NCBI GenBank assembly: GCA_029838195.1
Contig: JALGVJ010000040.1
Location: 1-32,428 of the forward strand
DNA from: Promethearchaeota archaeon
Lineage (GTDB): Archaea; Asgardarchaeota; Lokiarchaeia; Sigyniarchaeales; SOKP01
DNA length: 32,428 nucleotides
Direction: 5' to 3'
Of the stretch, positions 1-32,428 are shown piece after piece (position 1 is the stretch's first letter; the number at the start of each line of letters is the position of its first letter). The position numbers were made by a program, and so were the translations under genes. The notes beneath the pieces are model-generated. The model saw only the letters and a list, made by a program, of their open reading frames with translations. It did not search any database and was not told the DNA's origin.

Positions 1-522
1 AAGCGTCCTTTCTCCTCTATTAAAACAAAAAGAGAAAACCATTTCTGATTAGCTCTCGAGGTGAGTATGGGGAAAAAGGCTTTCATTAAGTATTAGAAAA
101 GAAAGGTAAGGGAAAGAAAACATGAGGACTTCCCTCAAATGGGGAAAAGGAATCCCAATTCGGGATGAAAATAAACATGTGAACGACCCGGCAAGAAAAA
201 AAAGATTGATCTTCGGATCAACGCCCGTTTCCTCTAACGACGGGATGATAGGACATTTTTGTCCAAATTTATAGTTAGAGTATCAAATGACCATGAGAAT
301 TCCCTTGTTTTTTAGTTTTGACTCATTTTAAAACATTACATCTCAATATAAATGCCGTTAATCTCATTAATTTTTATTCTACATGTCTTTTCATCAATAT
401 ATTAACGTACTTTTTAAATCATATCGTGGATATAAATTGCCTTATACATTAACTTCCATGAATGCTGAAAGAAAACAAGTAAGGAAGATCTATTTTTTTT
501 AAAAAAATAGGAAGATTATTTG

Positions 523-1203
523 TTATACTTCTGGCCACTGAAGGTATTTTGCTTTTTGACCCCCAAACATTTGATCCATCCCTCCGCTTGCTTGGGTTTG
601 TAACTTGAGAATTCTCTGAATTAACGTGTTTATTCCTAAAGAACATAAAAAATACCAAGCAGTAAAATTAATCCATCCGTATCGTTGAGAAATTTGTATG
701 GGCGTGCCATATACACGTGCCGTCCATTCAACGACAGTTTCCGTGTATGCCATGGCAAAATTATTTATTAAAGGAACATCCCATGGATTCATTGGGGGAC
801 ATGCAATCGGATCTCTTCCAAAAGTTGCATTAAGTATTGAAAAAATGATGATCATGGGAATAAAAATGATCAAGGTGGGCTTTAGACGGGACATTGCCAT
901 GCTTTGTTGAAGTTGTTTCATCATCTCATCTTTTTTCTCCCAGCGTTTCCTTTTTTTTCGATAGCGTTCAGGATCAATTTCAGCTAATTTGATTATTTTC
1001 TCTTTTTCTTCATTGTGTTCTTTTATTTGTTTTTGCTTTCGCTCGATTTCTTTTGTATCGACTAATAATTTAGTCAATAGCGTGCTGATTAAAGCTGTGA
1101 CCAAGGATAAAAGCAAGGTGAATATCATGGAACCTGGTGGATATCTCATCCACTCGTAAAAAGAGGTTGCTTCTTGAAAAACCATTAATAACGTCATTAT
1201 CAC
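523..1203 (-). CDS. EMC3/TMCO1 (DUF106, Oxa1 superfamily) membrane protein
   Basis: TM helix, then a coiled coil (KEIERKQKQIKEH), then SRLKPTLIIFIPM and a C-terminal FTAWYFLCS motif. Directly downstream of secY, the usual archaeal position. Confidence 0.9.
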   Translation of the reverse strand: MIMTLLMVFQEATSFYEWMRYPPGSMIFTLLLSLVTALISTLLTKLLVDTKEIERKQKQIKEHNEEKEKIIKLAEIDPERYRKKRKRWEKKDEMMKQLQQSMAMSRLKPTLIIFIPMIIIFSILNATFGRDPIACPPMNPWDVPLINNFAMAYTETVVEWTARVYGTPIQISQRYGWINFTAWYFLCSLGINTLIQRILKLQTQASGGMDQMFGGQKAKYLQWPEV

Positions 1204-1340
1204 TTTCCTTAATTAATTTAACTTTAAAAACTTAATTCAAGATTACATGAACCGCATGTTTAAAATAAGATTAATGTTATCGGGAAAATAAAAGAAAATT
1301 TAAAATCAATATTTTCATGGAAAAAATTTCTTGATCTCGT

Positions 1341-2813
1341 TTAATCTACACCTAACATTGCCCTCATGCTCGGATATTGAGCAGCAGCCACCTGTTTCGA
1401 AATCTCCTCCGCAAATTGATGAATGATGCCAATTGCAATGAGAAGACCCGTGCCGCTAGTAAGTGCTCCAAGAGAATCGGCAAAAAAGCTGAGTGAAGCA
1501 ATGAAAATTCCATTAAGAGTCACGAGCGTGGGAATATATCGTTTAAGAACTCTTTCGATTATTTTCTCTGAGCTTCTAAATCCTGGAATCATCATTCCTG
1601 AATCAATAATCTGCTGAGCAATGTCCCTCGGAGCGAGGCCTGAAACTTCTACCCATACTCTCCCCATAAAGACGCATAAAAGGATGAAAAAGAGCAAATA
1701 AATCACGGCTCTTAAGGGATTAGATATCAAGTTATCAATTCCTTGAGGAGGAGAGAGAAAATATAAGAGGCCTCCAACCGGTTTTAAATATCCGCCTGTA
1801 GTCCCCCCAGCAGTTTGCTGTTGTTCAAAGACTCCAATTAAATCCAACCAGAATGAAGTATTCTCATTTCGCAGTTTGGAATTAGGACCGGCTATTAATT
1901 GTCCAAAAAATAAAAAGTTTGCATATAATGCACTCACTAATATAACGGGAATGTTAGACACGTATAGAAGCTTCATGGGATATTTTCCCTTATATCCTCG
2001 ATATCCTTTATAAGCTAAAGGAATTTCAATTCGAGCCGATTCAAACCAAATCACGACGAAAAAGATAATGATAGTCGTCATGATTCCAACTAATGAGGGT
2101 AAAGTTCCTCTGATGATAATATCATCAAGATTCGTAGCATCATTTCCGTCAAATAACACCGTGAAGAATGCGATCACAATCCCTCTTGGAAGATGATGCT
2201 CATCAGGTGCTTCAATGAAGCTAAAACTATTCCAAAAGATCTGACCAGCTACGCCCGCAGCTATAAAAAGTGAGACTCCGCTACCAATCCCCCATCCTTT
2301 TTGGAGCAATTCGTCTAAAAGAATGATGATTATTCCGGCAAGCAGTAATTGAACAAATATTATAGCCGCATTTTGAATTCCTATTGATTCTAACTCGCCA
2401 AATGCCCCTCCGATTAAATAAGCGACAGAATTGAAAATCGTTAATATTACTGCAAGGACTTTTTGAGAACCTGAAAACATGGAACGATCATAAGGATCCG
2501 TCATATCTATATTGATTAATTTAGAGCCTAACAATAATTGCATGATGAGACCCGCTGTAACTATCGGACCAATTCCAAGCTCAGTAAGCGTTCCTCGCTT
2601 ACTGGCTAAAATCACGCGCATCCAGTAAAAGTAATCCGTTGAGTCTTCTAAATTCACGCCGTAAAGAGGAATGTTGGACATGATTAAATAAATCACTAAG
2701 ACAAGGGCCGTCCATACAAATTTCTCTTTAAAAGAAACCTCTCTCTGAGGCCGTTTAATTTCTGGCATTATCCGTACTAAAGGTGCAAAAAATCTAATAA
2801 ATTTTCCAGCCAT
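1341..2813 (-). CDS. secY: Preprotein translocase subunit SecY/Sec61alpha
   Basis: Motifs RGTLTELGIGPIVTAGLIMQLL, KGWGIGSGVSLFIAA, YPMKLLYVSNIPVIL, IPGFR and SGTGLLI; about 10 TM segments. Confidence 0.98.
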   Translation of the reverse strand: MAGKFIRFFAPLVRIMPEIKRPQREVSFKEKFVWTALVLVIYLIMSNIPLYGVNLEDSTDYFYWMRVILASKRGTLTELGIGPIVTAGLIMQLLLGSKLINIDMTDPYDRSMFSGSQKVLAVILTIFNSVAYLIGGAFGELESIGIQNAAIIFVQLLLAGIIIILLDELLQKGWGIGSGVSLFIAAGVAGQIFWNSFSFIEAPDEHHLPRGIVIAFFTVLFDGNDATNLDDIIIRGTLPSLVGIMTTIIIFFVVIWFESARIEIPLAYKGYRGYKGKYPMKLLYVSNIPVILVSALYANFLFFGQLIAGPNSKLRNENTSFWLDLIGVFEQQQTAGGTTGGYLKPVGGLLYFLSPPQGIDNLISNPLRAVIYLLFFILLCVFMGRVWVEVSGLAPRDIAQQIIDSGMMIPGFRSSEKIIERVLKRYIPTLVTLNGIFIASLSFFADSLGALTSGTGLLIAIGIIHQFAEEISKQVAAAQYPSMRAMLGVD

Positions 2814-3075
2814 GATTCGCTCAAAATTCCTTGTAAATTCTTTTTATGAAAAATTTATTCAAATTTACCAAAAACATCTAATATTTAAATCGTATATGAG
2901 TAAAAAATGAATGGAAAAAAAATTTTTTGATTGCGAAACTTCAAGAATCTTTTCCTTCGTTCCTGTAAAATGGAATAAAAATTACATTCCTCATGTTTTT
3001 TTAAAAAAAGTGGAAAAAAATAAAGTTTTTAAATATTTCTATTACACTTCAGGCTGCTCAAATAAGACAAGGAAA

Positions 3076-3390
3076 TCAGAAGAGGGAACCAATACCTGTA
3101 GGCTCTTCTTCTTCCTCCTCCTCTTCTTCCTCTTTCTTCTTTTCTTCTTTCGCAGCTGGTGCCTCTTCTGCTGGAGCGGCAGTACTTGCCGGAACCGCTG
3201 CCATTATAGGAGCAGCGCTAGCGGATTTAAGGATTTCATCGATATCGCGTTCTTTTAATCCCGCTACAAGTTTTGTTATTTGGGTTTTATCAATTTCAGC
3301 TCCAGCCGCTTTTAAAATTTTTTCAATGGCATCTTCCGTGATTTCTTTTTCTGCTCTATGAAGTAAGAGTGCAGCATATATGCTTTCCAT
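3076..3390 (-). CDS. rpl12: 50S ribosomal stalk protein P1 (aL12)
   Basis: MESIYAALLLH N-terminus, Ala-rich hinge, acidic tail ending GIGSLF. Confidence 0.97.
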   Translation of the reverse strand: MESIYAALLLHRAEKEITEDAIEKILKAAGAEIDKTQITKLVAGLKERDIDEILKSASAAPIMAAVPASTAAPAEEAPAAKEEKKKEEEEEEEEEEPTGIGSLF

Positions 3391-3463
3391 TCTAACTCAC
3401 AACCTCTTTATTTTTATTATTTTTTCAATATTTATTTTAAAAAATGGGATATTCTTAATCTTA

Positions 3464-4468
3464 TTAAAATAGGCTTGCAATTCCAGCAGGTTCATCATCT
3501 TCCTCTTCTTTCTCCCCTTTTTCCTTTTTGTCTTCCTTCCTTTCTTTCTCTTCTTGTTCTTGTAATGGTATGACCGGAATTCCTTCTCCAAAGATAATGG
3601 CGTTAATCGTGTTACCGTTGATAACTGCACGCTTAATATATTCTTCTAATACGTGACTATCAAAAATAGGCATTTCAAAGAGAAGGGCAAGAGATTCTCT
3701 GAATCCTTTTTGTACCAAAGCATCTACGGTTTCTATATCGATGATATTTAATTCTATTGCTAATTTTTTAGCCTCCAAGAAGGCGGATTCGACATCTTTT
3801 TGGAATTGATCTAAATCCATGTAGATAACTTCAGGAGGTAGTACTTCTCCATCGCACCAAGCATAATGAATTTTAATTACCGATTCAAGGGGAGTAATGC
3901 CTAATTTTTTAAGAACGGCTGCTTCTTTTACGGTTACAAAATCGCCTGCTTTATGGGTCATTTTATCTTCTCGGATCCAAATAGTATCATTTTGAATTCG
4001 CGTCGGTAATCGTAAGGTCATGTTTAATTCAGAAATTACCTGACCAGTGGGCAATCCCGTGTCTCCTGCAGGCACGATGATATCTACGGGGGTTATGGCG
4101 TTTGGTTTAGCGGGAATCATCCATTTATTCTCTTCAAATAGGCGCTTGATTTTAAAGATATCCACGTTGGTGAATAATAAAGATGCTTGATGGGGAATGT
4201 TTTTCTTTAATTCTTCAAGGCCCTCTTTTTTAGATTCTTTTTGAAATTTTTCGATGGCCCGGATTTGAAGATTTTTCTTGCTCATTTTTATTATGGCTTT
4301 ACCATGCAATATTTTTCTGGTTTCTTGGACTTGTCTATCATTAATTCCGGCAAAAGTTAAAACTGCTACATTCTTATATTTTTTGAACAAGTCAACGAGT
4401 TCATTGACTTCTTTTATTTTCCATTGGGGGACTTTTGATATTTGCTCTTCCTCTTTTTGGGTTATCAT
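3464..4468 (-). CDS. rpl10: 50S ribosomal protein uL10 (P0)
   Basis: VPQWK, DIIVPAGDTGLPTG, LKKLGITP; acidic tail ending GIASLF; start overlaps the rpl1 stop (ATGA). Confidence 0.97.
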   Translation of the reverse strand: MITQKEEEQISKVPQWKIKEVNELVDLFKKYKNVAVLTFAGINDRQVQETRKILHGKAIIKMSKKNLQIRAIEKFQKESKKEGLEELKKNIPHQASLLFTNVDIFKIKRLFEENKWMIPAKPNAITPVDIIVPAGDTGLPTGQVISELNMTLRLPTRIQNDTIWIREDKMTHKAGDFVTVKEAAVLKKLGITPLESVIKIHYAWCDGEVLPPEVIYMDLDQFQKDVESAFLEAKKLAIELNIIDIETVDALVQKGFRESLALLFEMPIFDSHVLEEYIKRAVINGNTINAIIFGEGIPVIPLQEQEEKERKEDKKEKGEKEEEDDEPAGIASLF

Positions 4469-5199
4469 AGTTTAACACCTATTTTTTTTAAATAATCTTC
4501 ATCTATTTTAACGGGCTTTCCCATGGTCGTCTTAATGTATGCCGATCGGAAATTGTTGTATTTATGCGGCATCTGATCAGCAAGGAATTCAATTACGGAT
4601 TTCACGTTCTCGAATAATTTTTCTTGTTCCATGGATTTTTTCCCTACCTTGACTTGAAGGATGGGATTTTTTTTAATTTGAATGTTAATGGCTCGCTTGT
4701 AGCGCTCAACTGCTGTTTTTAATTCATCCACGTTCGATATGATTCCATAACCTGCCGGAAAAGGTTTTGGCATTTTTCCCAAGGGACCCATGAATCGTGC
4801 GAGAATTCGAGCGACGTCTCTCATTAATTTATCTTCTACGATAAAAAAATCGTATTTTTTGACGAATTTCTTCTTGTATTTCTTTTCTTGCAAGTTTAAA
4901 TTATTTAACTCTTCGGGACTAAGCGTATCTAATCCCATCCTTTTTGCTTCTAAGAGAATGTCCTCTGAAGCAATAACACACACGTTTGGCTTGCTATTTT
5001 TAACAATTTCATGAGGCAGGAGAAATTCCTTATCAATTCGTTGCTTCGGGTCGTTTAAATTAATATCTTTGAGATTGATGATCAAATCGACAGATTCATC
5101 AAATTTCCGCACCTTGGGTTTTTTTCCTTCTTTTCGAATAACCGATAAGTCTATGGCTGCTCGCAGTGAATTTTTTACCAATTTATCATCAATTTTCAT
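4465..5199 (-). CDS. rpl1: 50S ribosomal protein uL1
   Basis: RKFDESVDLIINLK, GPLGKMPKP, YIKTTMGKP; lies between rpl11 and rpl10. Confidence 0.97.
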   Translation of the reverse strand: MKIDDKLVKNSLRAAIDLSVIRKEGKKPKVRKFDESVDLIINLKDINLNDPKQRIDKEFLLPHEIVKNSKPNVCVIASEDILLEAKRMGLDTLSPEELNNLNLQEKKYKKKFVKKYDFFIVEDKLMRDVARILARFMGPLGKMPKPFPAGYGIISNVDELKTAVERYKRAINIQIKKNPILQVKVGKKSMEQEKLFENVKSVIEFLADQMPHKYNNFRSAYIKTTMGKPVKIDEDYLKKIGVKL

Positions 5200-5202
5200 G
5201 GC

Positions 5203-5734
5203 TCACATTTCCTCCTTTATAATATCATCATATTCTCCATTATCAATTCTTTTCTGTATGACGCGAGGATCCTCTCCTTCTACCGTCAGTCCTACGGAGA
5301 GCGCCGTGCCTAGTACTGTTTTAACGGCTTTTTTAAATGTTTTATCCAAAAAGATATCTCGTTTCGCCTTGGCCACGTCAATGACTTGATTTAACGTTAA
5401 ATTTCCAATCTTTTTTTCTGTTATATCACTCGACCCTTTCTCAACCCCCGCCTCTTTTAACAATAAGGAGGCAGTTGAGGGGGTTTCAACAAAGATTTCA
5501 AACTGCTTAGTCTCGGGATCGCATTCGATTCGTACGGGAACTGTCAACCCCTTGAATATCATGGTCTTTTCGTTTACCGCATCCACGACATCCTTGATAT
5601 TAATTCCTGTAGGGCCTACTGCAGGACCTATTGGTGGCCCTCCTGACGCATTAGAGGATGGGCCGAGATGACCAATCTCTCCCTCCCGTCACGAGTGCCT
5701 TAACCACTACTTTTCCTTTACCTCCGGTGCTCAT
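5203..5734 (-). CDS. rpl11: 50S ribosomal protein uL11, split gene: exon 1 5734-5679, exon 2 5650-5203; spliced product 167 aa ([48 protein letters not shown]...)
   Basis: The ORF track gives only the C-terminal 127 aa. The L11 motif [15 protein letters not shown] continues upstream in that frame to 5650. The N-terminal strand [10 protein letters not shown] lies in another frame starting at ATG 5734. Removing 28 nt joins them (56+448=504 nt). Confidence 0.95.
5651..5678 (-). other. Putative 28-nt archaeal BHB/BHL-type mRNA intron in rpl11 (AGAUUGGUCAUCUCGGCCCAUCCUCUAA)
   Basis: 4-bp helix AGGG/CUCU, 3-nt bulge AG^A, opposite loop AA^UG, inner stem GAU-U-GGUC/GGCC-C-AUC, outer exon-exon stem UGACG/CGUCA. 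Cuts at the standard positions restore the reading frame exactly. Confidence 0.8.
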
Positions 5735-6224
5735 TTCTAATCAAATCCCTTTTATTGAACTATTCAAATGACATTCTTAAGGTTTAGAACATGGTTATGG
5801 TTCATCGGGTAAATTTTCAATATCTACTTTATATTGAAACCGTTTTCACGTCCTAAGCTTTTAAGAAATGATTTGAACTTAGTAAGGAAAAAATATATTG
5901 CAAAATTAAAAAACTTTATTGTAATATCGCATGGATACGAGTTAAAAGTATGAACAATAGATATTTCCGAAAAAAAATCCCATACATCGTGACTTAATTC
6001 CACTATTTCAAGATTATGATAATTTTGTTAAAAAGCATTTTTAAATTTTTTATAAAGTTTATTTATCTTATTCGACATCCAAGAATTTCATGAATTGACC
6101 GATAATTCCATTTAGCAATCCATGAAAATTGTAATTATTAAATGATATTAAACAAGAAAAAATTTTTATTTGCGAAACTCATGGAAAAAGTAATAAAATA
6201 AATATCTTTAAAAGGTTTTAAAAT

Positions 6225-6950
6225 ATGGGGATAGAAAGTTTTACTTCATTTGAATTGTTTTATGGTTTTATTGGATTAATTCCATTGACTATAAATTTTA
6301 TCTTAGGCATCCGTATTTCTCTAAAATATTTAACATATAGAAAAGAAGAATTGATAACCGTTGGATTGATGTTAGTGTTCATTACATCACCATGGTGGGG
6401 ATCTGCTTTTTCTTTTTTGGCCATTTTGCTTTTTAATATTAATCTTTCTGATACAAGTTATATCATCATTAGCTATGGATTGATACCCATTGCAAGTCTC
6501 TTTTGGATTTATTCGTTCGTTTTATTAGTGTGCCCACATTTAAAATGGAAGATTTTCCTTGTTTATGCACTTTTTACTGCTTGCTACGAAATACTCTTTT
6601 TCTATTATTTGTTCACTAATCCTTCTTTATTAGCCATTCGCGTTTCTAAATTAGAAAGCGAAACTCAATTAGTCGTAACTTCTTTTGCATTAATTACTAT
6701 GGCAATTTCGGTAATTACTAATTTTCTTTTTATGAAAAAATCCTTACAATCCCAAGAAAGAATAATTCGTTGGAAAGGTAAATTAATTTTCATCTCCTTG
6801 CTCGTATTCATCCTTGGAGCTCTCCTGGATTCCATTGTTTCCCTGACACCGTTAACCGTATTGATTACAAGAATAATCTTGATGGTAGCTTCGATTCTTT
6901 CTTATATAGGATGGATTATGCCGGAGAGAATTGCTAAATATTTTTCTTGA
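6225..6950 (+). CDS. Hypothetical multi-pass (~7 TM) membrane protein
   Basis: About seven hydrophobic segments; C-terminal YIGWIMP. No catalytic motif recognised. Confidence 0.8.
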   Translation: MGIESFTSFELFYGFIGLIPLTINFILGIRISLKYLTYRKEELITVGLMLVFITSPWWGSAFSFLAILLFNINLSDTSYIIISYGLIPIASLFWIYSFVLLVCPHLKWKIFLVYALFTACYEILFFYYLFTNPSLLAIRVSKLESETQLVVTSFALITMAISVITNFLFMKKSLQSQERIIRWKGKLIFISLLVFILGALLDSIVSLTPLTVLITRIILMVASILSYIGWIMPERIAKYFS

Positions 6951-7177
6951 TTTTTTTTACATAATCATTTCTTTTTTGTTTTAAATTTTGGAAACTTCTA
7001 AAGTTGTAAAATCTATATTAAAATATCAGCTTATTTATCCTACCTCAAGGAGTTTAGAATAATTTTTTTTCTTTTTCCTTATATTTTTCTTTTTTCTTGA
7101 ATGATCTATCATGAATATTTTAATTTAAAGAATCATTCTTTCAAGTCAGAGTGAAATTTTAAATTTAATGCGAAAAC

Positions 7178-7618
7178 ATGATCGATAGAAAATTTATAGG
7201 GCACGTATTCCCTGAGAGGGAGATGATTATTAAACGATGGAAAGTGTCTCAATTTGCGAATGCAATTAGAGATGACAATCCCCTCTATTATGACGTCAAT
7301 TATGCTAAATCTAAAGGGCATGAAGATTTATTAGTTCCTCCTACTTTTTATACAACTATGACCTTTTCAGATCCAAATTTTTTTCAAATTGTAAACATCG
7401 ATTTTAGAAAATTATTGGATGGAGGAAGAGAGATTATCTATCATTCACCATGTTATGCAAACGACACCATCCTTTATCAGACCCGAATAGAATCAATTGA
7501 AGAAAAAGAAGGAAAGAGGGGCAAAATGGATGTATTAAAAGTAATCACTGAGGGAAAAAAGAAGGAAACAAAAGAAAAGGTATTTACGTTAATCATCACG
7601 CTTATCGTGTTTCATTAA
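7178..7618 (+). CDS. MaoC-like hotdog-fold dehydratase, N-terminal/HadA-like subunit
   Basis: FANAIRDDNPLYYD...AKSKG...VPPTF; LLDGGREI. Confidence 0.88.
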   Translation: MIDRKFIGHVFPEREMIIKRWKVSQFANAIRDDNPLYYDVNYAKSKGHEDLLVPPTFYTTMTFSDPNFFQIVNIDFRKLLDGGREIIYHSPCYANDTILYQTRIESIEEKEGKRGKMDVLKVITEGKKKETKEKVFTLIITLIVFH

Positions 7619-7658
7619 AATCAATTAAACCGAAATAGTAAGAGGATATAAATTTAAA

Positions 7659-8099
7659 ATGAAAGAGAAGGAAATATTATATTTTGAAGATGTTTCTGAA
7701 GGAATGGAAATTCCTTCCGTGAAACGAGGCCCTATTGATCGAAGGCAATTAATTGATTATGCTTCCGCATCAGGAGATTATAATAAAATTCATTACGATG
7801 AAGCCTTTGCTAAAAAAGCGGGGCTCAAAGGCTGCATTGCTCATGGCATGTTAACAATGAGCCTTGTAGGTACTTTCATTACAAATTGGGCAATAGGAGG
7901 GAGTTTAAAATATTTTAAAGTAAAATTCGTAGGAATGACAAATGAAAATGACATTATAACCGTTAAAGGAAGTGTGGTTAACAAGTTTAAGAAAGAAAAC
8001 GAAAATCTCATTGAGATTAATGTTTCAAGCGAAACCCATGATGGAATAAAAACAATTGTCGGTTCTGCGATAATATCCCTTCCTTCTAAAAATGATTAA
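7659..8099 (+). CDS. MaoC-family (R)-hydratase/dehydratase, catalytic HadB-like subunit
   Basis: Hydratase-2 motif YASASGDYNKIHYDEAFAKKAGLKGCIAHGML. Confidence 0.92.
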   Translation: MKEKEILYFEDVSEGMEIPSVKRGPIDRRQLIDYASASGDYNKIHYDEAFAKKAGLKGCIAHGMLTMSLVGTFITNWAIGGSLKYFKVKFVGMTNENDIITVKGSVVNKFKKENENLIEINVSSETHDGIKTIVGSAIISLPSKND

Positions 8100-8129
8100 A
8101 TCGTGAGAGATTAGAAAGTTTTTAAATTA

Positions 8130-8315
8130 CTAAAATCTACAACATAAACGTCTACCGTGATCTAAATTATTGCGAAGATATTCATCTGAAAGCAGTTTTA
8201 AGATCGTTTCGGTATCTAATTTAACTTTTTGGGCAATATCATCAATCTCAATCCCCGGCGTGGAAATTAATTTAAATATTTCTTTTTTAGTTTCTTTCGA
8301 GATCTTTGGAACCAT
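8130..8315 (-). CDS. Small hypothetical protein, possibly HTH, with C-terminal CCRF
   Basis: 61-aa ORF alone in an intergenic gap; IDDIAQKVKLDTETILKLL resembles a helix-turn-helix. Confidence 0.6.
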   Translation of the reverse strand: MVPKISKETKKEIFKLISTPGIEIDDIAQKVKLDTETILKLLSDEYLRNNLDHGRRLCCRF

Positions 8316-8569
8316 ACATGTAAATAAGATACGTGAGTAAAAAATTTTTATTTTACATTTTATAAATAATAGGTTCGGTTAAGTTTGAATTAATAGGAAA
8401 ATAAGGAGAATCAAGAATGGAAAATTAAAATTTTAATGAATTTATAGATTTGGGAGTATTTCTATTATAATTTATGGAAAAAAATAATTATAGTGCGATT
8501 TTATAATGATTAACTACCATCTTTTCGCTTTGTTTTAAATCTTGAAATAAAACCTTTCTATTATTAAAA

Positions 8570-9145
8570 ATGACTGAGATAGAATCAAACCATATTTCAG
8601 AGGAGAAAAAAGGGACAATCTCCACCACGTTTTCAAAAAAAATCGCAACGACAGCAATTTTTATTGCGGTGGGATTAGTATTAAGTTATTTAAACCCTTT
8701 TGCTTATTTTACCATATTTGGCACTAAAATTAATCCCTTTGCTCATTTTATTAACGGTATGACAGGTGTATTGGTGGGTCTGCTTTTTGCGGTATTAACT
8801 GCTACGGGAATTGCAATTTTACGATTTTCCCTAGGAATTGGGACTATTCATGCGTTTCATGGCGGAATCTCTGGTGCTCTCGTTGTAGGTCTCAGTTCTT
8901 CTATTTTACGAAAAAGAAAACCTCAGAAGGTAGAGTGGGCTGCTTTAACCGAACCTTTAGGCACGATATTTATCGGAGGAACTATAGCTCAAATTATAGC
9001 CCCCATTGGCGGTATGGCGGGTCTTTTTACATATTGGGGATTATTTGCGGCAAGTTGCATTCCCGGTTGTGTATTGGGATTTATAGTATTGAAAATTCTT
9101 AGAAAAGCCGGGATTTCTTGGGAGGAGTATTTTCCACTTAATTAA
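8570..9145 (+). CDS. thiW: ECF transporter S component, ThiW family
   Basis: KINPFAHFING, ILRFSLGIGTIHAFHGGISGA, EPLGTIFIG. Confidence 0.85.
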   Translation: MTEIESNHISEEKKGTISTTFSKKIATTAIFIAVGLVLSYLNPFAYFTIFGTKINPFAHFINGMTGVLVGLLFAVLTATGIAILRFSLGIGTIHAFHGGISGALVVGLSSSILRKRKPQKVEWAALTEPLGTIFIGGTIAQIIAPIGGMAGLFTYWGLFAASCIPGCVLGFIVLKILRKAGISWEEYFPLN

Positions 9146-9166
9146 ATTATTTTTTATTATATTTTT

Positions 9167-9766
9167 ATGTTTAAATTAAATAATTTGGATTTTAATAAGT
9201 GTATTGGAACTCATACTCTATTATATGGAGAAACTAATACCTTTAAAACTCATTATACCGCACTTTTTATTCAATTTTTATTAGAAAGTAAAAATATTAA
9301 TGCAAAAGAAATAACCATATTAGATTTTGCCCCTAAATTAAAAGTTTTTAATAATATTAAAATAGGGGGTAAAATAGAAGATTTTTATGAAAAGAGCTTG
9401 TCATGTAGATATGTTCCTTTAGACCATGAAATTATCCCTCCTAGAATCAGTGCAAAAAATAAAGTAGAATTATATAAAAATGCATATCATAATTATAAGG
9501 TAACGTCGGAAGCTCTTAAAAAATATCAAGAATCACCCACTTCCTTTTTAATAATGAATGATATTTCAATTTATTTGCATTTAGGGAATAAAAAGTATTT
9601 AGCAAATATAATTACAAAAATTCCAGATACTTTTTTCGGAAATACCTATTATGGTAATGTCATAAGAAAACCGTTCGCTAAATTGTTTAGTTTAAAAGAA
9701 AGGAAAAGAATCGAATATCTTCTTCAAATAGTAGAAAACGTTTATAAAACACAACAAAATAAATAG
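9167..9766 (+). CDS. Hypothetical protein with degenerate P-loop NTPase fold
   Basis: HTLLYGETNTFKT (Walker A-like, G to F), ILDFAP, FLIMNDISIY (Walker B-like). Confidence 0.7.
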   Translation: MFKLNNLDFNKCIGTHTLLYGETNTFKTHYTALFIQFLLESKNINAKEITILDFAPKLKVFNNIKIGGKIEDFYEKSLSCRYVPLDHEIIPPRISAKNKVELYKNAYHNYKVTSEALKKYQESPTSFLIMNDISIYLHLGNKKYLANIITKIPDTFFGNTYYGNVIRKPFAKLFSLKERKRIEYLLQIVENVYKTQQNK

Positions 9767-9768
9767 TT

Positions 9769-10107
9769 TCAATTAAAATGCGTGAATCCTTTCAATTCAT
9801 TCAATAAAATTTCATTTAATTTACTCTTATTCGAAAATGGGGCCATATCTTTTAAATCTGAAAAAAGGTCTACCGGATAATCCTCAAATAAATCCAGAAC
9901 AAGGATAATAAGATTAGAAATCGTTTTATACTTGCTTGGAGAATTTTTATACAAGAATAATTTACACGTTAATCGTGAAAGCAATTTATACTTTATTTTT
10001 TGTAAATATTCTTTTTCTAAAATCCTTCCTGTATGATAAGATCTCAATTTACAATTAATGAATTTCATGCATCTCCTGACTTCAGATATATCTTCATTAT
10101 AAAACAT
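9769..10107 (-). CDS. Hypothetical protein
   Basis: 112-aa ORF convergent with, and 2 nt from, the previous gene; no motif recognised. Confidence 0.6.
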   Translation of the reverse strand: MFYNEDISEVRRCMKFINCKLRSYHTGRILEKEYLQKIKYKLLSRLTCKLFLYKNSPSKYKTISNLIILVLDLFEDYPVDLFSDLKDMAPFSNKSKLNEILLNELKGFTHFN

Positions 10108-10338
10108 TTTAATGAAAACTTCTTTAGTGTTTCAAATTACTACTAGAAAATACCTAAATATATGTAAAGGAAAATATTATATAGGTATTAGTTAATAATC
10201 TCCTTTTTGATATCGAATTTTATGAAAATGAGGTAGATATTGTGAAAAATTGAAAAATTTATATTTATTAGTATTTTTTTTTGATTTTTCTAAAATTGTT
10301 AACTCCACCTACTAATTGATAATAATCCATTAAAAAAA

Positions 10339-11346
10339 TCATGCTTTTTCCATGGAATATGCCTCTAACACGCACTCAACGGCTCTTTTTCCATCTTCAA
10401 AATTAGGATGTTCTTGCTTTCCCTTTAATACGCATTCTACAAAATGATCAATTAATAGATTTTGAGTATTAACAAATGCGGGTTGGTAATTCAGCAATTC
10501 TTTTACCATATTGTTTTTCTTTAACTTTTTCGATATATGGAAAACTGGTTGCTTAGCATGTATATCTATTTTTAAGGTGCCTTCCGTTCCAAATAATTCA
10601 ATAGTTTCCATCGGTTCATTACACCAAGACACGGTTATCGTCCCTAAACAAGAATTCTCAAACCGTACTAGAATGATACAATTATCCTCCTCTTCAATAT
10701 TTTTGCAAATGGTATTGGAGCTATATCCATTAACCCGTTTGTATTCGCCCAGTAAATATCGCAAGATATCAATGCAATGAACAGCTAAATCCAAGGCAAC
10801 GCCTCCTCCTGCCATGCGGGAATCAAAAAACCATTTCTGCTTCGATAAGGGTCTCCATGAGGTATAAGGCCCTAAATGCGAAAAATAATACCTAATGGAA
10901 ACTAATTGCCCTAAAATAGCATTATCTATTATTTTTTTTACATTAGAAAATATAGGGTTATATCGTTTCTGAAAGGAGCTAAAATAGATTAGATTTTTTA
11001 CCTTTAATTTAGCCTCAACCTCCTTTAATTCTTCCTGAGCAATACAAATTGGTTTTTCACATAGTATATTTATTTCATTCTCTATTGCTTCCAATGTCAT
11101 GGGCGCATGTAGATAGTTAGGAGAACAAATTGACACGATATCTAAATCATTTTCTTTTAACATGAGTTTCCAATCTTCTCCCCAATAAAACTTTGGAATC
11201 TTAAATTTTTCAGCAGCTTCCTTAGCATGTTCTTCCGTACGAGACGCAACCGCAATTAATTCGCAGTTTTCATTTTTACTATATCCCTGTAGGTGTAAGC
11301 GTCCAAATCCCCCCGCTCCGATTAACCCTACCCTTAATTTTTTCAT
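10339..11346 (-). CDS. Gfo/Idh/MocA family NAD(P)-dependent oxidoreductase
   Basis: GLIGAGGFG, SPNYLH, LCEKP, AGGGVALDLAVHCID. Confidence 0.95.
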   Translation of the reverse strand: MKKLRVGLIGAGGFGRLHLQGYSKNENCELIAVASRTEEHAKEAAEKFKIPKFYWGEDWKLMLKENDLDIVSICSPNYLHAPMTLEAIENEINILCEKPICIAQEELKEVEAKLKVKNLIYFSSFQKRYNPIFSNVKKIIDNAILGQLVSIRYYFSHLGPYTSWRPLSKQKWFFDSRMAGGGVALDLAVHCIDILRYLLGEYKRVNGYSSNTICKNIEEEDNCIILVRFENSCLGTITVSWCNEPMETIELFGTEGTLKIDIHAKQPVFHISKKLKKNNMVKELLNYQPAFVNTQNLLIDHFVECVLKGKQEHPNFEDGKRAVECVLEAYSMEKA

Positions 11347-11538
11347 TTTTATTACATGTTCGCCTCTATCATTGATAGTTATGAATTATAGATGAAAATT
11401 AGATATTAAATAATATTAAAAAATTAAATTAAAATCATTTTATTATCCTTGTTAATTAAAGAGAAATAAATCCACCATTCGAATTTAATTTCTTAAAGAA
11501 TCTTCCATATTTATTAATTTCAATTCTTTTTATTATTC

Positions 11539-12195
11539 ATGGATCCTAAACGATATGTGATTTTCGGGGCTCCCGGAGCAGGTAAGGGAACATTCTGTTC
11601 TAGAATAGTTGAGTTATTTCCTCATATAAAACATGTAAGCACGGGAGATATTTTTAGAGAAAATGTAAAAAATGAAACAGAATTAGGGAAAAAAGTAAAG
11701 GAATTTCTTGATGCGGGTAAATTGGTACCTGATGAAATTACCAATGCTATCGTAAAAGATAAACTCGAACAATTAAGTCAGGATTCTTGGATTTTAGATG
11801 GCTTTCCACGGACATTATCTCAGGCAGAATTTTTAAGTTCTCATTTTAATATTGACAAGGTACTGGTATTAGATGTCCCTCGTGATGTCATAAAAAAACG
11901 AATATTGGGACGATTTAGTTGTCCCAAATGCGGAAAAATCTATAATAAATTTACACTTCCACCAAAAGACCAAAAAGGAGAAAACGAATGGATCTGTGAT
12001 AATTGCGGTGCCGATATTACCTTCGTTCAGAGAAGTGATGATACCGAAGAAGCGTTAGAAAAAAGATTAGACATTTATGAAAAGAATGCTCAACCCGTTT
12101 TGGAATATTATGAAAAAAAAGGAAAAATTGTAAAAATAGGGACAGAAAATACCTTAGAACTTTCAAAAGAAGAAATAATGAATATTCTGAATTGA
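11539..12195 (+). CDS. adk: Adenylate kinase (bacterial/AK-type with Zn-binding lid)
   Basis: GAPGAGKGT, HVSTGDIFRE, WILDGFPRT, lid CPKC...CDNC, QRSDD. Confidence 0.95.
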   Translation: MDPKRYVIFGAPGAGKGTFCSRIVELFPHIKHVSTGDIFRENVKNETELGKKVKEFLDAGKLVPDEITNAIVKDKLEQLSQDSWILDGFPRTLSQAEFLSSHFNIDKVLVLDVPRDVIKKRILGRFSCPKCGKIYNKFTLPPKDQKGENEWICDNCGADITFVQRSDDTEEALEKRLDIYEKNAQPVLEYYEKKGKIVKIGTENTLELSKEEIMNILN

Positions 12196-12201
12196 GGACC
12201 C

Positions 12202-12618
12202 ATGAACGAAAAAACCTTTGTCATGATTAAACCCGATGCGGGGAAGCGGCGGCTTATTGGGGAAATTATTAATCGATTTGAAAAAGATCCCGCATTAAAT
12301 ATTAAAGAACTTAAAATGATGACCGTTTCGAAAGAATTAGCTGAAAAAATTTACGCAGAACACTATGGGAAAGAATTTTATGAGCGTTTAATCAATTTCA
12401 TTACTTCAAGGCCCATTGTCGCAATGATGGTAGAAGGAGAAAATGCTATATCTCATGTCCGCAAGTTAATTGGTGCTACGGATCCCTCAAAAGCCGCACC
12501 AGGAACGATTCGCGGGGATCTTAAGGAAGTTCCCGTGAAAAGCGTCACGGAAAATCTGATTCATGCATCCGATTCTACAAAGTCTGCCGAAAGAGAACTG
12601 AATTTATTTTTTCCTTAA
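12202..12618 (+). CDS. ndk: Nucleoside diphosphate kinase
   Basis: TFVMIKPD, GATDP..AAPGTIRGD, NLIHASDS (catalytic His). Confidence 0.97.
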   Translation: MNEKTFVMIKPDAGKRRLIGEIINRFEKDPALNIKELKMMTVSKELAEKIYAEHYGKEFYERLINFITSRPIVAMMVEGENAISHVRKLIGATDPSKAAPGTIRGDLKEVPVKSVTENLIHASDSTKSAERELNLFFP

Positions 12619-12696
12619 CTTTAATCTTATTTTATTTATTTTCTTCTCTTTTAGAATTATGATATTTAATAGACTTCATTAAAATTTTTAAAAATA

Positions 12697-13443
12697 ATGA
12701 AACCTAAAATTTGCATCGCATTACCCATTCATTCGGGAAATATTGAGGAAATCAATATTGTTTTAGAAAAAGTAATTAAACTACATCCAGATTTCATTGA
12801 ATTAAGATTTGATTATATTGACTCTTTGTCTGAGCTCACCGAAGAATTTGTTCTTTCAATAACTGAAGGAATACCCTCAAGCATTTCCGTGATCTTCACG
12901 TTTCGTAAGAGTTCGGAAGGAGGAAAATTTAAAATTAAAGAAGATTATCGATATAAGATCATAGATTTTTTATTAGATTTTTCCCCCGATTATTTAGATA
13001 TCGAAATAAGTACGAGTAATGAGTATCTGGGAAAAGTCATAGCAAAATGTTTGGAAAAAGAAATCAATTTAATTTTTTCTTACCATGATTTTAATAAAAC
13101 GCCTTCTACGTTAGATGAATGTTGTCAAATAGTCGAACATTTTCAAAAAAGATTAACTCATGATTTACATGTAAATATAACCGTACTTAAAGCAAATACG
13201 TTAAAGCTCATTTTTACGGCTCAGTCTATTGAAGATTGCATCGTTCCCCTCCAAGCATGCAAGTTTTATTCTGAAAACCAGCAAAAAATAATAAGCTTTT
13301 GCATGGGAGAGCTGGGAATCCTTTCAAGAGTCCTTTCCGTGTTTAATGGAGCCTTTTTTACTTTTGCTTCATTCGAGGAAAGCACGGCTTCTGGCCAGAT
13401 TAATATCAATATTTTAAGAAAATTTTTTGAATTCTTCTCTTAA
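12697..13443 (+). CDS. aroD: Type I 3-dehydroquinate dehydratase
   Basis: DFIELRFD, IFTFRKSSEGG, YLDIE, FSYHDFNKTP, FCMGELGILSR, TASGQ. Confidence 0.93.
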   Translation: MKPKICIALPIHSGNIEEINIVLEKVIKLHPDFIELRFDYIDSLSELTEEFVLSITEGIPSSISVIFTFRKSSEGGKFKIKEDYRYKIIDFLLDFSPDYLDIEISTSNEYLGKVIAKCLEKEINLIFSYHDFNKTPSTLDECCQIVEHFQKRLTHDLHVNITVLKANTLKLIFTAQSIEDCIVPLQACKFYSENQQKIISFCMGELGILSRVLSVFNGAFFTFASFEESTASGQININILRKFFEFFS

Positions 13444-13482
13444 ATTACAAACATTTATTATGCTAAAAAATAGATTTAATAG

Positions 13483-13517
13483 AAATAGAATTTCCTTCAA
13501 AACTAGAAATTCTATTT
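13483..13517. repeat. Perfect 12-bp inverted repeat with 11-nt spacer (terminator hairpin or operator)
   Basis: AAATAGAATTTC (13483-13494) and GAAATTCTATTT (13506-13517), 40 nt after the aroD stop. Confidence 0.6.
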
Positions 13518-13709
13518 ACAAAGATTATTAGTTCAATCCGCTAAACGATGAGATTTCAAGAATGAGAAAGTATGGCAAAAACAGACCAAAAAGATATAAA
13601 AAAACCAAAATATTAGTCTTTTAATTACTATCCATGTATAACTTTAAAATAAAGAAATTCAAATTATTTTATAATAAAAAAAAGATAAATCATGTAATCT
13701 CGTAAAAAA

Positions 13710-15194
13710 ATGTTAAATTTTAATCGAAAATTAAACTTGATAGTTGTATTGTTTCTGTTGTTCCTTCCCATTTTCGAAAGTTCTGCTTTCAGCACCACGG
13801 TTTCAAGTTCCACGTCATCATTGACACCCGCCATCGAAGGCACAACTCAAGGTCAACAAGTCATAGATTATTTTCGTCAAGTGTTTAACTATGATTGGAA
13901 GTTAGGTGAAGAATATGATTTTGCGGAAGACGGAATTGGAGAACCTCAAAGCTCGGTGATATACGGAAGTAATTATGATCCACAAGCTTCCGAACAAATT
14001 TCCGGAACGATGAAAATTACTCCCATTCTTTCTCCCGATAATTCTGAATCTCAAATATTATCTCTTATAAATAGCGCAACAAAGAGTTTAGACATAGAAC
14101 AAATGTACATTTATGACGACTTAACGGATATAGTAAATGCGATAATATCAGCTTATGAGCGTGGTGTCACCGTACGTGTGATTTTGGATGATGCTAACAA
14201 TGAGGATTCAAAAGCTACTGCTGATTTACTAACTATTAATGGGATAACCGTAAAAATCTGTACCGGAACGGTGCCAATGTATTTTGACACGCAACATAAT
14301 AAAGGCGTAATCGTTGATGGCACTAAAGTATTAATCTCTTCTATTAATTGGTCTCCCACTTCTTTCAGAGAAAATCGAGAAGCAGGTCTTATAATTGAAT
14401 CGGTAGCCGTTGCTGCGTATTATCAAGAATTATTTGATCATGACTGGTCTGTCTGTGAACTGTATGATTCTTCCGTCCATCTTCAAACTCAATCATTAAT
14501 TTTACCAGAAACTATTAAAAATAATCAGCCTTCCGCTTCTCTTGCTTATATTAACCAATTTTCTACGGTGCAAACCTTCGAAGGAGAAATGATAGTAACG
14601 TGCATGGCTTCTCCTGACAATTGTTATAGTGTGGTAGCGAATTTATTAAGAAATGCTCGTTACACCATTTATTTATCCGTGTACACGCTCTCTTCTCCTT
14701 ACCTCATTGAAATTTTACGAGATAGAATTGCTAATGGCGTGAAAGTAAAATTACTTTTGGAAAAATATCAAGTAAGCTCGTACGAAAGGGATTACAATAG
14801 AGACGCACTGTATCGCCTCACTGTACAAGGCGTAAAATCTAAAGAAAACCCAAGCGAAAAACTAAAAGCTGAAGGATTATGGGCGAGCCAAGACTTTACA
14901 TATCAACATTGCAAGTATTGTATCATAGATAACAAAACCTTAATCCTTTCAAGCGGAAATTGGGCTCGTTCCAGCTGCCCTAAACCCCAAGATGATGGTG
15001 ATGTTGATGGAAATCGAGATTGGTGGATTGCTATTTACGGATCTAATCCGGGAGAGATTGAGGAAACCTTGCCCTTTTCCATTCCATTTCTTAATCTATC
15101 TTCTTGGTTTTTAATAATAGGCATTGTTTCCGCAATCATGGTGATTGTATCCGCTAAAAAAATTACGTGGAAAAGGAGCATGACAATAAATTAA
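13710..15194 (+). CDS. Secreted, C-terminally membrane-anchored phospholipase D-superfamily protein (two HKD motifs)
   Basis: Signal peptide; HNKGVIVD...SSINWS...NREAG and HCKYCIID...SGNW; C-terminal IPF, TM helix and basic tail. Confidence 0.9.
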   Translation: MLNFNRKLNLIVVLFLLFLPIFESSAFSTTVSSSTSSLTPAIEGTTQGQQVIDYFRQVFNYDWKLGEEYDFAEDGIGEPQSSVIYGSNYDPQASEQISGTMKITPILSPDNSESQILSLINSATKSLDIEQMYIYDDLTDIVNAIISAYERGVTVRVILDDANNEDSKATADLLTINGITVKICTGTVPMYFDTQHNKGVIVDGTKVLISSINWSPTSFRENREAGLIIESVAVAAYYQELFDHDWSVCELYDSSVHLQTQSLILPETIKNNQPSASLAYINQFSTVQTFEGEMIVTCMASPDNCYSVVANLLRNARYTIYLSVYTLSSPYLIEILRDRIANGVKVKLLLEKYQVSSYERDYNRDALYRLTVQGVKSKENPSEKLKAEGLWASQDFTYQHCKYCIIDNKTLILSSGNWARSSCPKPQDDGDVDGNRDWWIAIYGSNPGEIEETLPFSIPFLNLSSWFLIIGIVSAIMVIVSAKKITWKRSMTIN

Positions 15195-15195
15195 A

Positions 15196-15218
15196 GGGAA
15201 AAAATAATAGTTTTTCCC
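15196..15218 (+). terminator. Hairpin followed by T-rich tract after the PLD gene
   Basis: GGGAAAAA-7 nt-TTTTTCCC immediately after the stop, followed by T runs. Confidence 0.5.
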
Positions 15219-15621
15219 AATTTTATCATTTTTCAAATTTTTCTTTTGACCCTTATTATTGGACTCCTCAAACTATTTCGAGATATTTTTTAAATTTTAA
15301 ATAAATTCATGGCATGTCTTTTACAAACCTTTAAAAAAACGTTTTTAATTCTCAATATCCTATTAATCTAATTAAAATTCTTTCTAATTGCATTGAACCA
15401 TGATATCACTAAAATTTTTAAAAAAATGTAAATTTATTAATAAATTCCCCCATTTTTCATAAAAATTTACTTTTCATGATTTAAAATATTCACTTATTTT
15501 GAAAAATCAATCGAGATCTTGATGATAATTAAAAGTAATTGCGAAAACTTTGCTTTAAAATTTATCTATTATAATCTAAAGCAATTTTTTTCATTAATTT
15601 TTTTTCATTTTTGTAAATATA

Positions 15622-15960
15622 ATGAAAGATTTAAACATGATTAAAAAGATTATCAAGAGCTTTCGAATGATTATACATGATATTTTTAATCTATCTGAAC
15701 GTAGAGATTTCGTAAAGATGATTTTCTCTTCAGGTTATGAAGATGTCCTCAATGGAAGAGTAAATGAGTATTTTAATAAAGAGATTCTTGCTTTTCCTCA
15801 AGATACTCCCCAATTAAATCAGATGAGAGAAAGCATCCTTTATTTACTAGAAAAAATTCACGATTCTAATCAAGTATTAAAATTATTATTTTACTTGACG
15901 CTTTTTGCGGATAAAAATGGGTTAGACAACCATGAAATAAAAACAATTTTTGATTTTTGA
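15622..15960 (+). CDS. Hypothetical protein
   Basis: 112-aa ORF in a very AT-rich context; no motif recognised. Confidence 0.55.
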   Translation: MKDLNMIKKIIKSFRMIIHDIFNLSERRDFVKMIFSSGYEDVLNGRVNEYFNKEILAFPQDTPQLNQMRESILYLLEKIHDSNQVLKLLFYLTLFADKNGLDNHEIKTIFDF

Positions 15961-16267
15961 CTCTACAGGAAAAAATTATTTCATTTTATATCATTAATTT
16001 AAAAAAAATATTGTTTAACTTAACTCTTGTTTTCTTAATCTTACTCTAATAGTTCAATCTCTTCTCTATCGAGAGGAATTACTTCTCTTTCGATCATAAT
16101 ACAATCCTCTTATTATACAAATGTAATTTTAAAATTACTATATATAAAATGATCACGTCCTTAATTAAAAAACAAGAAAAAAATAGTGATCCAAGGAAAC
16201 GACTTTAAAAAGGAGTTCAAACAGAAAGAAATAATTTTTAATTTAAAAAGCCGAACCTTGTTCAATT

Positions 16268-16438
16268 TCATGTTTTACTCCATTTATGCCCACATAATCC
16301 GCATTTAATCAAGGTTTTATATACGGGAGTTCCTTGCATAGAATAATATAGCACTTCCGATTTATCTGGTTCTTCATGAAGCAATTTATTATTTTCATTA
16401 TTACATCTTGGACATTTTATTCGTTTATAATTACTCAC
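16268..16438 (-). CDS. Small C4 zinc-ribbon protein, 56 aa (not in ORF track): MSNYKRIKCPRCNNENNKLLHEEPDKSEVLYYSMQGTPVYKTLIKCGLCGHKWSKT
   Basis: Manual translation from GTG 16438 to TGA 16268; paired CPRC and CGLCGHKW motifs. Confidence 0.8.
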   Translation of the reverse strand: MSNYKRIKCPRCNNENNKLLHEEPDKSEVLYYSMQGTPVYKTLIKCGLCGHKWSKT

Positions 16439-16662
16439 GAGGCATCACGTAAGAAGTTTTTTGTAAACATAATATAGTGAATTAATTTAAATCTTGTTAA
16501 ATCAAAAAATAGAGTTCTCCCTTGAGAAAATTGAGAGATAAAATAATATATGAGATTATTTCATCAAATCGACTTTTTATGGGTTAAGAAAGGTATTTCA
16601 AGAGAGAAAACTATTTGAGGATCTATTTTTTTAGTAAGGATAATTATTGTTCCCCATCTTAG

Positions 16663-17328
16663 ATGAACTCCATTCAAGGGATGGGAATATCAACCATATA
16701 TTTATTCAAAAAGAAAATTTTAAAGAGTGTTGATTTCATCATGGAAGATATTGAAATGAAAGAAACGAAAGTAAAAAAAAAAATATTAGGTATTATGGGA
16801 AGCCCTCGCAAAAATGGAAATACGCACGTCATGCTCTCGAAGATTTTAGAGGGAGCTAAAGAATCAGGTGCTGAAACGGAAATAATTTTCTTAGGAGATT
16901 TGAGGATTCAAGAATGCGATGGCTGTTACGCTTGTTGGAACGGAAATAATTGTAGTAAGCAAGATGACATGAATGATTTATATGAAAAAATAAGTGAGAG
17001 TGATGTTCTCATATTTGGAACGCCTGTATATTGGTACGGACCTACTGCCTTAATGAAAGCTTTCTTGGCTCGTTTTGTATATTTTAATTGCACGGAAAAT
17101 AGAAAAAAAATAAAAAACAAACGAGCTGTCCTCGCAGTCCCTTTTGAAGAAAATAATTTAGAAACAGCTAATCCTTTAATTCAGATGTTTGAAAAAAGTT
17201 TCAAGTATTTAAATATTCCTTTAATTGAAAAAATCATAGTACCGGGAGTAACTGAAAGAGGAGAAATATTAAAAAAAGAGAAAATCATGATGTATTGTCA
17301 AGAGATTGGGCATGAATTGGCGAAATAG
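16663..17328 (+). CDS. Iron-sulfur flavoprotein / NADPH-dependent FMN reductase family (true start probably 16741 or 16756)
   Basis: GSPRKNGNT, CDGCYACW....C, FGTPVYWYGPTALMKAF. Confidence 0.92.
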   Translation: MNSIQGMGISTIYLFKKKILKSVDFIMEDIEMKETKVKKKILGIMGSPRKNGNTHVMLSKILEGAKESGAETEIIFLGDLRIQECDGCYACWNGNNCSKQDDMNDLYEKISESDVLIFGTPVYWYGPTALMKAFLARFVYFNCTENRKKIKNKRAVLAVPFEENNLETANPLIQMFEKSFKYLNIPLIEKIIVPGVTERGEILKKEKIMMYCQEIGHELAK

Positions 17329-17415
17329 TGAATCTTATTTCATTAAATGTGAAATTATCCTCTTAAATTCAGAGGCGATGCTTAAAAAAAGATTTTTCAA
17401 TGAACTCTTTTTGAT

Positions 17416-17946
17416 TTATTTTATTTTAGTTTTTTTGAGAATGAGGTCTACAATCTCATCTATAGTTTTATTTGTCGTATCAATTTGATAATCAGCATGA
17501 GCTAAATAAAAGGGTTTTCTAAAACTTAAAAGTTCTTCAATTTCCTTTTTAACGTTAGGTTTATTAATTTTAGGTCTTATTTCTTTCCCATCTTTCATAA
17601 TTCTCCTATAAATTTCTTCCTTTGAAGCGGTAAGCAAGATAATAATACAATTTTTTTTCAAATAATCTATGTTAATTTTGTTTAGGACTATACCTCCTCC
17701 ACAAGATATGACTTTTTTTTTCATTTCCGATAATTTTTTACACATTGCGATTTCGAGCTCTCTAAATCTGATTTCTCCATCTTCAGAAAATATCCTGTGA
17801 ATGGGCTTTCCCACTTGGTGTTCAATGAGCTCATCCATTTCGATAAATTCATATGGTACCCCTAATTTTTCTGTTAAGGCTTTTCCCACCTCACTCTTAC
17901 CTGTAGCCATGAACCCAATTAATGCAATTGAATTTTTTTCTATCAT
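17416..17946 (-). CDS. aroK: Shikimate kinase (AroK, P-loop type)
   Basis: GFMATGKS, IFSEDGEIRFRELE, ISCGGGIV, RKPFY. Confidence 0.95.
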   Translation of the reverse strand: MIEKNSIALIGFMATGKSEVGKALTEKLGVPYEFIEMDELIEHQVGKPIHRIFSEDGEIRFRELEIAMCKKLSEMKKKVISCGGGIVLNKINIDYLKKNCIIILLTASKEEIYRRIMKDGKEIRPKINKPNVKKEIEELLSFRKPFYLAHADYQIDTTNKTIDEIVDLILKKTKIK

Positions 17947-18114
17947 TTTACTTTTTCCGTTAAAATTATTCGAACCCTTATTAAGTTTTAATGATACATT
18001 TCCAATAATAACATGAAAATATAATAAAAAAAAGGATACACGTAAAATAATTTAATTTTTTCTCAATAGGAGAATTCTAACTTCCTTTCAATTGAAAATT
18101 ATTTGTATGAATCT

Positions 18115-20688
18115 TCATGTTATTTGCTCTAAGACCTCCATTAAAACTTTGGGGATATCTAAAATATTAAGAATGTAAACCATTTTACCTCGTGTGGTTT
18201 TTAAAATCCATTCCGCCATACTTTTTGAATAAGATCTTGTATTCACGCCCAATAAAAATTTTACATTTTGCGCTACATAAGTTTCTAAATTTTTAACAAT
18301 TTCATCATAAGATTCCGAGAATTCGCAATCTGTCAATAAAAAACACACCTTTAATTCTGATGTTGATTCTTTTAATTGCTCTCCACCCCATTCTAACGCT
18401 TTTTGTACTCTTGTCCCTCCACGAGCAGTCAAATCTAATAACTCATCTGCTAGCTCTTCTAGATTTTTATCATCTTTAAATTCCTTTACAATATGGGTGT
18501 TAGATTCAAAAAAACATGCCGCCACTTCTTCTGCCCTTAGCATACCAATTAAAACCATTACAGCAATTGAGCAAGCGGCTAATTTCATTCCACTCATAGA
18601 TCCCGAAATATCTAAAATAAAACAAATAGAAATTCTTCCCTTCTCCGTCTCTCTTACTAAAAGATCTTCCACGGATAGCATGTCTATAGATTTTCCTTGC
18701 ATGACAATATTTTCTATAGAAGCATCAATATCAATTAAATCCAAATCATCTCCTGGTATGAAAATGCGTAATTTATTGGAGGGGACCAATCCCTTTTCGC
18801 CGCTACCTCTCTGATTTGAGATAATGTTCATTGCAATTTGGATTAACGCTTCTTTGACTAAATTTCTCACAAAACTTTTCACTTTAGGAGGAATATCATG
18901 GCGATGTAAAAACCATTGTAATAATAAATTATCTCCGGGACCTGCTGATAAAGATTCTGAGAGCATTTGAGACGCATTAGGATCAATTTTTTCACAAACT
19001 TTAAAGGCATTTCCTAAATTTAAATGCCCCAAAGCCCCCAAAGCTTGAATATTATTAGTATTAATTGCTTTTTGAACGAGTTCATTAAATTGTTCAGAGG
19101 TTAGTGATTTTAACCCGTTTAATATTTTAAAATATCGGTGAAATGTACTCACCTTTTTTTCTAACATGATAAGTAATAATTCATACGTCCCTCCTAATAA
19201 TTCAATTATCTCTGTTTCAGGGATATTTAATTTTTTAGACATGTGGAGGATTTTTTGCTCATTAATGTTAATATTATTAGATAATAAAGTTTCTACTCCA
19301 ATCATGAATTGTTCTGGTGTAGAAGTATGGTTCAATGCTTTCATTCCCACTTCGCATGCTTTTTCTTTTAAAAATTCAGAACAAGATTCATTTTCCGATT
19401 CGAGAGCATAATTATTTAAATCGCGTGAAAGCTTTAACATTTTATTTATAGCTTCTCCATTTCCACTTAAGAATTCATTCATGCTTGAATTGATATTATC
19501 ATTTACCATTTGCTTCCATTTTAAACTTTCATTTCGAGCTTGATATAGTTCTGGTAAGGAAGGTTTAGAATTGCTTTTATTCCATTGGTCAAATAATTTA
19601 CTTGTGAAATTTGTTCCGTGTTTTCCATCTAAGGCTCGCGAGATCTTAAAAGATAACCCCATATCTTGTTTGAGGCTATTAGAAAAAACTTTTTTTTCAT
19701 TAATTTCTGGAACTTCATCAAGTACATTAACTATATCAGAAAGTTCCATCATGTTCGAAATCCTATTAATTAATTGTTTTGAAAAATCTTTCGCTAATTG
19801 AGGAGGCATTCCCGTTTCTTTTAAATATCTCGTAGTTTTAGCAGCTGTCCCAACATCTTCTCTTGATAATACTTGAGATATGTAATCTTGAAAATCGGGA
19901 TGATTTAAACCATGCATTAAAGAAGCTTTTATCCAAGGAATTTTTGTTTGATTCATTAGTTCTTTCCCCCATCCAATCCTGATGATGGCATTGATATCTC
20001 GAGGTGTAAGATTATTTTTTTCTTTCATTATCAATTGATAAAGATATTTTTTTAATTGCTCTAAGGTGTTTAATCCTTTTCCTACTAGCTCCTTATATCC
20101 ACTTCTATGCTCTAATAAATCAATTAAACTCTTGTAAGGTTCATTGCCTTTTTCTGCTTCCTCATATAAAGTATCAATGAAATCCATTATATTTGAAATC
20201 TCCTCCATCACTTGATCCATAACTTTATCGATCTGTACATCTTCTGATAAAATATCCATATCAGCTATTTCGGAAAGAAGATCATCTATAAAATCATCAA
20301 GGATAGCATCTTCACTTTCTCCCGTCAACTTTCCTTTATTAGTAGCAGATGAAGATGCCTCCCTTTTTTTTTTACGTTCCTTAGGAGTACTAAAAATGAT
20401 CTCAAAAGCAACTTTTTCTGCTATTTCTTGATCTTCGATAGGAGTAGTAATTACAGCAGCATTAATGAAATCTTCTGGAATTAAATTAATTTTTCTGTAA
20501 TACATTGCTGTCAATAGCTTAGGAATGGCAATCGCTTGCCGCGTACTGGGAGGATAAAGCAGTTTATCTTTCAATTTCCTCATTCTATATATAAATTCGA
20601 TAGCAAACGTTATGGGCGTCCATTCCAATACTTTATTATTCCAAAAATCTCCTATTTTTCCGGAATTATTTGTGCTCTTTTTAGTCAT
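18115..20688 (-). CDS. Large VWA-domain protein (CoxE-like MoxR partner) with N-terminal AAA-lid-like segment
   Basis: C-terminal MIDAS DISGSMSG, RGGT and LLTD; DLIDIDASIEN pre-VWA motif; helical middle region. Confidence 0.9.
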   Translation of the reverse strand: MTKKSTNNSGKIGDFWNNKVLEWTPITFAIEFIYRMRKLKDKLLYPPSTRQAIAIPKLLTAMYYRKINLIPEDFINAAVITTPIEDQEIAEKVAFEIIFSTPKERKKKREASSSATNKGKLTGESEDAILDDFIDDLLSEIADMDILSEDVQIDKVMDQVMEEISNIMDFIDTLYEEAEKGNEPYKSLIDLLEHRSGYKELVGKGLNTLEQLKKYLYQLIMKEKNNLTPRDINAIIRIGWGKELMNQTKIPWIKASLMHGLNHPDFQDYISQVLSREDVGTAAKTTRYLKETGMPPQLAKDFSKQLINRISNMMELSDIVNVLDEVPEINEKKVFSNSLKQDMGLSFKISRALDGKHGTNFTSKLFDQWNKSNSKPSLPELYQARNESLKWKQMVNDNINSSMNEFLSGNGEAINKMLKLSRDLNNYALESENESCSEFLKEKACEVGMKALNHTSTPEQFMIGVETLLSNNININEQKILHMSKKLNIPETEIIELLGGTYELLLIMLEKKVSTFHRYFKILNGLKSLTSEQFNELVQKAINTNNIQALGALGHLNLGNAFKVCEKIDPNASQMLSESLSAGPGDNLLLQWFLHRHDIPPKVKSFVRNLVKEALIQIAMNIISNQRGSGEKGLVPSNKLRIFIPGDDLDLIDIDASIENIVMQGKSIDMLSVEDLLVRETEKGRISICFILDISGSMSGMKLAACSIAVMVLIGMLRAEEVAACFFESNTHIVKEFKDDKNLEELADELLDLTARGGTRVQKALEWGGEQLKESTSELKVCFLLTDCEFSESYDEIVKNLETYVAQNVKFLLGVNTRSYSKSMAEWILKTTRGKMVYILNILDIPKVLMEVLEQIT

Positions 20689-20711
20689 GAAAACCTCCCA
20701 TTATACTCTTA

Positions 20712-21635
20712 TTACGCCACGCCAACTACATTTGTAAGAATTTTTTTTAAAAAGTTGTTGACATTCCTTCCTGGCCGCAATTCTATCGAGTCTGGAATGA
20801 TTAATCTTGCACATTCCGCAATGAGCTTATTATCTACGGATGTATTTAAACGCTGGGCACGTTGAGATACAAAACGGGCAAGTCCTATGCTAGTTCGCAA
20901 GCTTGGAGGTTTTTCGACCATTGGATCTTCCCGGATAGCGATCATTAATTCGATGATCTTTTCTTGCGTCATAGCTGAGAGTTGATACTCTGGGCAATTT
21001 GCTACCATAATTTTTTGTTCTAAAGATCTAGGCGGATAATCCAAATGTATCCACACCTTAATTCTATCCTTGATTGCAGAGGGTAGCTTTCGAGTTCCTT
21101 TCAGCTCTGATGGATTCATAGCGGCGATGACATAAAACTCGCCTTGAACCTTTAACCATGTTTTTAGCTGGGGAATATAGAGGCGTCCTTCCTCCATGGC
21201 ATCTAACATGCTATTTAAAACGTATTCATCGCCTCGATTTAATTCATTAGCTAAAAATATTCCTCCTTTTAATGCGGCTAAAGTAAAGGGCCCTGGAATG
21301 TAAGAATCTGCAGAAAAACCATATTTAAACACGAGGGTAGGATCAAATGATCCGATTAATGTTGCTGGGCGTACGAGATCGGAAAAAGTTACCCAATAGA
21401 ACTCTCTATTTAAATCATATGCAAATTTTCTACACAATGCCGTTTTGCCACACCCTACTGGTCCAACTAATCCAACATATAAACCCGCGTTATATGCATC
21501 TATCATGGCTTCATAAGCATAGCGATATTGTCCTTCCAATACTAAATTTATATCTTCTCGGATATCCGAGATTTCATGTAGTTTCATTAATTTGGAAAAT
21601 TCACTTTTTTCATTTTCTTTTTCTTTTTTAGACAT
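20712..21635 (-). CDS. MoxR-family AAA+ ATPase
   Basis: Walker A GPVGCGKT, Walker B-like FLANELNR, AAMNP, LPSAIKDR, sensor II PPSLR. Confidence 0.93.
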   Translation of the reverse strand: MSKKEKENEKSEFSKLMKLHEISDIREDINLVLEGQYRYAYEAMIDAYNAGLYVGLVGPVGCGKTALCRKFAYDLNREFYWVTFSDLVRPATLIGSFDPTLVFKYGFSADSYIPGPFTLAALKGGIFLANELNRGDEYVLNSMLDAMEEGRLYIPQLKTWLKVQGEFYVIAAMNPSELKGTRKLPSAIKDRIKVWIHLDYPPRSLEQKIMVANCPEYQLSAMTQEKIIELMIAIREDPMVEKPPSLRTSIGLARFVSQRAQRLNTSVDNKLIAECARLIIPDSIELRPGRNVNNFLKKILTNVVGVA

Positions 21636-21671
21636 AATTCCCTCAAAATTAAATTTTAATTGTTTTCCATA

Positions 21672-22190
21672 TTAATTTTTAAAAAATCTCTCAGTAGTTG
21701 TTGGTTGAATAACAACTGGGAGGTCATAGTTCAATTTTTTGATGACATTCGTTATTTTTAAATATTCATCTTTAGTTAATACCGTTCTCCGCTCAAAATT
21801 TAACCTATTCATGATGTATTTTCCTATAAATGTAGCCTTGAGTCCAGAAACATCATATTTTTTTCCTTTTCTTAATACCTTACATTTGCGGAGTTCTTCA
21901 ATGCGTTTGAATAAGATTAATTTTGCCAAAGGATTCCAAAATTCCTTTTTTTTTAATTCTTCCAACAAGAAATCGCCGTGGTTTAATTGTTCGTTTTTGA
22001 TTAAAAGAAGACTTTCTTTTAGGAAATTTATGTGTAATTTTCTTTTAAAATCCTCTAATGAAATGTAGTTAGAAGCAGATTCTTTAGCGCGATTAATTAC
22101 TCCTTTTATCTTCTCTTTATTTCCTAAATAGATTTCTCCAACTTGGATTTCAAAATCTTTTACAATATCTTCTATTTCTTCTTCACTCAT
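21672..22190 (-). CDS. Hypothetical protein in the Rad50-like/MoxR/VWA cassette
   Basis: 172-aa ORF 9 nt downstream of the ATPase stop, co-oriented. Confidence 0.8.
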   Translation of the reverse strand: MSEEEIEDIVKDFEIQVGEIYLGNKEKIKGVINRAKESASNYISLEDFKRKLHINFLKESLLLIKNEQLNHGDFLLEELKKKEFWNPLAKLILFKRIEELRKCKVLRKGKKYDVSGLKATFIGKYIMNRLNFERRTVLTKDEYLKITNVIKKLNYDLPVVIQPTTTERFFKN

Positions 22191-22199
22191 GGTTTTTCC

Positions 22200-24743
22200 T
22201 TAAACAATTTCTATTTTTTTATTACATTTAATTTTATCTACATCTTGATGAGTAATGAGCAAGACCTGATGGTCCTTAAGAATATTTGCTAAATTTGATA
22301 ATAAATTTACGCGATTGAATCGATCCATAAATTCCGTGGGTTCATCAATGAGTAAAAAAGGAGCTTTTCCAATTATATTACCTAGTGAAAATTTATATGA
22401 AATGCCAAGAATTAATTTTTGTCCTCCTCCTTCATATAACCATGAAGGATAAAATTCTTTTTCAGGCATGCCTTTGGGAGTTGCATATAAACTATAATCA
22501 TCTTTATCCACGTGAATTTTTTTAAATTCTTTTGTTGTTGAGAGAAGATCATGAAATTCCAGAATGTGTTTTTCTAAAATCGAACAAGCATTTTCCCGGA
22601 TCATTCCTTGAATTTCTTTAAAGACTTCTTGATAAAATCGGTATTTTTTAACTAATTTTTCCTTTTTTTCTAAAATTTCAATTTCTTTTGCAGTCTTGGC
22701 AATTTCTTTATCTAATCTTTTCAAATTATTTTTAATTTCTTCTAGATGAGTTTCCATGGTGTCTTTTTGTTGATGTAAATGATCAATGCTCGTTGAAATT
22801 TCTGAAATTTTTGCAATCGTGAATTCTTTCAAATGTTCCTTGATATCCGTGATAGTTTCCATTGAAAAATTATTTTCAGCATTGCCGATTTTTGTAATAA
22901 TAGTCGTAAGTTCCTCAGTAACCGACTTTTTCTCATTCGTTTCTTTATTTTTGAAAGAATTCGCGATATCGGTTAAATTAGTTTTCACGGTTAAAAAAGT
23001 GGAAATTAAAGATTGTTTTTTCTCTACATGATTCTTTTCAATTTCACGTGATTCTATTTCTACATTTTGAAATTTCTTTTTTAAATCATTAAATCGATTT
23101 AATTGACCCCTAAATTCATTATATTTTATTTTTAGCCCACTTTCTTCCTCTCTTAATTTATTTAATTCTTGTTTTTCGGAATTAATGGAATTTTCTAAGG
23201 ATTGATGGGATATTGATAAGTTTTCGAGGATTTTTTCAAAATCTTGATTTAATTCGTTATTTAATTGAGCTTCTAAACTTTTAATTTTGTGGAGAAGGAC
23301 TTCTAAATTTACAAGTCTTTTATTTAATTCTTTTTCATTTTTTCTCAACTCATTCATTCGTTTTGTCATCGATTCCTTCTTTTTTTCATTGTTCCTGATT
23401 TCATCGTTAATTTTGTTTAATTTTGACTTGTATTTTTTAATATCTTCGGTGATTTTAGAGGGATCGATTGGATTTCCACAATATTCGCAAATAGGTTTAT
23501 ACTTCGACTCTTCTCTTCGTTTTAATATTCCTTCAATGTCTCCCTTTTCTCTTTCTGCGTTTCTAAAATATTCTTGTAAATTATTGTTTTCTTTTTCCAA
23601 TTGTGATAATTCCTTACTTATTTCTTGTAATTCTGCTTTCATGTTAATTACTTTTTTTTCAATTACTTCACTATTTCCTGTCTCTTTTGTAATGTCGTCA
23701 ACTTCTTTTAAAATTCCCATTTTTTTCATTTTTAAATTCTCGACTTGCACTTTTTCGCTTTCTAAACTTCTTATTTCTTTTTCTATGGTATCAATTTTTT
23801 TCTCGGATTCAATTAACGTTTTTTTTATGGATTCCAATTTATTTTTCACGTTTTCTACTTGTTTTTCGATTTCTTGATGAGTCCCATGGTTTTTCTCATG
23901 TTCTTTAAGTTCGTTTTTTAACATTTCCTCTTTCAACCGAATATTTTCCAGATCTTTCATAATTTTTTCAAAATTTTCAATGGATTCATTAAGAAATTGG
24001 GAATAGTCTTTAATTTGATTAAATTGATTCAACTCCTGTTCTTTACTTAATAATATCACAGCAATGTTCTCTTGCTCTTTTTTTTGAGAAGCAAAACTCT
24101 TCTGATACTCCGTTTTTTCTTTTCTTGCTTGTTCTAAAGTTGCCTTTAAAGCATCCTTGTATTTTATCTCTTTTTCAAGTTCTAAGGCATATCCCCCAAA
24201 TTCATCAGCTAAAGCACTTGCTGCTTTTATTCCGAAAACAATATCTAATTTCTTATCCCCTCTCAAGATCTCCGATACTGATCCTTGATAAAAATGAACA
24301 CCTGTTTCAAAAAACCGCTTTGATATGCCTAATAATTCCTTAATCTTTAATGACAAATCTTCTTCACGGTCTCCATGATCTGAACTCAATAAATAGATTT
24401 CACCGTCATCTACTATTTTTTTTAATGTAAAATATCCCTTAGCGGAACGTGATTTTCCTGACAACTTATGAACCCGTTGTAATTTGTAAAGAGCTCCATC
24501 TCTACCCTTAAATGTTAATTGAACACCCACGGCATTTTTATTAAAATTTGTGAGCTGAGAAATTTTTTTAAATCCATGCACCCCTCCAAACAAGCAATAT
24601 TCAATCCCATAAAAAATAGTAGATTTACCCGCATTATTTTTTCCATGAATTAAATTAAAATTCTCATCTAGTTCTATGGTAATATCTTCATGCTTTCTAA
24701 AATTCTTTAACCTAATTGATTCTATCATGATTTTTATCTCCAC
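22200..24743 (-). CDS. Rad50/SbcC-like SMC-family ABC ATPase with zinc hook (start possibly ATG 24728)
   Basis: IRLKNFRKH, Walker A GKNNAGKST, Q-loop FYQG, long coiled coils with central CEYC, atypical signature YEGGGQ, Walker B LLIDEPT, H-loop LITH. Confidence 0.92.
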   Translation of the reverse strand: MEIKIMIESIRLKNFRKHEDITIELDENFNLIHGKNNAGKSTIFYGIEYCLFGGVHGFKKISQLTNFNKNAVGVQLTFKGRDGALYKLQRVHKLSGKSRSAKGYFTLKKIVDDGEIYLLSSDHGDREEDLSLKIKELLGISKRFFETGVHFYQGSVSEILRGDKKLDIVFGIKAASALADEFGGYALELEKEIKYKDALKATLEQARKEKTEYQKSFASQKKEQENIAVILLSKEQELNQFNQIKDYSQFLNESIENFEKIMKDLENIRLKEEMLKNELKEHEKNHGTHQEIEKQVENVKNKLESIKKTLIESEKKIDTIEKEIRSLESEKVQVENLKMKKMGILKEVDDITKETGNSEVIEKKVINMKAELQEISKELSQLEKENNNLQEYFRNAEREKGDIEGILKRREESKYKPICEYCGNPIDPSKITEDIKKYKSKLNKINDEIRNNEKKKESMTKRMNELRKNEKELNKRLVNLEVLLHKIKSLEAQLNNELNQDFEKILENLSISHQSLENSINSEKQELNKLREEESGLKIKYNEFRGQLNRFNDLKKKFQNVEIESREIEKNHVEKKQSLISTFLTVKTNLTDIANSFKNKETNEKKSVTEELTTIITKIGNAENNFSMETITDIKEHLKEFTIAKISEISTSIDHLHQQKDTMETHLEEIKNNLKRLDKEIAKTAKEIEILEKKEKLVKKYRFYQEVFKEIQGMIRENACSILEKHILEFHDLLSTTKEFKKIHVDKDDYSLYATPKGMPEKEFYPSWLYEGGGQKLILGISYKFSLGNIIGKAPFLLIDEPTEFMDRFNRVNLLSNLANILKDHQVLLITHQDVDKIKCNKKIEIV

Positions 24744-24753
24744 TTTAACTTCC

Positions 24754-24975
24754 CTAGATTAAATCTTCTTGAATTAAATTCGATTCAAAAAGCTCCTTGA
24801 TTCTCTTCCTCAAATTTTCCCGCGCTTTTTTCACTAAATTAAATGTTTTCGTTAAATTATTCTCATCGTCATATAAAAAATTAGTATACTCAAAAAGACG
24901 AATTAGATTTTCTTTCTCACTCTCCTCTAAATCAAACTTTTCCAATAATTCTGATATTTTAATTTCAAAACTCAT
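24754..24975 (-). CDS. Small acidic helical hypothetical protein, first gene of the cassette
   Basis: 73-aa ORF ending 10 nt before the ATPase start. Confidence 0.7.
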   Translation of the reverse strand: MSFEIKISELLEKFDLEESEKENLIRLFEYTNFLYDDENNLTKTFNLVKKARENLRKRIKELFESNLIQEDLI

Positions 24976-25552
24976 TTCTTTTCATTTTAGTCTTTTCTTC
25001 TTGAGTTAAGTTTATTTGATTCTGTTTCATTTTTAAATTTTTTATTGACCTATTATTAATTCTTCTTCATCGAGTTTATGTCTTAATTTTTTTACCGGAT
25101 AAAGTCTCACCATCTATCTTGTTTTTCAAGGCTTTAAATGATAGGGGGATCTTTAATTTTTCATAAACTAAATAGGATAAAAAGATCTGATTTAAAAGAA
25201 GTGAAGTTGGTGGATCCTTTTCTAAAATTTTAGGATATTCTCTTCTCATGAAAAATATTATCTCATCAAAATTAACATTTTAGCGAATCAAAAAACTAAA
25301 AATATTCATTTTGTTCGCACCTATTTCAAGCTTTTATTCTTATAATTCAGGAGGAAAAGAATTAAGAAAAGAAAAAAACTAAATGTGAATTATTATGAAT
25401 AAAAAATGCTTTCTCAAGTAATATATTATTAATTAGTCTACCTATAATTAAATGTATTTTAATATATTTTAAAGTTCATTGTTGTTAAAATATTAACTCT
25501 TACTTCATTACAAATAATAACGAATTAATAATGCTTTAAAATTAATGGCATC

Positions 25553-26428
25553 TTGTCGTTAAAATCTTCAATTACGGGAAACACAAAGGTATTATGCGTG
25601 ATTGGGCATCCCATTGCACATTCCATGAGTCCTATCATGCATAATGCGGTAATCCAAGATTTAAAGCTGGATTTTGTATACGTGGCATTTGATATCTTGC
25701 CAGAACATCTCGAAAAAGCAGTGGAAGGTTTTAAAGCTTTGGGGATTAAAGGAATCAATGTTACCATTCCTCATAAAATTGCTATAATGAAATTATTAGA
25801 TGAGATTGACCCTCTTGCTGAAAAAATAGGTGCTATAAATACCATAAAAAATGAAAATAATCATTTAATTGGTAAAAATACAGATGCCTTGGGCGCAAAA
25901 GTAGCTTTATTAAATGCGGGTTTTGATATAATGGAAAAAAATGTTTTAATCATTGGAGCTGGAGGAGCAGCAAGAGCCATTGCTTTTTCCTTGTCTAAAG
26001 AATGTAAAAAAATTGTTATATTAAACCGAACGGAACAAAAAGCTTTCAGTTTAGCAAGAGATCTAAAAAAAATTGCCACTATTCCAATAGAAGGTAAAAA
26101 ATTAAATGAACAGCATCTAAAGCAATATTTATTTCACTCAGATTTACTTATAAACACCACATCAGTAGGGATGGCTCCCAACACCAACACGATTTTAATT
26201 CCTAAGGAATGGCTATCCTCCCATCTCTTTGTATTCGACGTGATATACAACCCCTTAGAAACAAAACTGATAAAAGATGCTAAAGAAATAGGGTGTAAAA
26301 CACTTGGTGGATTAGACATGTTAGTCAATCAAGGAGCTTTAGCATTTGAATGGTGGACGGGGGAAAAACCAAATAAAATCCTAATGAAAAATAAAATTAT
26401 TGAATTTTTAAATTTAAAACAATGTTAG
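25553..26428 (+). CDS. aroE: Shikimate dehydrogenase
   Basis: GHPIAHSMSPIMHN, GINVTIPHK, GAINT, NTD, GAGGAARA, DVIYNP. Confidence 0.97.
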   Translation: MSLKSSITGNTKVLCVIGHPIAHSMSPIMHNAVIQDLKLDFVYVAFDILPEHLEKAVEGFKALGIKGINVTIPHKIAIMKLLDEIDPLAEKIGAINTIKNENNHLIGKNTDALGAKVALLNAGFDIMEKNVLIIGAGGAARAIAFSLSKECKKIVILNRTEQKAFSLARDLKKIATIPIEGKKLNEQHLKQYLFHSDLLINTTSVGMAPNTNTILIPKEWLSSHLFVFDVIYNPLETKLIKDAKEIGCKTLGGLDMLVNQGALAFEWWTGEKPNKILMKNKIIEFLNLKQC

Positions 26429-27321
26429 GTAAAAAAGTCACTATAATCGGAGGCTCTGGCGGATTGGGTAGAGTCTTTGCTCGCATTTTTAAGAATAATG
26501 GCTTTAATGTATTGCTCATGGCTCGGAATGAGGATCGCTTAAAAAGAGTTGCTCAAGAACTAGGTGTGAATTATCAATTAGATCTTAAAACAAGTGTAAA
26601 AGATGCAGATATTGTCATGATTTCTATTCCTATAAAATCTACACCCAAGATGATTAAAAATGTCGCACCTTACTTAAAAGAAGATGCGATTTTGTTTGAT
26701 GTTGCTTCTCTGAAATCTTTGGCGTGTAAAGAGTTAGAAATTGCTTGCAAGAAGTATCCGATAAATTGTATTTCCTTGCATCCAATGTTTGGTCCAGGAA
26801 TTAAGAAATTCAAAAACTACGTGATAATATTACTAAGAATTGGGGGTACCGTCTATTTTAATCTAAAGGTAAATGTGCTCATGGATTTATTAAAAAAAGA
26901 AGGATTTATCATCACGGAAACTACGCCGGAAATTCATGATAAAAAAATAGCTCTTACCTTGGGAATACCTCACATGTTAAATATCCTTTTTTTATATCTC
27001 TTGCGAAAAACAAGTAATTCGCTTTCAGAATTAACGAATTATACAGGTACCACGTTTTTACTTCAAAAAGTATTTGCTGAAAGCATCATCCAGCGAGAAA
27101 TGGAAATGTTTGGTGATATTCAAATGGAAAATCCTCAATTTCATAAAATCTTAGATCTTTTTGAAAATGTTGTTAAAGAATATAAAAAAATCATTCGTGG
27201 GAGAGACGCTGAAGGATTTAAACGAATTTTTACTGAAGGATTAAATTATTCAAAGGAAGACAAGCATTTTGAAAAATCTTATGATTATTTCTATCAATTC
27301 ATGAAAATCTTGAAAGAATGA
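26422..27321 (+). CDS. tyrA: Prephenate/arogenate dehydrogenase
   Basis: IIGGSGGLG, FDVASLK, SLHPMFGP, HDKKIA...LGIPH; overlaps the aroE stop. Confidence 0.92.
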   Translation: MLGKKVTIIGGSGGLGRVFARIFKNNGFNVLLMARNEDRLKRVAQELGVNYQLDLKTSVKDADIVMISIPIKSTPKMIKNVAPYLKEDAILFDVASLKSLACKELEIACKKYPINCISLHPMFGPGIKKFKNYVIILLRIGGTVYFNLKVNVLMDLLKKEGFIITETTPEIHDKKIALTLGIPHMLNILFLYLLRKTSNSLSELTNYTGTTFLLQKVFAESIIQREMEMFGDIQMENPQFHKILDLFENVVKEYKKIIRGRDAEGFKRIFTEGLNYSKEDKHFEKSYDYFYQFMKILKE

Positions 27322-27369
27322 AGGCCTCCTGATTAAAAAAATAAAAATAAAAAATTAAAAAATGATTAT

Positions 27370-27771
27370 TTAATCATGAATTTTTTTCCCACATGCGGGA
27401 CAATATCGCTGATCCACATTATTCTCCAACTCTGCTCCACAATTCATGCAAAATCTCGCTTCTTCTTGTAATAATACTTGTTTTTTAGGAAAATCCGTTT
27501 GAGCCGTTGTAATTGAAACCTTTTGATAAGGAGCTGATTTCACAGACTCTGAATTTTCTGGAGCGGAGGGGGAAGATGACAATAATAATTCTTGGCATTT
27601 AGTTCCACAATAAATACACCGATTAGGTTGTTTATCCAAATAAATCATGAGATAAATGAATAAACCGAACCCTGCAGTAAAAACAAGTAACAAAATCGCA
27701 AGACCTACCTTGAAATCCTCTTTTTTCATGTAAACATTTTTTTGGCAATATGGACAATAACCCATGGTCAT
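27370..27771 (-). CDS. LITAF-like zinc-ribbon membrane protein with C-terminal double zinc ribbon
   Basis: CPYC, hydrophobic hairpin, CIYC, linker, then CMNC...CPAC. Confidence 0.85.
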   Translation of the reverse strand: MTMGYCPYCQKNVYMKKEDFKVGLAILLLVFTAGFGLFIYLMIYLDKQPNRCIYCGTKCQELLLSSSPSAPENSESVKSAPYQKVSITTAQTDFPKKQVLLQEEARFCMNCGAELENNVDQRYCPACGKKIHD

Positions 27772-27798
27772 TTTCTTTTTACCTCTTAATATTAATTT

Positions 27799-28131
27799 TT
27801 AGTTCTCTTTTAAAATTAAATTGGAACTAAGAATACTAAAAAGTTTTATAGTCCAATAATTGCTAAAATCAAGAGGAATTAAGAAAAATCTATCATGCCA
27901 TTTTGCCTCAAAAACATGATAATCAACTCCTACTTGCTTGGAAAATTCCACCCATTCTTTCATTTTACAAAAAAGACCATTAAATCGTAAATTTCTCTTT
28001 TCATCCTTCATAGAAGCGTTAAATTTATTGAAATTCATCTCCTAAATCCATCCTGATCTTTCCTTAATTTGATATATGATCCCAAGTCCGGGTTTTTCCC
28101 ACCATTCTTTTAAGTTTTTATTATTGGACAT
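27799..28131 (-). pseudogene. Remnant of a GH29 alpha-L-fucosidase-like gene (N-terminal part only)
   Basis: ATG 28131 gives MSNNKNLKEWWEKPGLGIIYQIKERSGWI*EMNFNKF...EWVEFSKQVGVDYHVFEAKWHD. In-frame TAG at 28042-28044. Similarity to the GH29 pattern W....K..G..Y.V..AKHHDG stops right after KWHD. Confidence 0.75.
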
Positions 28132-28285
28132 TTTCTCGGTTGCCGGTAATTAAACAATTAAATTTTTTAATCATATTTTCGAAAATCTTAAATCTATTTG
28201 TTTATTAAAGATTTTAAAATCAGTAATTTCTTTTTTTTGTTTAGAAAATTAATTTCATCATTAAGTTTTACTTCTAAAGATTTTT

Positions 28286-30598
28286 TTAAGCTTCAAAATC
28301 AGGTGTTTTCATGTGTACTACTTCATTTTCCGATAAAACAATGGTATGGCGATTTTTTAAGCGAGAAATTAATTTTAACAAGTTTTCTTCTAAATATTCT
28401 CCTGTAATTCGACTTCGGAAAAATATTTTTAATCCCGTTGTTTTGGCAAATTCTAAGGTTTCTTCCCGTTGATCTGCCAAGACGATAGAAACTCCTCGGC
28501 TTCGGAACTCATTAATAAGATTAGAAAAAATCTGCGTCTGAACATTAAAGGTCACCATCTCATCGTCGTCGACACTCATTCTATGAGGAGGTGACCCTGA
28601 AAGCACGTGTGCTTCATCAATCATTATTAAATTTCTTAAATGATTTACCTCTTCTCCGCTAAAGCGATACCTAATGAGATTAAGTAAAGCAAAAATGGCA
28701 AATCTCTGAACGTTTTGAGGTGCTTTTAAGTTAACAAAAAAGGATTTTCCATCAATCCATTCTTTAAACCATTTAGGATATTCTTGATCTATCAAGGAAA
28801 AATTATTCATTAAACCCGTATCCAAGAAAGCACTTAACCTATTTTGAATTGCTTGCATAAAATTCAACGTTAAACGATTGTCATACGGCTTCTCTTTAAG
28901 ATGCAAGAGAACCAATTTAAAGAGATCTTTGATTGTTTTAGGAGGAATTGCTTCTCTTAATAATACGTCATAAATAATGGTTTCCAGCACGTTTTTTAAA
29001 CCCAAGGAGCCAGCAATGTATCTTGCGGACTCCATTGCTAAGATTGTCCTTTCCAGGGGAAATTCTCTGACATTACAAGGAGGAAAATATGGTATTTTAA
29101 AATCTTTCATTTCTAATACTTCTAAATGAGGATAAAATTTATGTTGTCCCGATTTCGTGAGATTAAGAACTAAAATTCCCACATCTTTTCTTTTTCGCGT
29201 TATTTCTTTTACAATGTGTCCTTGTAAAAATGTTTTTCCCGTTCCAGGACTTCCCAAAATCATCGCACCTTTAGCAAAATCATCGATATTGAAATTATAA
29301 GGGCGATTAGTTTCACGCGAACTCTCGATCAAAAATCCTAATAAAATCGAGTTTCCTCTATTACGATCGGGAGCAAGAAATAAATCTTCATACTCCTTAA
29401 TCTGTGGTAAAAGGGCACGAGTGGTTAAAAAATCACTAGCACGTGTTAATTTATTGAGACAAATCTTTTTCGTAAAAATTTTATGATACAGAAATAACCT
29501 AGATTTCAAATTAAAGATCTCATTCTTGAACACGGGATTTTCTTTCCCTTTTTGTTTTTCGATGGATAAAAAGACTCGAGCTTTTACTAAATAATCATGA
29601 AAGAGAAAACTCCTTGTTTTTTCTTGCCAATTTAACGATTCTAATTGTTGAGCTTGAATTCTATTCTTATTCAACATCACGGAATTGGACGTTAGAGCCC
29701 AGTTATTATCAAAAGGAACCATTTCCCCATTAGACCTTATTTTTTCATAACAAACAAATAAATCCATTTTTAAAGGAAATTTATTACTCAAAGTCTTAAA
29801 AAAATCAAGATAATTAGTAGAGTTCACACTCTTCTTGAATTCATGAAATTTTCTTGAAAAAAGATCCTTTATATCTATTTTTTGTATCTTGATTTTTGTT
29901 TCCCCTAATTTTGAATGTAAAATAAATTCTACTTGCTTGGCTTTTTTTCTTAATTCATCGATATTTTTCGAAATGGGCAAGAGATATTTCACTTGGTACA
30001 GGCCATCAATACATGATATATTTAGAGCGACGATGTGAGGCAATTCTATCAATAGGGGATATCCTTCTTCCGCACTTTTTAAAAATATCTCCGCTACATG
30101 GTAATTTCTCTTGAAAAAGAGAGTTGCTTTATGGAACATGGCAAAATCTGAACTAACCAATAATAAATTCAAAAATAAAAAGGATAAGGATGTCCAAGCT
30201 GTAAAATTGACTACAAAAATAGGAGCAAGAAAAAAATGAAGTGAAGAAATCATGCAATAAGAAGTATAAAAATAATATTTATCTTGAATGAAATAACATG
30301 CAATGAGGGGAGATAAGGAAAGTAATAAAAAAATATCTTGAGTGAAGAAAAGATAATAAAAAATCATTAAAAAGATACTCCTAAAAATTCTAATCCGAAA
30401 ATAAACAATAAATAAGATGATCGTAAGAAGTAGGATGCATTCTTGAAAATAATCTAAATTATTCGCAAAGAGAAACATGAAGATTATAAATGCAAGAATT
30501 AATGAAATTCTCAAGAAAGAATCATCAAGCTTCCTCTTCCATGCGATATAAATCCCATCAAGAATTAAAAAAAAGAAAATAGAAAGAATTAATATCAT
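28286..30598 (-). CDS. Membrane-anchored HerA/VirB4/TraD-like (DUF87) ATPase
   Basis: About 150-aa multi-TM N-terminus; Walker A GSPGTGKT, Walker B LIMIDEAH, EFRSRGVSIVLADQ. Confidence 0.88.
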   Translation of the reverse strand: MILILSIFFFLILDGIYIAWKRKLDDSFLRISLILAFIIFMFLFANNLDYFQECILLLTIILFIVYFRIRIFRSIFLMIFYYLFFTQDIFLLLSLSPLIACYFIQDKYYFYTSYCMISSLHFFLAPIFVVNFTAWTSLSFLFLNLLLVSSDFAMFHKATLFFKRNYHVAEIFLKSAEEGYPLLIELPHIVALNISCIDGLYQVKYLLPISKNIDELRKKAKQVEFILHSKLGETKIKIQKIDIKDLFSRKFHEFKKSVNSTNYLDFFKTLSNKFPLKMDLFVCYEKIRSNGEMVPFDNNWALTSNSVMLNKNRIQAQQLESLNWQEKTRSFLFHDYLVKARVFLSIEKQKGKENPVFKNEIFNLKSRLFLYHKIFTKKICLNKLTRASDFLTTRALLPQIKEYEDLFLAPDRNRGNSILLGFLIESSRETNRPYNFNIDDFAKGAMILGSPGTGKTFLQGHIVKEITRKRKDVGILVLNLTKSGQHKFYPHLEVLEMKDFKIPYFPPCNVREFPLERTILAMESARYIAGSLGLKNVLETIIYDVLLREAIPPKTIKDLFKLVLLHLKEKPYDNRLTLNFMQAIQNRLSAFLDTGLMNNFSLIDQEYPKWFKEWIDGKSFFVNLKAPQNVQRFAIFALLNLIRYRFSGEEVNHLRNLIMIDEAHVLSGSPPHRMSVDDDEMVTFNVQTQIFSNLINEFRSRGVSIVLADQREETLEFAKTTGLKIFFRSRITGEYLEENLLKLISRLKNRHTIVLSENEVVHMKTPDFEA

Positions 30599-30757
30599 GA
30601 TCTCATTTCATGAAATAATTATTTAAACTTCTTTAAACCGTTTTAAATTTTTAATCCATTTCCCTGATTTTTAACCAAGAAAAGTGAAGTTCTGAATATT
30701 AAAAAATGGATTTCAGAAAAAATAGGAATTTTTAAAGGTAAAAAAAGAACATAAAAC

Positions 30758-31303
30758 ATGGAAAATTTCTTTAGTTTTCATTATATTGTAAATCTCTTGT
30801 ATCTACTGGATAATCTATTGCTATTCATGTTCTTCTCCATACTATCTTTATTTTCAATTTATTTAAAGAATCAATTTTTCCTTAAAATGTTCTTTAAAAC
30901 AAGAGAATTTGAACATGAAAAATCTAAACTTGTCCTTGAGATCATTTTTTACCTCGTCCTTGCTAATTACTTCTTGTTTTCAAAAAATGAAGAAATCATT
31001 CTTATCTCGCTTTTAACCATTGTTCAAAACATTTTCTTTCAATATTTAAGTCAAAGTTTAATGATATTTTCGAATCTTCAATATGGCATCCAAGAAATTC
31101 TTTATGCGCTACAACATATCGGTGCTTTCTGTGCTTTCATTATTTTAATTAACGGATTTTTCTTAATCTTTCATAAAAAAGAATTAGAATCTGTATATCC
31201 CCATCTCCAATTAAAAAAAGAATCTCTTTTTAAGAAACAGCTTACTCTTGGCTTCTCTTTAACGATTCTTTTTGGTTTTTATCCCCTCACTTTTCTCATG
31301 TAA
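30758..31303 (+). CDS. Hypothetical multi-pass membrane protein
   Basis: 181-aa ORF with about 5 hydrophobic segments, divergent from the ATPase. Confidence 0.65.
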   Translation: MENFFSFHYIVNLLYLLDNLLLFMFFSILSLFSIYLKNQFFLKMFFKTREFEHEKSKLVLEIIFYLVLANYFLFSKNEEIILISLLTIVQNIFFQYLSQSLMIFSNLQYGIQEILYALQHIGAFCAFIILINGFFLIFHKKELESVYPHLQLKKESLFKKQLTLGFSLTILFGFYPLTFLM

Positions 31304-31335
31304 TTCAAAGAGAATGAGATAAAATAAAATTAGCT

Positions 31336-31743
31336 TTATTTTAATTTGCTTGCGCAATTAGGGCAATATTTATGATCACGCTTGACGGCTCCTCCACAGA
31401 AAGGACAATATCTTATATTTGAAGTGGAATAATCATTTAAAATTGGTTTCCTTTCAAGTTCAAGGGGAGTATAGGATTGGGATACTGACCTCTCTGGCTT
31501 ACTTTCTTGATATGATATTTCTGCTCTACTCTTTTCTAAAGTTCTTGTAATACTCGGCAGTTCCACAACGGAATTGCAGTGAATGCATCTATTTTCTGGT
31601 TTTGAATAGTAATAAATCAAATAAATTATTAATCCGAATCCCATGGTAAAAATGCTTAATATTAAAACCAAACAAATATCCATTTTCTCCCTTACAAGTA
31701 GAACATTTTGTTCACAATGAGGACAATAACCCGTTTGCGTGAT
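31336..31743 (-). CDS. LITAF-like zinc-ribbon membrane protein; N-terminus extends beyond ATG 31683 to a probable non-AUG start (ATC 31743)
   Basis: In-frame upstream ITQTGYCPHCEQNVLLVREK matches the paralogue's MTMGYCPYCQKNVYMKKE; then TM hairpin, CIHC and CPFC...CPNC. Confidence 0.8.
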   Translation of the reverse strand: MTQTGYCPHCEQNVLLVREKMDICLVLILSIFTMGFGLIIYLIYYYSKPENRCIHCNSVVELPSITRTLEKSRAEISYQESKPERSVSQSYTPLELERKPILNDYSTSNIRYCPFCGGAVKRDHKYCPNCASKLK

Positions 31744-31832
31744 TTTTTCACCTTTAATTTTATTCTTTTTTCTTCTATTTCCTTATCTTAAAAGAATTAA
31801 ATCGTGAATTAAAAAAATTCATAGTCCAATTT

Positions 31833-32288
31833 TTATTGATCTTCATTTAATTCAGTTCCGCAATAACTACATACAATTGCGTCTTTTTCTAATTTTTTAT
31901 TACAGAAAGGGCAATATTTAAACTCTTGAGTTTGGACTTTTTTTCTCTTTTTTTCCTCTACTTTTCTTAACACTTCTTCTTTTTTAGTTTCTTTCTTGGA
32001 TTTACCTTTTTTCTTTTCCGATTCCACTCTTTCAATTAAATGCAAGAAGGGCGTGGTATCGCCGGGAAGTTCGGAGCGAGAGGTATAGAACGTTAATTCA
32101 GATTGGCAGTCGGGACAATATTTCTTTTTAACAAAACCGAGTCTATAAATTATAAAAGGAATGAGGCCAAATCCTAAAGTGGCGATAATAATAATGATAT
32201 AAATATTTAATCGAAAACTATCAATCGGTTTTCTCCGGGGTTTATCTACTACTCGATTACAACTTTTGCAATATGCTATTTTTCCCAT
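31833..32288 (-). CDS. LITAF-like zinc-ribbon membrane protein with C-terminal double zinc ribbon
   Basis: CKSC, hydrophobic hairpin (TLGFGL), CPDC, Lys-rich linker, then CPFC...CSYC. Confidence 0.85.
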   Translation of the reverse strand: MGKIAYCKSCNRVVDKPRRKPIDSFRLNIYIIIIIATLGFGLIPFIIYRLGFVKKKYCPDCQSELTFYTSRSELPGDTTPFLHLIERVESEKKKGKSKKETKKEEVLRKVEEKKRKKVQTQEFKYCPFCNKKLEKDAIVCSYCGTELNEDQ

Positions 32289-32428
32289 ATTATTCTGAAA
32301 GATATAAAAAATTATAAATTCTTGACTTTATAAGATATCTATCATTCAAATTTTTTTTCCTCTAAAACTAAAAAAAATGGCATGCTCTAAAGATCCTTAA
32401 AAAAAGTTAGGGAGCACGCTAAAAAAAA

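Follow-up and report, generated by a model that had tools for sequence, protein, structure and literature searches.

Introns removed by the tRNA splicing endonuclease (EndA) have, within archaeal protein-coding sequence and in the literature that we searched, been reported only for cbf5 of the Crenarchaeota. The intron of the cbf5 pre-mRNA, described from the Desulfurococcales and Sulfolobales, mostly adopts a relaxed motif resembling the bulge-helix-bulge (BHB), is handled by a hetero-oligomeric EndA and has a patchy distribution (PMC2738675). For protein-coding genes of Asgard archaea we found no paper describing introns of the endonuclease type, our coverage of the literature being incomplete and such absence therefore not proven. 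Here we describe a 28-nt insert in rpl11, the gene for ribosomal protein L11, of an Asgard archaeon, which as a putative intron adds to the cbf5-type class of mRNA introns. Like the intron of cbf5 it is short and interrupts a protein-coding gene, draws part of its motif from the exons, has predicted cuts that part the second bulge residue from the third, would be served by a hetero-oligomeric EndA of relaxed specificity, and is patchily distributed among relatives. The features that mark the cbf5 type, namely a position inside conserved coding sequence and absence from some close relatives, are also seen here, as the insert follows codon 18 and is missing from 87 alleles. The two cases differ in host gene (rpl11) and phylum (Asgard), and rpl11 of the relatives has four sites within 35 codons and as many as three introns per gene. 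Moreover, cbf5 splicing has been proven by cDNA and in vitro cleavage, whereas the rpl11 intron is predicted from sequence comparison.

Non-canonical tRNA introns of Asgard archaea and Thermoproteales (PMC11291895; PMC5829648; bioRxiv 10.64898/2026.10.13.758758) are similar to the rpl11 insert in size range, motif family, enzymes and lineages. They differ from it in that the host RNA of the latter is an mRNA, so that excision must be base-exact to keep the frame, and in that the exonic halves of its helices are constrained by codons. In the HAC1 and XBP1 mRNAs cleavage is performed by IRE1 and ligation by RtcB/RTCB or Trl1, and the XBP1 intron measures 26 nt. The likeness is that a protein endonuclease acting at stem-loops removes a tiny intron from a cytoplasmic mRNA, that a tRNA ligase joins the exons and that the reading frame changes; the differences lie in the use of IRE1 with a recognition motif of its own and in the stress-regulated nature of the splicing. 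Ribosomal bypassing in gene 60 of phage T4, in which the RNA stays intact, needs matched take-off and landing codons. What that system has in common with rpl11 is a short stretch of the coding sequence that goes untranslated and includes a hairpin and a stop codon, but the matched codons are lacking in rpl11.

The window, by which we mean the whole stretch of 32,428 nt that was analysed, carries rpl11 on its minus strand. From the ATG at 5734 the gene reads 18 codons ending in VTGG and, after AGA GAU, runs into a TAA; the L11 reading (ASGGPPIGP...) is taken up again at 5649, shifted by one base, and continues to a stop at 5203 (Table 1). The open frame of exon 2 (P0001) matches the Pfam model Ribosomal_L11_N over model positions 10-58 and Ribosomal_L11 over positions 2-69, the latter being the whole C-terminal domain. 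As the first of these matches begins at model position 10, the initial nine positions lie upstream in the other frame. Taking out 5678-5651 fuses AG|U into a Ser codon at the predicted junction GGAGGGAG|UGCGUCAGG and yields a product of 18+1+148 = 167 residues, in which not one residue is gained or lost relative to intron-less relatives. Left in place, the 28 nt bring a TAA into the exon-1 frame and shift the frame, and the unspliced message codes only for a 27-residue peptide. A first-pass annotation of this DNA had proposed the same insert, the same helices and the same in-frame product; on re-reading of the sequence all of its coordinates for insert and helices were correct, and the 167-aa product was reproduced by removal of exactly 28 nt and matches the intron-less relatives. 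That annotation had also named an intact second rpl11, together with transcripts that are never spliced, as a finding contrary to its reading, and no second copy was found: each L11 domain is matched exactly once in the genome, both times at the rpl11 locus, in an assembly of 4.5 Mb in 94 contigs that is 96.6% complete, with 7.9% contamination and 33% G+C.

Table 1. Features of the interrupted rpl11 locus (window coordinates) and further intron sites in rpl11 of relatives.
Feature	Position	Strand	Remarks
rpl11 exon 1	5679..5734	-	ATG + 18 codons + AG of the split Ser codon; aligns with N-termini of intron-less relatives
Putative intron, 28 nt	5651..5678	-	18 other alleles have a homologous insert here
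rpl11 exon 2	5203..5650	-	Third Ser base + 148 codons + stop; Pfam matches
Central 4-bp helix, 5' strand AGGG (exonic Gly codons)	5681..5684	-	Paired in 18/18 alleles; first pair covaries; RNAalifold
Central helix, 3' strand CUCU (intronic)	5653..5656	-	Paired in 18/18 alleles; RNAalifold
Predicted 5' splice-site bulge AG|A	5678..5680	-	Predicted cut 5679/5678; frame restored by cutting 3' of the second bulge base
Predicted 3' splice-site loop AA|UG opposite GG (5686-5685)	5649..5652	-	Predicted cut 5651/5650; relaxed (a loop, no 3-nt bulge) in every allele
Intron hairpin h'	5657..5677	-	GAU/AUC, U-C mismatch, GGUC/GGCC, loop AUCUC; stacks directly on bulge and central helix
Exon-exon outer helix, 5' strand GGC-A-CUC-G-UGACG	5687..5699	-	10 pairs kept in 96% of cells, 18 alleles
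Exon-exon outer helix, 3' strand CGUCA-G-GAG-G-GCC	5636..5648	-	Fold, alignment and RNAalifold
Site after PPI			Introns of 30-36 nt in relatives' rpl11
Site GPAV|GPTG			Introns of 28-30 nt in relatives' rpl11
Site between GPTGIN and IKDV			Introns of 28-29 nt in relatives' rpl11

An intron-less L11 of the same genus, used as query against 135 genomes of the family, had a match in 127, of which 63 had an uninterrupted rpl11, 59 an N-terminus that was truncated or contained stops, and 5 a partial gene at a contig end. Forty of the interrupted loci were fetched for parsing. These genome searches gave 18 distinct alleles, from five genera, with an insert at exactly the 5678-5651 site, and a nineteenth was found through the protein database (93% protein identity, in two further NCBI assemblies, with the same 28-nt insert bearing six substitutions). 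The lengths at this site are 28, 31, 32, 36, 37 and 38 nt, each of the three frame classes being represented, and every insert stops the exon-1 frame. Distinct alleles without an insert here include that of a genome of the same genus (G001). Both the intron-less alleles and the same-site inserts with covarying helices that had been expected among relatives were found once rpl11 was aligned, and the relatives are metagenome-assembled genomes labelled Promethearchaeota, as the Asgard origin thought probable in the first-pass annotation would have it. In the nearest relative the six differences within the intron all fall at positions 6-19, in the hairpin, and leave the 14 boundary positions untouched; exon 1 has a single change in its 56 positions (98% conserved), while third positions of exon 2 differ at 23%. 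NCBI annotation of the intron-bearing relatives calls L11 as a protein of 156-157 aa whose first 8-9 residues are intron-derived, with exon 1 missed and the start wrong. Outside the family, the matches listed from some 190 Asgard genomes included no interrupted rpl11 N-terminus. Four small Asgard genomes (family f6) seemed to have in-frame stops in rpl11, but these proved to be the natural stop codons, not introns, and were set aside.

Covariation was assessed on a MAFFT alignment of the 18 alleles with a pre-specified structure, against 500 shuffles and against a slide of the pairing partner by one column. Paired cells amounted to 87.4%, compared with 81.8% in the shuffles and 59-60% after the slide, and the covariation score was 0.184 as opposed to 0.094 in the shuffles; for neither measure did any of the 500 shuffles reach the observed value. 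The central helix, which joins exonic positions -6 to -3 with intron positions -3 to -6, is paired in every allele (100%), and its first pair is U-A in 9, A-U in 6 and U-G in 3, the exonic partner being the synonymous third position of a Gly codon. Three of the four pairs tested in the h' hairpin show double changes, with exchanges between A-U and U-A after the first pair. Without any input structure, RNAalifold arrived at the same two helices, the 10-bp exon-exon one and the central one. Exon-exon pairs number 10.1 of 12 in intron-bearing and 5.4 of 12 in intron-less alleles, a comparison in which part of the exon conservation may reflect shared ancestry because the intron-bearing alleles are related. 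Among the intron-bearing alleles the paired synonymous positions of the exons are fixed or covary, whereas unpaired third positions (those of the Thr codon and of the Ala codon after the junction) vary freely. In the intron-less congener G001, 8 of the 12 exon-exon pairs still form by hand count, and the junction Ser is encoded by UCC, not AGU, so that its sequence is not accounted for by a mere exact loss of the intron.

The 76-nt region around the insert folds at -35 kcal/mol (z = -3.6), and 1 of 200 shuffles folded equally well. At the core of the outer helix UGACG (5691-5687) pairs with CGUCA (5648-5644). Of the elements of a strict BHB, the 4-bp central helix between the cut sites is present as AGGG/CUCU, and so is the 3-nt bulge at the 5' site with its adjoining intron helix, the first pair of h' forming in 18/18 alleles. 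Ten of these alleles have AG|A as their 5' bulge, seven have AG|U and one has AA|C; the 3' site is AA|U in 16 of the 18. At the 3' site itself, the 3-nt bulge of the strict hBHBh' motif is replaced by a 2x4 internal loop, a departure that the first-pass annotation had rightly flagged. A relaxed 3' site is the rule among relatives at this position, and in most of them the two adjoining pairs are open as well, giving a 4x6 loop (helix 2 is only 22% paired). As judged from this comparison, the motif fits only the relaxed bulge-helix-loop, or HBh', class, and with the 3' site in a loop instead of a 3-nt bulge only an enzyme of broad specificity could use it.

One feature of this allele complicates the picture. 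Exon 1 ends in GGAGGGAG, which offers the intronic CUCU two possible pairing registers, and in the minimum-energy fold of the single sequence it is GGAG (5682-5679), with a 1-nt bulge, that pairs with CUCU, and not AGGG. The shifted register is valued at -35.0 kcal/mol against -30.5 kcal/mol for the splicing-competent one, which is 4.5 kcal/mol weaker and would make up about 0.2% of the ensemble. The shifted register is also possible in the nearest relative, and cutting there would not restore the frame; most relatives carry CCCA, CCCG or CCCU, with which a GGAG-type register cannot form. The helices of the first-pass annotation are consequently borne out as to their placement, AGGG/CUCU being backed by the comparison and by RNAalifold, but not as the minimum-energy fold of this allele. 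We take the comparative register as the probable functional one, and the conflict between registers as a caveat on the efficiency of the predicted splicing.

Relatives have three further rpl11 intron sites in codons 19-35, which brings the total to four within the first 35 codons (Table 1), and three introns in one gene are the maximum (genomes G102 and G145). Introns at GPAV|GPTG display the canonical order of helix, bulge, helix, bulge and helix, with GGACC/GGUCC stacked on GGCU/AGCC and with bulges GUA and CAA; their intron helix is of 6-9 bp and carries compensatory changes. When 56 introns were parsed, the best placement of the central helix (3-4 of 4 pairs, as against 1.1-2.2 at neighbouring placements) was fixed for each site, the exceptions being two alleles of site 4, in which it lies three bases away, and one intron of site 1 that the aligner had mis-split. 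The fixed placements rebuild conserved codons, namely AG|U for Ser, AU|A for Ile, GU|A for Val and A|AC for Asn. This agreement across four sites is an independent, sequence-based test of the predicted EndA cutting rule, and the in-frame junction that EndA geometry was earlier said to predict here holds at the three other rpl11 sites of relatives also.

The machinery presumed from the outset, EndA with RtcB as ligase, is encoded in full, as genes for an EndA alpha, an EndA beta and RtcB (553 bits) are all present. Three matches to the family of the EndA catalytic domain were found in the genome. The C1 protein (202 aa) is EndA alpha-like and has as its best solved relative the catalytic subunit of Aeropyrum pernix (3P1Z_B, 6e-36); the Crenarchaea-specific loop aligns in its KPR (K44, R46), as do the segments with the catalytic residues. 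The C8 protein (199 aa) is a full-length EndA paralogue (beta) in which the histidine position appears changed. The third match is weak (C53:22042-22209, 29.6 bits) and falls in a 109-aa open frame. Lys44 of the Crenarchaea-specific loop is needed to cut both BHB and relaxed bulge-helix-loop substrates, and grafting of the loop broadens a narrow enzyme (PMC3241643); an (alpha-beta)2 EndA with this loop has been described for Asgard archaea (PMC5829648). ARAGORN recognized only 16 tRNA genes in the genome, 8 of them with introns, which suggests that most tRNA genes are too interrupted for recognition and fits the heavily interrupted tRNA genes of Asgard archaea (PMC11291895; bioRxiv 10.64898/2026.10.13.758758).

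We consider it very likely that the 28 nt are an EndA intron of the BHB family, in its relaxed bulge-helix-loop form, in the rpl11 mRNA, and the gene very probably needs RNA splicing. In the mechanism that we propose, Gly and Pro codons of both exons would pair in the transcript to create the long outer helix, exonic AGGG and intronic CUCU would make the 4-bp central helix, and the remainder of the intron would fold into a hairpin. A heterotetrameric EndA would cut two bases beyond the 3' end of either central-helix strand, at the 5' site within the 3-nt bulge AG|A and at the 3' site within the loop AA|UG, and RtcB would ligate the exons as ...GGAGGGAG-UGCGUCAGG... to give the message of the 167-aa L11. 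The anatomy of the gene, its conservation and covariation, the restored frame and the presence of the enzymes are what was observed, and it is from these that we infer cleavage and ligation of the rpl11 transcript and their efficiency. A search of public sequencing runs for the sequence listed no RNA run among the holders.

The four alternatives that we weighed are, even jointly, improbable. The first would have the gene be a pseudogene or recently disrupted, with the insert staying in the message and L11 either dispensable or made in N-terminally truncated form from an internal start, for example GTG 5586. A 127-aa open frame does begin at that GTG, and the public annotation of relatives gives a truncated L11 that starts inside the insert. 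L11 is nevertheless a universal ribosomal protein with a single gene here, and the near-complete conservation of exon 1 towards the nearest relative (98%), together with a site shared by five genera with covarying helices and fixed synonymous positions, is not what decay would be expected to leave. Such a reading, which would further imply a broken rpl11 in 59 of the 127 family genomes, strikes us as very unlikely. No better placed is the idea that the insert is removed from the RNA by machinery other than EndA and RtcB, such as an unknown nuclease. The non-canonical 3' site and the fact that the preferred fold of this allele is not in the BHB register speak in its favour, but self-splicing of the group I or group II kind would need a larger insert, and at four independent sites the cuts implied by the frame lie two bases 3' of the strands of a conserved 4-bp helix, which is the signature of EndA (PMC2738675).

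Less probable again is that the ribosome itself deals with the insert, either through a bypass like that of T4 gene 60 or through programmed frameshifting (+1) ahead of the TAA. The gap does hold a hairpin and a stop codon, GGAGGG stands on both sides of the insert, and a +1 shift at CUC-UAA-U would reach the frame of exon 2. A hop between the GGAGGG repeats would, however, lose four residues (the conserved S-A-S-G), and the codon after GGG is AGA with no stop right after take-off, so that neither the matched take-off and landing, nor the stop after take-off, nor the loss of the gap alone that characterize T4 gene 60-type bypassing are found. A frameshift, for its part, would add 9 residues to the invariant GG-x-A-x-x-GPP loop. 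Inserts of 36 nt are in frame and have an early TAA, and the lengths and contents of the inserts vary among alleles; with three frame classes and in-frame inserts that stop early, no single recoding rule fits them all, and the covariation follows EndA geometry instead. The weakest alternative, that of an assembly or binning artefact or a contaminant contig, draws on the metagenomic origin of the bin, its 7.9% contamination and the failure of Logan contigs of four public DNA runs to reach 5558-5705, and it is extremely improbable: two other NCBI assemblies carry this 28-nt insert, altered at six bases, and so rule out an error of assembly, homologous inserts stand in 17 further assemblies from several studies, and the bin is without any other L11.

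Returning to the preferred reading of an EndA-spliced intron, the suggestion of the first-pass annotation that more such introns may exist genome-wide found support in individual genes, at least pyrG being split likewise, and not in scans of the genome, which were no richer than their controls. In pyrG (C56:72183-73902) a 31-nt insert lies within CTP_synth_N, the model being matched over positions 1-62 and 71-265 in two frames, and 3 of 4 central-helix pairs form at the placement that restores the frame. The genes elp3 (C23:58722-60405) and dnaG (C38:53928-55209) each consist of two open frames, which short inserts (37 nt in dnaG) separate at conserved motifs, with the later Pfam domains falling in the second piece, and are less decisive than pyrG. 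Both pyrG and dnaG deviate from the strict hBHBh' motif. Genome scans for the strict hBHBh' motif gave counts equal to displaced or mis-framed controls, and so did the strict scan combined with a dicodon test of coding potential on both flanks and a scan for a relaxed core motif with structure filters, each compared with its controls. The background of these scans is dominated by ordinary gene junctions, and they consequently give no estimate of the number of mRNA introns. The 28-nt insert of rpl11 occurs once in the whole genome, and its origin as a mobile element was rejected, there being no second copy and the matches to its last 10 bases being at chance level and in unrelated contexts.

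At all four rpl11 sites the exonic halves of the helices are Gly and Pro codons, islands of high G+C in a genome otherwise rich in AT. Such islands may explain why rpl11 might be a hot spot. We regard it as rather unlikely that its 5' coding region has undergone repeated gain and loss of endonuclease-type introns in this Asgard family. Were this so, such introns would be actively inserted wherever Gly and Pro codons provide GC-rich exon helices, the production of L11 might through splicing be tied to the capacity of the tRNA-splicing machinery, and the family, belonging to the closest relatives of eukaryotes, would serve as a prokaryotic model for the dynamics by which introns are gained and lost.

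An essential and universal ribosomal protein gene of an Asgard archaeon very probably relies on EndA-type intron removal, to judge by the comparative evidence, and nearly half of the genomes of the family have one to three rpl11 introns. Gene callers mis-annotate these genes, and pipelines for marker-gene completeness and phylogenomics that use L11 are affected. The natural alleles, with their compensatory changes, constitute a ready mutational series against which the rules for EndA substrates could be tested. Asgard archaea would in this way be a natural system for the entry, persistence and loss of protein-spliced introns in protein-coding genes, with a bearing on hypotheses of how eukaryotic gene structure arose.
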